A stretch of DNA of 40,932 nt from a virus, in the UHGV virus genome UHGV-2003109; one strand, 5' to 3'. Made by a program: the position numbers and the translations under genes. Within the stretch, counting starts at the first letter, position 1, and each line of letters begins with the position of its first letter. Positions 1 through 40,932 of this stretch are shown here, piece after piece. The notes under the pieces were generated by a model. The model was not told the DNA's origin, did not search any database, and saw nothing but the letters and a program-made list of their open reading frames with translations.

Positions 1-91
1 CACAACATCCGAGAACAGCAACACCCGATACTTTTTCCTGGCTTCCAGCAACGGGGTTTCTTCCTCCGTTGCATATACAGCTCACCTTTTT

Positions 92-385
92 TCACCCACG
101 ATTAACCAACAGCCAGACCAGCAGACACGCCACCACCGGCACAGCAAAATCCATCAGGCTTGCCACATCCCAAGCACGCGGATCAAAACCGCCCCACCAC
201 GGCATATTCATTCGCTTGCCATGCCCGAACATTTCAATCCAGCGATATTCTGCCTGGGTATGTTCACGCGCAATGAAGAACGTACAACCGGCTATCGCTC
301 CGTAAGCCCAGTTTCCGGTAAAAAGACCAACCAGTATCTGCGCAGCCACAGCACAAAGTGCATGAAGTAAGGGGCTTATATCCAT
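92..385 (-). CDS. Hypothetical small membrane protein (two hydrophobic segments), distal gene of the tail fiber operon
   Basis: ATG at 385 preceded by AGGAGG Shine-Dalgarno; hydrophobic stretches AVAAQILVGLF and FAVPVVACLLVWLLV; no family recognised. Confidence 0.5.
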   Translation of the reverse strand: MDISPLLHALCAVAAQILVGLFTGNWAYGAIAGCTFFIAREHTQAEYRWIEMFGHGKRMNMPWWGGFDPRAWDVASLMDFAVPVVACLLVWLLVNRG

Positions 386-397
386 TATTTCCTCCTT

Positions 398-676
398 TCA
401 GCTCCATTCCCGAAGCGGTGTTTCCAGCTCCACGACATAATCAGAGAATACAGAAACATCAAACAAGTCATCAAGAATGCGAATGTTGACAAAATAACCA
501 TCATTCCGGATACAGACAGGTTCTCCCTCTTCTGTTACCCCTGTTTCTGTGTAGGTGAAACCAATTTCATCAACTAACAGTTTATTCTGGAGGTCTTCAT
601 CTTCCGCCCAGCCAAGAGATGACAGGAAGGCCTTAAACTGCAGTTTGTCATAAAACTTCAAAGTTAAATCTTTCAT
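398..676 (-). CDS. Hypothetical acidic protein translationally coupled to the tail fiber gene (possible fiber accessory/chaperone)
   Basis: ATG overlaps stf stop in an ATGA motif; AAGAGG RBS; no recognisable Tfa motif. Confidence 0.5.
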   Translation of the reverse strand: MKDLTLKFYDKLQFKAFLSSLGWAEDEDLQNKLLVDEIGFTYTETGVTEEGEPVCIRNDGYFVNIRILDDLFDVSVFSDYVVELETPLREWS

Positions 677-2733
677 ACGACCTCTTTTAATTGCCTGTCA
701 TTTAATTCTTTATGCCATATGCGGAAATTGCGAATATGGCCAAACAGATGTCGTTCTCCAGTATTCGTCTGCCCTCCAAATCGGATATTTTTATCAGCGG
801 TCACGCCATTATATTCACAATAAACTTCATTAACCGCTTTACCATTTGTCACCACATGAAAGTGACCATCAGCTTTTGCAATACATCCAAATGTGGTTTT
901 CTCTGCAAATACATCTGTCGCTGCGCTATTAACATACGAGCCTGAAGGGTTTGACAGACTCATATATAACTTACCACTACCTCTGTTGATTGCTGCAATT
1001 GCTGATTGCCCGGTATTGGCTGCTGCTATATCCCACACGCGGGGTGCGGCGTTTGGTGCAATATCCCAGTTTTTATGAATCTCAAGTAAAAAAGTAAATG
1101 GTAACTTATAAAGATTATTTCTGGTGGGGATACTAACCAAATCACTGGCTCTTGTCGTTGCGCTGCCTCCTGAAATAATAAATGATGATACACACGGCCC
1201 ATTCTCTACTTGTGGGGTGGCAAGATAAATATAGTCACCAGATACTGTTGCCCCACCCTGCTCAGGAGAATACTGTATCTGAGAGCCTATTTTTAACTCA
1301 CCATCAATTGCCTGAATCGTTGCCTCTGCAAAAATCCAGCCTGTGGTCTTATCCTTCCTGACTCGTGCCGTAATTCTGCCGGCAGCACCACCTGTCATAT
1401 TAATTTCAAGCGTTTGCGTATCAATGTACGCATCGCCAAGAAAAGTTGTTGCACTACCATCATACTTATCAAACCGTATACGTAACCTTACCTGTCGTTC
1501 TGTTTTAAAACGGCATGAGGTTGTCACGTACTTGTTATCGCCTGAGACATCAACTGACTTTGTTGCAGCAATTGATGCCATATTAATAGCCGAAGTTTGC
1601 CCAACCAGAGAATCGTTGCAGACAAACTTTCCATAAGTAAAACCAAAACTATCCGTCCCGGTTTCGGGCACATCCATGTTTGATGACTTCCCCCAGCTGG
1701 CTGGACTTTCCGAATTGAGCATGTAGTTCGTTCTTTGTCCCTCAATAAGCAGGCCATCACACTCAAATCGCGGCTCATTAATTTCCGCCGTTTTCAGTTC
1801 GCCAGATTTGTTGATATATGTTGCCGTTGATGCGCGACTGAAATTAACCTGTTTATCACTGGCGACCTGAACCACATCGTCACCAATAGCTATTTTTTTA
1901 TAGCCCGGAGAAAAACCCGCAATCATATCCAGTGAATCGTTAAACGGTATCCACACATCAGGCAGCGGCGGCACTATATTCGCATAGGGCTCTGCAGTCA
2001 CTTCCGCTGCGACTTCTGCGCGGTCTGCCGCCTTTTCAGCCCGTGTCGCTGCCGACAGAGCCTCATCCTTTTTCTGCCCGGCCTTTGTTGCGTCTGCTGC
2101 GGCCTCCCGCGCTTTTGTGGTGGCGACTCCGGCATTTTCAGCGGCTGACTCTGCATTACGGCGGGAAGCCTCTTCACTGTCTGCGGAGGCTTCTTCTGAC
2201 GCACGGGCATTTGTCTCTGAACGTTCTGCCGCTGTTGCTGCGTTTTGTGCGGCTGTTTTTGAAGAAGCTGCCGCTTTCGCGCTGTTACCTGCATTCGTCT
2301 CTGATGTTTTCGCCGCATTCCTGGACGATGCCGCTGCTGTTTCTGATTTCTTTGCTGCCGCTGCGCTCTGAGAGGCGGCTTCAGCGTTGCGTGCCACCTC
2401 TTCCACCATCTTTTCAAAACGATACAGTGCCTCCGGACGAACATCATCTTCTGTTGCAGCGCCCAGAAAATCATTCAATGTCCCCGGCTTAGAATCCTCA
2501 TACACGGTGATAGCCCCGGCATGTGAAGGCGGAAAACCTTCAACCAGCAGGATAACGCTGTACTGGCCATACTCGACATCCATGCTGTAACGTCCGGCTT
2601 CATCCGGATTTTCTGAGGCCACCGTGTTCACCACAACCGTGGTGCTGTTACGTTTTGCTTTGAGCTGAATGGTGCAGTTCTGTATCGGTTTTCCTGCACC
2701 GTCTTTCAGCACGCCTGAAATCTGTACTGCCAT
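673..2733 (-). CDS. stf: Side tail fiber protein with lambda Stf-like N-terminus, Ala/Ser-rich repetitive shaft and a lectin-like C-terminus
   Basis: N-terminus MAVQISGVLKDGAGKPIQNCTIQLKAKRNSTTVVVNTV... matches lambda Stf; track start 2739 is GTG, probable ATG at 2733. Confidence 0.85.
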   Translation of the reverse strand: MAVQISGVLKDGAGKPIQNCTIQLKAKRNSTTVVVNTVASENPDEAGRYSMDVEYGQYSVILLVEGFPPSHAGAITVYEDSKPGTLNDFLGAATEDDVRPEALYRFEKMVEEVARNAEAASQSAAAAKKSETAAASSRNAAKTSETNAGNSAKAAASSKTAAQNAATAAERSETNARASEEASADSEEASRRNAESAAENAGVATTKAREAAADATKAGQKKDEALSAATRAEKAADRAEVAAEVTAEPYANIVPPLPDVWIPFNDSLDMIAGFSPGYKKIAIGDDVVQVASDKQVNFSRASTATYINKSGELKTAEINEPRFECDGLLIEGQRTNYMLNSESPASWGKSSNMDVPETGTDSFGFTYGKFVCNDSLVGQTSAINMASIAATKSVDVSGDNKYVTTSCRFKTERQVRLRIRFDKYDGSATTFLGDAYIDTQTLEINMTGGAAGRITARVRKDKTTGWIFAEATIQAIDGELKIGSQIQYSPEQGGATVSGDYIYLATPQVENGPCVSSFIISGGSATTRASDLVSIPTRNNLYKLPFTFLLEIHKNWDIAPNAAPRVWDIAAANTGQSAIAAINRGSGKLYMSLSNPSGSYVNSAATDVFAEKTTFGCIAKADGHFHVVTNGKAVNEVYCEYNGVTADKNIRFGGQTNTGERHLFGHIRNFRIWHKELNDRQLKEVV

Positions 2734-2791
2734 ATTCACTCCACAAATAAAAAAGGCGCCATTTCTGGCGCCCGTATCTGGGTTATAAAAT

Positions 2792-5700
2792 TCAACTGAT
2801 ACTGATACCGGCTGTAGATTTCTTCATCACAACAACAAGAAGGTCGCTGATACTGGTCGTTGGCGTCCAGTTATTAGCACCATATGAAGAAACATTGAAA
2901 GTCAGGGTGACATGGCCGTGTCCGGCAGGCATATCAATGACTGATGAAAATACCCTGCTGACATCCGTCGCGGGTTGCTGAAAGATTTCCTGTCCGTTCT
3001 TCAGTACCTGCAGCTTACAGGTTGAATACCAGTATGACTGTTGGTTGTTGCTGTTGAAGTTTTCATGCTTACCCCCACGAAACAGAACGGGGGGGACTAC
3101 TATCTGACGGTCAAAAGCCTGGTCATCGTACACAGTGACCGTTATTGTACCGCTGGCATAACTGCCATTTCTCGGAAAGGCTTTTCCCACCGTTTTGACA
3201 ATATCACCTTCAATCTGGTTAGCTGACAGTTTTCCCAGAATCCGACAGTTCTGATTAATCGTGACGTTGTTGAGCGTCCCGGAGTTCGCGTTCACGTTAC
3301 CGCTGATATCCGCATTTTTCGCAGAAAGTCGACCATCAGGTGTCAGTGAAAACGTTGGGGGATTGCCACCGCTGGTAATGGTGGGAGCCGTCAGATATTT
3401 CAGGAACACTTCGTTCATGAATATCTGATCGCCCTGCCCAACAAACATCGGCTTTGTGTTGCCATTCGCAGGATTAATCATCGCAATCCTGTCCGCCGCC
3501 AGCAGCACCTGACTCTGCATACCGTCAGGAGTATTCTCAATACCGGCACCAATACCCGCGATATAAAGGCGTCCGTCCTGCATCTGCTGCAGCTTCACAG
3601 CCCACATGCTGTTCAGGTTATTATTTGTATCAACCTGAACCTTCTGTATCTGCTGGATCGCTGCACTCTGGTCTTCCAGTTTCTTATTGACGGTCTGCGT
3701 GATTTCATTGCTGACACCCGTAATGGACGTCCTGATTTCAGCCAGGTCAGGCGCAAGCTGACCGTTATCAATCTGCGTCCACAACTCCTGAGCCAGATGG
3801 GTTTTCCCTATCTCTCCTTTGAAAAAATTCAGATAGCCGGATGCATCATCACTCGGCTGGCCAACAGCCTCCACAAATGCCGATTTGCCAACGGTGTTCA
3901 CACTGCGGATGTAAAAATAATAATCATGGCCCGGTTTGATATTGATACTGGCGGCTATCCAGTACAGCGCCGTGCCAAGATAGCGTGCTGTGGTTTCAAC
4001 CTGCCTGATATCCGCAATCCGCTTTTCCGAGAACCAGAACTCAAACTGTACCGTCGGATCATAAACCGCAAGATGCGGCGTGGCGGTTATCTGAAAATAC
4101 CCCGGTGTCAGCTCAATCTGCGACGGCGCTGCCGGTGCGGCAATCCGGAACGATACCGATGCCGGATCGCCCTGCTGCCCCCACGCATTTACTGCCCGGA
4201 CTGTCAGCCTGTAGTTCCCCAGCGCCAGTTGTGTGAAGCGGTATGTGGTTTCCGCCGTCCGGGCTGTGCTGACCAGCCGCTCACTGCCGTCATCCGCTGC
4301 CACGGTCAGGCGAAGCATGAAACTCACGCCCTTCACCACCTTCGGCGTGTCCCAGCGGGCCAGTACCTGATACTCCCCGCTGTCTGCGGTGACTTCGGCA
4401 GTCAGGTGCTGCACTGCTGGCGGCGTGACACCATTCACCGTGCCGCTCTGGTCGCCGTCAAAGTGCGCCCCGTTATCCACGATGGCTTCTTTTTCCGGTA
4501 CATGCTGCACGGCGGTGATGGCATACGTGCCGTCGTCGTTCTCACGGATACTCACGCAGCGGAACAGGCGCTGGCGCAGCGTCGGCAGCTTCAGCCCCCA
4601 CACGCTGTATCCGGCAACGCCGTCAGGAACACGGCTAACTTTCACCTTCACGCCGTCGGTGACGGACTGGACCTCCACGCTGACCGGATTGCCATTTCCG
4701 TCAACCAGGCTTATCAGCGTGGTGCCGGAGGATGGCAGCATGATTTCACGGTCGAGCGTCAGTGTCCGCGCCTGGCTGTTCACCGCCAGCACGCGCCCGC
4801 CGATGCTGATACCCGCATAGTCATCATCGCAGATTTCAATGACATCGCCCGGTACATGGCGAAGCCCTTCTGCGCCCACGCTGAAGTCCACGGTCTGCGT
4901 TTCCAGCAGCTCCGTTTTAATCAGCCACAGCCCGGCGCGGTGTGCCTGCCCCCGACTGGTACAGCCAAAGGCATCCATCTTCGTGACGTTACGACCGTAA
5001 CGGGCAATGGCCTGCGTGTCCTCCACAAGCTCTGTCGCCGTCTCCCAGCCGTTATCCGGGTCAATCCAGTTCACCTCAACGGCATTATGGCGGTCTTTCA
5101 GGGCGCTGAAGCTGTAGCGGAACGGCGCACCATCATCCGGCATCACCACATTACTGCAGTTATAGGTCCACACCTTATCCGATGGTCGGTCCTGCACGAA
5201 TGTCAGCGTCTGTCCGTTCCATACCGGCATACAGCGCATCGCCGAGCAGAAATCACTGAGCACATCCCACGCCTTACGCTGTGTGGTCAGCCAGGCATTA
5301 CAGGTGATGCGCGGCTCCGTGCCACCAAAGCCATCCGGCACCGACTGGTCGCAATTCTGGCCGATGACATACAGCGCCCATTTGTCCACATCCGCCGCAC
5401 CGAGACGTTTCCCCATGCCGTAGCGCGGATGGGTCAGCATATCCCACAGACACCAGGCCATGTTGTTGCTGTATGCTGGCTTAAACGTTCCGTCCCAGAT
5501 ACCGCTGTATTGCCGCGTCTGCGGGTTATAGTTCGACGGCACCTGCAGAATGCGCCCGCGAAGATGATAATTACGGCTCACCTGCTGACTGCCGAACTGT
5601 TCCGAGTCCACCTGCACGCCGACCAGTGCCGTGTTCGGGTAGCACTGTTTCACATCGATGATTTCGGTGTATGACGACCAGAGCGTTTTGTTCTGCAGCT

Positions 5701-6274
5701 GGTCTGTGGTGCTGTCCGGCGTCATCCTGCGCATCCGGATATTAAACGGGCGCGGCGGCAGGTTACCCACCACCACCGAGGCCAGATACTGCGAGGTGGT
5801 TTTGCCCTTAATGGTGATGTCTTTTTCCGTCACCCAGCCACCGTTACGCTGTATCTGAACCAGCAGGCGGACTTCCGACGGATTCCTGTCCCCCTTTGAG
5901 GTGGTTTCCACCAGTGTCTGCACGCCGAAAGTAAAACGCAGACGGTCAATGTTTGCCGACGTGATGGTCCGGGTGATCGGCGTGTCATATTTCACTTCTG
6001 TACCGAGCACCGTCTCGGAACCGGAGGATTCAAACCCCTCCGGCGGAGTCTGCTCCTGCTCACCTGCCCGGAACACCACCGTGACACCGGATATGTTGGT
6101 ATTCCCCTCAGTGTCCAGCACCGGCGTACTGTTCAGCAGCACGCTTTTTAATCCATCCACCGGACCTTCAACCGGCCCTTCGCTGATGGCATCGATCACA
6201 CTCAGCAACTGCGTGGACTTCAGGTTGTCCTTCGCTTCGCGCGGGGTATGCCCCTTACTGCTGCCTTTACCCAT
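2792..6274 (-). CDS. J: Tail tip host specificity protein J (central tail fiber)
   Basis: 1160 aa; N-terminal ~900 aa nearly identical to lambda gpJ ([24 protein letters not shown]...); C-terminal ~250 aa diverged. Confidence 0.95.
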
Positions 6275-6334
6275 TCCTCACGCTCCGTAAACGACAAAAC
6301 CGCCCGCAGGCGGTTTCACATAAAACATTTTGCA

Positions 6335-6982
6335 TCAGCGACCAATCACCACAACCTGACCACCGTCCCCTTCGTCTGCCGTGCTGATCTCCTGAGAAAC
6401 CACGCGTGACCCCACGCGCATTTCCCCGTACAGAACAGGCAGAACATTGCCCTGGGCAACCATGTTATCCAGTGAGGAGAAATAGGTGTTCTGTTTGCCG
6501 TTATCTGTACTTGCTGCCGTGGGCGTCCTGGCTTTCGGTGCCAGCATCTGCGCCACTCCGCCCAGGATCATACTGGCCCCTGCCGCATACATGCCCGATA
6601 CAGCCGCGGCACCCAGCCAGCCCACAGGGTTCCACCATGCCACCGCAATCAGCGCCGCCCCCAGCACCACCTGAAACACACCGCCACTTTTAGCTCCCGC
6701 CAGACGCGGCACGATGTGGATCACGGCACCATTTGCCAGCGGCTCATTAAGACGGGCAGACAATTCGGTTTCACCTGCATCACGCCCGGCAATGCGTACC
6801 TGGTACCAGCCGTCGCTCAGTTTCTGACGAAACGCCGGGATCTGCATGGCCAGCGCCCGGATGGCTTCGGACCCCGTTTTCACTCGAAGGTCGATGCGGC
6901 GGCCAAATCGTTGTAAATCCCCGTAAAGGCAGATGCGTGCCATGCCCGGTGACGCCAGAGGGAGTGTGTGCGTCGCTGCCAT
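6335..6982 (-). CDS. I: Tail assembly protein I
   Basis: Lambda gpI-like sequence and position between K and J; overlaps K as in lambda. Confidence 0.9.
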   Translation of the reverse strand: MAATHTLPLASPGMARICLYGDLQRFGRRIDLRVKTGSEAIRALAMQIPAFRQKLSDGWYQVRIAGRDAGETELSARLNEPLANGAVIHIVPRLAGAKSGGVFQVVLGAALIAVAWWNPVGWLGAAAVSGMYAAGASMILGGVAQMLAPKARTPTAASTDNGKQNTYFSSLDNMVAQGNVLPVLYGEMRVGSRVVSQEISTADEGDGGQVVVIGR

Positions 6983-7623
6983 TTGTCGGTGTACCTCTCT
7001 CGTTTGCTCAGTTGTTCAGGAATATGGTGCAGCAGCTCGCTGTCACCACAGTAAATGGCGGCATGATTCGGCACCGATGAACCAAAACAGCACAGCAGCA
7101 CATCGCCCGGCTGCGCCGCTGACAACGGCACCTGATACAGCCCTGTGGCCTCCAGATTATCCAGATAGAGATTCTGACCGTGACGCCACCAGTCATCCCC
7201 GCGATGAAAATCCGGCATCTCAATCCCCGCCAGATGGTAAGCATCCCGGAACAGCGTGTAACAGTCCGTCACCCCGTGCTCAAAGCGCCGCCCGGAAAGA
7301 TGTGGCACACAGCGGAACTTGTGAATCGCCCCCCGGCAAACCAGCCACCACGGCAAATCACTCTGCACTTGCAGCCGCCGGTCGGTCTCACTCAGCCAGG
7401 GCAGACCACCGGGGTGGCTGTGGACCAGCGCCACAATCTCACCCTGCATCTCTGCCCGCAGCCAGTCCTCCGGCGACATCCGGAAATACTCCTCCGGCTC
7501 ACCGGAGATATTCACGCAGGGAAAATATCTTTCCCCCTCCGGTGTTCTCACCACGAAGCCGCACGACTCCGCTGGCGCACATCGCCGGGCGTGCGCCAGA
7601 ATCGCTGATTCTGTCTCTGTCAT
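6880..7623 (-). CDS. K: Tail assembly protein K
   Basis: MTETESAILAHARRCAPAESCGFVV... matches lambda gpK, including the HSHP motif; ATG at 7623 follows L stop. Confidence 0.9.
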   Translation of the reverse strand: MTETESAILAHARRCAPAESCGFVVRTPEGERYFPCVNISGEPEEYFRMSPEDWLRAEMQGEIVALVHSHPGGLPWLSETDRRLQVQSDLPWWLVCRGAIHKFRCVPHLSGRRFEHGVTDCYTLFRDAYHLAGIEMPDFHRGDDWWRHGQNLYLDNLEATGLYQVPLSAAQPGDVLLCCFGSSVPNHAAIYCGDSELLHHIPEQLSKRERYTDKWQRRTHSLWRHRAWHASAFTGIYNDLAAASTFE

Positions 7624-7628
7624 GGGAT

Positions 7629-8327
7629 TCACTGCGAAAGTTTGTTAATGGAAAGGAAGCCGCCAAAGTTGCCGACGTTATTGCGAAACTTACAGCCGCT
7701 CAGGCATTTGCTGCATTTATCCTTCGTGATATCGGACGTCGGCTGATCATATTCATCCGCGACCGCCGGACCGTGATAACCGCACTCATCACCGCGATAG
7801 GTCCAGGTGCAGGTGTTGGCCAGCATGATACGTCCCGGAAAAACGGCACCGTCCGTTTCCGTCGGCGTGGACAGTACAAAAGAGGCACTCACCGCGCTCA
7901 GTTCGCTGCACTGCTCGATGCGCCAGCGGCTGATCACCTCCTGCTCCGGATCGGCGTCACTGTTTCCGTTGACGAAGTTCACCGCATCCAGAAAACGGGC
8001 ATAAACCTTACGCCGGACCACCGTTCCTCTGACCAGACTCTGCAGGTCTTCCGCCATCCCGGTGACCATGCCGTGCAGGTTAGAAACCGTCAGTGTCGGA
8101 CGGGCAGCACTGCCCTTGCCGTTCAGTTCAAATCCCGTCCCCTGAATGGGATACGCCTGATACTGTCGCCCCTGCCAGGTGACCGGCTCACCTTTTTCGT
8201 TCTGCTCATTACAGAAAAAATAACGTTCTCCACCGACCACTGTCAGATCGATTTCCCAGAGCACCACCTGGGCTGACTGAGTGAGGCGTGTCGTCTCATG
8301 ATGTGTTTCCTGTGGAATATCCTGCAT
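7629..8327 (-). CDS. L: Tail tip protein L
   Basis: Lambda gpL-like, 232 aa, with C-terminal cysteine cluster. Confidence 0.9.
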   Translation of the reverse strand: MQDIPQETHHETTRLTQSAQVVLWEIDLTVVGGERYFFCNEQNEKGEPVTWQGRQYQAYPIQGTGFELNGKGSAARPTLTVSNLHGMVTGMAEDLQSLVRGTVVRRKVYARFLDAVNFVNGNSDADPEQEVISRWRIEQCSELSAVSASFVLSTPTETDGAVFPGRIMLANTCTWTYRGDECGYHGPAVADEYDQPTSDITKDKCSKCLSGCKFRNNVGNFGGFLSINKLSQ

Positions 8328-8336
8328 CAGAGACTC

Positions 8337-8666
8337 CTATGCCACGACCTGTTCAAAATCTGCCGTTATGGTTACCCACAACGCCCCCACGCTTGCCGAC
8401 CATTTACGACAAACCACCCTGATCGGCTTCCAGTCATAAGGTGGCGTCCACTGAAATGCGCGGACGCCACCGTGCCGTTCCAGAAAGGCTTTTAAAGATG
8501 GGTGTTCACATTTACGAACACGTATCGTCACGCTGTAAGTCGACAACTGGTTATTCAGTCCCGCCGCACGACGCTGTTCATAACCATCGCCCAGCTTCAC
8601 TGTCACCACTTTCGGCTCTGATACCACATTCATATCCGGGCGCACTTTCCAGTGAAACGTCTCCAT
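8337..8666 (-). CDS. M: Tail tip protein M
   Basis: Lambda gpM-like, 109 aa, located between H and L. Confidence 0.9.
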   Translation of the reverse strand: METFHWKVRPDMNVVSEPKVVTVKLGDGYEQRRAAGLNNQLSTYSVTIRVRKCEHPSLKAFLERHGGVRAFQWTPPYDWKPIRVVCRKWSASVGALWVTITADFEQVVA

Positions 8667-11600
8667 TACCGATATGCTCCACTTAACCGACCACCATCAC
8701 GGGCCTGCTGTTGCATAAAGTCCGCTGCCGCTTTTTTCCCAAGGTCATAAACCACCTTCAGGGCAGCCGGACCTATCTGCCCGTTCGTGCCATCGTTATT
8801 GATCTCGATGTTGTACTGCGGGGCAAACATCGCCATACCTGAACCACCAATATCCGCCACAACCCCCAGCTTACCGTCAGCACCACGACGCAGTGGCAGA
8901 ATGGCTTCAGGTCCAGCTTCCCCCATCACACCCGCGCCTTTTGCAAAAGCAAAAAACGTCGGACGGTTAACCACCGTGCCACTGTAACGACTCAAATCAG
9001 CAGACTGATAAATCCCCCCATTGGCATTCAGGGAAAGGCTGCTGAGATCAAATCCCAGTACACTGCCAATCCCTTTTATCGATTTCATCATGGTTGCCTG
9101 CGCCAGGATTTTCGCCATATCTGACAGCACAGAAGAGGTGAAAGATTTGAAATTGAGTTTGCCGGTAGTGACAAAAGTTGCCAGGCCATTTCCCATGTTG
9201 CTGAAGGCTGACGAGAACACCTGTTCTGCTGTTTCTGCCGTATTATCTGCATCCACGGTAAAATCCTGAAATGCACGCAGGACTCCGTTTTTCCAGTTAC
9301 CCTGCACAACTTCAAGCTGTTGCCAGTAACGGCGATTCTCATTCAGTTGTCGGTTCAGGCTCTCCGTCAGCGCCTGCTCGGCCTTTCTGTAGTCATCCGT
9401 GTTATATGTCCCTTTCTGCTCACTATCCCGCCTCAACTGCTCCAGCTGTTGCTGGTATTTCTGGCGAAGACTCAGTTGTACCTGATATCGCTGTCGCTGC
9501 TGATCACCCATACCCACCGTGGCGATATCCAGGTCATGTTGCTGACGCTGAGCGCGCTCTTCTTCAGCCAGTTGACTGGTCAGCTGAATTGTTTTTTTCT
9601 TCAGCTCGTTGAGTGCCGTCTGTTTCTGAAGCTCCTGCTGTTTTACATCCAGCAGCGTCAGTGCCTGAATCAGTTCATCTTTACGGGCCAGCACACTCTT
9701 TTCATCTGCCGTCAGTTTTTTCCCGTCCAGGTCGCTGATGCGCTGCTGCAGAGCCAGAAGCTGTTTATGCGCTTCTGTCATCCTTTCCGTGGCAATGCCT
9801 GCTGACTGTCTGGCAGCAGCAATCTGTCCTTCCACCTGTGCCTGTTGCTGACTGTACTGCAGCAATAACCGGGTGGCCTCATCATTACGGGTTTCGCGTG
9901 TTTTTTTCTTACCGGATGCCAGGGCTTTCTCGTAACGTTCATTTTCACGTTGTATCGCCGCATCCCTGACAGCCTGATCGGCGTACTGCATGGCATTAAT
10001 ACGCGCAATTTCACGCTGATGTCGTGCTGCTTCCGTTTCATTCATCCGGTTCAGTGCAGCATTTTCAGCATTACGGCGTTTCTGTTGCTCCTGATAATTC
10101 CGCTCTGCCTGCTCTTTTGCATCCTGCAAATCCTTCTGGCGTTTTTTCTCCTGAAGATCGTTAAGACGCTGCTGATCGTATTCAACCTGAGAAGATGATG
10201 CCGTCCAGGGGAGTCTTTTCGCCCGCGACACTTTCTCCTGTAAAGCGGCAATCTGTTCATCCAGCGAGTCTTCACGACCAATATTCATGGCCGTATCCCA
10301 GAAACGACTCCACAAATCAGACAGATACTTCAGCGTACTGCCAAGCGCATTGAGGTTATTATCAATATCCGCAGTACGCCGACCGGTTTCCTCTGCCAGT
10401 GCAGACATGGCTATCCGTGCAGCATCACTGGACCGCCCCTGCTCCCCAAGGACGCGTATCTGCTCAAGCTGAGTGGCAGTAAGAAAATGCAGCTCATTGT
10501 CCAGAGCCTTCGCGGCATTTACAGGATCATCCTTCAGCCGCTTAAACTGATTTATGGTATCGCTGACCGACTGGCCAACCGATCGCTCCATCTGTGCGGC
10601 AGCTCTCGCCACCATACCGATATCGTTTCCACGAAATGCACCACTCCCCACCACCTGAGCCAGCGCACCGGCTGCAGCATGTTGCGTGATACCATTCCCG
10701 GAAATAGCACGACTGAGCGTCCACAGCTGCCCGGCAGTGACTCCGGCATAATGCCCCGTCAGCGACAACTGGCGGTTAAATTCTTCCCCCTCCTTCTGAC
10801 CGTCATACCAGGCTTTACCCAGACCATAGACGGCCGCGGCAATACCGCCAATAACCCCGCCAAGCATCATGCCTTTCGGTGACATCAGTGTGTCTATCCA
10901 TCCGGCACGGTTAGCCAGCGTTATCCCGGATCCCCTCAGCGCCCCTAAATTGCCGCGGGCCAGTTCACCTATCAGAACGCCTATCTCCTGGCGGGCTGCT
11001 GCACTTTTCAGACCCAGCGAATGCGTGGCTTTTCCTGCCTGCTCCATTTTGCGGATATACACTTCTGCAGCACTGCTTACCCCCAGCTGGGCTGCCTTAG
11101 CACGAAGCAACTCAGAAGATGAAAGATTCAGGCGGGTTGCCTGCTCTTTAAGCTGACGGATAAACGCCACTTTCTGTCGGGTAGCCTCTTCCTCAGCCTG
11201 TGTAAGAACACGGGTTTTCGCAGTAACCTCAGAAATCAGCGCCAGATAATCCTGCTGACCAATCCCGCCACTGTTTCTGGCCTGTCGGATCTGCTGCTGA
11301 ATACGCTGTAATTCCTGCAGCCCCGCACTGGCCTGTTTCACACTGTCAATCTGACGATAAAACGCAGCAGCCGCTTTATCCTGAGCCTCCGCCAGAGCCA
11401 TGGCCTGCGCCTGTTCCTCGCGCATTTTCTGGCTCAGTGCCTCCATGCGCTGGCGGGTTTTCTCCACCTCGCGGGCCATGCGTTCATGAGCCTGTGCGTT
11501 CTTCTCCACCGTCTGCGCATGGACGGATGCGGCTGTTGCAGCCGAAGAAGCCGCCTGCGTTGTCTGCCGGGCGGCCTGAGTCTGACGCTCCATAAAACGC

Positions 11601-11731
11601 TGCATACGGGCAGAAGACCGTTCTGCATCGCTGGCTGCACCATTCAGAAGGTTTTTGATACGGGGAATTTCATTTTTAAACTCTGCCGCATCAATCCCCA
11701 AATCAATGACCAGGTTGGCTATCTGGTCCAT
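8666..11731 (-). CDS. H: Tail tape measure protein
   Basis: ~1020 aa coiled-coil-rich protein; C-terminus ...NNDGTNGQIGPAALKVVYD... matches lambda gpH C-terminus; ATG at 11731 with GGAGGT RBS. Confidence 0.9.
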   Translation of the reverse strand: MDQIANLVIDLGIDAAEFKNEIPRIKNLLNGAASDAERSSARMQRFMERQTQAARQTTQAASSAATAASVHAQTVEKNAQAHERMAREVEKTRQRMEALSQKMREEQAQAMALAEAQDKAAAAFYRQIDSVKQASAGLQELQRIQQQIRQARNSGGIGQQDYLALISEVTAKTRVLTQAEEEATRQKVAFIRQLKEQATRLNLSSSELLRAKAAQLGVSSAAEVYIRKMEQAGKATHSLGLKSAAARQEIGVLIGELARGNLGALRGSGITLANRAGWIDTLMSPKGMMLGGVIGGIAAAVYGLGKAWYDGQKEGEEFNRQLSLTGHYAGVTAGQLWTLSRAISGNGITQHAAAGALAQVVGSGAFRGNDIGMVARAAAQMERSVGQSVSDTINQFKRLKDDPVNAAKALDNELHFLTATQLEQIRVLGEQGRSSDAARIAMSALAEETGRRTADIDNNLNALGSTLKYLSDLWSRFWDTAMNIGREDSLDEQIAALQEKVSRAKRLPWTASSSQVEYDQQRLNDLQEKKRQKDLQDAKEQAERNYQEQQKRRNAENAALNRMNETEAARHQREIARINAMQYADQAVRDAAIQRENERYEKALASGKKKTRETRNDEATRLLLQYSQQQAQVEGQIAAARQSAGIATERMTEAHKQLLALQQRISDLDGKKLTADEKSVLARKDELIQALTLLDVKQQELQKQTALNELKKKTIQLTSQLAEEERAQRQQHDLDIATVGMGDQQRQRYQVQLSLRQKYQQQLEQLRRDSEQKGTYNTDDYRKAEQALTESLNRQLNENRRYWQQLEVVQGNWKNGVLRAFQDFTVDADNTAETAEQVFSSAFSNMGNGLATFVTTGKLNFKSFTSSVLSDMAKILAQATMMKSIKGIGSVLGFDLSSLSLNANGGIYQSADLSRYSGTVVNRPTFFAFAKGAGVMGEAGPEAILPLRRGADGKLGVVADIGGSGMAMFAPQYNIEINNDGTNGQIGPAALKVVYDLGKKAAADFMQQQARDGGRLSGAYR

Positions 11732-12032
11732 AACGCACACCTCCGGAAATACCTTCCCCAAGATGCATCAGTTCTTCGTCCGTTCGCTCCGGTATCCCGT
11801 TCTCTTCCGGTAAAAGGCTGAAATCAGCCACCGCAGCATCACTGCTGCCGGACACCATTCTCACGATCAATGCCTTCAGCGAGGCAAACTGCGCATCCAT
11901 CCACACATCACTAAAGCTCTGCATCCGGAAATAATCGCCCCACTCACCAAGCTCAGTGGCCGACATTTCCGACAGCATCCGCCGCCAGTCTGCCCGCCGG
12001 AACTCCCGGGCAAGCCGCATGACAAACTGCAT
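11703..12032 (-). CDS. T: T segment of the tail assembly chaperone G-T, expressed by -1 frameshift from G
   Basis: ORF in the -1 frame relative to G, open from upstream of the G stop; lambda G-T position between V and H. Confidence 0.7.
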   Translation of the reverse strand: MQFVMRLAREFRRADWRRMLSEMSATELGEWGDYFRMQSFSDVWMDAQFASLKALIVRMVSGSSDAAVADFSLLPEENGIPERTDEELMHLGEGISGGVRYGPDSQPGH

Positions 12033-12040
12033 TTCCCGCG

Positions 12041-12430
12041 TCAGGACTTTTCCGGCGTCAGCACCTCATGCTCCAAATCCCCGGCATTCTCAATGGCCCC
12101 CATACCGCTCAGCGACAGAACCATCTCCGCCCCCGCACCCAGGGCATCATACGACCATGTTGTAATAACGGATGCGCAAAGCGTCTCTACATCCTTAGAC
12201 TGATCCGCATTCCACAGTGAGCGGGAAACCAGCCAGGCATTGATATCCATCCCCATCCGCAGAAAAGCAATCTGTCGTTCAGCCTCCGGCAGTTCTCCCT
12301 CTTCGGCATCAAACTTTGCCGTTCGCTGCTGAAGAAACGCCAGATATTCAATTCTCTGCAGCCCGGACAGCTCACTGAGCACCACGGACTGTTTTTCATG
12401 ATTAAACGTGCCCTGTTTCAGAAACATCAT
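12041..12430 (-). CDS. G: Tail assembly chaperone G
   Basis: MFLKQGTFNHEKQSVVLSELSGLQRIEYLAFL... resembles lambda gpG (MFLKTESFEHNGVTVTLSELSALQRIEHLAL...). Confidence 0.85.
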   Translation of the reverse strand: MMFLKQGTFNHEKQSVVLSELSGLQRIEYLAFLQQRTAKFDAEEGELPEAERQIAFLRMGMDINAWLVSRSLWNADQSKDVETLCASVITTWSYDALGAGAEMVLSLSGMGAIENAGDLEHEVLTPEKS

Positions 12431-12487
12431 GTTCTCCACCTGCAAAAAAGCCCCGGATAACCGGGGCAAATGATGAGTATCGTCCTG

Positions 12488-13231
12488 TTAACCTGCGGCG
12501 CTGACAGCCACCGTAGCCACTGCCACAAAATCGCCGTCAGAAGTCATGCCCACAATGCTGACACTGCCCTGCTTCACGCCTTTCACCGTGGCCACAAGCC
12601 CGTTCAGGGTCACAGTGGCTGTCTGTGGATCTGTCGAATGCACACTGATCGCTTTGTCACTGGCTCCGTCAGGTTTTACTGTAAAGGTCAGCGTGGTGGT
12701 TGCTCCCACATTGACACTGGCGGATGCCGGTGCCACCGTCAGCCCGGTAACGCCCACGGTTTCAGTGCCCTCCTCTGCCAGATACGGACGCCCCACACCG
12801 CTGATTTTCACTGTGCGGGTCATCACGTCTTTTGAGGCAATGGTTTTACCCAGTGAACTCAGCCAGCCACGGAAAACATCAACAGTACCGTTGGGATATT
12901 TGATTCGAAACGCGCAGACTTCACCGGAGTCGAACAACTGAACCAGTCTTTTCTGTCCGCTGTCACCCGGACGCCAGGCCAGCGTCGCCGAAGTATCACC
13001 GACGGATTTCTGCCCCTGGGTTGTCGTTTTCCAGTCTGCATCTTCATCATCGAGATAAGTGTCATCTTCTGCATCAGCGGTCATTTCGCCAGGTTGCAGA
13101 TCCTTCACCATCGCAAGACGCAGCCAGTCAGTGTCCGATAAAGGGTTCGCAAACGCATCGCCCTTGCCGGTGTACATCCAGAACGTCGTTCCCGCACCTT
13201 TCGTTTTTGCCAGTGGATTTGGTGTGGTCAT
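12488..13231 (-). CDS. V: Major tail protein V with C-terminal Ig-like domain
   Basis: MTTPNPLAKTKGAGTTFWMYTGKGDAFANPLSD... matches lambda gpV; the longer track ORF (to 13306) is an upstream extension. Confidence 0.9.
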   Translation of the reverse strand: MTTPNPLAKTKGAGTTFWMYTGKGDAFANPLSDTDWLRLAMVKDLQPGEMTADAEDDTYLDDEDADWKTTTQGQKSVGDTSATLAWRPGDSGQKRLVQLFDSGEVCAFRIKYPNGTVDVFRGWLSSLGKTIASKDVMTRTVKISGVGRPYLAEEGTETVGVTGLTVAPASASVNVGATTTLTFTVKPDGASDKAISVHSTDPQTATVTLNGLVATVKGVKQGSVSIVGMTSDGDFVAVATVAVSAAG

Positions 13232-13241
13232 TACCACCTCC

Positions 13242-13655
13242 TTAATTCGTGTACGTGATCTGGTACGTGATTTCCGCCATCGCCCAGGTGGCCATCTCAT
13301 TATCACGTTGATAGTTAAAACCGAGTGGGATCAGGGTGTCGATGAGTCCGGAAAGTGCCGGTACATCATTCAGGGCCGGGAAAATGGTGCTCTCCATCCA
13401 CATATCCAGCTCTGAATCCGGTGCCTGTGCCCGGATGAAGACAGCAATATGCAGAACAGCCTGCCAGTCATCTTCATCCGTCATTTTTCCGGTGTACTGA
13501 GCATCACTCAGCCACACCGCCACGGCAGGCAGTTCCTGCGCATCAACAAATGCCGGAAGCCCGTCAAAAAACGTGGCGCTGTCTCCACACTGCTCCCGAA
13601 GGCGTGCCAGTACGACCTGGCGGATTTGTGTATGTCGGTTCATCGGGTCAGCCAT
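13242..13655 (-). CDS. U: Tail terminator protein U
   Basis: ATFFDG...PAVAVWL...SELDMWMES motifs as in lambda gpU; true start may be the ATG at ~13643, overlapping Z stop. Confidence 0.85.
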   Translation of the reverse strand: MADPMNRHTQIRQVVLARLREQCGDSATFFDGLPAFVDAQELPAVAVWLSDAQYTGKMTDEDDWQAVLHIAVFIRAQAPDSELDMWMESTIFPALNDVPALSGLIDTLIPLGFNYQRDNEMATWAMAEITYQITYTN

Positions 13656-14218
13656 AACCTCAGTTGTTGTTTCAGTGCATACCCCAGCTGTTTCGGCATT
13701 TCCGCAGCAATGATGCGGTCGCGGGCATCTTCAAATGCCTGTGTCAGCGGTACGGACAGAGGGATTTTCACCACATCAATGGGGTAACGATTTTTGCCAT
13801 CAATACGCCGCATCACATGCCAGCGACCATTCGCCAGTTGCTGAATAAACGCATCCCGGAAAAGATATTTACCCACCTTCAGCACGCTGCCACGGTACTG
13901 CAGTTTTCCACCACGCCGGGTCAGTCTGACCCGGGCTGTCCCCAGCTTAATGGCAGGCAGATTGCCCCGGTTAACGCGGATCCTGGCCGTCATTTTTCCT
14001 GACGGACTGGCTTTAAACACCCGGACACGCTGACGTACCAGTTTCAGGGGGATCCCTTTCACCTGGTTATCTCCCGCAACGGTATTCCCGGCAACCTGCC
14101 GGGTGGCAACCGAGACCGCTTTCTGTGCCACACGGTTTATCGCCCATGCGCTGGCCTGTGGCACCATACGGGTATCAAGGCTGTTCAGATTGCGGATGGC
14201 ATTCTCAAGCCCCTTCAT
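13640..14218 (-). CDS. Z: Tail completion protein Z
   Basis: 192 aa; lambda gpZ-like by sequence and position. Confidence 0.85.
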   Translation of the reverse strand: MKGLENAIRNLNSLDTRMVPQASAWAINRVAQKAVSVATRQVAGNTVAGDNQVKGIPLKLVRQRVRVFKASPSGKMTARIRVNRGNLPAIKLGTARVRLTRRGGKLQYRGSVLKVGKYLFRDAFIQQLANGRWHVMRRIDGKNRYPIDVVKIPLSVPLTQAFEDARDRIIAAEMPKQLGYALKQQLRLWLTR

Positions 14219-14229
14219 CCCACACCTCT

Positions 14230-14505
14230 TTACTCAATAAAGATCATTGGCTTACCGTTAAAGCGTTCATGCCGTGTGACCGTCCATTGTTGTCCGTCAT
14301 AAACAACGCGATCCCCGCGCCGTGGGCGGTATCCCGAAGAAAACACCACCAGAGAGACCGCAGGTCCGGACAGAGCATTCAGCTCTGCCAGTGTTTCTCC
14401 CGGGATCACAGTCATATCGACATCATTAATCGAGGCTGTCTTTCCCATCTTTCTGACCGTGATCGCATCCATACGCGCTGCCAGCCGGGAAAAGGGATCA
14501 GACAT
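14230..14505 (-). CDS. Head-tail connector / head completion protein (lambda FII position, not FII-like in sequence)
   Basis: 91-aa ORF between the small head protein and Z; assignment is by position only. Confidence 0.55.
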   Translation of the reverse strand: MSDPFSRLAARMDAITVRKMGKTASINDVDMTVIPGETLAELNALSGPAVSLVVFSSGYRPRRGDRVVYDGQQWTVTRHERFNGKPMIFIE

Positions 14506-14821
14506 TGAGTTTTACCGGCACTTCTTCTGCACTGGTTCCGGCATCTGCCCAGACAACCCCGACCAGCGGATCAGAGCCGCTGTTAGTCAGCTGAACTTTT
14601 CCGGACTTCAGATAAACCTTCTTACCCGTTTTCATGTCATCCGTTTTCAGCTTAGGCAGCATAAACACACCTTCGGTCAGGCCGTCGCCTGTTTCACCCT
14701 GTGGAATATCGGTCAGCGCCACCGCAAAAACATCCCCCACCTGCACCAGATCTCCGCTGCTGATGGCTGCACTGGCAACAATCGCCACCGTTTTTCCTTC
14801 TTCTACAAAATTCTTTGCCAT
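14498..14821 (-). CDS. Small head-associated protein (decoration or FI-position protein)
   Basis: MAKNFVEEGKTVAIV...; ATG at 14821 with GGAGA RBS, immediately downstream of the capsid gene. Confidence 0.5.
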   Translation of the reverse strand: MAKNFVEEGKTVAIVASAAISSGDLVQVGDVFAVALTDIPQGETGDGLTEGVFMLPKLKTDDMKTGKKVYLKSGKVQLTNSGSDPLVGVVWADAGTSAEEVPVKLNV

Positions 14822-14863
14822 AACTGTCTCCGCACAGCCCCGTTCAGGGGCTGATTTCAGGTA

Positions 14864-14886
14864 CAAAAAAAGCCCTTACGGGCCAT
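14864..14886 (-). terminator. Candidate intrinsic terminator downstream of the major capsid gene
   Basis: Minus-strand hairpin GGCCCGTAAGGGC followed by TTTTTTT. Confidence 0.45.
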
Positions 14887-14907
14887 CAGAGTTGTTATCT
14901 GCGACGT

Positions 14908-16866
14908 TTACGCCGTACATTTCACCAGACCGCGGTGATCAACTGGCGCGACACCAGCGTCAATACGCACTTTCGTTGTCACGCCATCCACACTGAAGCC
15001 CTCCATCTGATCAATATATGGCGTATCCACACCGTTGAGATAAGCCACTTCAATCGTATCGGAGCCTTTTGACGCAGCCAGGTAGAAGGTGGTCTGGCTG
15101 TTATCATCAAGACGAGGCTCTGCAATAACGGTCGCAAAATCTTTCACCGGGTTAATAATACCGGCGTTAATGTCAGCCCCCTTGACACTTGAGGAGCGAA
15201 TGACCTGGTTAGCAACAGACTCCATCGCCGTCGGTACCAGTACGAACGCAGGACGAATATTCAGATGACGCTCCCCCTCTTTCTGTACGCGCATCAACTG
15301 GCGGGCTTTATCCAGCGATGCCACGTCCATTGCAGCGCTCTCCAGTACGTTTGCATGTTTCGCTTTATCGAACAGACTTACATTATCTGTGGATATTTTC
15401 GGGTTAGACGTCAGAATGGCATAAACCAGATCGGCAATAGTGGATTTCGCCGCACGGCCCAGTTTCATCGGGACATCGGTCAGCATATTCAGATCATCAT
15501 TGATAATGGCCTGACGGGTGATACTGAACAGCTCGCCATAGGTCGCCAGTGCAATAGTGGCCTGTTTATCTCCGGTGGTGACGTATTTATATTCCGCCCC
15601 TTCACGCACCTGACGCAGAGCACTGAAGCCCCCCATACCCACACGATGGGCAATTTTAAAATCAGACAACTGACCTTTCCGCGTCCACTGTTCATAGGTT
15701 TCAGGGGCATCTTCCCAGCCCTGCAGAATGGCTTTGTTCGCAACATCCAGCAGAATATTACCGAAGTCAGACGTACTGTGTGTGAACGCCGCACCGACCA
15801 TCTGCATCGGGTTATAACTGGAAACCCCAATACCCCGTTCAGTCAGTGACATACGGGCATATTCACGCAGGGTCATCCCGTTGTAGACATTATCACGTTC
15901 GGTTTTTTCAAATCCGGCACGCGCCATCAGCGCCTGGCGGATCCCGTCCCCCACAAAATTACCGTTACCGGCATAAATATGATCCAGGGTATTTTTATTG
16001 GATGGCGTGGACTCGCGACCCATCTCGTTCAACAGCTTTTCGCGGGCCTGCTCCAGCGAACATTCAGGATCGGCAAGACACTGAGCCTGCAGCGTCTGAT
16101 AACGCCCGTCAAACATGGCAAACAGATCATTAATACCGTTTACACGCGCTTTTTGCTCTGCCAGTACCTGCGCACGGATGCTGTTTTCATCCACCACGGG
16201 TGCTGCTGCCTGCACTGGCGTCCGGGAGGCTGCAGGTTCATCATCCTGTACGCGTGGAGCACTGTTGCGTGGCGGAGTAATCATGTTTCGAATGGATTCC
16301 GGCATCTTTTTAAATTCCTCTGTACGTTTTGACTGAATACATGCCATTGCCTTAACGGCTGGCGTCACCTGATCAGCAAATCCATGAGCCAGACATTCGG
16401 CTCCGGACATCCAGGTCTCATCCGCCAGCATGGCAGCAATTTCATCGGTGGTTTTCCCGGTTTTCTGTGCATAAGCGGGTAACAGAACCGCCTCAACTTT
16501 ATCGAGCAGGTCGGCATAGGTGCGCATGTCCTCCGCATCACCGCCCGTAAAGCCAAATGGTTTATGAATCATCATGAAGGTGTTTTCCGGCATAATGACC
16601 GGGTTTCCCACCATCGCAATGACCGACGCCATTGACGCCGCCACACCGTCGACATAAACGGTAATGGACGCACCATGTGTTTTCAGCGCATTAAAAATGG
16701 CGATGCCTTCAAAGACATCGCCACCCGGTGAATTAATATGGAGATTAATGTGGGTGATACCGCCCAGTGCATTCAGATCACTGATAAACTGCTTTGCTGT
16801 AACACCCCAGAAACCAATCTCGTCATAAATATAAATATCCGCGTCACTCTGGTGACCAGCCTGCAT
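14908..16866 (-). CDS. Prohead protease (ClpP/S49-like) fused to major capsid protein
   Basis: N-terminal part has protease-like motifs (INSPGGDVFEGIAIFNAL...); C-terminal part resembles an HK97-fold capsid protein; ATG at 16866 follows the portal stop. Confidence 0.85.
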   Translation of the reverse strand: MQAGHQSDADIYIYDEIGFWGVTAKQFISDLNALGGITHINLHINSPGGDVFEGIAIFNALKTHGASITVYVDGVAASMASVIAMVGNPVIMPENTFMMIHKPFGFTGGDAEDMRTYADLLDKVEAVLLPAYAQKTGKTTDEIAAMLADETWMSGAECLAHGFADQVTPAVKAMACIQSKRTEEFKKMPESIRNMITPPRNSAPRVQDDEPAASRTPVQAAAPVVDENSIRAQVLAEQKARVNGINDLFAMFDGRYQTLQAQCLADPECSLEQAREKLLNEMGRESTPSNKNTLDHIYAGNGNFVGDGIRQALMARAGFEKTERDNVYNGMTLREYARMSLTERGIGVSSYNPMQMVGAAFTHSTSDFGNILLDVANKAILQGWEDAPETYEQWTRKGQLSDFKIAHRVGMGGFSALRQVREGAEYKYVTTGDKQATIALATYGELFSITRQAIINDDLNMLTDVPMKLGRAAKSTIADLVYAILTSNPKISTDNVSLFDKAKHANVLESAAMDVASLDKARQLMRVQKEGERHLNIRPAFVLVPTAMESVANQVIRSSSVKGADINAGIINPVKDFATVIAEPRLDDNSQTTFYLAASKGSDTIEVAYLNGVDTPYIDQMEGFSVDGVTTKVRIDAGVAPVDHRGLVKCTA

Positions 16867-16879
16867 CCTGAACCAGGAA

Positions 16880-18388
16880 TTATTCTTCGGACTGGTCGTC
16901 GGTGTGCTGCGGCTCCTGTCGTTTCGTTGCGGCACTGCTGCCTCCTTTATCACTGGCCGGATCGGTATCAAATACCAGATCCAGCTTGCGGTTTTCATCA
17001 ATTTCGGCCTTGCGCCGACGTTTGACATCATCCGGATTACGACCACCTGCACGTACCCAGTCTGATTCTGTCGCCGCTCCACCACGAATCTGAATTTTCC
17101 AGGCCTCAGCCTCCTTAACAGGGTCAATCCACGGCATCACTGGTCCGGAATACACCGCGGTATACAGTGAAGAACGGTCAAGATCGCGGGGTAACCTGAT
17201 AACACCGGATGCCACAGCCTGTTTCAGCCATGCACGATACATCGGGCGGGTTACGGCACCAATAAACCAGTCCTGCAGGATCAGGTAGCCATCAGTAGAC
17301 TCAACCAGTTCCTGACGCTGGGCGCTGTAAGTGCCGTTATAGTTTCGTGCCGTACTGGAAAAACTCAGACGACTGCCCGCCGCCACGGCACGCAACTGAC
17401 CATTACGAAAAGTTTCAAGGTTAGGATTGGGACGATCCGACTTCACCATTCCGATTTCTTCGCCGGGTTTCAGATCGTCGTAAATAATGCCTGGCTGAAT
17501 GGTAAGCTCGCGTTCATTCTCCTTGCTGTCATTACCATCCGTTTCATAGCTCTGTCCGTCGCCTTTCCGGATGTACATCCCCAGAGCAGCGGCGATCCTT
17601 GCTGCAGTCAGCTCAGAATCTTCATACTCTTTCAGGGCGCTGAGGCGGATCAGCACACCGGACAATAAAGACGTCCCGCGCATCTGGTGCAGACGGCGAA
17701 CAAATTTAAGATGCAGCATTCGCTCTGCATCCACTTCTTTGGTTTCCATCTGCCGTCCGGATACAGGACGACTTTTATACACCAGATATTTTTCGGGACG
17801 CCCCCAGTCATCAACAAACACGCCCTGATTCAGCCTGTTGCTCTCATCACTGGTCATGGGAATAAAGTCCGGCTCGAGCGCCTCCAGCCAGAAATGAACA
17901 CCGGCAGAAGGCGTCAGGCTGTTTATGCGCCCGGAAACCATCTGGGCAAACACCTCACCATCGCGCAGCCAGGTACGCAGCATCAGACGTTCCAGCATCG
18001 GACGGGTAAACTGCCCGGTGACTTCCGGACTGACAGACCATTCACTCCATCGGGTGCGTATCTCCGCTGCCAGGTCACGGGCAATGGCACCATTGCGTAA
18101 TACCGGATGTGGCTCGACAATAATCCCGTTTTTCCCCACCACCCGTTCTTCCAGCTTGTCAAATACACCAATGACCAGATCGTGGTTGTTATCAAGGTAA
18201 CGGGCCTGCTCACGTAACGACACGGCCCCGTACTGGCTTAACTGGTCGGCAGTTCGGTTCTCCCGTCGGGCTTTGTGTGTCCGCGTCGTTTTTACGGCCT
18301 CATAAGCCTGGATCACCGCTCGGGAACGCAGCCTTGCCGCTTTCCATCCTGGTGAAAAAACGCCAATCACATCATCAAGAATTGCCAT
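16880..18388 (-). CDS. B: Portal protein
   Basis: Lambda gpB-like size and position; ATG at 18388 overlaps W stop in ATGA. Confidence 0.9.
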   Translation of the reverse strand: MAILDDVIGVFSPGWKAARLRSRAVIQAYEAVKTTRTHKARRENRTADQLSQYGAVSLREQARYLDNNHDLVIGVFDKLEERVVGKNGIIVEPHPVLRNGAIARDLAAEIRTRWSEWSVSPEVTGQFTRPMLERLMLRTWLRDGEVFAQMVSGRINSLTPSAGVHFWLEALEPDFIPMTSDESNRLNQGVFVDDWGRPEKYLVYKSRPVSGRQMETKEVDAERMLHLKFVRRLHQMRGTSLLSGVLIRLSALKEYEDSELTAARIAAALGMYIRKGDGQSYETDGNDSKENERELTIQPGIIYDDLKPGEEIGMVKSDRPNPNLETFRNGQLRAVAAGSRLSFSSTARNYNGTYSAQRQELVESTDGYLILQDWFIGAVTRPMYRAWLKQAVASGVIRLPRDLDRSSLYTAVYSGPVMPWIDPVKEAEAWKIQIRGGAATESDWVRAGGRNPDDVKRRRKAEIDENRKLDLVFDTDPASDKGGSSAATKRQEPQHTDDQSEE

Positions 18389-18600
18389 CAGAACCTCGCC
18401 AGCCGGTACCCGGGATGCCCCCGTCGTCGTGTAATCAGAGCCGCAAGGCGGCGCTCCCACTCCTGCCGCCCCTGCCGGATCTCAGATAAGTTTTCCATGG
18501 TCATCTGCTGACCATTAAAAGTGACGGATTTTCCGTCCAGCACCGCCATTTCAGCTTCCGTATAACGCTGAATCATGGCTTCAATATCATTCTGATTCAT
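18388..18600 (-). CDS. W: Head-tail joining protein W
   Basis: ~70 aa with RRRG motif near the C-terminus as in lambda gpW; start overlaps terminase stop in ATGA. Confidence 0.8.
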   Translation of the reverse strand: MNQNDIEAMIQRYTEAEMAVLDGKSVTFNGQQMTMENLSEIRQGRQEWERRLAALITRRRGHPGYRLARF

Positions 18601-20699
18601 AACCATCCTCCGGAAGTCAGCCAGGGGTTAACATCGTCAGTTACTGTTTTCTTCCGTTTTTGTTTTTTAACAGGCGTGGATACCGGTTCCGGTGTGGGTG
18701 ACGGTTCGGTGCTGTCCGGGACACACTCCAGCCAGGTTTCCCGGCTCGCCCACTCCGGTGCATCCGGCCAGCGGATCTTTTCGTATCCATGCAGAATGAC
18801 CAGAGCCTCGGCATACACCATCAGGTCAAAAGCTTCGTTGGCACCGCGACCCGGCTTACTCCATTTCCCGTCACTGCTCCGCTCTTCATACGTCAGTTCG
18901 TCGTAAAACCAGCTCCCCAGCCAGTCAGGGAAATGCACATAGCCGGGACCTGGCGAGTCACGCCATAACGCGTTATTCACCCGGTCTTTCAGGGCATCCG
19001 TCTGAAGAAGCCAGAGCGGTACATCACCTGCGGCCTGCGCCCGTCGGCCCGTTCGTCCGGTGTTATCAGGGAATGTACGGGTGATCAGTTTTGCGCGCCG
19101 GATGCTGTCGCCCTTAAACAGGTAAATACGTTTACCAAGGCCATCACGACGGCAACGACGCCAGAATTTATAGGCATTATCAGTGACCCCGTCTTCACCG
19201 CCGGAGTCCACCGCCATTGCCATCAGTCGCATTTGTTGAGAAGGATCGGAGGCCAGCGGCCAGCTTTTATGAAAAACATCCGTCAGCAGGACATCCCAGT
19301 CTTCCGGATAGCTGGCCGGATCAATTCGCTGGCTCTCCCCGTCGCTGTCACCGCGCAATGACTGCGTGATGTTGTAACGATCAATAATCCAGCGTTCGCC
19401 ACGGCTGCCATAGCCCGTTACCTGAACCACAAAACGGCGATGACGTCCCGCCTGCACATCCACTGTCGCCACAAGGAAATTAACGCCATCCGGCACACTG
19501 CGGGAAGGAACTGGCTCTGCCCGCTGCTCAAGCAGTTCACTTTTTCGTTGCTCCATGCTGGCGCGGGGAAGATAAGGTAATCCCCAGTCGGTATTGATAA
19601 CCGTCTTGAGTGTTTCTTCACTTCCGGTTGTCTCGTATTCCTGTTCTGCAGTAAGCAGTTTGTAAACGAGTTGCGAGAGTGTCTGGTAAGCAGCTGCCGG
19701 ACCCTCCATCCAGAATGACGCAATACGTGAACGCCTGGGATCACCATAACGACTGCCATCCGCATTGATGGATTCACCATCCCGCAACCAGACCCCACGT
19801 CCGTTCAGCTCACGTTTTTGTTCAGGCATAATCCGTCCTGAACAGAAAGGACACTGAATATAAGCCGCCTCACTTGCCAGCACGGGATCGGCAATATCAC
19901 GGAAACCAGCAACCACATCGCCGCAGGGCTGAAAATACTCACCACAGTGTGGACATGGCCAGTACCAGCGACGGCGATCACCACGGTTATAGAGCGACAG
20001 GATCCCCGTGGTTGGTGGAGCCTCATGCGGTGAAGTCCGTCGCCATTTCACATCCTTCACATCCCTGCCGGGGGAACTCTCCACCAGCGTCATACCGCTG
20101 GACATAAATGTGGTGGTACGTTTTGAGGCAAGAGAGAAGGCATCCCCCTCGCCATCAATATCTTCCGGAAAACGGTCATAATCCGTCAGCGCGACGCATT
20201 TATAATCTGATGAGGACATGATATTGACTGACGGCCAGCCGATTTTCAGGTAGTTGCCAGCAAGGAATGTTCTGTCATAAACGTTGTTGTCATTTTTGTT
20301 CGGACTCAGGCGACTGACCACTTCCGGGCTGACGCGAAACGTTCTGGCGAGTCGTTTTTTGGAGTGTTCGCGGGCTTTTTCCTCTGTCATCTGAATGATC
20401 AGCATATCCGCAGGATCGCAAATCACGTTGTAAATCACCCAGCCGTCAATCAGGCCGATAGTCTTGCCGGTTCGTGCCGGGCCAACAAATATCACTGCGT
20501 CGTATTCACGCGAGGCCAGGCAGTTCATAGGCTCAATAACATACGGTGCCACCAGCGGATCCCACGGGACTGAGTTCCCTGCCCCCATGGGCACCCGCAT
20601 ATACTGAGTAACGGCATCAGCAACCCGCATTCGTCTCGGTGCGCGAAGTATATAACCTGAATCGGTTCGTGCTGCCTTTGCGGTTTCCTGATTCAGCAT
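18597..20699 (-). CDS. A: Terminase large subunit
   Basis: 700 aa with ATPase P-loop (VGPARTGKT) and C-terminal nuclease region; lambda gpA-like. Confidence 0.95.
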   Translation of the reverse strand: MLNQETAKAARTDSGYILRAPRRMRVADAVTQYMRVPMGAGNSVPWDPLVAPYVIEPMNCLASREYDAVIFVGPARTGKTIGLIDGWVIYNVICDPADMLIIQMTEEKAREHSKKRLARTFRVSPEVVSRLSPNKNDNNVYDRTFLAGNYLKIGWPSVNIMSSSDYKCVALTDYDRFPEDIDGEGDAFSLASKRTTTFMSSGMTLVESSPGRDVKDVKWRRTSPHEAPPTTGILSLYNRGDRRRWYWPCPHCGEYFQPCGDVVAGFRDIADPVLASEAAYIQCPFCSGRIMPEQKRELNGRGVWLRDGESINADGSRYGDPRRSRIASFWMEGPAAAYQTLSQLVYKLLTAEQEYETTGSEETLKTVINTDWGLPYLPRASMEQRKSELLEQRAEPVPSRSVPDGVNFLVATVDVQAGRHRRFVVQVTGYGSRGERWIIDRYNITQSLRGDSDGESQRIDPASYPEDWDVLLTDVFHKSWPLASDPSQQMRLMAMAVDSGGEDGVTDNAYKFWRRCRRDGLGKRIYLFKGDSIRRAKLITRTFPDNTGRTGRRAQAAGDVPLWLLQTDALKDRVNNALWRDSPGPGYVHFPDWLGSWFYDELTYEERSSDGKWSKPGRGANEAFDLMVYAEALVILHGYEKIRWPDAPEWASRETWLECVPDSTEPSPTPEPVSTPVKKQKRKKTVTDDVNPWLTSGGWL

Positions 20700-21193
20700 T
20701 ACTCCTCCTGCTGTAATTCCTCCTCATCATCCGCACCTGCTTCAGTCACCCGCAGGGCTATCTGATCGCGCAGATCATCAATAATGGACTGAACACGGCT
20801 CACAGCGGCAGGCTGCAGACCGCAGTCACGTTCAAGAATATCCGGTAATGTCTCCAGCACCTGCACGACCGCTTTTGCCCAGATGGCAAACTCCCGTCTG
20901 ACATCACTGGCCGGAATGAGTTGTGCCGTTTCCTGTTCGAACTTAAGACGCTCACGTTCAGACTGATACCAGGCTTTGCGCTCATGCGCGTCCATTTCGC
21001 CTTCTGCAACCGGCGGTGGTAATGCCAGAAATGCCGACACAATATCAACCACCCGATAAAGCTTGAGGTTGCTTTCATGCCCCCCTGCAACGGGTAGATT
21101 TTGCAGCCTTGCCGCAGCAGTCTGGCGATGTACACCTGACAATGCCGCCAGTTGACTGATATTCAGCGTCAGATTTTTTAACTCTCGATCCAT
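20699..21193 (-). CDS. nu1: Terminase small subunit
   Basis: 164 aa; N-terminal wHTH (NISQLAALSGVHRQTAAARL); lambda Nu1-like; TAATG overlap with A. Confidence 0.85.
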   Translation of the reverse strand: MDRELKNLTLNISQLAALSGVHRQTAAARLQNLPVAGGHESNLKLYRVVDIVSAFLALPPPVAEGEMDAHERKAWYQSERERLKFEQETAQLIPASDVRREFAIWAKAVVQVLETLPDILERDCGLQPAAVSRVQSIIDDLRDQIALRVTEAGADDEEELQQEE

Positions 21194-21349
21194 ACCCGCT
21201 CCAGAATGTTTTAAACATGCATCTTGCGAACAACTTTAGGCAAACGGTGTTAGCGATGAACAAAAAACAATCAGAATCGACACCATAAAAATAAAACCAC
21301 TGTAATACCAATCAATTACAGTAGTGGTGATGACGAATAAAATTTCAAA

Positions 21350-21400
21350 AACTAGCCTTTTTCCGCGACGCTCCCGCCCCGTGGCAGGGGCCCCCACCGG
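21350..21400. other. Candidate cohesive end site (cosN with adjacent cosB-like region)
   Basis: Minus-strand GGGGCGGGAGCGTCGCGGAAAAAGG...GAAATTTTATTCGTCATCA resembles lambda GGGCGGCGACCTCGCGGGTTTTCGC...GAAAATTTT...CTTCGTCATA; ~160 bp upstream of Nu1. Confidence 0.45.
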
Positions 21401-21739
21401 GAGGACCCGACAGCCTGACAGCCGTGACGAGCATCTGATACAGCGCTTTACATAATGGCATAGGAATAATTCAGAAGGACATCACAGCATGCCCACACAA
21501 ATTAGTGTGAGTGTCCTGTTTCTTCCTACGCACAGGACTGACGAGCATGAGGGGAAAATACGCGAACCATAAATGCCTCATCTTCAGCAATGCAGCCGAA
21601 CAGGACGATATTGTAAATTCACCTAATTACGAGGACATTGCAGTAGTTGAATTGCAGCTCTGTATTAGCCTGCAGTGACAGAATGCGATATTGACTCTGT
21701 CACAGGTGAAATAGTTTGAATGATTAGCAGTTATGGTGC

Positions 21740-21946
21740 TCAGTCAACCACCAGGGAATAATCCTTCGAATTCTTATCGTGCTTCACCAACGCTGCCTCA
21801 ATTGCCCTGAATGCTTCCAGAGACACCTGATGTTCTATACATGCAATTACAACATCCGGGTAACTCATAGAAATGGTGCTATTAAGCATATTTTTTACAC
21901 GAATCAGATCCAACGAGAGTTCATCAGCAGATTGTTCTTTATTCAT
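21740..21946 (-). CDS. Small hypothetical protein, Qin YnfO-like by position
   Basis: 68-aa ORF with ATG start between cos and ydfO. Confidence 0.5.
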
Positions 21947-22246
21947 TTTGTCGCTCCATGCGTTTGCTCGTCATCTAGCGGTTAAAATATTACTTCAAAT
22001 CTTTCTGCATAAAAGAGGAAAAGTATGAAAGTTTGAGTACATCGACCTTACATACATCTGTCGGTTGCATATCCCTCCTGGATGCCAGCAAGGCTCAACT
22101 TTGTTACGCAACCAACACTATTTATTGAAAACAGGCTTAATATTTGACATAAATCATCAACAAAACACAAAGAGGTCAGACCAGATTGAAACAATAAACA
22201 CGATAATGCAAACTACGCGTCATCGTATCACATGGAAGGTTTACCA

Positions 22247-22657
22247 ATGGCTCAGGCTGCCATTTTTAAAGAAATATTCGATCAAGTGCGTAAAGATTTA
22301 AACTGTGAATTATTTTATTCTGAGCTAAAACGTCACAATGTCTCACTTTATATTTACTATTTAGCCACAGATAATATTCACATTGTGTTAGAAAACGACA
22401 ACATAGTGTTAGTAAAAGGACTCAAAAAGGTTGTAAATGTTAAATTCTCCAGAAACAAACATCTTATAGAGACCTCCTATAATAAGTTGAAATCAAAAGA
22501 AATCACATTTCAACAATACAGGGAAAATCTTGCTAAAGCAGGAGTTTTCCGATGGGTTACAAATATCCATGAACACCAAAGATATTACTATACCTTTGAT
22601 AACTCATTACTATTTACTGAAAGCATCCAGAAAACTACACAAATCTTACCACGCTAA
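22247..22657 (+). CDS. ydfO: YdfO-like protein (DUF1398)
   Basis: [30 protein letters not shown]... matches E. coli Qin YdfO; GGAAGG RBS before ATG at 22247. Confidence 0.8.
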
Positions 22658-22808
22658 ACCATAACGTCCGGCTTCTCTCACTCCTGAGCCGGACTGCATT
22701 GGTTTAATAAAAACCATCAACAATTGTGATTTAGATATTCGGAACCATTCAAATATAACAAAACCCCGTAAAAACGAGGTTTATGGATAAATTTTATTAT
22801 TGAATACA

Positions 22809-22985
22809 TCAGATTAAATTAATCTTGACATCATAGCTTTCAAGACCCGTCATTTTTTCCCGTGCGGTAAACTGAATACTGGTAACTTCTTTCCCGGTCT
22901 TTTTCTTAAGTTCAATAATTTTTTTTGTTATATATTCAGAAATATCTGCTTCTGCTTTTGTTTTTAAGTCTTCAATATTCATCAT
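22809..22985 (-). CDS. gnsB: GnsA/GnsB-family small protein (not in ORF track, under 60 aa)
   Basis: Manual translation MMNIEDLKTKAEADISEYITKKIIELKKKTGKEVTSIQFTAREKMTGLESYDVKINLI, close to E. coli GnsB. Confidence 0.75.
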   Translation of the reverse strand: MMNIEDLKTKAEADISEYITKKIIELKKKTGKEVTSIQFTAREKMTGLESYDVKINLI

Positions 22986-23154
22986 TTCCTCTTTTAGTCT
23001 GTTATGACTTTCCAGTTACACTGGTAAGTCGATTATATGGTGCAAACGTGTAAAAGATAAGATGAAACATCGCAATAATCAACATACGATAGTCTAAATT
23101 TTACACAAACAGACAAAGAGAATTTTCCTGAATTATCAATGCAATAGCATCAAA

Positions 23155-23385
23155 TCAACTCAAGAGCCTTATTGCTGCTTCCAGAATTTCTTCTGAAGTA
23201 ACATGCCGATCCGCGGCTACATAAATGACTTTATGATCTCCGGTCAGAGATGGAAACCCTGCGGCCATTACAGTAAGGTGTGTTTTTTCGCCATTTGGAT
23301 ATTCACGCATGATGGTGTTAACTCCAGTCATCGCTGGCACTACCACTGCTGGTTCAGAGTTAAAAAAAACTATGATTTTTTTCAT
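23155..23385 (-). CDS. Small protein, Qin YnfN-like
   Basis: MKKIIVFFNSEPAVVVPAMTGVNTIMREYPNGEKTHL...; ATG at 23385. Confidence 0.6.
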   Translation of the reverse strand: MKKIIVFFNSEPAVVVPAMTGVNTIMREYPNGEKTHLTVMAAGFPSLTGDHKVIYVAADRHVTSEEILEAAIRLLS

Positions 23386-23429
23386 GATGTTACCGTAGTA
23401 TGTGAGTATCCATCGAATAGACACCAAGC

Positions 23430-23449
23430 AAAAAAGCTCCCGAAGGAGC
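23430..23449 (-). terminator. Intrinsic terminator downstream of cspI
   Basis: Minus-strand hairpin GGCTCCTTCGGGAGC followed by TTTTTT. Confidence 0.5.
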
Positions 23450-23656
23450 CTTCATTTTCACTTTTTTAAATCCAACGACAGACGGCTGGCATTTAAGTAT
23501 TGTGAAATATTATCAAATGTAATCATCATTGATTTACAAAAGATACATTTTGCCCCGAAAGGATTCATGTCAGAAACATCAAAAGATGATGTTCTATACT
23601 GGGAACCATGACAACACGGGCATCTAAAGTGAATATGGTTTGTAATATTGTCTACC

Positions 23657-23869
23657 TCAAAGCGCCACTACATGAACAGCGGCAGGACCTTTAGGTCCGT
23701 TCTCAATACCAAATTCAACTTCCTGATTCTCAGTTAATGTTTTGAAATCGTTGCTCTGAATTGCTGAGAAATGGACAAACACATCTTTGCTGCCATCTTT
23801 CGGCGTGATGAAACCAAAACCTTTTTCAGGGTTAAACCATTTCACTAAACCAGTCATTTTGTTAGACAT
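23657..23869 (-). CDS. cspI: Cold shock protein, CspI-like
   Basis: [45 protein letters not shown]... with CSD RNP motifs; ~370 nt upstream leader. Confidence 0.9.
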
Positions 23870-24238
23870 AATTATTACCTTTTGAAGAAATTAGCCCTTG
23901 GGCAGAATGGTCCGAAAAAAAATATCAGAGAGAAAAACCAACAAGGAAATCTCAAGAGGTACAAATAATAAAATTATAACAATGACTGCTTCAGATAAAT
24001 TTGTAACAAACCAGAACACCATTAACGCATGATTAACCACCCATAGCAAGGATTACTTTTGTAAAGAAAAACACAGCAATGAAAGAATAGCTTTATTTAT
24101 TAATAAAACGTGTCATTCTGATTAATGACCTTTTATCTTACCCTTAAGATTTCAGGAATTTTGACTCATGGAAGAGTCCTTTTTATTTAAATTTTACATT
24201 CAGCGATGTAAATGTTCCGATTTAATATTACCCTACAT

Positions 24239-25256
<1,018 letters not shown>

Positions 25257-25260
<4 letters not shown>

Positions 25261-25568
25261 ATATATTTATGATGAGGACGCTCGTGCTTATTGGCAGGAT
25301 TTTCAATCTTAAAGGAGTACTGATGCTGCAGATAAGACTCAACTTTTTCTGACAATTTTTCTGCTACTTCCAGGAAGACTTGCCGGACGCTCCTTCTGGC
25401 TGCTGCCTCATAAAACTCCAGCGCAGCTCCTTCAACACGGTCCATGGCGACATCCAGGCCAAAAATTTCACCGTCAAAGCGTTCTTTGTCCTGTAAGGCT
25501 ACAGTTACCGTAACTTTATTCTCAAAATTACGGACTCCTTTCACAACCAGTTCATAGTCTTGAGTCAT
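25257..25568 (-). CDS. YdfR-like protein (DUF1327)
   Basis: 103-aa ORF between holin and endolysin, as ydfR in Qin; ATGA coupling to the endolysin start. Confidence 0.7.
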
Positions 25569-25572
25569 TGGA

Positions 25573-25788
25573 TTACTCTCCTCTCGCAGCCTTACGCCTG
25601 TCTTCTTTAATCTTGAAATAAAGATTTGTCAGATACGTCAGCAGGCCAAAAACCAGGCTACCCAGCACACCGATTGCAGCCCACTGTGACGGAGTTACTT
25701 TATCGAGTAACTGCAATGCCCAGAAACCAGCATTACCCGCCGATGTGCCATAGGCAACACCTGTTGTTAACTTATCCATTGATTTCAT
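25573..25788 (-). CDS. Class II pinholin, phage 21 S-like, with dual-start motif
   Basis: [71 protein letters not shown] nearly identical to S21; Met1 and Met4 starts. Confidence 0.9.
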
Positions 25789-26007
25789 ATCCTCACCCCG
25801 ATGTACACGGATGGTGCAATATGTTTGAAAAGATCGGAGTCTACGGGGTAGTTTTGACAGCACACGTTGTTCTCAACGGCGCTAAAGAAACATACACATT
25901 AAAAATGTGAGTAATTATTTTGAAAGAAAGTTATATATAAAATAATAATACGAGAAATGTTTTCATATTTAGTGTACTGTATACGGCCATTTATACAGGA
26001 AAAGCCT

Positions 26008-26178
26008 ATGTCAGAACGTAAAGACTCAAAATCACGCCGTAATTATCTCGTTAAATGTTCCTGCCCAAACTGCACCCAAGAGTCAGAACACAGTTTTTCA
26101 AGAGTACAAAAAGGTGCCCTTTTGATCTGCCCTCATTGCAACAAAGTATTCCAGACAAATCTTAAAGCTGTAGCCTGA
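26008..26178 (+). CDS. Small zinc-ribbon protein (CxxC...CxxC)
   Basis: MSERKDSKSRRNYLVKCSCPNCTQESEHSFSRVQKGALLICPHCNKVFQTNLKAVA; two CxxC pairs. Confidence 0.45.
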   Translation: MSERKDSKSRRNYLVKCSCPNCTQESEHSFSRVQKGALLICPHCNKVFQTNLKAVA

Positions 26179-26235
26179 TTGATTTTATTAGTAACAAGTA
26201 TTTTTTATATTTTAATAATATATTTAAAGCAGATA

Positions 26236-26258
26236 ATAAAAAACCCGCCTGAGCGGGT
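26236..26258 (-). terminator. Intrinsic terminator between cspB and the holin
   Basis: Minus-strand hairpin AACCCGCTCAGGCGGGTT followed by TTTTTTATT. Confidence 0.5.
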
Positions 26259-26541
26259 TTGAGATTGTGGTGCTTTTTGTGGGAGTCATCCACTTACGCA
26301 CTTTGTTTTGCCATGCCAGCAGTTAGCTTCTGCTGTAAAACTATTCATGCAGCAAACCTGCACTTCACCACAATGGTTAGCATACTTTTCCTGATTAAGA
26401 TTTTGCCAAATATGCTGGCCATTGTTTCATGTATTGGACCTCCTTACTTTTTATTAAAGAGATCCAATATTCACTACTCTGTCCGTATCTCTACTCAGGC
26501 ATCAGCCTTCTTCGTTATCGTATACAGACGAGCGATGAATT

Positions 26542-26757
26542 TTAATCAGTAATGATGACATTTGCTGCTGCAGGACCTTTAGCACCACTCTCTATAGAGA
26601 AGGTAACCTTTTGACCTTCAAATAAGGTTCGATAATTATCATTCTGAATCGCAGAAAAATGCACAAACACATCTTTACTACCATCAACAGGAGAAATAAA
26701 GCCGAAACCTTTATCAGCGTTAAACCATTTTACTAAACCAGTCATTTTATTTGACAT
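26542..26757 (-). CDS. cspB: Cold shock protein, CspB-like
   Basis: [67 protein letters not shown]. Confidence 0.9.
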
Positions 26758-27057
26758 TCTACATTCCTTAACTTGAGCCTTTCGGCATAAATGGTTTGCA
26801 TAACAGAAACGACTTCGTACTTAATTGGAGAGACTCAAAGAAGGAATAAGTGAATAACACCTGAAATGAGAACTGCTTTAGTAAACTACTTCGTATATCG
26901 TCTGTTCTTCAAACCGACGCAATCATTAACGCATAGTTGAACATATGAAGCAATGTTTATTTTAGACATCCAGCCATCTTCAACCCCATCAAAAAACTAT
27001 AGCTTTCTTCAGGAACGTGTGTATAGTGCGCCAAGTTATCAGTATTAAGGAATTTTT

Positions 27058-27270
27058 TTGTCCCGTAAAATGACAGGAATTGTCAAAACCTTTGACGGCA
27101 AAAGCGGCAAGGGTCTTATCACCCCATCCGATGGTCGTATCGATGTCCAGCTTCATGTTTCAGCGCTCAATCTCCGCGATGCAGAAGAAATTACCACCGG
27201 ATTACGCGTGGAATTTTGCCGGATAAATGGTCTGCGTGGCCCTTCAGCTGCCAATGTTTACCTTTCATGA
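27058..27270 (+). CDS. cspF: Cold shock protein-like, CspF/CspH type
   Basis: [70 protein letters not shown]; TTG start in track. Confidence 0.85.
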
Positions 27271-27562
27271 GCTATATTAAAGCTTTAATTTCAGGCCCCA
27301 TCGGATCACACATGGAGAGTTTTTATGAATAACCCCGTCTGTCTTGATGACTGGTTGATTGGCTTTAAAAGCTTATGCTGTACTTTGGCCGTAATAGCTC
27401 TGCTAATAATATAATAAGCAGACTCATTGTGTTTAGGGACATTGTACTGGAAGAAAACATTTTAAACATCAGGCAAATAACCAAGTCACCAGCTAAATAA
27501 TAAGTTAACAGACATGAGTCCCGGGATGAGATTCAACATTACCATTGCCCCATTTAAAGCAC

Positions 27563-27597
27563 AAAACCCGCTCATCAGCGGGTTTTCTACTTTTTCT
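27563..27597 (-). terminator. Bidirectional intrinsic terminator; candidate tR' downstream of the late promoter
   Basis: Hairpin AAAACCCGCT-CATC-AGCGGGTTTT flanked by T-rich runs on both strands, ~100 nt downstream of Q. Confidence 0.5.
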
Positions 27598-27609
27598 TAA
27601 CGTCGGGTA

Positions 27610-27645
27610 TACAAAGCCCATCGTTGAAAAAATTTTATCCATATT
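27610..27645 (-). promoter_or_regulatory. Candidate late promoter pR' (with qut region) immediately downstream of Q
   Basis: Minus-strand TTGCAT, 17-nt spacer, TAAAAT between Q stop and the terminator hairpin. Confidence 0.35.
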
Positions 27646-27691
27646 TTTTGAAAAATGCAAACATCATGTCGCCATCTTCAGCAAAAATCAT

Positions 27692-28444
27692 TTATCTCGT
27701 CACCTTCCTCAATTGCGCTTCCGCGTATGCTTCTTCCTGCCAGCACTTTGTTACCAGTTTATCAATGACGTCCGCATACCCTTTATACCACTGATAATCG
27801 GTCAGGTCTGGTACCAGCTTCTGGACATGACGTCGTGCCAGCGTGGTCGGTAAACGACTAAACCGGTTTCCATTACAACGCCCACAAATCTTATATACCG
27901 GTACGCCATGAAACCGGGTTCTTTTTTCATCCAGAACAATCCCTTTACCCTTACACCCTCTGCACGCTGTGCTGACTTCGCCCTTACCATGGCAATGCTG
28001 ACATAGTTCCTTCACCCATTCTTCCTTGATTACAGATTCCCCGCATCTGTAGTGTTTCACCACTTCGCGCAATACATTATAAAATCCCGTACCTGAACAA
28101 TGCTCACAGCGAGCCTTACTTGCCGCAGACCTGGAGTAATCAGCAAAGGCAAAATTCACGAGGTAAGGAATAATCTGTAACCGGATTTCTTCACTCAATT
28201 TGTTCAATGTCGGGTTATCCAGTGCCATCGCGTAATTTAGCAGGCCTTCAATCGCAAACTGAGAGTCCTGAACACCAACTTTTGCCAGAAATAAGGCCAA
28301 CCCAAGTGGTGCTTTCGACTGCACCATCCCCTGCGCTGCCATTACATCCGTAATTGTTAAACAACCGGTGCCTGTCGCTGGAGCGTCATCGCTCAATTTT
28401 GGAGATTTTGGGGAGTAATATTTTGGTAAGGCTTCAAGGTTCAT
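27692..28444 (-). CDS. Late antitermination protein Q (phage 82/21 Q family)
   Basis: 250 aa with multiple CxxC zinc-binding motifs (CEHCSGTG, CQHCHGKG, CRGCKGKG, CGRCNG); QuuQ/QuuD-like. Confidence 0.85.
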   Translation of the reverse strand: MNLEALPKYYSPKSPKLSDDAPATGTGCLTITDVMAAQGMVQSKAPLGLALFLAKVGVQDSQFAIEGLLNYAMALDNPTLNKLSEEIRLQIIPYLVNFAFADYSRSAASKARCEHCSGTGFYNVLREVVKHYRCGESVIKEEWVKELCQHCHGKGEVSTACRGCKGKGIVLDEKRTRFHGVPVYKICGRCNGNRFSRLPTTLARRHVQKLVPDLTDYQWYKGYADVIDKLVTKCWQEEAYAEAQLRKVTR

Positions 28445-28457
28445 GCTCGTTCTCCAC

Positions 28458-29546
28458 TTACGCCAGTACGCCAGTTGCCAGCGCGCGATCGATAAAACGA
28501 AATATCAGCTCCAGTTGGGAGCCATACTTCTCTTCAAATGCCACTGTATCCGTATGCAGCTCGTTGTGATGCTTTCTGCACAAAGGCAACACAAAGAGAT
28601 CATGTGCTTTTGTTCCCATTCCGCCCTGCCCGTGACCAATCAGATGATGCGGATCGTCGGCTGGCATACCGCAGCAAGCACACGGCTGTGTCTTAACCCA
28701 ACGTGTGTATTTCTCCTTAACCCAGCGGCGACGTTTAGGCAGCTTCATGAAAGATTCCGGAGACTCTGGATCAACGGTGATGATTACCACCGTCTTTTCC
28801 TGTGGTGGTTTTTGTTGCTGGTGGGCGTAAGGCAACGGTGCAAGATTTTTTGTGCGTTGTTTCAATATGCTGGTGGCGGTCTGCTCTCCCGGTACGATGT
28901 CGCTTTCGCGGTACACCGAGCAGATTTTTTCCGCTGGTAATCCCAGCGAACGACGCGATACAGCCTCAGGTAGTGCATCCACCACCTGATTGCAGACCGC
29001 CCACCAGGATAATTCAGCCAAAGATAATTCCCGCTCCTGCGTACCGCTTATTGCGTGACGGATGACGTCAATCACCCATGCTGTCAGATTTTGTTGAGCA
29101 AGCAGCTCCAGTGATTCCGATGTCTGGTCACGCAGTTGGTTGTCGCAGTGCCAGCACAACACCATTGCGCCGGTACCATAACGGTGAATGACTGTTTCAG
29201 TGTGATGGTAATCGCCATTAGGCCACTGGCAGGATGTAACATGACGTAATAGCCAGTCGGACAATGCGCCAACGCCGCCAGCAGCACGAATCACCCGTTC
29301 GTTACTAAAAAACGGCAGCAATGTTTTGTCTTCCGCCAGCGGCTGGCGAACGGCAGGAACGACTCCGGATGGCAGATTACGCATGCTTTTTGGTTCCGGT
29401 TCCACCAGCACTCGAGGATTATGAAATATCTGTATGGATTCACGGCCCGGCTTAAGGACCACCAGCCCAAGCTCAGGCACCAGAACAGGTCTAAGTAATA
29501 CCCGCACGTTACCTCCAGATCCGTTGCTGGAAAGTGCGGGACGCAC
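28458..29546 (-). CDS. YdfU-like protein (DUF968) with C-terminal HNH-like motif
   Basis: C-terminal CACCG...DPHHLIGHG...CRKHHNELH; Qin ydfU position next to Q; start uncertain (overlaps rem in track). Confidence 0.75.
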   Translation of the reverse strand: MRPALSSNGSGGNVRVLLRPVLVPELGLVVLKPGRESIQIFHNPRVLVEPEPKSMRNLPSGVVPAVRQPLAEDKTLLPFFSNERVIRAAGGVGALSDWLLRHVTSCQWPNGDYHHTETVIHRYGTGAMVLCWHCDNQLRDQTSESLELLAQQNLTAWVIDVIRHAISGTQERELSLAELSWWAVCNQVVDALPEAVSRRSLGLPAEKICSVYRESDIVPGEQTATSILKQRTKNLAPLPYAHQQQKPPQEKTVVIITVDPESPESFMKLPKRRRWVKEKYTRWVKTQPCACCGMPADDPHHLIGHGQGGMGTKAHDLFVLPLCRKHHNELHTDTVAFEEKYGSQLELIFRFIDRALATGVLA

Positions 29547-29787
29547 GTGGTGGGCGTTCGGAATAAGGCAGCCTGACAGAGATTATCCAGTGCCGATAGT
29601 CGAGACTGAGAGCTTTCTTAACCTCGAACCCGCGCCTGCGGTAAGAATGAATCAGCCATTCGGCCTGTTCTGCAGTGCATGGAGGGTGCTGGAACCATTC
29701 AGACTTGAATGCGTGAGAATACCGCCCGTGCGTGCAGGCAAGAACGGGCGAATTATCAGAATTGTAATATTTTGCGTTGCGTGCCAT
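29509..29787 (-). CDS. Small protein, Qin Rem-like by position
   Basis: ATG at 29787 (MARNAKYYNSD...); lies between the 83-aa ORF and ydfU. Confidence 0.55.
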   Translation of the reverse strand: MARNAKYYNSDNSPVLACTHGRYSHAFKSEWFQHPPCTAEQAEWLIHSYRRRGFEVKKALSLDYRHWIISVRLPYSERPPRASRTFQQRIWR

Positions 29788-29853
29788 CGGTTTTCTCCGG
29801 TGGCACGGTGTTACTCAGCGGGAGTTCAGCCCCGCGCAAGATTGTAGATGAGT

Positions 29854-30105
29854 TTATTCTCCTGAAAAAGCAGAAAAGCCAGCTTTTATTCCGATCTCTT
29901 TCAATGCCTGTAATGAAGTGACAAACTCACCTTCGCGCAAGATAAATCCGTCCGTGACCCGAGCATCCACAAAATTAATTAACGCAGCCCCATTCTTTCG
30001 CAAACACAGAATGCGGTAATGACTAACAATGTTTCCATTTTCAACGCACACAGCATAGAGGCCATCTTCACAAAAAATTTTACGCAGTTCTTCGATGTTC
30101 ATCAT
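29854..30105 (-). CDS. Hypothetical 83-aa protein, no recognisable family
   Basis: Tandem ATG start preceded by GGAAGGA RBS. Confidence 0.5.
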   Translation of the reverse strand: MMNIEELRKIFCEDGLYAVCVENGNIVSHYRILCLRKNGAALINFVDARVTDGFILREGEFVTSLQALKEIGIKAGFSAFSGE

Positions 30106-30233
30106 CAGAATCCTTCCGGATAATTAGCTCTCCCCTTTAAGGGACCATCCCTCTTATCCCTGCGCGCTACTTAAGTATTTTTGATTCTATTCCGGCACCG
30201 TCCAGAACTTCAAACGCGTTGAAAATAAAAACA

Positions 30234-30254
30234 AAAACCCGCCGAAGCGGGTTA
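30234..30254 (-). terminator. Strong intrinsic terminator downstream of hok
   Basis: Minus-strand AACCCGCTTCGGCGGGTT followed by TTTTGTTTTTATTTT. Confidence 0.6.
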
Positions 30255-30321
30255 AGTGCGGGTGCGTTGAGGATGCCTGCCACATCAGAGGTGGCGAGGG
30301 ATTTCTCCCTCGCCGGGTCTC

Positions 30322-30477
30322 TTACTCCTCAGGTTCGTAAGCTGTGAAGACAGCGACCTCCGTCTGCCCGGTTCGGATTCGTACCTCGCAGAGGTCTTTC
30401 CTCGTTACCAGTGCCGTCACTATGACGGTTAAACAGATGACGATCAGGGCGATTAACATCGCCTTTTGCTGCTTCAT
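30322..30477 (-). CDS. hokD: Hok-family type I toxin (HokD/RelF-identical peptide)
   Basis: MKQQKAMLIALIVICLTVIVTALVTRKDLCEVRIRTGQTEVAVFTAYEPEE; AAGGAGA RBS; track ORF is an in-frame N-terminal extension. Confidence 0.9.
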   Translation of the reverse strand: MKQQKAMLIALIVICLTVIVTALVTRKDLCEVRIRTGQTEVAVFTAYEPEE

Positions 30478-30659
30478 AGCCTGCTTCTCCTTGCCTTTCG
30501 GCACGTAAGAGGCTAACCTACATGTGTCTAGCATGAAATTGGCCTCAGATTAATGTTAAGCGTCTTGCAGGACGCGTAATGTTAACTGGGGCTTTTCTCT
30601 ATCTGCCGTTGGTGTTCATGCCCGAGGCAGATAGCCTCAAGCACCCGCAGCAATTTTAC

Positions 30660-30767
30660 TTAACTCCCTCTACCTCGCCAATCAGAAAATCGCTCCATGA
30701 AAGCAACAACAAGACAATAAATTACCAGCACAGCCACAATAGCCAACACACACGTCAGAGCCAACAC
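30660..30767 (-). CDS. Candidate 35-aa hydrophobic small membrane peptide (GTG start), not in ORF track
   Basis: Minus strand AGGAGG-TTATC-GTG TTG GCT...; translation VLALTCVLAIVAVLVIYCLVVAFMERFSDWRGRGS; inverted repeat immediately downstream. Confidence 0.3.
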   Translation of the reverse strand: MLALTCVLAIVAVLVIYCLVVAFMERFSDWRGRGS

Positions 30768-30937
30768 GATAACCTCCTGTATTGGACGTATACCAATACT
30801 GATAAATATGAGACTGCCTCTTCAATGATTCAATACAACTATTGGGTGTTCATCTAAAGAATGAAATGAAGGTAAAGTGTATATTTCAGCTCAGCGAAGT
30901 TAGAACCGTATACTCTCGATACTAACTTCGCATTGTG

Positions 30938-31969
30938 CTACCAATTGATGAAGTCAGTGATGTTATCCAACCTGGTTACAGTAACTTCCCGTCCTAACAA
31001 ATATTGCCAGTATGCCTCACGGTCATTTTGTTCACCTGCACCGCTCCACTCAATTACTCTTAAATGCTTAGAGGTTAGGTAAGGTCGAATAAGCAGGTTA
31101 AGGTGTTCATCGAGGCCAGAATAACCAAACAGTATTATTTCTTCTGATTCAAATAATGCAAACTGCAAATAATCCCAGTACGTAGAAAGAACATTAGATG
31201 CTGCTATAACTGACGGTTTCCTTTTTATATGCGTTAACACTATATGTTCGCTAGGCTCATCCCTGTCAACCGTAAGTTGAGAACGTGAAAGTTTTAAGAC
31301 GGTCTCACCCTGATTAACAAATAGTGGTGAGCCATGCAAATGCAAATAATAACCAAACCTACGATTATATTTCCGTTCGAGCGCTTCGGCGGAAAATCCG
31401 TGGCCTAACATCCCATCAACCAGATACCCATCATACCCGCTGAATATATCATTATCTATGAATGAGTTGTATAATAATTTGTCATAGTTTAATGTCGCAA
31501 TATGAGTGCGTGTATTTTTTACAAATTCCACTAGCGCATTTTCGAATCTTTGCGGCAACCCTTCACCGTAATTATGCAAACTAGTTGCAACTTTGTGGAT
31601 ATAAGTGGCGGTGATTTCGGGGAAGTTTAGTCCATCGTCAGTAAGCCAATGCTCGTTTCCTTCTCCAATTTGCGCAAGAGCCTTACAATATGTGATAGCT
31701 TGGTGAAGGGTATCCAACTCATGTTCCCCTGCCGGTGGACCTTGCCGCTGAAGACAGCGTTCGATAAGTTGCTTATGGACATCGTTTAAGAAATTGGATC
31801 GATGCCAAATTTCTGCCAACGCCCTGTCTAAGGAAAAATGAGCAGGATCTAAAGCCATACCAAGACCGTTGCCGAATATTATTAATTTTCGTGCCATATA
31901 GGAGGACTCATGTTGGAATAATCTTGAGTAGCGTAACGCGATACGCCGCAGTTTGGAAGTAATATACAT
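30938..31969 (-). CDS. SIR2-like (SIR2_2 / DHS-like NAD-binding) stand-alone protein; candidate defence NADase
   Basis: Motifs LIIFGNGLGMALD (Gly-rich N-terminus), ATLNYDKLL (conserved Asn) and YLHLHGS (conserved His), then ILFGYSGLDEH; AT-rich gene; start at 31969 or 31897. Confidence 0.65.
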   Translation of the reverse strand: MYITSKLRRIALRYSRLFQHESSYMARKLIIFGNGLGMALDPAHFSLDRALAEIWHRSNFLNDVHKQLIERCLQRQGPPAGEHELDTLHQAITYCKALAQIGEGNEHWLTDDGLNFPEITATYIHKVATSLHNYGEGLPQRFENALVEFVKNTRTHIATLNYDKLLYNSFIDNDIFSGYDGYLVDGMLGHGFSAEALERKYNRRFGYYLHLHGSPLFVNQGETVLKLSRSQLTVDRDEPSEHIVLTHIKRKPSVIAASNVLSTYWDYLQFALFESEEIILFGYSGLDEHLNLLIRPYLTSKHLRVIEWSGAGEQNDREAYWQYLLGREVTVTRLDNITDFINW

Positions 31970-32313
31970 TCCGTTTGATTACACTCGATATTACAGACTT
32001 GCATGCAAAGAAATCCAAGCTGTTAGGTAAATAGAGACCGCAGAGGAAAGTGATATAGTCTATAAAAACCAACGAATAGCGGCATGTCTTCTGCGACCTC
32101 CATTTACCCAAATAGCACTTATCTAGTAAAATTCAATGATGTATTGCATAGTATTTCGTATGAATTGATATAGATAAGAATCAGTCTTAATTCATTAGCA
32201 AATATTGAAACTCAAAATGTCTGTTTTTGATACAAAGCTGACAACCAGACCAGTTCTAGCCATGTGCCACCAAAATGTCAATTCATATCTGAAGTAATGC
32301 TCTTTAATTTCGT

Positions 32314-32736
32314 TCACCGTGGTAATGTTCGAATATTTCCCTTATAAAATGCCAAAATCCGCTGCATAACTTCGCTCTTCCGGCACTCGCGACAGATTAT
32401 GTTCATACGCCTGTCGTAGCGACGTATTTCTCCGTCAGGTAATGACCAGATAAGGTCCGGATCAACCACAGCAGGTTTCTTCACCTTTGCCCTCGAGAGT
32501 TTTTTGCGGGCGTTTTGCCAGTCCTTACGCGCCTGTTCAGAGGGGAATAACCCGTAGCCGGAGTTGTATACATCGCCACTGGCAACCAGCTCTCTGGCAA
32601 GAACGCTCATCAGATATCTTGTCGCACCTGTTTTAGCTTCCAGTTGCCGTAGCGTCTCACGACCGCTCTGGCGCACGAGTTCCACCACCTGCCCTTTAAT
32701 TTTTTCCCGCTCTTCTTGTGTAAAAACTTTTGCCAC
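32314..32736 (-). CDS. Hypothetical basic protein downstream of the replication gene (possible DNA-binding protein)
   Basis: Non-ATG start with AAGGGGG RBS; Lys/Arg-rich with CRECRK motif; occupies the lambda P position but unlike P. Confidence 0.5.
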   Translation of the reverse strand: MAKVFTQEEREKIKGQVVELVRQSGRETLRQLEAKTGATRYLMSVLARELVASGDVYNSGYGLFPSEQARKDWQNARKKLSRAKVKKPAVVDPDLIWSLPDGEIRRYDRRMNIICRECRKSEVMQRILAFYKGNIRTLPR

Positions 32737-32776
32737 AAGTCCCCCTTAAAATTACCTCATGACCTGAAATCAACAC

Positions 32777-33796
32777 TTATCCCCTGAAACCAGGCGGAAT
32801 TTCTGTATCCGGTTCAGAAATATGATTCACACAACGCTGTACAGACGAACGCCCCAGACGGATGACCAGTTCATCCCATTTTTCACGAAGCTTTGACGGG
32901 CTCATGATGTTTTTTACCCAGAATGGATCTCGCTGTACCCGACCAAACATTTCGCAAATTTGTCTGTGGCTTCTGCCATCCAGCATCCGCATTGTGCGCA
33001 CGTCATTGGCCCAGGCAGTCCAGTTAGGCTCTTTTGGTCGCATGATCTCGCCATCATCACTGGCTGCCTGTTCGTAGAGACCCACGATCCGCCCCCAGAT
33101 CCACTGCGCACACGCCAAATCCTCCCTGCTACCCCACTGGCGTTTTTTCGCACTAAACACAACCGCGTCGGAGTTCCGGGTTAAAAAATCCTGTTCAGTC
33201 GTCTGCGGGTCCGGTTGCGAAGCTTCCGGACGAAAAGTGTTTTTATTCTCTGTAGTAATCTCTGTTGTATTCTCTGTAAGATCATCAGGCCATTTTGACC
33301 CGATGACATTGGGTCGTTTTGAACCAATGGAGCGTTTCATTTTGACCTCTTCCATCGTGTCATTTTGACCTGATGGAGCGGCGCATTTTGAACCGATGGA
33401 TTCGCTCAATTTGCCACCATCTAAAAGCTCGCTCCCATAGTTGATCGTGTAGAAATTGGTCATATCGCGCTTTGATTTATTGAGCTTTTCACAACGCAAA
33501 AGCCCCAGCGTTTTCAGACTTGCAAACGCGCGCTTTAACGTTGACTCTGACCAGAATGGGAACTGTTCCAGCCATTGTTCCGTTGTGTTGTAAATCCAGC
33601 GAACACCATCACATTCCATGCCGGAATTGGTATCTCTCAACCAGTAATGCAACTGCTGCAACACAATGGCTTCATTTAAGCCAATCTTCATCGCAAGCTG
33701 TGTGTTTATAACCAGTGGGCGTTCAGCAAAAAGAAGGCTCATAATTCCATCCAGCTTTTTGTTGGTATTGCTGTCGATACGCAAGTTTGAAAGCAA
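32777..33796 (-). CDS. Replication initiation / replisome organiser protein (lambda O-like role)
   Basis: N-terminal region (…RPLVINTQLAMKIGLNEAIVLQQLHYWL…) typical of phage replisome organisers; iterons embedded in the coding sequence. Confidence 0.8.
   Translation of the reverse strand: MLSNLRIDSNTNKKLDGIMSLLFAERPLVINTQLAMKIGLNEAIVLQQLHYWLRDTNSGMECDGVRWIYNTTEQWLEQFPFWSESTLKRAFASLKTLGLLRCEKLNKSKRDMTNFYTINYGSELLDGGKLSESIGSKCAAPSGQNDTMEEVKMKRSIGSKRPNVIGSKWPDDLTENTTEITTENKNTFRPEASQPDPQTTEQDFLTRNSDAVVFSAKKRQWGSREDLACAQWIWGRIVGLYEQAASDDGEIMRPKEPNWTAWANDVRTMRMLDGRSHRQICEMFGRVQRDPFWVKNIMSPSKLREKWDELVIRLGRSSVQRCVNHISEPDTEIPPGFRG
33291..33420. repeat. Origin iterons: five to six ~22-bp direct repeats (core CATTTTGACC / CATTTTGAACC) inside the O-like gene
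   Basis: Direct reading: cattttgacccgatg, cgttttgaaccaatgg, cattttgacctc, cattttgacctgatgg, cattttgaaccgatgg, caatttgccacc. Confidence 0.7.
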
Positions 33797-34244
33797 TTGC
33801 TTTTTCTATAAGTTCGTCAGTTTCACGATCCACTACGGCAGGATCAGCAAAAAGCAGTCCGGACTCCACCACATCGCCATATTCTTTGTTTAACCCGGCG
33901 ATCATGTACGTGATGCTTTTTCCGTCACTAATTTCACGATACAACCTGAAATCATTAATCCGGATAGCCTCCATAATTGCAGGCACTAGCGCCGTGAACT
34001 TTTCACGCTTATCCCTGGTGTCGATAGCCTTCCAGCGTTCGAATATCTTCACTCGATTAACGCCAAGCGCTCGCTGATCAACCGCGCCACCTTCATCTGT
34101 GACACGCTGAACATCGATGTTCGGGCGCTCTTTCAAAGCCCAGAATGCTTCAGTGATTAATATCGTCGCCTGCTCCTGTGTCATTCCTGGTCGACATATC
34201 CAGGCATCCAGAGCCTCACGAGCCTGTTCAGGAGTGATTTTCAT
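33723..34244 (-). CDS. YdaT-like protein (cII position)
   Basis: 173 aa; motifs ...KIFERWKAIDTRDKREKFTALVPAIMEAI... recalled as YdaT-family; lies between the cro-like gene and the replication gene. Confidence 0.55.
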   Translation of the reverse strand: MKITPEQAREALDAWICRPGMTQEQATILITEAFWALKERPNIDVQRVTDEGGAVDQRALGVNRVKIFERWKAIDTRDKREKFTALVPAIMEAIRINDFRLYREISDGKSITYMIAGLNKEYGDVVESGLLFADPAVVDRETDELIEKAIAFKLAYRQQYQQKAGWNYEPSFC

Positions 34245-34455
34245 TGTTCAACCGCCCCGCCCGCTTCGTCTTACGATATTCGTCATAAACCTTGGGATCA
34301 TACTGAAGCTCGCCGCCAGATGCCTCCTGTAGACGCATCGCGCGACCTTCAGGAACCAGCTCTTGCCATTGAGAAACAGCAGATGGGTCAACGCCAGCAG
34401 CTTTCGCTACTTTGGCTTTCGTACCGTAAAAATTAATTACGTCTGATTTAAACAT
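34228..34455 (-). CDS. dicC: Cro-like regulator DicC (YdaS family)
   Basis: MFKSDVINFYGTKAKVAKAAGV...VPEGRAMRLQEASGGELQYDPKVYDEY; divergent from dicA. Confidence 0.8.
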   Translation of the reverse strand: MFKSDVINFYGTKAKVAKAAGVDPSAVSQWQELVPEGRAMRLQEASGGELQYDPKVYDEYRKTKRAGRLNNENHS

Positions 34456-34468
34456 CGCACCTCCAATA

Positions 34469-34482
34469 TTGAGTTTTCTCAA
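34469..34482. promoter_or_regulatory. Palindromic operator TTGAGTTTTCTCAA in the dicA-dicC divergent promoter region
   Basis: Perfect 14-bp palindrome in the 77-bp intergenic region between the dicC and dicA starts. Confidence 0.5.
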
Positions 34483-34532
34483 TGCTAATCACTCAAGGAA
34501 TCTCAAGTCAAGGGTTATTAAGATATCTAAAT

Positions 34533-34940
34533 ATGAACGAGAAAACTTTAGGTCAACGCATTAGAGAAAGACGTAAGCAGGTAGGCTTAAGTCAAAACGG
34601 TTTAAGCAAAGCTGCTGGCGTATCTGGCTCATCAATTTCATTATGGGAAAGTGACCATACAGCCCCGCGCGGGCAAAATTTGCATCGCCTCGCCGAGGTA
34701 TTGCAATGTTCACCAACCTGGATACTGTTTGGCGACGAGGACAAAACACCAGCTCCCCCTGTTTCACTCGATAGTGCCTTAGACTTATCGGAAGATGAGT
34801 TAGAGATGCTGCGTTTGTATCGCGCACTTCCTAAATCAGAGCAACAAGCACAACTCAGCGAACTCCGCGCCCGCGTTGAGAATTTTAATCGCCTGTTCAC
34901 CGAGCTATTAGAGGCTCGCAAACGCAACAAGCATCAATAA
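34533..34940 (+). CDS. dicA: XRE-family HTH repressor DicA (CI-like immunity repressor)
   Basis: …LGQRIRERRKQVGLSQNGLSKAAGVSGSSISLWESDHTAPRGQNLHRLAEVLQCSPTWILFGDEDK… closely resembles E. coli DicA. Confidence 0.9.
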   Translation: MNEKTLGQRIRERRKQVGLSQNGLSKAAGVSGSSISLWESDHTAPRGQNLHRLAEVLQCSPTWILFGDEDKTPAPPVSLDSALDLSEDELEMLRLYRALPKSEQQAQLSELRARVENFNRLFTELLEARKRNKHQ

Positions 34941-35004
34941 TCATCCCTTCACAAAATTTTAAAGCCTTACATTTCAATGTATTGGCTTTATCTTGCGCCA
35001 ATAC

Positions 35005-35060
35005 TTGAGTTTTCTCATCAAAAAACCTTGACGAAAAATAATGAGAAAACTAAATTATCT
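35005..35060 (+). promoter_or_regulatory. Candidate promoter of the ydfA-dicF-dicB operon flanked by operator half-sites
   Basis: TTGAGTTTTCTCA (35005-35018), -35 TTGACG (35028-35033), TGAGAAAACTAA (35042-35053) overlapping a TAAATT -10. Confidence 0.45.
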
Positions 35061-35132
35061 CCATCAAGACACCGCACGGTGTTCTCAGCAAACAGTTCCG
35101 CTACCCCAGCGTTAAGGGGAAATAAGGTCAGC

Positions 35133-35288
35133 ATGGATACTATCGATCTTGGCAACAACGAATCTCTGGTGTACGGCGTGTTTCCAAACCAGGACGGCAC
35201 GTTCACCGCAATGACGTATACCAAAAGCAAAACGTTTAAAACCGAAAATGGTGCCCGTCGCTGGCTGGAAAGAAACTCAGGTGAGTGA
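35133..35288 (+). CDS. ydfA: YdfA-like small protein (DUF1391)
   Basis: MDTIDLGNNESLVYGVFPNQDGTFTAMTYTKSKTFKTENGARRWLERNSGE. Confidence 0.8.
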   Translation: MDTIDLGNNESLVYGVFPNQDGTFTAMTYTKSKTFKTENGARRWLERNSGE

Positions 35289-35289
35289 T

Positions 35290-35865
35290 ATGGATTTCGA
35301 CACAATCATGGAAAAGGCTTACGAAGAATACTTCGAAGGCCTTGCCGAAGGCGAAGAAGCTCTCAGCTTCAGTGAGTTTAAACAGGCACTCAGAATAAGA
35401 ATGTGCTCTCACAATGACGCGGAGCACAAATATGAGAAGCAAAATCAGACCGCAGAAAATTTTGTTCTGGAACCCGGAGAAACGCTTTTCAAAATTCCCG
35501 TTACGTGCCCCATTTGCGGTTTTACATCAGAAGAACTTGACGACTCCTGTAACAATCAGGAAACAACCAAGTATGTCGAAGATGATACCGAGTGCGCACG
35601 AAGAACGATTATATCCACGAGTCCAAACTCCAGGACCAATAAATCTCACTTTGAGAGGGTGATTAATCCACTCCCCCAAACCAATAAAAAAGATGCCGGA
35701 GGACAAAAAACCCAATGGAACAACGGGATATCTGTCAAAAAAAGACGTTCCATTAAAGACAAACAACGCAGCGCCAACAACTGTAAGCGCTTTATACCAG
35801 TAATCAATTTTCATGTTCTTAAGCGGATTTATTGGTGGTTGCGACATTGCTTAATGAATCCTTAA
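35290..35865 (+). CDS. YdfB-like N-terminus fused to a longer hypothetical protein
   Basis: MDFDTIMEKAYEEYFEGLAEGEEALSFSEFKQALRIRMCSHN... continues to 192 aa; AGGTGAG RBS. Confidence 0.5.
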   Translation: MDFDTIMEKAYEEYFEGLAEGEEALSFSEFKQALRIRMCSHNDAEHKYEKQNQTAENFVLEPGETLFKIPVTCPICGFTSEELDDSCNNQETTKYVEDDTECARRTIISTSPNSRTNKSHFERVINPLPQTNKKDAGGQKTQWNNGISVKKRRSIKDKQRSANNCKRFIPVINFHVLKRIYWWLRHCLMNP

Positions 35866-36124
35866 AACTGTGGTGATTTTAAGGATACCACCTCGCCTGA
35901 CGTGGTTAAAAGCAGGCACACAACACGAAAGCGCACGGCGAAGTTCGTCTCACTGTACGGTGTCGTTAAATTTAATTCGACCGTGCGCTTCCGGTTGTGG
36001 CAACCCGCGAAATGGCGCGGCGGTAAGTATGGCGGGGTTATTCCTTCCCCGTTGAGGACACCGGGTTGTCAGGTTGACCATACGCTTAAGTGACAACCCC
36101 GCTGCAACGCCCTCTGTTATCAAT

Positions 36125-36180
36125 TTTCTGGTGACGTTTGGCGGTATCAGTTTTACTCCGTGACTGCTCTGCCGCCGTTT
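36125..36180 (+). ncRNA. dicF: DicF small regulatory RNA
   Basis: tttctggtgacgtttggcggtatcagttttactccgtgactgctctgccgcc followed by a T-run; matches E. coli DicF; between ydfB-like and dicB. Confidence 0.8.
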
Positions 36181-36351
36181 TTAAAGTGAATTTTGTGATG
36201 CGGTGAATGCGGCTGAGCGCACGCGGAACAGTTAAAACCAAAAACAGTGTTATGGGTGGATTCTCTGTATCCGACGTTAATTGTTAACTGGTTAACGTCA
36301 CCTGGAGGCACCAGGCACTGCATCACAAAATTCATTGTTGAGGACGCGATA

Positions 36352-36540
36352 ATGAAAACGTTATTACCAAACGTTAATACGTCTGAAGGTTGTTTTGAAA
36401 TTGGTGTCACTATCAGTAACCCAGTATTTACTGAAGATGCCATTAACAAGAGAAAACAAGAACGGGAGCTATTAAATAAAGTATGCATTCTTTCAATGCT
36501 GGCCCGTTTACGTCCGATACAAAAAGGATGCTGGCAATGA
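36352..36540 (+). CDS. dicB: Cell division inhibitor DicB
   Basis: MKTLLPNVNTSEGCFEIGVTISNPVFTEDAINKRKQERELLNKVCILSMLARLRPIQKGCWQ. Confidence 0.9.
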   Translation: MKTLLPNVNTSEGCFEIGVTISNPVFTEDAINKRKQERELLNKVCILSMLARLRPIQKGCWQ

Positions 36541-36728
36541 ATACAGCATTTGCACTTGTTCTGACAGTTTTTCTTGTTTCCGGAGAACCAGTTGATATTG
36601 CAGTCAGTGTTCACAGGACAATGCAGGAGTGTGTGACTGCAGCAACCGAACAGAAAATTCCCGGTAACTGTTACCCTGTCGATAAAGTTATTCACCAGGA
36701 TAATAACGAAATCCCGGCAGGTCTTTAA
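36537..36728 (+). CDS. ydfD: YdfD small lysis-associated membrane protein
   Basis: MNTAFALVLTVFLVSGEPVDIAVSVHRTMQECVTAATEQKIPGNCYPVDKVIHQDNNEIPAGL; ATGA overlap with dicB. Confidence 0.85.
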   Translation: MNTAFALVLTVFLVSGEPVDIAVSVHRTMQECVTAATEQKIPGNCYPVDKVIHQDNNEIPAGL

Positions 36729-36821
36729 AACAGTTCCGTAATAAACATCCGATTTCATTCTTATATGCCAGCAATGGCAGGGATTTGTTCACCCTTAAAT
36801 CTGTCATGAGGTTAAAACAAA

Positions 36822-39293
36822 ATGAGTAAAGTCTTTATTTGCGCCGCCATTCCGGACGAACAGGCAATAAAGGAAGAAGGTGCAATCGCTGTAGCCACTG
36901 CCATTGAAGCCGGTGATGAACGTCGCGCCCGCGCAAAATTTCACTGGCAATTCCTGGAACATTATCCGGTTGCTCAGGACTGCGCTTATAAATTTCTTGT
37001 TTGCGAGGATAAACCCGGTATACCCCGCCCTGCCCTCGATTCCTGGGATGCTGAATATATGCAGGAAAACCGCTGGGATGAGGAGTCTGCTTCCTTTGTC
37101 CCGGTTGAGACTGAATCAGATCCGATGAACGTCACTTTTGACAAGCTGGCCCCTGAAGTACAGAACGCTGTCATGGTTAAGTTCGACACATGTGAAAACA
37201 TCACCGTTGATATGGTGATTAGCGCGCAGGAATTGTTGCAGGAAGACATGGCAACATTCGACGGACATATCGTTGAAGCGTTGATGAAAATGCCAGAAGT
37301 TAACGCCATGTATCCGGAGCTTAAGCTGCATGCCATCGGGTGGGTTAAACATAAATGTAATCCTGGAGCTAAATGGCCCGAAATTCAGGCAGAGATGCGC
37401 ATCTGGAAAAAACGTCGCGAAAATGAACGCAAGGAAACCGGAAAATACACGTCTGTTGTTGATCTCGCCCGCGCCAGAGCCAATCAACAGCACACTGAAA
37501 ATTCAACAGGAAAAATCAACCCGGTCATTGCTGCCACTCATCGCGAATACAAGCAGACATGGAAAACACTGGATGACGAACTGGCCTACGCTCTCTGGCC
37601 TGGTGATGTGGATGCCGGAAACATTGACGGCAGCATCCATCGCTGGGCAAAAAATGAAGTTATCGACAACGACCGCGAAGACTGGAAGCGTATCTCGGCA
37701 TCAATGCGCAAACAGCCTGATGCCCTTCGCTACGACCGCCAGACTATTTTTGGCCTTGTCCGTGAACGTCCGATCGACATTCACAAAGACCCTGTGGCAC
37801 TGAACAAATACATTACTAAATACCTGACTACAAAGGGCGTGTTTGAAGATGAAGGAACAAATCAGAGCGCAACTGATACTCTCTCGTCGCCAGTACCAGA
37901 AACTGATGCAGTGGAAACGGCAATTCCGGGCAACGAAAAAACTGAATGCAAAGTGGAAGTCGAACCATCTGTAGAGCGTGAGGGGCCGTTCTACTTCCTC
38001 TTTACCGACAAGGATGGCGAAAAATACGGTCGCGCAAACAAACTTTCTGGTCTGGATAAGGCGCTGGCTGCCGGGGCTACTGAAATCACGAAAGAAGAAT
38101 ATTTCGCCCGCAAAAACGGTACATACTCAGGTTCACAACAAAATACTGGTGCATCTGACACGACCGCACAACCAGAGCCGGTAAAAATTACCGCTGACGA
38201 AGTAAACAAAATTATGCAGGCAGCCAATATCAGCCAGCCTGACGCCAATCAGTTGCTTGCTGTATCACGTGGTGAATTTGTTGCAGGGATTAGCGATCCG
38301 AATGATCCGAAATGGGTGAAGGGGATTGAAACCCGCGATTCAGTGAACCAGAACCAGCAAGAAACGGAACAGAACGACCAGAAAGCGGAACAAAACAGCC
38401 CAAATGCGTTACAAAACGAGCCAGAAACGAAACAACCTGAGCCAGTAGCGCAACAGGAAGCGGAAAAAATCTGCACCGCCTGCGGTCAGACCGGCGGCGG
38501 CAACTGCCCTGAATGTGGTGCGGTGATGGGCGACGCAACATACCAGGAAACATTCGATGACAAGAACCAGGTTGAAGTTCAGGAAGACGATTCGGAGAAA
38601 ATGGAAGGCGCTGAACATCCACACAAGGAGAATGCTGGCAGCGCTCAGGACCACGCCAGCGATAGTGAAACTGGCGAGACGGCAGATCCCTTAATTACGG
38701 TGAACAGTCATCACGTTATCACATCCACCAGCAGGACGTGTGACCATCTAATGATCGACCTTGAAACCATGGGAAAAAATCCTGATGCCCCGATTATCTC
38801 AATAGGCGCAATATTTTTCGATCCACAAACCGGAGATATGGGACCGGAATTTAGCAAGACCATAGATCTGAATACTGCTGGCGGAGTCATTGATCGTGAC
38901 GTCATTAAATGGTGGCTGAAGCAATCACGTGAAGCGCAGTCTGCCATTATGACCGATGAAATCCCGTTAGATGATGCACTGTTACAATTGCGGGAATTTA
39001 TCGACGAAAACTCCGGTGAATTTTTTGTTCAGGTCTGGGGAAATGGAGCCAACTTCGACAACACGATTTTGCGCCGTTCATACGAACGGCAGGGGATCCC
39101 CTGCCCGTGGCGTTACTACAACGATCGCGATGTACGCACAATCGTTGAGCTGGGGAAAGCCATAGACTTCGATGCCAGAACGGCTATTCCATTCGAAGGT
39201 GAGCGGCATAATGCACTTGATGACGCCCGTTACCAGGCAAAATACGTTTCAGTTATCTGGCAAAAACTGATCCCGAGTCAGGCTGATTCTTAA
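36822..39293 (+). CDS. Large recombination-associated exonuclease (YdfE-like) with internal zinc ribbon and C-terminal DEDDh 3'-5' exonuclease domain
   Basis: C-terminal motifs DLETMG, NGANFD, HNALDDARY; CTACGQ...CPECG zinc ribbon; lambda exo/RecE position; uninterrupted 823-aa ORF. Confidence 0.8.
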   Translation: MSKVFICAAIPDEQAIKEEGAIAVATAIEAGDERRARAKFHWQFLEHYPVAQDCAYKFLVCEDKPGIPRPALDSWDAEYMQENRWDEESASFVPVETESDPMNVTFDKLAPEVQNAVMVKFDTCENITVDMVISAQELLQEDMATFDGHIVEALMKMPEVNAMYPELKLHAIGWVKHKCNPGAKWPEIQAEMRIWKKRRENERKETGKYTSVVDLARARANQQHTENSTGKINPVIAATHREYKQTWKTLDDELAYALWPGDVDAGNIDGSIHRWAKNEVIDNDREDWKRISASMRKQPDALRYDRQTIFGLVRERPIDIHKDPVALNKYITKYLTTKGVFEDEGTNQSATDTLSSPVPETDAVETAIPGNEKTECKVEVEPSVEREGPFYFLFTDKDGEKYGRANKLSGLDKALAAGATEITKEEYFARKNGTYSGSQQNTGASDTTAQPEPVKITADEVNKIMQAANISQPDANQLLAVSRGEFVAGISDPNDPKWVKGIETRDSVNQNQQETEQNDQKAEQNSPNALQNEPETKQPEPVAQQEAEKICTACGQTGGGNCPECGAVMGDATYQETFDDKNQVEVQEDDSEKMEGAEHPHKENAGSAQDHASDSETGETADPLITVNSHHVITSTSRTCDHLMIDLETMGKNPDAPIISIGAIFFDPQTGDMGPEFSKTIDLNTAGGVIDRDVIKWWLKQSREAQSAIMTDEIPLDDALLQLREFIDENSGEFFVQVWGNGANFDNTILRRSYERQGIPCPWRYYNDRDVRTIVELGKAIDFDARTAIPFEGERHNALDDARYQAKYVSVIWQKLIPSQADS

Positions 39294-39365
39294 TGTTCAA
39301 CTGTCGCCGGTTGTGACTGGTATTCTGCAACCGGCGCTCGTCTGATGTAAGAGATAAAGAAATCG

Positions 39366-39617
39366 ATGAGCGAAGTAATCATGATTGTCTCTCCCGGCAA
39401 ATGGGTATCCGAAGAGCAGTTAATTGCGCTGAAAGGAATAAAAAAAGGTACGTTAAAAAAGGCCCGGGAAAAATCGTTTATGGAAGGAAGGGAATATAAG
39501 CATGTCGCTCATGACGGTATGCCATGGGATAACAGTCCATGCTTTTACAACCTGGAAGAAATTGATCGCTGGATTGAGCGCCAGGCATCAGCGAGACCAA
39601 GACGTCATCTTACTTGA
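39366..39617 (+). CDS. xis: Excisionase-like protein
   Basis: 83-aa ORF immediately upstream of the integrase; ...EGREYKHVAHDGMPWDN... resembles lambdoid prophage excisionase-like proteins. Confidence 0.65.
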   Translation: MSEVIMIVSPGKWVSEEQLIALKGIKKGTLKKAREKSFMEGREYKHVAHDGMPWDNSPCFYNLEEIDRWIERQASARPRRHLT

Positions 39618-39651
39618 CTAAAAGCCACACTAACTAATGAGAGAGGTTGAA

Positions 39652-40932
39652 ATGAAATATCCGACAGGCGTGGAAAACCATGGAGGGAAATTACGTATCT
39701 GGTTTGTTTATAAAGGCGTAAGAGTCAGGGAAAATCTGGGGGTTCCTGACACAGCAAAAAACAGGCGCGTTGCAGGTGAACTACGCGCCTCTGTTTGTTA
39801 CGCAATAAAAACTGGTGTTTTCGACTATGCAAAACAGTTTCCCTCCTCACGCAATCTGGAAAAATTTGGTGAGGCCCGACAAGATTTAACCATAAAAGAA
39901 CTGGCTGAAAAATTTCTGGCACTGAAAGAAACTGAAGTCGCCAAAACATCACTCAACACATACCGTGCCGTCATCAAAAATATCCTGAGCATAATCGGTG
40001 AAAAAAATCTTGCCTCATCGATTAATAAAGAAAAATTACTGGAGGTTCGTAAAGAGTTACTGACTGGATACCAGATCCCCAAAAGTAACTATATTGTTAC
40101 ACAACCAGGGAGATCGGCTGTAACTGTAAATAATTACATGACAAATCTTAACGCCGTGTTCCAGTTTGGTGTTGATAACGGTTACCTAGCAGATAATCCG
40201 TTTAAGGGGATCTCGCCATTAAAGGAATCAAGAACCATTCCGGATCCTCTTTCGCGGGAAGAATTTATCCGTCTTATCGATGCGTGCAGAAATCAGCAAG
40301 CAAAAAATTTATGGTGTGTTTCTGTTTATACTGGCGTTCGCCCTGGTGAGCTGTGTGCACTTGGATGGGAGGACATAGATCTGAAAAATGGAACAATGAT
40401 GATCAGGAGAAATTTAGCAAAAGACCGTTTCACGGTACCAAAAACACAGGCGGGAACCAATCGGGTCATTCATCTTATTAAGCCAGCAATCGACGCTCTC
40501 CGGAGTCAGATGACATTAACGAGACTGAGCAAAGAGCATATCATTGATGTTCACCTCAGAGAGTATGGCAGAACAGAAAAACAAAAATGCACCTTTGTTT
40601 TTCAACCTGAAGTGTCAGCGAGAGTAAAAAATTATGGTGACCATTTTACCGTTGACTCAATAAGGCAGATGTGGGACGCAGCGATAAAACGTGCCGGACT
40701 CCGCCATCGAAAATCATATCAGTCGAGACATACTTATGCCTGCTGGTCGCTGACAGCTGGTGCTAACCCGGCATTTATAGCAAACCAGATGGGCCATGCA
40801 GATGCGCAAATGGTATTTCAGGTATACGGAAAATGGATGTCTGAAAACAATAATGCACAGGTAGCTTTGTTAAATACACAGTTAAGCGAGTTTGCCCCAA
40901 CCATGCCCCATAACGAAGCAATGAAAAATTAA
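39652..40932 (+). CDS. int: Tyrosine site-specific integrase
   Basis: C-terminal catalytic region with R...HxxR...Y signature (RHRKSYQSRHTYA...); GAGAGG RBS; stop at the window end. Confidence 0.9.
   Translation: MKYPTGVENHGGKLRIWFVYKGVRVRENLGVPDTAKNRRVAGELRASVCYAIKTGVFDYAKQFPSSRNLEKFGEARQDLTIKELAEKFLALKETEVAKTSLNTYRAVIKNILSIIGEKNLASSINKEKLLEVRKELLTGYQIPKSNYIVTQPGRSAVTVNNYMTNLNAVFQFGVDNGYLADNPFKGISPLKESRTIPDPLSREEFIRLIDACRNQQAKNLWCVSVYTGVRPGELCALGWEDIDLKNGTMMIRRNLAKDRFTVPKTQAGTNRVIHLIKPAIDALRSQMTLTRLSKEHIIDVHLREYGRTEKQKCTFVFQPEVSARVKNYGDHFTVDSIRQMWDAAIKRAGLRHRKSYQSRHTYACWSLTAGANPAFIANQMGHADAQMVFQVYGKWMSENNNAQVALLNTQLSEFAPTMPHNEAMKN

What the first reader, a model, noticed from the sequence alone, without database searches (positions are those of the whole stretch)
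33291..33420. Replication origin iterons inside the initiator gene
Five or six direct repeats with ~22-23 bp periodicity (core CATTTTGACC) lie within the coding sequence of the O-like gene, the same arrangement as lambda ori within O. I did not identify the expected adjacent AT-rich unwinding element with certainty.
Basis: seen in the sequence. Interest (0 to 1): 0.45.

Follow-up and report, generated by a model that had tools for sequence, protein, structure and literature searches.

The report
Phage replication origin inside initiator gene
The repeats are real DNA-level binding-site repeats that, with an adjacent easily melted stretch, most likely form the replication origin of an E. coli lambda-like prophage inside its own initiator gene, which is a textbook layout but in an uncharacterised and very widespread initiator family.

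Summary
Observation confirmed. Six 23-bp units (five clear, one degenerate) lie at 33283-33421 inside a minus-strand gene (32777-33742, 321 aa). The core GGTCAAAATG is read in all three frames, so the repeat is in the DNA, not the peptide.

It holds three tandem 12-mers (ACAGAGAWTACW) and is the least stable duplex within the 2.2 kb examined around it (32300-34500).

The protein has three parts:
- a winged-helix N-domain with no Pfam family;
- a predicted disordered linker encoded by the repeats;
- a C-domain homologous to lambda O (E=1e-26).

It ends in a tail matching the C-terminus of host DnaT. No P, DnaC or DnaB gene follows.

Relatives of the N-domain in Enterobacterales, Pseudomonas, Acinetobacter, Moraxella, Staphylococcus and Bacillus phages carry the same layout. 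Third-codon positions are frozen in the repeats but free in the N-domain. An unrelated N-domain fused to the same C-domain brings different repeats.

Interpretation supported: a lambda-type origin, new member of a known kind. No experiment was done. The conserved 12-mers and the DnaT-like tail are the only unusual points.

The parts
32777..33742 (-). Initiator gene (321 aa). An upstream in-frame TTG at 33796 would give 339 aa.
   Evidence: The ORF is listed. It matches PHROG 391 'replication initiation O-like' at E=1.8e-91. The ATG at 33742 matches the 321-aa CDS of phage HannyBb and the 321-aa cluster representatives. Sequence covering at least 80% of the gene occurs in 1780 of 5426 complete E. 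coli genomes, where the listed examples are annotated 'hypothetical protein'.
33422..33742 (-). Codes the N-terminal winged-helix domain (aa 1-107), the presumed iteron-binding domain.
33283..33421 (.). Iteron array: six 23-bp units (IT0 degenerate, IT1-IT5 clear), core GGTCAAAATG on the coding strand.
   Evidence: establish the array. It is conserved in position and period in homologous loci. Sixty per cent of third-codon positions are invariant in the cores, against 12% in the N-domain.
33237..33282 (.). AT-rich tract holding three tandem 12-mers (33266-33277 ACAGAGAATACA, 33254-33265 ACAGAGATTACT, 33242-33253 ACAGAGAATAAA, coding strand). Candidate DNA-unwinding element.
   Evidence: GC is 0.275-0.30. 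TRF finds period 12 with 2.7 copies. The 40-nt duplex energy is -44.3 kcal/mol against a mean of -54.8 (sd 3.6), the lowest in 32300-34500. The motif has 6 hits in the window against 0.9 expected, 3 of them here. The 12-mers recur after the iterons in phages of Proteobacteria and Firmicutes, always with ACAGAG codons.
33203..33232 (.). Short GC-rich palindromic segment right after the AT-rich tract, at the junction where N- and C-terminal modules are exchanged.
   Evidence: It forms a hairpin in the ssDNA fold. Identity to the type-B initiator gene L004 begins here. Related palindromes such as GGTTGCGNCGCAACC sit at the same place in other genera. Its function is not established.
32852..33175 (-). 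Codes the C-terminal helical domain (aa about 190-297), homologous to the lambda O C-terminal domain.
   Evidence: BLASTP against lambda O (NC_001416) gives E=1e-26. AF2 pLDDT is 64-84. The domain is shared at 87-97% DNA identity with genes that have a different N-domain.
32780..32863 (-). Codes the C-terminal tail (...RLGRSSVQRCVNHISEPDTEIPPGFRG) that matches the C-terminus of E. coli DnaT.
   Evidence: PDB chains 2ru8, 6aep and 9zbt and NCBIfam PRK02854 match only these residues. BLASTP against K-12 DnaT gives 17/32 identities, E=2e-8. The tail is predicted disordered.
34482..34511 (-). pR-like promoter candidate that would drive cro-like, cII/YdaT-like and initiator genes, so transcription passes through the origin.
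   Evidence: It is a consensus match only: TTGACT, 18 nt, TAGCAT. Gene order and families are given.
32314..32736 (-). DUF977 / Ren-like gene directly downstream. It occupies the place where lambda has P.
   Evidence: Pfam DUF977 matches at E=2.8e-29 and PHROG 142 at E=4.1e-46. No helicase or loader gene lies between here and Q at 27692-28444.

Best explanation
The array at 33283-33421, the AT-rich 12-mer tract at 33237-33282 and possibly the GC-rich palindrome next to it form the vegetative replication origin of this lambdoid prophage. The origin is embedded in the gene of its own initiator.

Proposed steps:
1. The initiator is made from the pR-like early operon (inferred from gene order).
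2. Its winged-helix N-domain binds the 23-bp iterons, probably as dimers on the palindromic units. Because the period is about two helical turns, the proteins line up on one face of the DNA and build an O-some-like complex (inferred by analogy; supported by co-inheritance of domain and repeats).
3. The strain is released in the adjacent 12-mer tract, the weakest duplex of the region, which opens. The strict cross-phylum conservation of the 12-mer sequence suggests that it is also read sequence-specifically, perhaps as single strand, by the initiator (inferred).
4. The lambda-O-type C-domain and the DnaT-like tail bring in the host DnaB helicase, most likely as the DnaB-DnaC complex, because the phage encodes no loader of its own (inferred; the weakest step).

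The peptide encoded by the origin is a disordered linker between the two domains. This is why the DNA can carry the signals freely.
For: **Shown directly**
- The phased repeats stand well above chance.
- The motif is read in three frames.
- The AT-rich tract is the least stable 40-mer of 2.2 kb.
- The origin-encoded residues 109-175 have pLDDT 23-39 and sit between two folded domains.

**Comparative evidence**
- An unbiased search for the most repeated 10-mer just downstream of N-domain homologues recovers related motifs at 22-24-bp spacing. The motifs are GGTCAAAATG in Citrobacter, Raoultella, Enterobacter and Trabulsiella; TCGAACAGGT in Morganella; TGCAAAATGC in Moraxella; and TTCAAAATGA in Bacillus. 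Phased repeats were also found in Staphylococcus phage 96, Pseudomonas, Erwinia and Acinetobacter phages.
- In ten enterobacterial sequences, invariant third-codon positions are 12% in the N-domain, 60% in iteron cores, 46% in spacers and 75% in the 12-mers.
- Thr-Glu inside the 12-mers is always ACAGAG, including in a 60% GC Pseudomonas phage. Elsewhere in the same genes other codons are used. One Hyphomicrobiales locus reads the 12-mer in another frame.
- E. coli genes with an unrelated HTH N-domain but the same C-domain carry different repeats (GACCCGTCA, 15-nt period) and no 12-mers. The junction falls right after the 12-mers.

**Module is in use**
- The module is 98% identical to that of the phage isolates HannyBb and mEp460_ev081.
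- 40-kb circular records are whole phage genomes in which this is the only gene annotated, or recognisable here, as a replication gene.

**Helicase step**
- The C-domain is homologous to lambda O and the tail to DnaT.
- There is no loader gene in the window.
- Of 119 viral genes ending IPPGFRG, 55 are followed by a DnaC/IstB-like gene, 48 by DUF977 and none by a P gene.
- Initiators followed by P genes end in a different tail.
Against: - There is no binding, melting or replication assay for any member of this N-domain family. I found no paper describing this origin; the motif strings occur in the held library only in unrelated papers.
- IT1 and IT3 lack the dyad and IT0 is degenerate here.
- The 12-mers are always (with one exception) read in the same frame as TE(I/N)T, so a protein-level role for that motif is not fully excluded.
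- Some family members lack clear 12-mers (Bacillus FJAT-27245, Peribacillus faecalis, two MAGs).
- What the DnaT tail binds is unknown. The 2026 preprimosome paper states that DnaB/DnaC recruitment is unresolved and favours the DnaT N-domain (PMC13377028).
- The tail/loader survey uses related, non-independent sequences.
Confidence: 0.85

Rival explanations
1. The repeats are initiator-binding sites used mainly for control (autoregulation of the gene by roadblock, copy-number handcuffing, or exclusion of related phages), and initiation takes place somewhere else.
For: Iterons in plasmids serve both initiation and control (established knowledge on iteron plasmids). The sites lie inside the transcribed gene, so binding could hinder its own transcription.
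Against: - An AT-rich, minimally stable tract adjoins them exactly as in origins.
- No other repeat array that could serve as an origin exists in the window.
- The layout is the same as in lambda and pSK41, where the in-gene repeats are the origin (PMC7466680, PMC5703833).
- Control and initiation roles are not exclusive.
Confidence: 0.07
2. The sequence is an origin by descent but is dead in this copy, as a relic in a defective prophage.
For: IT0 is degenerate here, whereas other genera keep a good sixth copy. Many E. coli prophages are defective (PMC2669165).
Against: - The module is 97.6-98.5% identical to that of the phage isolates HannyBb and mEp460_ev081 and of PhiR42_1, with the same iterons apart from one substitution in IT4.
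- The initiator ORF is intact.
- The window carries integrase, recombination, lysis, Q, terminase and tail genes in normal order.
Confidence: 0.05
3. The repeats bind some other protein (the YdaT/CII-like regulator, the DicA-like repressor or a host factor) and have nothing to do with the protein whose gene holds them.
For: No binding data exist for any protein.
Against: - The repeats travel with the N-domain into phages of Staphylococcus, Bacillus, Pseudomonas and Acinetobacter, whose neighbouring genes are different.
- They are replaced when the N-domain is replaced, although the YdaT-like and Cro-like neighbours stay.
- No DnaA box or IHF consensus lies in the array.
Confidence: 0.02
4. The periodicity only reflects a repeated peptide motif (IGSK...) in a low-complexity linker.
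For: IGSK occurs three times in the protein.
Against: - The period of 23 bp is not a multiple of three.
- The same DNA core is translated as GSKC, GQND and EVKM.
- Synonymous positions are conserved.
- The linker is predicted disordered.
Confidence: 0.01

Closest known systems
Bacteriophage lambda origin (ori-lambda) inside gene O, and the six-iteron origins of Stx phages 933W and P27
   Same: - The origin sits in the middle of the initiator gene.
- There are four to six iterons with internal dyad symmetry, spaced 20-24 bp, followed in the direction of transcription by an AT-rich tract (lambda coordinates, sequence; PMC7466680).
- The iteron centre is even alike: lambda ATCCCTCAAAACGAGGGA against CATCAGGTCAAAATGACACGATG here.
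[quoted passage not shown]
- The operon context is the same: repressor, cro-like gene, cII-like gene, initiator.
   Different: [quoted passage not shown]
- The AT-rich tract is built of three conserved 12-mers.
- There is no P gene. The protein ends in a DnaT-like tail instead of lambda's ...TDWIYGVDL.
RepA_N plasmid replicons of Firmicutes (pSK41 Rep)
   Same: - The initiator has three parts: a winged-helix N-domain that binds repeats lying centrally in its own gene, a central linker encoded by the origin and dispensable as protein, and a host-specific C-domain.
- Natural chimeras swap the N-domain together with the origin (PMC5703833).
- The weak Foldseek hits of the N-domain include the pSK41 Rep-DNA complex (5kbj, E=0.08).
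   Different: - There is no RepA_N Pfam match.
- This is a phage rather than a plasmid.
- The C-domain is lambda-O-like, not DnaD-like.
- pSK41 Rep contacts DnaG primase, whereas the partner here is unknown.
DopC of the DopC/DopE pair (domesticated lambda O/P genes; Brezellec et al. 2017, PMC5509034)
   Same: It is an O-related protein that carries the DnaT C-terminal motif instead of the usual lambda O C-terminus.
   Different: DopC has the lambda-type HTH N-domain, is chromosomal, is paired with a P-derived partner, and was reported to have no iterons. Here the N-domain is of another family, iterons are present and no partner gene exists.
Repeated 13-mers of the unwinding elements of oriC and of plasmid RK2 oriV; binding of lambda O to single-stranded AT-rich origin DNA
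   Same: A short tandem repeat sits in the AT-rich part next to the initiator sites, and its sequence, not just its composition, is conserved. Lambda O binds single-stranded DNA of its AT-rich tract (Learn et al. 1997, as cited in PMC7466680). The rest rests on my own knowledge of oriC and RK2.
   Different: The period here is 12 nt and the sequence (ACAGAGAWTACW) is different. It lies inside a coding region, and nothing is known about what reads it.
E. coli DnaT (primosomal protein I). Some phage records label this gene 'Primosomal protein I'.
   Same: The last 16 residues are nearly identical: VN.(I/V)SEPD..IPPGFRG.
   Different: Similarity is limited to the last 22-32 residues. The NCBIfam DnaT score is 16.8 bits against a cut-off of 201. 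The protein is not a DnaT.

Membership tests
Lambda-type origin (ori inside gene O) | [quoted passage not shown] | tested here: met
   The iterons correspond to gene nt 322-460. The folded domains are aa 10-105 and 180-297, with a disordered linker at 109-175.
Lambda-type origin (ori inside gene O) | Four or more iterons of about 19-23 bp with dyad symmetry, phased at 20-24 bp. | tested here: met
   There are six units at 23/24-bp spacing, three of them near-palindromic. They are far above the shuffle controls. Lambda spacing is 20, 24, 23.
Lambda-type origin (ori inside gene O) | An AT-rich tract of about 40 bp directly following the iterons in the direction of transcription. | tested here: met
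   The tract at 33237-33282 has GC 0.30 and contains the least stable 40-mer of 32300-34500.
Lambda-type origin (ori inside gene O) | Initiator N-domain of the lambda O family (Pfam Phage_rep_O). | tested here: not met
   No Pfam hit was found at E<=0.01 for the whole protein or E<=1 for 17 N-domains. BLASTP against lambda O aligns only the C-terminal half.
Lambda-type origin (ori inside gene O) | Initiator C-domain homologous to that of lambda O. | tested here: met
   BLASTP gives E=1e-26 and 34% identity over 148 aa.
Lambda-type origin (ori inside gene O) | A P-type helicase-recruiting gene immediately downstream. | tested here: not met
   The next gene is DUF977/Ren-like. There is no P, DnaC or DnaB family gene up to Q. 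Relatives with another tail do have P.
Lambda-type origin (ori inside gene O) | The initiator binds the iterons, and the fragment supports replication. | not testable with these tools
   This needs EMSA or footprinting and a mini-replicon test.
PHROG 391 'replication initiation O-like' | Full-length profile match. | tested here: met
   E=1.8e-91, covering residues 35-339 of the 339-aa reading against profile positions 11-298 of 298.
RepA_N replicons (pSK41 type) | RepA_N domain (Pfam PF06970) in the initiator. | tested here: not met
   There is no Pfam hit. The only link is a weak structural resemblance to 5kbj/4pql (E about 0.08).
RepA_N replicons (pSK41 type) | The origin repeats are central in the rep gene, and the encoded segment is a dispensable linker. 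| tested here: inconclusive
   The position and the predicted disorder agree. Dispensability of the peptide cannot be tested here.
DnaT (primosomal protein I) | Full-length homology to DnaT (NCBIfam PRK02854 cut-off 201 bits). | tested here: not met
   The score is 16.8 bits and only residues 318-339 match. BLASTP aligns the last 32 residues only.

The most novel reading that the evidence does not exclude
The module may be a complete one-gene replicon whose two unusual parts are portable signals.

1. The tandem 12-mers (ACAGAGAWTACW), conserved at synonymous sites from E. coli to Pseudomonas, Staphylococcus and Bacillus phages, would be a sequence-specific recognition element of the unwinding region. 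The initiator family would read it, perhaps as single strand, as a phage counterpart of the oriC or RK2 13-mers.
2. The ...IPPGFRG tail, shared with host DnaT and found on unrelated phage initiators, would be a docking peptide for DnaC-type loader/DnaB complexes. That would let the phage dispense with a loader gene. It would also predict what the conserved C-terminus of DnaT does in replication restart, a step that the 2026 preprimosome structure paper calls unknown.
Probability: 0.25. Interest if true: 0.7.

Novelty: new member of a known kind. Interest (0 to 1): 0.42.

Why it matters
- **Annotation.** Sequence covering most of this gene is present in about a third of complete E. coli genomes, and the listed RefSeq examples are annotated 'hypothetical protein'. 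Relatives of its N-domain occur in at least 139 phage records across phyla. Knowing that the gene is the initiator and that the origin lies inside it allows correct annotation, and gives a defined minimal replicon for these prophages.
- **Engineering.** The origin's position bears on phage engineering, because recoding this gene would destroy the origin.
- **Module exchange.** The comparative pattern is a clean natural example of DNA-binding domain and origin being exchanged as one unit.
- **Open question.** If the side observations hold, the 12-mers would be a rare case of an unwinding-element sequence conserved across phyla. The DnaT-like tail would give a testable handle on how DnaB-DnaC is recruited without DnaA or P.

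Tried and rejected
- **Pfam and NCBIfam on the initiator.** No family was found. The only NCBIfam hit is the DnaT tail, far below cut-off.
- **Sequence search of PDB.** Only the DnaT tail matches for the whole protein, and only insignificant PadR-type hits for the N-domain profile.
- **Fold searches.** Generic winged-helix matches were found for the N-domain. Nothing was found for the C-domain, so a DnaD-like or DnaT-CTD-like fold for the C-domain could not be shown.
- **Rfam.** No RNA family was found in 31500-35500. The strong ssDNA fold (z=-2.96) is explained by the palindromic iterons and was not taken as evidence for an RNA.
- **Host-factor sites.** No DnaA box, IHF or Fis consensus lies in the origin. 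One DnaA-box-like 9-mer at 32717 lies outside the gene and was not pursued.
- **Literature.** The motif strings and the peptide PPGFRG gave nothing relevant. No paper on this origin was found.
- **Whole-window 10-mer count.** It is not significant by itself, so it was replaced by phasing statistics.
- **Alignment error.** A first alignment of L002 was out of register and was corrected.
- **P-gene control.** The survey of P-linked initiators returned only near-identical lambda copies, so it is a weak control.
Full report
**What is there**

The window is a complete lambdoid prophage of E. coli, read in reverse. Integrase is at 39637-40932 and a large exonuclease at 36822-39293. A DicA-like repressor lies at 34482-34940 (+), a DicC/P22-Cro-like gene at 34228-34482 (-), and a YdaT/CII-like gene at 33723-34244 (-). 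Next comes the gene in question (32777-33742, -). It is followed by DUF977/Ren-like (32314-32736), a SIR2-like gene, a hok-like gene, DUF968/HNH and Q (27692-28444), and then by lysis and structural genes.

The replication region is 97.6-98.5% identical to phages HannyBb, mEp460_ev081 and PhiR42_1. Sequence covering at least 80% of the gene occurs in 1780 of 5426 complete E. coli genomes, where the listed examples are annotated 'hypothetical protein'.

**The observation**

On the coding strand there are six 23-bp units at 33283-33421 with spacings of 23, 23, 23, 23 and 24 bp. Five share the core G(G/T)TCAAAA(T/C)G and one is degenerate. Three are near-palindromes of the form CATYRGKTCAAAAYGNCNYRATG.

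- Self-similarity of the region peaks sharply at lag 23 (0.56 against about 0.24).
- Phased exact 7-mer matches number 25, against at most 4 in 300 dinucleotide shuffles.
- The period is not a multiple of three. The same DNA core is translated as GSKC, GQND and EVKM.

**The missing AT-rich element**

Directly downstream in the direction of transcription lies 33237-33282, with GC of 0.30. It contains three tandem 12-mers: ACAGAGAATACA, ACAGAGATTACT and ACAGAGAATAAA. Its 40-nt window is the least stable duplex in 32300-34500, at -44.3 kcal/mol against a mean of -54.8 with sd 3.6. It stays unpaired in a single-strand fold, while a short GC-rich palindrome follows it.

**The protein**

- **Model.** An AlphaFold model built on a shallow alignment (mean pLDDT 57.7) shows two folded parts. 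The first is aa 10-105, with a winged-helix-like order of helices and strands. The second is a helical domain at aa 180-297. They are joined by a disordered stretch at aa 109-175, which is exactly the part encoded by the iterons and 12-mers.
- **C-domain.** It is homologous to the C-terminal domain of lambda O (E=1e-26).
- **Tail.** The last roughly 28 residues match the C-terminus of E. coli DnaT: 17 of 32 identical, ending in the same IPPGFRG.

So 'O-like' is correct for the C-terminal half only, and 'Primosomal protein I', used in some phage records, is a mislabel.

**Comparative evidence**

I fetched loci encoding relatives of the N-domain from one genome per species and from phage records. 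For each, I asked which 9- or 10-mer is most repeated just after the domain.

- *Iterons.* The answer was a related motif at 22-24-bp spacing in each of the following:

  | Taxon or phage | Most repeated motif |
  |---|---|
  | Citrobacter, Raoultella, Enterobacter, Trabulsiella | GGTCAAAATG-type |
  | Morganella | TCGAACAGGT, six copies |
  | Moraxella | TGCAAAATGC, seven copies |
  | Bacillus | TTCAAAATGA |
  | Staphylococcus phage 96 | GGACAAAWTGGCCCGAC, three copies |
  | Erwinia phage PEp14 | GAGGGCAAAWTGCCC |
  | Acinetobacter phage Abp95 | AGTRATCAAAWTGA |

. The Pseudomonas phage's top phased 9-mer differs (CCACTCGAA at 23 and 46 bp), although GGCAA-type units are visible in its sequence.
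- *12-mers.* In most of these loci the iterons are followed by two to four 12-mers of the form ACAGAGAYTACW. The taxa include Pseudomonas (gene GC 0.60), Peribacillus, Geobacillus, Staphylococcus and Deferribacterales.
- *Synonymous sites.* In a gap-free alignment of ten enterobacterial sequences (73-92% identical), invariant third-codon positions are as follows:

  | Region | Invariant third positions |
  |---|---|
  | N-domain | 12% |
  | Iteron cores | 60% |
  | Iteron spacers | 46% |
  | 12-mer array | 75% |

  For comparison, first and second positions in the N-domain are 72% and 82% invariant.
- *Codon choice.* Thr-Glu within the 12-mers is always ACAGAG, whereas elsewhere in the same genes it is mostly encoded otherwise. 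One Hyphomicrobiales locus reads the 12-mer in another frame.
- *Module swap.* E. coli genes L004 and L005 carry an unrelated HTH N-domain joined to the same C-domain and tail as the window gene. They carry different repeats (GACCCGTCA, 15-nt period) and no 12-mers, and similarity to the window begins right after the 12-mers.

The N-domain, iterons and 12-mers are therefore inherited as one unit, and the C-domains and tails as another. At least four kinds of C-terminal region are joined to this N-module.

**How it most likely works**

The anatomy matches lambda step for step. The initiator binds phased iterons through the N-domain and forms a higher-order complex. The neighbouring weak duplex then opens, and the C-terminal part recruits the helicase. 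Steps one and two are inferred from anatomy, co-inheritance and the lambda and pSK41 precedents (PMC7466680, PMC5703833).

The nucleotide-level conservation of the 12-mers across phyla argues that they are recognised as sequence, not only as AT-rich DNA. The initiator family is the only component common to all these phages. Lambda O is known to bind single-stranded DNA of its AT-rich tract (PMC7466680).

The third step is the least certain. The window and most close relatives have no loader gene: about 70 of 80 viral loci with the identical N-domain have DUF977 next. A 43.7-kb circular record is a whole phage genome in which no helicase or loader gene is annotated. Tail type goes with loader type:

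- Family members ending in ...HWNSPEAWENTL are followed by a lambda-P family gene (Pfam E about 1e-57).
- All 78 initiators found upstream of lambda-type P genes end in ...TDWIYGV(D/E)L.
- Of 119 viral genes ending in IPPGFRG, 55 are followed by a DnaC/IstB-like ATPase, 48 by DUF977 and none by P.

I therefore propose that the DnaT-like tail engages DnaC-type loader/DnaB complexes, of host or phage origin. These samples are not phylogenetically independent, and no binding partner of the DnaT tail is reported in the papers I could read (PMC13377028, PMC4129139).

**Comparison with known systems**

The closest system is ori-lambda. Position in the gene, iteron number, spacing, dyad symmetry, even the TCAAAAYG centre, the AT-rich tract, the homologous C-domain and the operon context are all shared. 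The differences are an unrelated N-domain, the 12-mer structure of the AT-rich tract, the absence of P and the DnaT-like tail.

In architecture it is equally close to RepA_N plasmids such as pSK41, but the defining Pfam domain is absent. DopC (PMC5509034) is a precedent for an O-related protein with a DnaT C-terminal motif.

**Novelty and verdict**

The finding as stated is correct and is an ordinary kind of thing: a phage origin inside its initiator gene. What is new is the membership. This is an unannotated, very common initiator family whose origin has, as far as my searches show, not been described.

Two side observations deserve follow-up: the cross-phylum 12-mer and the tail/loader relation. 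I rate it a new member of a known kind, with interest 0.42. Confidence that this is the origin is 0.85. Confidence in the proposed helicase-recruitment route is roughly 0.4.

Noticed in passing
window 32780-32863 (-); loci L120-L239 and L240-L319: The initiator ends with the C-terminal tail of host DnaT (...SEPDTEIPPGFRG). Among 119 viral-contig genes ending IPPGFRG, the next gene is DnaC/IstB-like in 55, DUF977 in 48 and lambda-P-like in none. Initiators followed by P genes end in a different aromatic/acidic tail. This suggests the tail decides which loader is used.
   Followed up: partly
window 33242-33277; L012-L019, L021, L025, L029, L112-L115: The tandem 12-mers ACAGAGAYTACW after the iterons are conserved at the nucleotide level, synonymous sites included, in phages and prophages of Enterobacterales, Pseudomonas, Staphylococcus, Geobacillus, Peribacillus and Deferribacterales. 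They are better conserved than the iterons themselves.
   Followed up: partly
window 33203-33232: A GC-rich short palindrome directly after the AT-rich tract marks the point where similarity to initiators with a different N-domain begins. Other genera have a different palindrome (GGTTGCGNCGCAACC, GGTTCCCGTGGAACC) at the same place. It may be part of the origin or a recombination joint.
   Followed up: partly
window 30938-31969 (-): A 343-aa SIR2_2-domain protein gives weak matches to anti-phage SIR2 models (PADLOC Aga_SIR2, PDC-S21). It is inserted between the DUF977 gene and the hok-like gene. Phage HannyBb has other genes at that place. It is possibly a defence cargo gene.
   Followed up: partly
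window 30322-30534 (-): A MokW/hok-like host-killing peptide gene (PHROG 251) lies in the early right operon.
   Followed up: no
window 38345-38435: A 21-nt tandem repeat (4.3 copies, 68% matches) lies inside the 823-aa exonuclease gene. The period is a multiple of three, so it is probably a peptide repeat.
   Followed up: no
two of loci L032-L111 (not identified individually): In two viral contigs the initiator ORF stops after 169 aa, with foreign sequence (...TENTTVNRPGNPGD) starting inside the 12-mer array. This suggests an insertion or rearrangement at the AT-rich element.
   Followed up: no
L029, L030, L031 (Deferribacterales and Proteobacteria MAGs): Proteins of about 785 aa carry two tandem copies of the same N-domain. 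These are followed by iteron-like repeats read in changing frames (SVQND/SVQSD...) and a long Cys-rich C-terminal region. This is a much larger relative of the initiator.
   Followed up: no
plasmid records NZ_CP081704.1, NZ_CP081794.1, NZ_CP095244.1, NZ_CP074176.1: Four 40-44-kb circular 'plasmid' records carry this N-domain and origin. The one examined (NZ_CP081704.1) is a complete temperate phage genome with integrase and no annotated helicase or loader gene. The other three, not examined, are presumably the same kind of excised or replicating phage circle.
   Followed up: partly
window 33723-33796: The end of the YdaT/CII-like gene overlaps the start of the initiator gene. Some database entries (448 aa, P0001) fuse the two reading frames.
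   Followed up: no

Follow-up and report, generated by a model that had tools for sequence, protein, structure and literature searches.

The short intergenic regions on either side of a dicA-like repressor gene in the virus genome UHGV-2003109 contain near-identical dyads, which raises the question of which protein these sequences serve and which genes it controls through them. The DNA analyzed here is a stretch of 40,932 nucleotides of this genome, referred to below as the window. A sequence-only reading of it had proposed that a single repressor, DicA, acts at the repeats to govern both the immunity switch and the ydfA-dicF-dicB-ydfD module. Our analysis points to an answer along these lines: the three dyads, which we call S1, S2 and S3, together with two weaker sites, are very probably the operators of the immunity switch of a Qin-like lambdoid prophage of the mEp460 type, as far as this can be read from sequence.

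The window looks like a full-length prophage, with integrase, excisionase, exonuclease, replication, Q-like antiterminator, lysis, terminase, capsid and tail functions. A rem homologue is located at 29854-30105 on the minus strand; its E. coli K-12 counterpart Rem acts as antirepressor of DicA. A gene for a SIR2_2-domain protein (30938-31897, minus strand; Pfam E 6.5e-6) is inserted between the genes of the replication region and hokD/sok and is likely a prophage-borne anti-phage defense moron, and the sok antisense RNA recognized by Rfam (30472-30646, minus strand) adjoins hokD. Rfam also matches two cspA-type thermoregulator 5' leaders on the minus strand (23630-24015 and 26526-26918), which belong to cspB/cspI-like cold-shock genes.

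The repeats are found around two divergent regulatory genes. The Cro-like gene (34228..34455, minus strand) encodes a protein of 75 aa that matches Pfam P22_Cro (E 6e-17); the annotation of a 99.9% identical genome names it a regulator of the Cro/CI family. The dicA-like repressor gene (34533..34940, plus strand) encodes a protein of 135 aa with an HTH_3 N-terminal domain. The names dicC and dicA, given to these genes in the sequence-only reading, are appropriate in the sense of homology, but the genes are not those of K-12 themselves: over 127 aa the repressor shares 57% identity with K-12 DicA, and the Cro-like protein shares 71% with K-12 DicC, where all differences lie within residues 1-31 and the final 45 aligned positions are the same in both. 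With the repressors of the phages mEp460_ev081 and HannyBb the identity is 100%; the mEp460-type DicA has the accession WP_001003381.1. The Pfam matches of the repressor are to HTH families only, and no protease or cleavage domain (S24) was found among them. The dicA-like start shows no obvious Shine-Dalgarno sequence and a -10-like hexamer TAAGAT; a near-leaderless dicA mRNA, like that of lambda cI from PRM, is a speculative reading of these features.

A string search of the whole window located exact matches to TTGAGTTTTCTCA at 34469-34481 and 35005-35017. The copies reported earlier in the divergent region and on either side of a TTGACG box were recovered where they had been placed, with the strings starting at 34469, 35005 and 35042 and the box at 35028. 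S1, the predicted operator equivalent to Oc of K-12, spans 34469..34482 (14-mer TTGAGTTTTCTCAA) within a 20-bp frame at 34466-34485 that reads ATATTGAG TTTT CTCAATGC. The predicted operators S2 (35005..35018, TTGAGTTTTCTCAT) and S3 (35041..35054, ATGAGAAAACTAAA) lie 36 bp apart from center to center, and S3 is inverted relative to S1 and S2; its core TGAGAAAACTAA at 35042-35053 reads TTTAGTTTTCTCA on the minus strand, with one mismatch to the motif. None of the sites is assigned to a strand. The layout of the motif is TTGAG-TTTT-CTCAA, which had been described as a perfect palindrome. This is accurate for the 5-bp arms, which are perfectly complementary, but not for the TTTT center, which is not self-complementary. 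Compared with CTCAA in the full motif, one outer arm is degenerate in each of S2 (CTCAT) and S3 (CTAAA).

Two weaker candidate sites in the divergent region, at 34493-34506 and 34518-34531, had been missed in the earlier reading. The middle, Om-like site (TCAAGGAATCTCAA; no strand assigned) contains one good half-site (CTCAA), abuts the -35 of the dicCp equivalent, lies 24 bp from S1 and is partly conserved in two Buttiauxella prophages (L011 and L012). The proximal, Oa-like site (TTAAGATATCTAAA; likewise without a strand) is placed 25 bp from the middle one and stops 1 bp short of the dicA-like ATG; it looks like a P22-type operator, and its sequence is identical in L011, L012 and a third locus (L013), with one change in a fourth (L014). 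The dyads of the divergent region thus start at 34469, 34493 and 34518, with spacings of 24 and 25 bp, and the second and third are degenerate, so that the predicted arrangement of one strong and two degenerate sites is like that of a lambdoid tripartite operator. Searches at the dicB-operon promoter yielded S2 and S3 only, and no third site was found there at up to one mismatch or about 24 bp from S2 or S3; the K-12 literature speaks of three operators at dicBp (PMC10448788). A possible fourth copy of the motif, CGAGAAAACT in the first codons of dicA (34538-34547), was rejected for its poor dyad symmetry (2/8) and also for its lack of conservation, L011 and L012 reading ATGAATGAGATGACT at this place.

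A consensus promoter scan of 34200-35300 returned exactly two promoters, equivalent to dicCp and dicBp. The dicCp equivalent (34482..34511, minus strand) is composed of a -35 TTGACT at 34511-34506, an 18-bp spacer and a -10 TAGCAT at 34487-34482; the final base of this -10 is the first base of S1, and S1 covers the start region. The AGTCAA(G) block of this promoter is kept in 8/8 aligned relatives. On the plus strand of the divergent region, the promoter scan found no consensus promoter. The dicBp equivalent (35028..35056, plus strand) is composed of TTGACG at 35028-35033, a 17-bp spacer and TAAATT at 35051-35056. S2 ends 9 bp upstream of its -35, and S3 overlaps the spacer and the -10.

Between the dicA-like stop codon and S2, RNA folding detected a terminator-like hairpin on the plus strand (34960..34990; -11.3 kcal/mol, z -3.6, 0/200 shuffles folding as well), followed by TTTATCTT. 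Although a dicA terminator was not called by a simple terminator scan, this hairpin is probably the dicA terminator, and would keep transcription that reads through dicA from reaching the dicB-operon promoter. A Klebsiella phage locus (L006) has a similar hairpin. According to the annotation of the 99.9% identical genome, the controlled operon extends over 35133..36728 on the plus strand and encodes ydfA (35133-35288; Pfam DUF1391), then a truncated ydfB, the DicF RNA (36126-36177; Rfam 72.5 bits), dicB (36352-36540) and ydfD (36537-36728), all on this strand. Within it, homology to K-12 ydfB/ydfC ends at 35389 and is replaced by approximately 740 bp (35390-36125), which RefSeq leaves unannotated in about 790 genomes. 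An ORF of 106 aa at 35527-35847 on the minus strand, antisense to the dicB operon, encodes hydrophobic membrane-like segments and has no Pfam match.

Short motifs of this kind could arise by chance or from the base composition of AT-rich promoters, for instance as A-tracts or UP-like elements, without any protein that recognizes them specifically. The motif is indeed short and AT-rich, and its relaxed forms are not enriched by count in the whole window: the 13-mer with up to two mismatches has 3 matches where 1.31 are expected, which is not significant, the 10-mer with up to one mismatch shows no enrichment, and TTRAGN4CTYAA with up to one mismatch occurs as often as expected. An exact 13-mer repeat somewhere in 41 kb is by itself unremarkable; it is its location that matters. 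An exact 13-mer common to both short intergenic regions arose in only 2/5000 shuffles, and the only four matches to relaxed TTRAGN4CTYAA in the window (34469, 34493, 34518 and 35005) all fall within the two intergenic regions. The exact pattern TGAGWWWWCT has 6 matches in the 40.9-kb window where 0.98 are expected, a number reached in 0/100 shuffles, and 5/6 of these lie inside S1-S3. The whole-window scan that had been proposed as a check favors the motif in its exact form and not by relaxed counts. The signal comes from exactness and location. As described below, the motif is also kept where its flanks have diverged, and its sequence changes in step with the recognition helix of the repressor while its position stays fixed. 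Taken together, we consider a chance origin of the repeats extremely improbable.

The operator architecture of Qin in E. coli K-12 was published in 1988 (Bejar et al., 1988, as cited in PMC10448788), and the locus in the window follows the same plan. The in vivo work on K-12 showed that Oc is occupied by DicA, that this binding is lost when one base is exchanged, and that Oc overlaps the -10 of dicC, whereas neither Om nor Oa alone was bound (PMC3441716); by analogy, the weak sites at 34493-34506 and 34518-34531 may be non-functional on their own. The gene order (Cro-like gene, dicA, ydfA..DicF-dicB-ydfD), the 135-aa repressor without cleavage domain and the rem antirepressor gene are common to Qin and the window, and K-12 DicA has been described as being without an Ala-Gly cleavage site (PMC10448788). 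K-12 Oc (TTGTTAGTCATAACTAACAA) and S1 are equally distant from the start of dicC and of the Cro-like gene, respectively, and both overlap the -10. Upstream of ydfA, the Qin dyads TGTTAGCTATAGCATACA and TGTTAGTCATGGCTAATC bracket a TTGACC box with the same 36-bp spacing as S2 and S3.

Despite this shared architecture, the DNA-binding specificity is different. The half-site is TTAGT in K-12 and TTGAG in the window, with 3/5 inner positions differing; the operator center is CATA/CATG in K-12 and TTTT in the window; the recognition helix reads SHVSVSQWER in K-12 DicA and SGSSISLWES in the window; and the N-terminus of the Cro-like protein differs as well. The operator sequence of K-12 Oc, and hence the immunity specificity of K-12, is not matched by the sites in the window. 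By these predicted operators, the window prophage is of a different immunity type within the Qin-type family. Since single-base changes abolish the binding of K-12 DicA to Oc and 3/5 inner positions differ, the window prophage is presumably heteroimmune to Qin. The K-12 Oc* mutation (A to C, giving TGAGT) resembles the motif, but relative to the dyad center the match is shifted by one position, and we do not use it as evidence. In contrast to the defective Qin, the window prophage is full-length, and its repressor is common to the functional phage mEp460. This phage (mEp460_ev081) has homologues of dicA, dicC, dicB, dicF and rem (PMC10448788), and the same three sites are present in the mEp460 intergenic regions. 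In an open-access literature search we did not find the exact operator motif in print; though the architecture has been known for Qin since 1988, the operator specificity of the mEp460 immunity type is undescribed in the open-access literature.

Alignment to K-12 Qin delimits the region in which the two prophages differ. Identity is 97-100% at 33967-34356 and at 35062-35389, and about 30-60% between these segments, defining a substitution block of 705 bp (34357..35061, no strand assigned) that holds all the sites. Within it lie the dicA-like gene with its terminator, the divergent intergenic region, the part of the Cro-like gene for the N-terminal HTH, and the core promoter of the dicB operon with its operators. 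On the left the block begins in that third of the Cro-like gene which codes for the HTH, and on the right it extends 7 bp past S3, so that it encloses the DNA-binding parts of both regulators and both operator clusters. Such an exchangeable block is the classical signature of a lambdoid 'imm' substitution. Its limits tie the motif to the DicA-like and Cro-like proteins.

The immunity block also bears on whether a different factor regulates these promoters through the repeats, such as H-NS/Cnu, Fis, IHF, or a phage protein like YdaT/CII-like. The H-NS/Cnu complex of K-12 interferes with DicA in the region of the dicA promoter (PMC3441716), and a gene of the YdaT family adjoins the Cro-like gene. 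However, a host protein would not need a motif that changes with the immunity type of the phage, and the geometry of the dyads is that of a site for a HTH dimer of the C2/434 type. Over 33967-34244 the ydaT-like gene, which is not part of the block, is near-identical to the Qin DNA, yet the operators differ. Regulation by such a factor is, in our view, very unlikely.

Conservation was assessed in a scan based on DicA alignment with one genome per species, which gave 28 loci, to which six phage loci were added. In the Buttiauxella prophages (L011 and L012), with DicA proteins 74-76% identical to that of the window, all three positions retain the motif amid diverged flanking sequence: (A/C)TGAGTTTTCTCAAT recurs both between the divergent genes and ahead of the -35, and TTGAGAAAACTAA over the -10. 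In the dicA-ydfA spacer, S2 and S3 are 25/28 identical to the Buttiauxella sequences, compared to 47-48/93 for the rest (p about 1e-4), and in Citrobacter and Superficieibacter the corresponding figures are 21-22/28 and 28-29/93. The TGAGTTTT columns of S2 are invariant in 7/7 aligned relatives. S1 is identical or nearly so in both Buttiauxella loci; its conservation does not significantly exceed that of the rest of the divergent region (p 0.06-0.2), because this whole region, 79% identical to Buttiauxella, is densely functional. The immunity type is found in approximately 800 of 5,426 complete E. coli genomes. Two contigs from metagenome-assembled genomes labeled 'Bacillota bacterium' (L009) and 'Veillonella parvula' (L010) carry a 100% identical dicA locus of the E. 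coli type, and are almost certainly mis-binned E. coli prophage DNA.

The sequence of the sites covaries with that of the repressor. TTGAG is present on both sides of dicA in 8/8 loci with the helix ISLWES and in 0/24 loci with other helices (32 loci); the eight include near-identical copies and represent about five independent lineages. Helices of the type ...SQWE(R/S/T) pair with TTAG(A/G/T) dyads and those of the type ...(F/Y)KWEN with dyads of the ACTTA type, at unchanged positions. The helix of the Cro-like protein tracks the operator type as well, with (D/E)(P/R)SAVSQW in the TTGAG group versus RLAS..(S/A)W in the TTAG group, which suggests that the DicC homologue probably uses the same sites.

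The latter covariation, and the location of the HTH-coding part of the Cro-like gene inside the immunity block, could be taken to mean that the sites serve the Cro-like protein only, with the DicA-like protein acting elsewhere or indirectly. The DicA helix covaries equally well, though, and lambdoid switches share operators between both proteins. Moreover, Oc of K-12 is bound by DicA (PMC3441716), and dicBp of K-12 is derepressed by deletion of dicA (22-fold) and not by deletion of dicC (PMC10448788). We regard exclusive use by the Cro-like protein as highly improbable and favor operators that are read by the DicA-like repressor and probably by the Cro-like protein too. Thus, the earlier proposal of one repressor for the immunity switch and the ydfA-dicF-dicB-ydfD module is supported by position, conservation, covariation and the immunity block, but the word 'one' is incomplete, as the Cro-like helix covaries too.

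A structural parallel is the repressor of phage P22. Residues 1-68 of the DicA-like protein align without gaps to the N-terminal five-helix HTH domain of P22 C2 (1adr, 2r1j; phmmer E 8e-16 to 4e-15). As in the window, the P22 immC region has a partner protein in Pfam P22_Cro and a dyad operator with a 4-bp A/T center, with three sites about 24 bp apart between divergent genes. In contrast to DicA, with its short unrelated C-terminal part, C2 has a C-terminal LexA-like cleavage domain. The half-site consensus of the P22 operator is TTTAAG, compared to TTGAG in the window. At C2 positions 32, 33 and 37, which we take to be the base-contacting residues in C2, the residues are N, V and Q in C2, G, S and L in the window and H, V and Q in K-12 DicA. 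In the 18-bp P22 dyad the outer bases are contacted and the central 4 bp are not, and the repressor binds an A-tract center with the highest affinity (KD 4.3 nM versus 14.4 and 57.6 nM for other centers) (PMC4267663). A T4/A4 center is found in S1, S2, S3 and most relatives, and by analogy this is consistent with P22-like indirect readout.

The regulatory plan also resembles that of phage lambda, where the repressor silences the divergent PR and PL promoters via repeated dyads and Cro antagonizes it at the same sites. Both systems have two early promoters with repeated dyads and an exchangeable cassette that ends just outside OL and in or next to cro. They differ in that there is no homology between the operator sequences, two sites are detected at the PL-like promoter of the window, and there is no RecA-dependent cleavage.

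From these features a working model for the switch can be proposed. A dimer of the DicA-like repressor (135 aa, with a P22 C2-like N-terminal domain) would read the two TTGAG half-sites, leaving the 4-bp A-tract between them uncontacted. Bound at S1, the dimer would cover the -10 and the start of the Cro-like promoter, which would turn off the replication genes along with the Cro-like and ydaT-like genes; on the model of K-12, DicA at S1 might in addition stimulate transcription from the weak dicA promoter. Dimers at S2 and S3 would flank the -35 and cover the spacer and the -10 of the PL-like promoter, keeping ydfA-DicF-dicB-ydfD silent. The Cro-like protein would compete at the same operators with the opposite outcome, resulting in a bistable switch. 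Because DicA is without a cleavage domain, induction would not proceed via RecA-mediated cleavage, and could instead depend on the Rem antirepressor or on repressor instability. Binding, the relative affinities of the sites, autoactivation of dicA and the use of the sites by the Cro-like protein are predicted here from sequence.

A more elaborate arrangement can be envisaged as well. The T4/A4 centers are opposed in S2 and S3, the spacing of these sites is fixed at 35-36 bp, and the S1 cluster is about 540 bp away, which might suggest a looped higher-order DicA complex formed via the C-terminal half of the protein, either around the dicBp -35 or between the OR-like and OL-like clusters. The covariation of L37/S40 with G-5/A-4 would then be an engineerable specificity code. 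We consider this looped complex unlikely. If it did hold, the natural specificity code could provide orthogonal repressor-operator pairs.

For the Qin-like prophages in general, the assignment of S1-S3 and the weaker sites as operators of the immunity switch has several implications. The dicB/DicF operon encodes potent inhibitors of cell division together with phage-exclusion functions, and knowledge of the operators would predict which promoters are silenced by a resident DicA variant and how superinfecting mEp460-type phages are excluded. Likewise, the operator that is read by a given DicA would predict cross-repression, that is homo- or heteroimmunity, among Qin-like prophages in one genome. 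Work on the DicA/Rem switch has until now been confined to a defective prophage; as a common type that is present on a functional phage, the switch described here could provide a tractable model of it in a live phage.

Follow-up and report, generated by a model that had tools for sequence, protein, structure and literature searches.

A full-length dicBF–exonuclease operon in an apparently complete lambdoid prophage related to Qin

The region downstream of the DicA-type repressor gene in the 40,932-nucleotide viral genome UHGV-2003109 (hereafter the window) is very probably the early-left (PL-type) operon of a lambdoid prophage of the mEp460/HannyBb kind, apparently complete and related to Qin of Escherichia coli K-12. 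As part of the same reading, and with the same high confidence, we take it to represent the dicBF-ydfE region of K-12 in undamaged form. The operon would run from a promoter-like site through ydfA, a ydfB remnant, dicF, dicB, ydfD and a YdfE-type exonuclease gene to xis and int. The features of the region are as follows.

34228..34455, minus strand: Cro-like regulator in the DicC position, divergent from the repressor gene (Pfam P22_Cro, E = 8.5e-17)
34469..34482, no strand: operator-like palindrome TTGAGTTTTCTCAA, which reproduces the motif exactly and lies between the cro and repressor genes
34533..34940, plus strand: DicA-type repressor, 135 aa (NCBIfam 'transcriptional repressor DicA', 239 bits, cut-off 101)
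35005-35018 and 35041-35054: two operator copies flanking the predicted early-left promoter, one upstream and one overlapping the -10 element (repeat and motif searches)
35028-35056, plus strand: predicted early-left promoter, TTGACG-17-TAAATT (consensus scan)
35133..35288, plus strand: ydfA (DUF1391), first gene of the operon (Pfam DUF1391, E = 1.7e-28; 51/51 residues identical to K-12 YdfA)
35290..35391, plus strand: 5' remnant of ydfB (PGAP pseudogene, 'missing C-terminus')
35527..35847, minus strand: gene for a 106-aa protein with three hydrophobic segments, convergent with the operon
36125..36177, plus strand: dicF small RNA with terminator hairpin and U tract (Rfam RF00039, match 36126-36177)
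36352..36540, plus strand: dicB, 62 aa (Pfam DicB, PF05358, E = 7.8e-38, 128.4 bits, cut-off 27)
36537..36728, plus strand: ydfD (DUF1482), 63 aa, with a 4-nt overlap with the dicB stop codon (Pfam DUF1482, E = 3.7e-25)
36822..39293, plus strand: YdfE-type exonuclease, 823 aa, a single uninterrupted open reading frame
39366..39617, plus strand: excisionase (Pfam DUF1233 'putative excisionase', E = 1.6e-31)
39652..40932, plus strand: full-length tyrosine integrase (Pfam Arm-DNA-bind_2 and Phage_integrase; PGAP 426 aa)

Locus, phage relatives and prevalence

Strain N1420 carries a 99.9%-identical copy of the prophage at the Qin chromosomal site (ydfJ/rspB), which, together with the sequence blocks shared with K-12, bears out the kinship with Qin that had been proposed from the window. 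In this near-identical prophage PGAP lists head, tail, packaging, lysis, Q, replication and immunity genes as well as int and xis, and the phage record mEp460_4F5 covers 95% of the structural half of the window at 98.7% identity; the earlier note was thus right to call the structural module complete. HannyBb covers 89% of the early half at 95.8% identity. The last base of the window is that of the int stop codon (40932); the attachment sites fall beyond the window.

The operon is ordinary, its full-length form being the common one, found in roughly two in three complete E. coli genomes and in several isolated phages. At a coverage of at least 80%, the exonuclease gene was found in 3,532 of 5,426 complete E. 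coli genomes, dicF-dicB-ydfD in 3,779 and the 6.5-kb region in 1,550. The functional phage mEp460_evo81, published in 2023, carries dicB, dicF, dicAC and rem (PMC10448788). An intact operon in a functional phage is therefore nothing new, and the novelty that the earlier note implied is not supported.

Control region and the genes from ydfA to ydfD

The window carries a different immunity allele from K-12, the repressor being identical to K-12 DicA at 76 of 135 positions (56%), with the divergence in its HTH half. The Cro-like gene, labelled 'Cro/CI family' by PGAP in N1420, is 98% identical in DNA to the K-12 ydfX/dicC region. When the whole window was searched with the operator motif, the three best matches all fell inside the immunity region, and from the likeness to K-12 dicBp (PMC10448788) we infer promoter and operator function at 35005..35054.

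The claim of an intact Qin-type operon needs a correction: this is not simply an intact K-12 operon, with which it is not collinear. Apart from the divergent repressor, K-12 homology stops at 35390 (BLAST), and a 517-bp cassette (35391-35907) that has no K-12 counterpart stands where K-12 has the ydfB 3' end and the whole of ydfC. The ydfB frame stays open to 35865 (PHROG 35040), but most substitutions towards its 3' end change the encoded residue. Inside the cassette lies the antisense gene for the 106-aa protein, which has an AAGGA ribosome-binding site and 60 same-length homologues, down to 34% identity and including Yersinia, Herminiimonas and Reinekea. Against another strain, seven of the eleven substitutions in this frame are synonymous, third-position changes, and in other prophages the gene also adjoins a repressor gene. 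Judged by its sequence, this membrane-protein gene is real, and it is mostly unannotated. Being convergent with the operon, it could hinder read-through to dicF.

The next three genes are as the earlier note had described them, and each feature that it named lay at the coordinates it gave. dicF, called essentially identical to the known small RNA, matched the full Rfam model (positions 1-52) at 72.5 bits (E = 3.1e-14; gathering score 48 bits) and is identical to the 53-nt K-12 sequence at 52 positions; the sole change, C to G in the last base, does not fall in the predicted terminator stem, and the predicted MFE fold is the same for the two sequences. The stretch upstream of dicF, from 35908, is homologous to K-12 and keeps the reported processing region. 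DicB, whose inhibition of division depends on MinC in K-12, scored 131.6 bits against the NCBIfam model CellDivInhibDicB (NF049927; cut-off 100) and is identical to its K-12 counterpart at 57 of 62 residues, all five differences lying in the last 19, while YdfD is identical at 60 of 63.

Processing of the operon, repression by DicA and the antirepressor Rem are known from K-12 (PMC10448788). By analogy, the window repressor would hold the operon off in a lysogen, and derepression via Rem or stochastic switching, not RecA cleavage, would give one polycistronic RNA. RNase III and RNase E would cut DicF out of this RNA, as described for K-12 (PMC10448788), and DicF would repress ftsZ and other mRNAs; DicB would block division and might limit some phage infections, and YdfD would promote lysis. 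K-12 dicBF is reported to be derepressed via Rem (PMC10448788), but Rem control of the window repressor is an extrapolation since that protein is only 56% identical to K-12 DicA. The window does carry rem, on its minus strand near 29854-30105.

The 135-aa repressor matched only HTH families (HTH_3) in Pfam, with no match to the self-cleavage domain Peptidase_S24; no canonical LexA box (CTGT-N8-ACAG) was found in the window, and K-12 dicBF is reported not to be SOS-induced. Mitomycin C, which the earlier note had proposed for an induction test, may therefore be the wrong inducer for this prophage, and a negative result with it would not refute functionality.

Failure to find an SOS link also suits a different view, in which the element is cryptic though complete-looking and the dicBF-exonuclease operon is host-domesticated cargo, with neither excision nor plaques. 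Balasubramanian et al. (2016) considered dicBF to be conserved among defective prophages, a search of N1420 for exact flanking repeats gave none longer than 10 nt, and ydfB is only a remnant. We nevertheless consider a cryptic element rather unlikely, in view of the coverage of the two halves by mEp460_4F5 and HannyBb and of the full length of int and xis. According to its record, HannyBb came from bird faeces and has E. coli as its host, and this phage has the same ydfB cassette with one difference in 671 nt; moreover, a functional phage with dicBF is published. A functional relative of Qin, as had been suggested, is thus plausible from the sequence, because of the phage coverage, the complete int and xis and the operator palindromes around the promoter-like site upstream of ydfA.

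The YdfE-type exonuclease

The description of an intact 823-residue exonuclease with a zinc ribbon and a C-terminal DEDDh domain was confirmed. YdfE_N/YdfE_C regions are followed by disordered acidic linkers, a RecE-like zinc ribbon (CxxC-N7-CxxC; residues 551-565, nt 38472-38516) and the DEDDh domain (residues 642-813, nt 38745-39260). Precomputed Pfam matches on the exact protein comprise PF27430 and PF27432 (YdfE_N, YdfE_C) and PF16473, and PHROG 2082 matches residues 1-822 of 823. The match to PF16473 (Rv2179c-like) spans profile positions 2-177 of 177 at 221.9 bits (E = 6e-66; cut-off 27 bits); the Exo I/II/III residues D646, E648, D746, H796 and D801 are present, each being the majority residue in its column (39-45 homologues). 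Residues 641-820 were modelled with AF2 pLDDT mostly above 90, and Foldseek returned T4 DexA as the top structure (8KEL, E = 1.3e-9), followed by RNase T and Orn (oligoribonuclease), with REXO2 also found, at probability 1.00. By sequence (phmmer), the similarity to DexA 8KEL has E = 8.7e-6 at only about 20% identity. The protein is accordingly predicted to be a metal-dependent 3'-5' exonuclease.

Several records, among them Tritos and PhiR42_1, label the gene 'exodeoxyribonuclease VIII', which would make it a RecE orthologue giving RecET-type 5'-3' resection for phage recombination. Residues 262-626 do align with RecE 278-592 (E = 3e-58), zinc ribbon included, and the NCBIfam RecE model (NF007259) is matched at E = 4.6e-81. 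However, that match scores 273.2 bits where the equivalog cut-off is 1269 and covers only model positions 261-603 of 877, BLASTP gave no significant alignment past RecE residue 592, and the C-terminal catalytic domain is of the DEDDh type, with T4 DexA as nearest structure, not the RecE nuclease. Nor is there an annealing-protein gene between ydfD and xis, the gene next after the exonuclease being xis and not recT. RecE orthology, rejected by the domain test in that the C terminus is Rv2179c-like DEDDh, is in our estimate exceedingly improbable. A RecE-type N-terminal/linker scaffold would instead carry a DexA-like DEDDh domain in place of the RecE 5'-3' nuclease.

The most likely role of the exonuclease would be to process DNA ends while the phage replicates or recombines, possibly with host RecBCD. 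A part in recombination is uncertain because an annealing-protein partner is absent and because 3'-5' exonucleases usually inhibit recombination (PMC12315714).

The absent partner is also in keeping with a main function in phage–phage conflict or against host defence, where the enzyme could degrade modified T-even DNA like EcD (HREX), or nucleic-acid signals. T4 DexA is the nearest solved structure; an E. coli DexA homologue, EcD, was reported in 2025 to protect against T4 (PMC12153337), and its cloning primer encodes MIDTET, resembling M644-IDLET of the exonuclease. The neighbouring dicB is itself reported to protect against phage (PMC6832061). Yet the exonuclease gene belongs to an early operon under repression and is therefore not expected to be expressed in a quiet lysogen, no PADLOC model matched, and EcD was not identified among six short homologues inspected. 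The HREX/EcD type lacks the tetramer-forming Asp of DexA (D90) and keeps the 5hmC-recognising W152 and D169 (PMC12153337), whereas in the exonuclease, on a weak alignment of about 20% identity, the D90 position is Asp (Ala in EcD) and the W152 position Tyr; D169 falls outside this unreliable phmmer alignment. We judge a conflict role distinctly improbable and favour DNA-end processing.

Comparison with K-12 Qin, phages, Rac and DexA

A BLAST alignment of the whole window to K-12 Qin, proposed as a check by the earlier note, recovered shared blocks, 95-99% identical in DNA, with breaks at the ydfB/ydfC cassette and at 37589-39772. The order repressor, ydfA, ydfB, dicF, dicB, ydfD, ydfE-type gene, int is the same in both. 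The K-12 ydfE pseudogene matches the window protein, with few substitutions, to residue 256 and then meets an IS2E remnant. The statement that an IS element breaks the K-12 gene was thus correct (IS2 after residue 256) but incomplete: K-12 also has a 2,184-bp deletion and lacks window positions 37589-39772, which hold exonuclease residues 257-823, xis and the 5' end of int. K-12 homology resumes only at 39773, so that intQ is without its 5' end, and the window xis has no K-12 Qin counterpart (BLAST). Elsewhere, K-12 Qin lacks nearly all structural genes and has relBE-ydfV-flxA in the place taken in the window by a SIR2-family gene and others.

Among phages, HannyBb (PP925841) is 94.6% identical to 34940-39293 at 100% coverage and likewise has these genes, the ydfB cassette, xis and int. 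mEp460_ev081 (LR597641) and Tritos (OV696610) are isolated phages with the same operon; the structural-half comparison above was with mEp460_4F5 (LR595868). DicF, DicB, YdfD and the exonuclease also follow one another in this order in the annotation of Tritos, but this phage has K-12-type ydfB/ydfC, not the antisense-gene cassette, and a different CI/Cro pair. Differences between the phage relatives and the window are mosaic, in tail fibres, immunity alleles and accessory genes.

The early-left operon of Rac (ydaG-ydaF-[sieB]-kilS-kilR-ydaE-racC-recE-recT-...-xisR-intR) offers a parallel: it opens with a DUF1391 gene and continues with a membrane-protein gene on the opposite strand, then a small RNA, a division inhibitor and a large nuclease, and ends in xis/int. 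The tests run gave no homology between KilR/KilS and DicB/DicF, and the 106-aa protein showed no similarity to SieB. Rac RecE shares the middle region and zinc ribbon with the window exonuclease but ends in a nuclease of another type and is paired with RecT, whereas the window has the DEDDh domain and no such partner. DexA and most Rv2179c-like relatives are stand-alone proteins of about 180-250 aa; in the window the domain forms the C terminus of an 823-aa multi-domain protein, whose last 180 residues match PF16473 and keep all five catalytic residues of the DEDDh family.

The early-left operon and its K-12 counterpart

The segment 34940-39293 is bounded by the stop codons of the repressor gene and of an 823-aa ORF, and the observation made on it in the earlier note, an operon with dicF, DicB, YdfD and an uninterrupted large exonuclease, is confirmed. 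DicB and YdfD are both present, dicF is nearly identical to the known sRNA, and the exonuclease gene is one open frame.

Features of the early-left region and its flank (window positions; strand where assigned)
35133-35288, ydfA, 51/51 identical to K-12
35527-35847, minus strand, 106-aa gene inside a 517-bp cassette (35391-35907) that replaces K-12 ydfB-3'/ydfC
36126-36177, plus strand, DicF, scoring 72.5 bits with Rfam (gathering score 48)
36125-36177, equivalent of the 53-nt K-12 dicF, 52/53 identical; the two differ only at the final base, which is not part of the predicted stem, and fold alike
36352-36540, dicB, 57/62 identical to K-12, exceeding Pfam and NCBIfam cut-offs
36537-36728, ydfD, 60/63 identical to K-12
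36822-39293, exonuclease, single open frame of 823 aa
39366-39617, xis, full length
39652-40932, int, full length

We compared the whole window with the Qin region of MG1655 by BLAST, which gave common blocks of 95-99.7% identity. As the earlier note states, an IS element interrupts the K-12 exonuclease gene, but the lesion combines this insertion with a deletion. Barring a few substitutions, K-12 ydfE agrees with the window protein as far as residue 256 and then runs into IS2E; since the alignment restarts only at 39773, within int, positions 37589-39772 (2,184 bp) are missing from K-12. This is the DNA that encodes exonuclease residues 257-823, xis and the 5' end of int, and an IS2 remnant of ∼700 bp stands in its place. 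As a reference, the window documents the full-length state of the K-12 dicBF-ydfE region and fixes the breakpoints of the K-12 lesion exactly.

The two prophages also differ in the repressor allele (76/135 identical), at 35391-35907, which stands in place of the ydfB 3' end and the whole of ydfC, and at 30492-33964, where other genes replace K-12 relBE-ydfV-flxA. The latter block carries DUF977 and O-like replication genes and a SIR2-family protein (30938-31969, minus strand; named by PGAP in the near-identical prophage of E. coli strain N1420), which matches PADLOC SIR2 defence models weakly (best E=6.5e-7) and may be prophage defence cargo. Two Rfam cspA-thermoregulator matches (23630-24015 and 26526-26918, both minus strand) lie in a region aligned to K-12 cspI and cspB, and a sok antitoxin RNA match (30472-30646, minus strand) overlaps hokD at its 5' end, an arrangement also found in K-12 Qin. 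The window contains no tRNA genes. A terminator scan gave no excess of sites over chance, and it overlooked the dicF terminator on account of the long loop.

Domain composition of the exonuclease

Both domains proposed in the earlier note, a zinc ribbon and a C-terminal DEDDh nuclease, are found in the 823-aa protein. Pfam assigns residues 642-813 to Rv2179c-like (E=6e-66), and T4 DexA is the nearest solved protein both by sequence and by fold (Foldseek E=1.3e-9), with RNase T and oligoribonuclease ranking after it; a Foldseek search with the whole protein gave nothing but DEDDh among the 50 matches listed. D646, E648, D746, H796 and D801 are present, each being the majority residue of its homologue column. 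Upstream, an alignment to RecE pairs residues 262-626 with 278-592 of that protein (E=3e-58), with near-identity around a CxxC-N7-CxxC ribbon and an acidic linker, and all four ribbon cysteines are kept in the seven of seven homologues that cover the ribbon. Newer Pfam models describe the N-terminal parts as YdfE_N and YdfE_C. In the AlphaFold2 model four domains are predicted with confidence (1-205, 240-345, 388-435 and 641-820) and disordered, acidic linkers connect them; no informative structural neighbour was found for the N-terminal model.

The RecE-like stretch raises the question of orthology with exonuclease VIII, which we rejected: with 273 bits the protein falls far short of the NCBIfam RecE equivalog cut-off of 1269, its nuclease domain is DEDDh and not that of RecE, and no recT lies downstream. 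The protein is therefore not exonuclease VIII, and its annotation as 'exodeoxyribonuclease VIII' in several phage records is wrong on domain grounds. Among the best 150 matches to the DEDDh domain in 1.8 billion representative proteins, most are stand-alone proteins of ∼180-250 aa, and the long relatives are mosaics with only part of the scaffold in common. A stand-alone Rv2179c-like exonuclease of 205 aa is encoded in the early-left operon of another lambdoid prophage with a homologue of the 106-aa gene (locus L010, 1258-1875, minus strand); this operon position is thus occupied repeatedly by the DEDDh module, whether or not the YdfE/RecE scaffold accompanies it.

A 2025 survey reported that lambdoid recombination modules can include DnaQ-like 3'-5' nucleases, and that many Chi sites occur in phages without a recombination module (PMC12315714). 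The interval from ydfD to xis showed neither an annealing-protein gene nor an anti-RecBCD gene. Shuffled sequences would lead one to expect 1.24 Chi sites (GCTGGTGG) in the window, which has eight, six of them on the structural-gene strand. By the survey's criteria this count is intermediate, and the window is reminiscent of its 'no Rec module, many Chi' lambdoid class.

Chi sites in the window
20081, 20549, 24835, 29402, 29459 and 38725, minus strand
28817 and 28869, plus strand

A bolder reading, which we consider improbable, is that in the YdfE-type protein a nuclease of opposite polarity has taken the place of RecE's own on a RecE scaffold, and that the protein works with no annealing protein and would serve as a conflict nuclease and not in phage recombination, the convergent 106-aa membrane protein being a prophage-expressed exclusion factor. 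A DexA/EcD-like enzyme made on induction might, for example, break down modified DNA from competing phages, or defence-related nucleic acids; if so, together with DicB, the left arm of Qin-type phages would be a gene cluster for inter-phage warfare. An E. coli DexA homologue, EcD (GenBank HAK9828821.1), is reported in another 2025 paper to defend against T4 (PMC12153337). The termini that its primers encode (N-terminal MIDTET, C-terminal TIPETYD) were matched by none of six short homologues inspected.

An antisense gene and the immunity region

The minus-strand ORF at 35527-35847 encodes a product with three hydrophobic segments and is preceded by an AAGGA ribosome-binding site. We regard it as a real gene because it has 60 same-length homologues (down to 34% identity; Yersinia, Herminiimonas, Reinekea and metagenomes), because substitutions are mostly synonymous in its frame, and because it recurs at the same position in other lambdoid prophages (L010-L014), where the homologues adjoin the repressor gene and are convergent with early-left genes. 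The overlap differs from strain PS2Canimalfeces12 by 11 substitutions; read in the minus frame, seven of these fall at third positions and are synonymous (binomial P=0.039 for at least seven of 11 at one codon position), and nine of the same 11 are non-synonymous in the plus frame. PGAP omits the gene in N1420 and calls ydfB a pseudogene, and the record of phage HannyBb has instead the overlapping plus-strand ORF 35248-35865, which matches PHROG 35040 and is probably spurious in its 3' part. The gene is missed by many RefSeq genomes, and phage records call a probably spurious ORF across it.

Of the 806 E. coli genomes with the cassette, 787 carry it at an identity of 99% or more. The cassette shows one difference from HannyBb in 671 positions, whereas identity to HannyBb over all of 34940-39293 is only 94.6%. 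The protein belongs to no Pfam, PHROG, NCBIfam or PADLOC family; Rac sieB occupies a similar position but has no sequence similarity to it, and that the product is an exclusion protein expressed in the lysogen is a guess. Downstream of dicF, a weak promoter-like match (36260-36287, minus strand, 9/12) would, if active, give an antisense transcript across dicF towards the 106-aa gene; such matches are no more numerous in the region than expected by chance, and this one is only a lead.

With 239 bits the repressor clears the cut-off of the NCBIfam DicA model (101), and it matches only HTH families in Pfam, with no match to the S24 peptidase domain. A palindrome, TTGAGTTTTCTCAA (TTGAG-TTTT-CTCAA), occurs exactly at 34469-34482, between the cro-like and repressor genes, and with one and two mismatches at 35005-35018 and 35041-35054. 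These are its three best matches in the whole window, and all lie in the immunity region. The latter two flank a promoter-like site (TTGACG-17-TAAATT, 35028-35056), the copy at 35041 overlapping the -10 hexamer of this predicted early-left promoter, a layout that fits the operator arrangement published for K-12 dicBp (PMC10448788). The three palindromes are likely operators of this DicA allele.

Control by the SOS response was considered and rejected, the canonical LexA box CTGT-N8-ACAG being absent from the entire window. The K-12 operon is reportedly not induced by SOS, derepression occurring via Rem or stochastically (PMC5069750, PMC10448788), and rem is present in the window. On these grounds mitomycin C would be a poor test of whether this element is functional, and manipulation of the antirepressor or repressor would be preferable to SOS inducers for inducing DicF/DicB in wild strains.

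Prevalence and phage relatives

Segments were scored as present at a coverage of at least 80% in 5,426 complete E. coli genomes.

Prevalence of window segments
34400-40932 (repressor region through int, 6.5 kb), 1,550/5,426 genomes
Exonuclease gene, 3,532/5,426 genomes, at a median of two places per genome and up to nine
dicF-dicB-ydfD, 3,779/5,426 genomes

Full-length copies thus occur in ∼65-70% of complete E. coli genomes, often several in each, and the exact 823-aa protein is found in 391 blocks of a public-assembly index. Among E. coli genomes K-12 is exceptional, and a full-length copy is the usual state. The operon arrangement is common and already published: Ragunathan et al. (2023) described a functional phage, mEp460_evo81, with dicB, dicF, dicAC and rem (PMC10448788), a statement that supersedes a 2016 remark that DicB or DicF is in no phage genome (PMC5069750). 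There is little new content here, the only mildly new points being the antisense gene and the exonuclease as a RecE-scaffold/DEDDh chimera, not RecE.

The N1420 prophage is 99.9% identical over 34400-40932 and sits between rspB and a truncated ydfJ, which is the Qin site. No exact repeat longer than 10 nt was found between its two ends as an att site. The window starts within the tail-fibre assembly region; pinQ, ydfK and the left attachment site therefore lie outside it. Positions 1-2700 are unlike the otherwise 99.9%-identical N1420 prophage (60-mers from 1, 701 and 2001 are absent there), which is typical tail-fibre mosaicism.

In the PGAP annotation the N1420 copy is complete for packaging, head, tail, lysis, Q, replication and immunity genes, and phage mEp460_4F5 covers 95% of the structural half of the window at 98.7% identity, in agreement with the complete structural module claimed in the earlier note. 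The further proposal there of a functional, inducible relative of Qin is, as a prediction from sequence, reasonable. The isolated phage mEp460 covers 80% of the structural half at 97.8% identity, and HannyBb (host E. coli, source bird faeces) covers 89% of the early half at 95.8%. Early-left genes are held in common with HannyBb, mEp460_ev081, PhiR42_1 and Tritos, in whose record DicF itself is annotated. Taken with the N1420 copy at the Qin site, the coverage by these phage records identifies the window as an mEp460-like lambdoid prophage, and Qin as its decayed relative.
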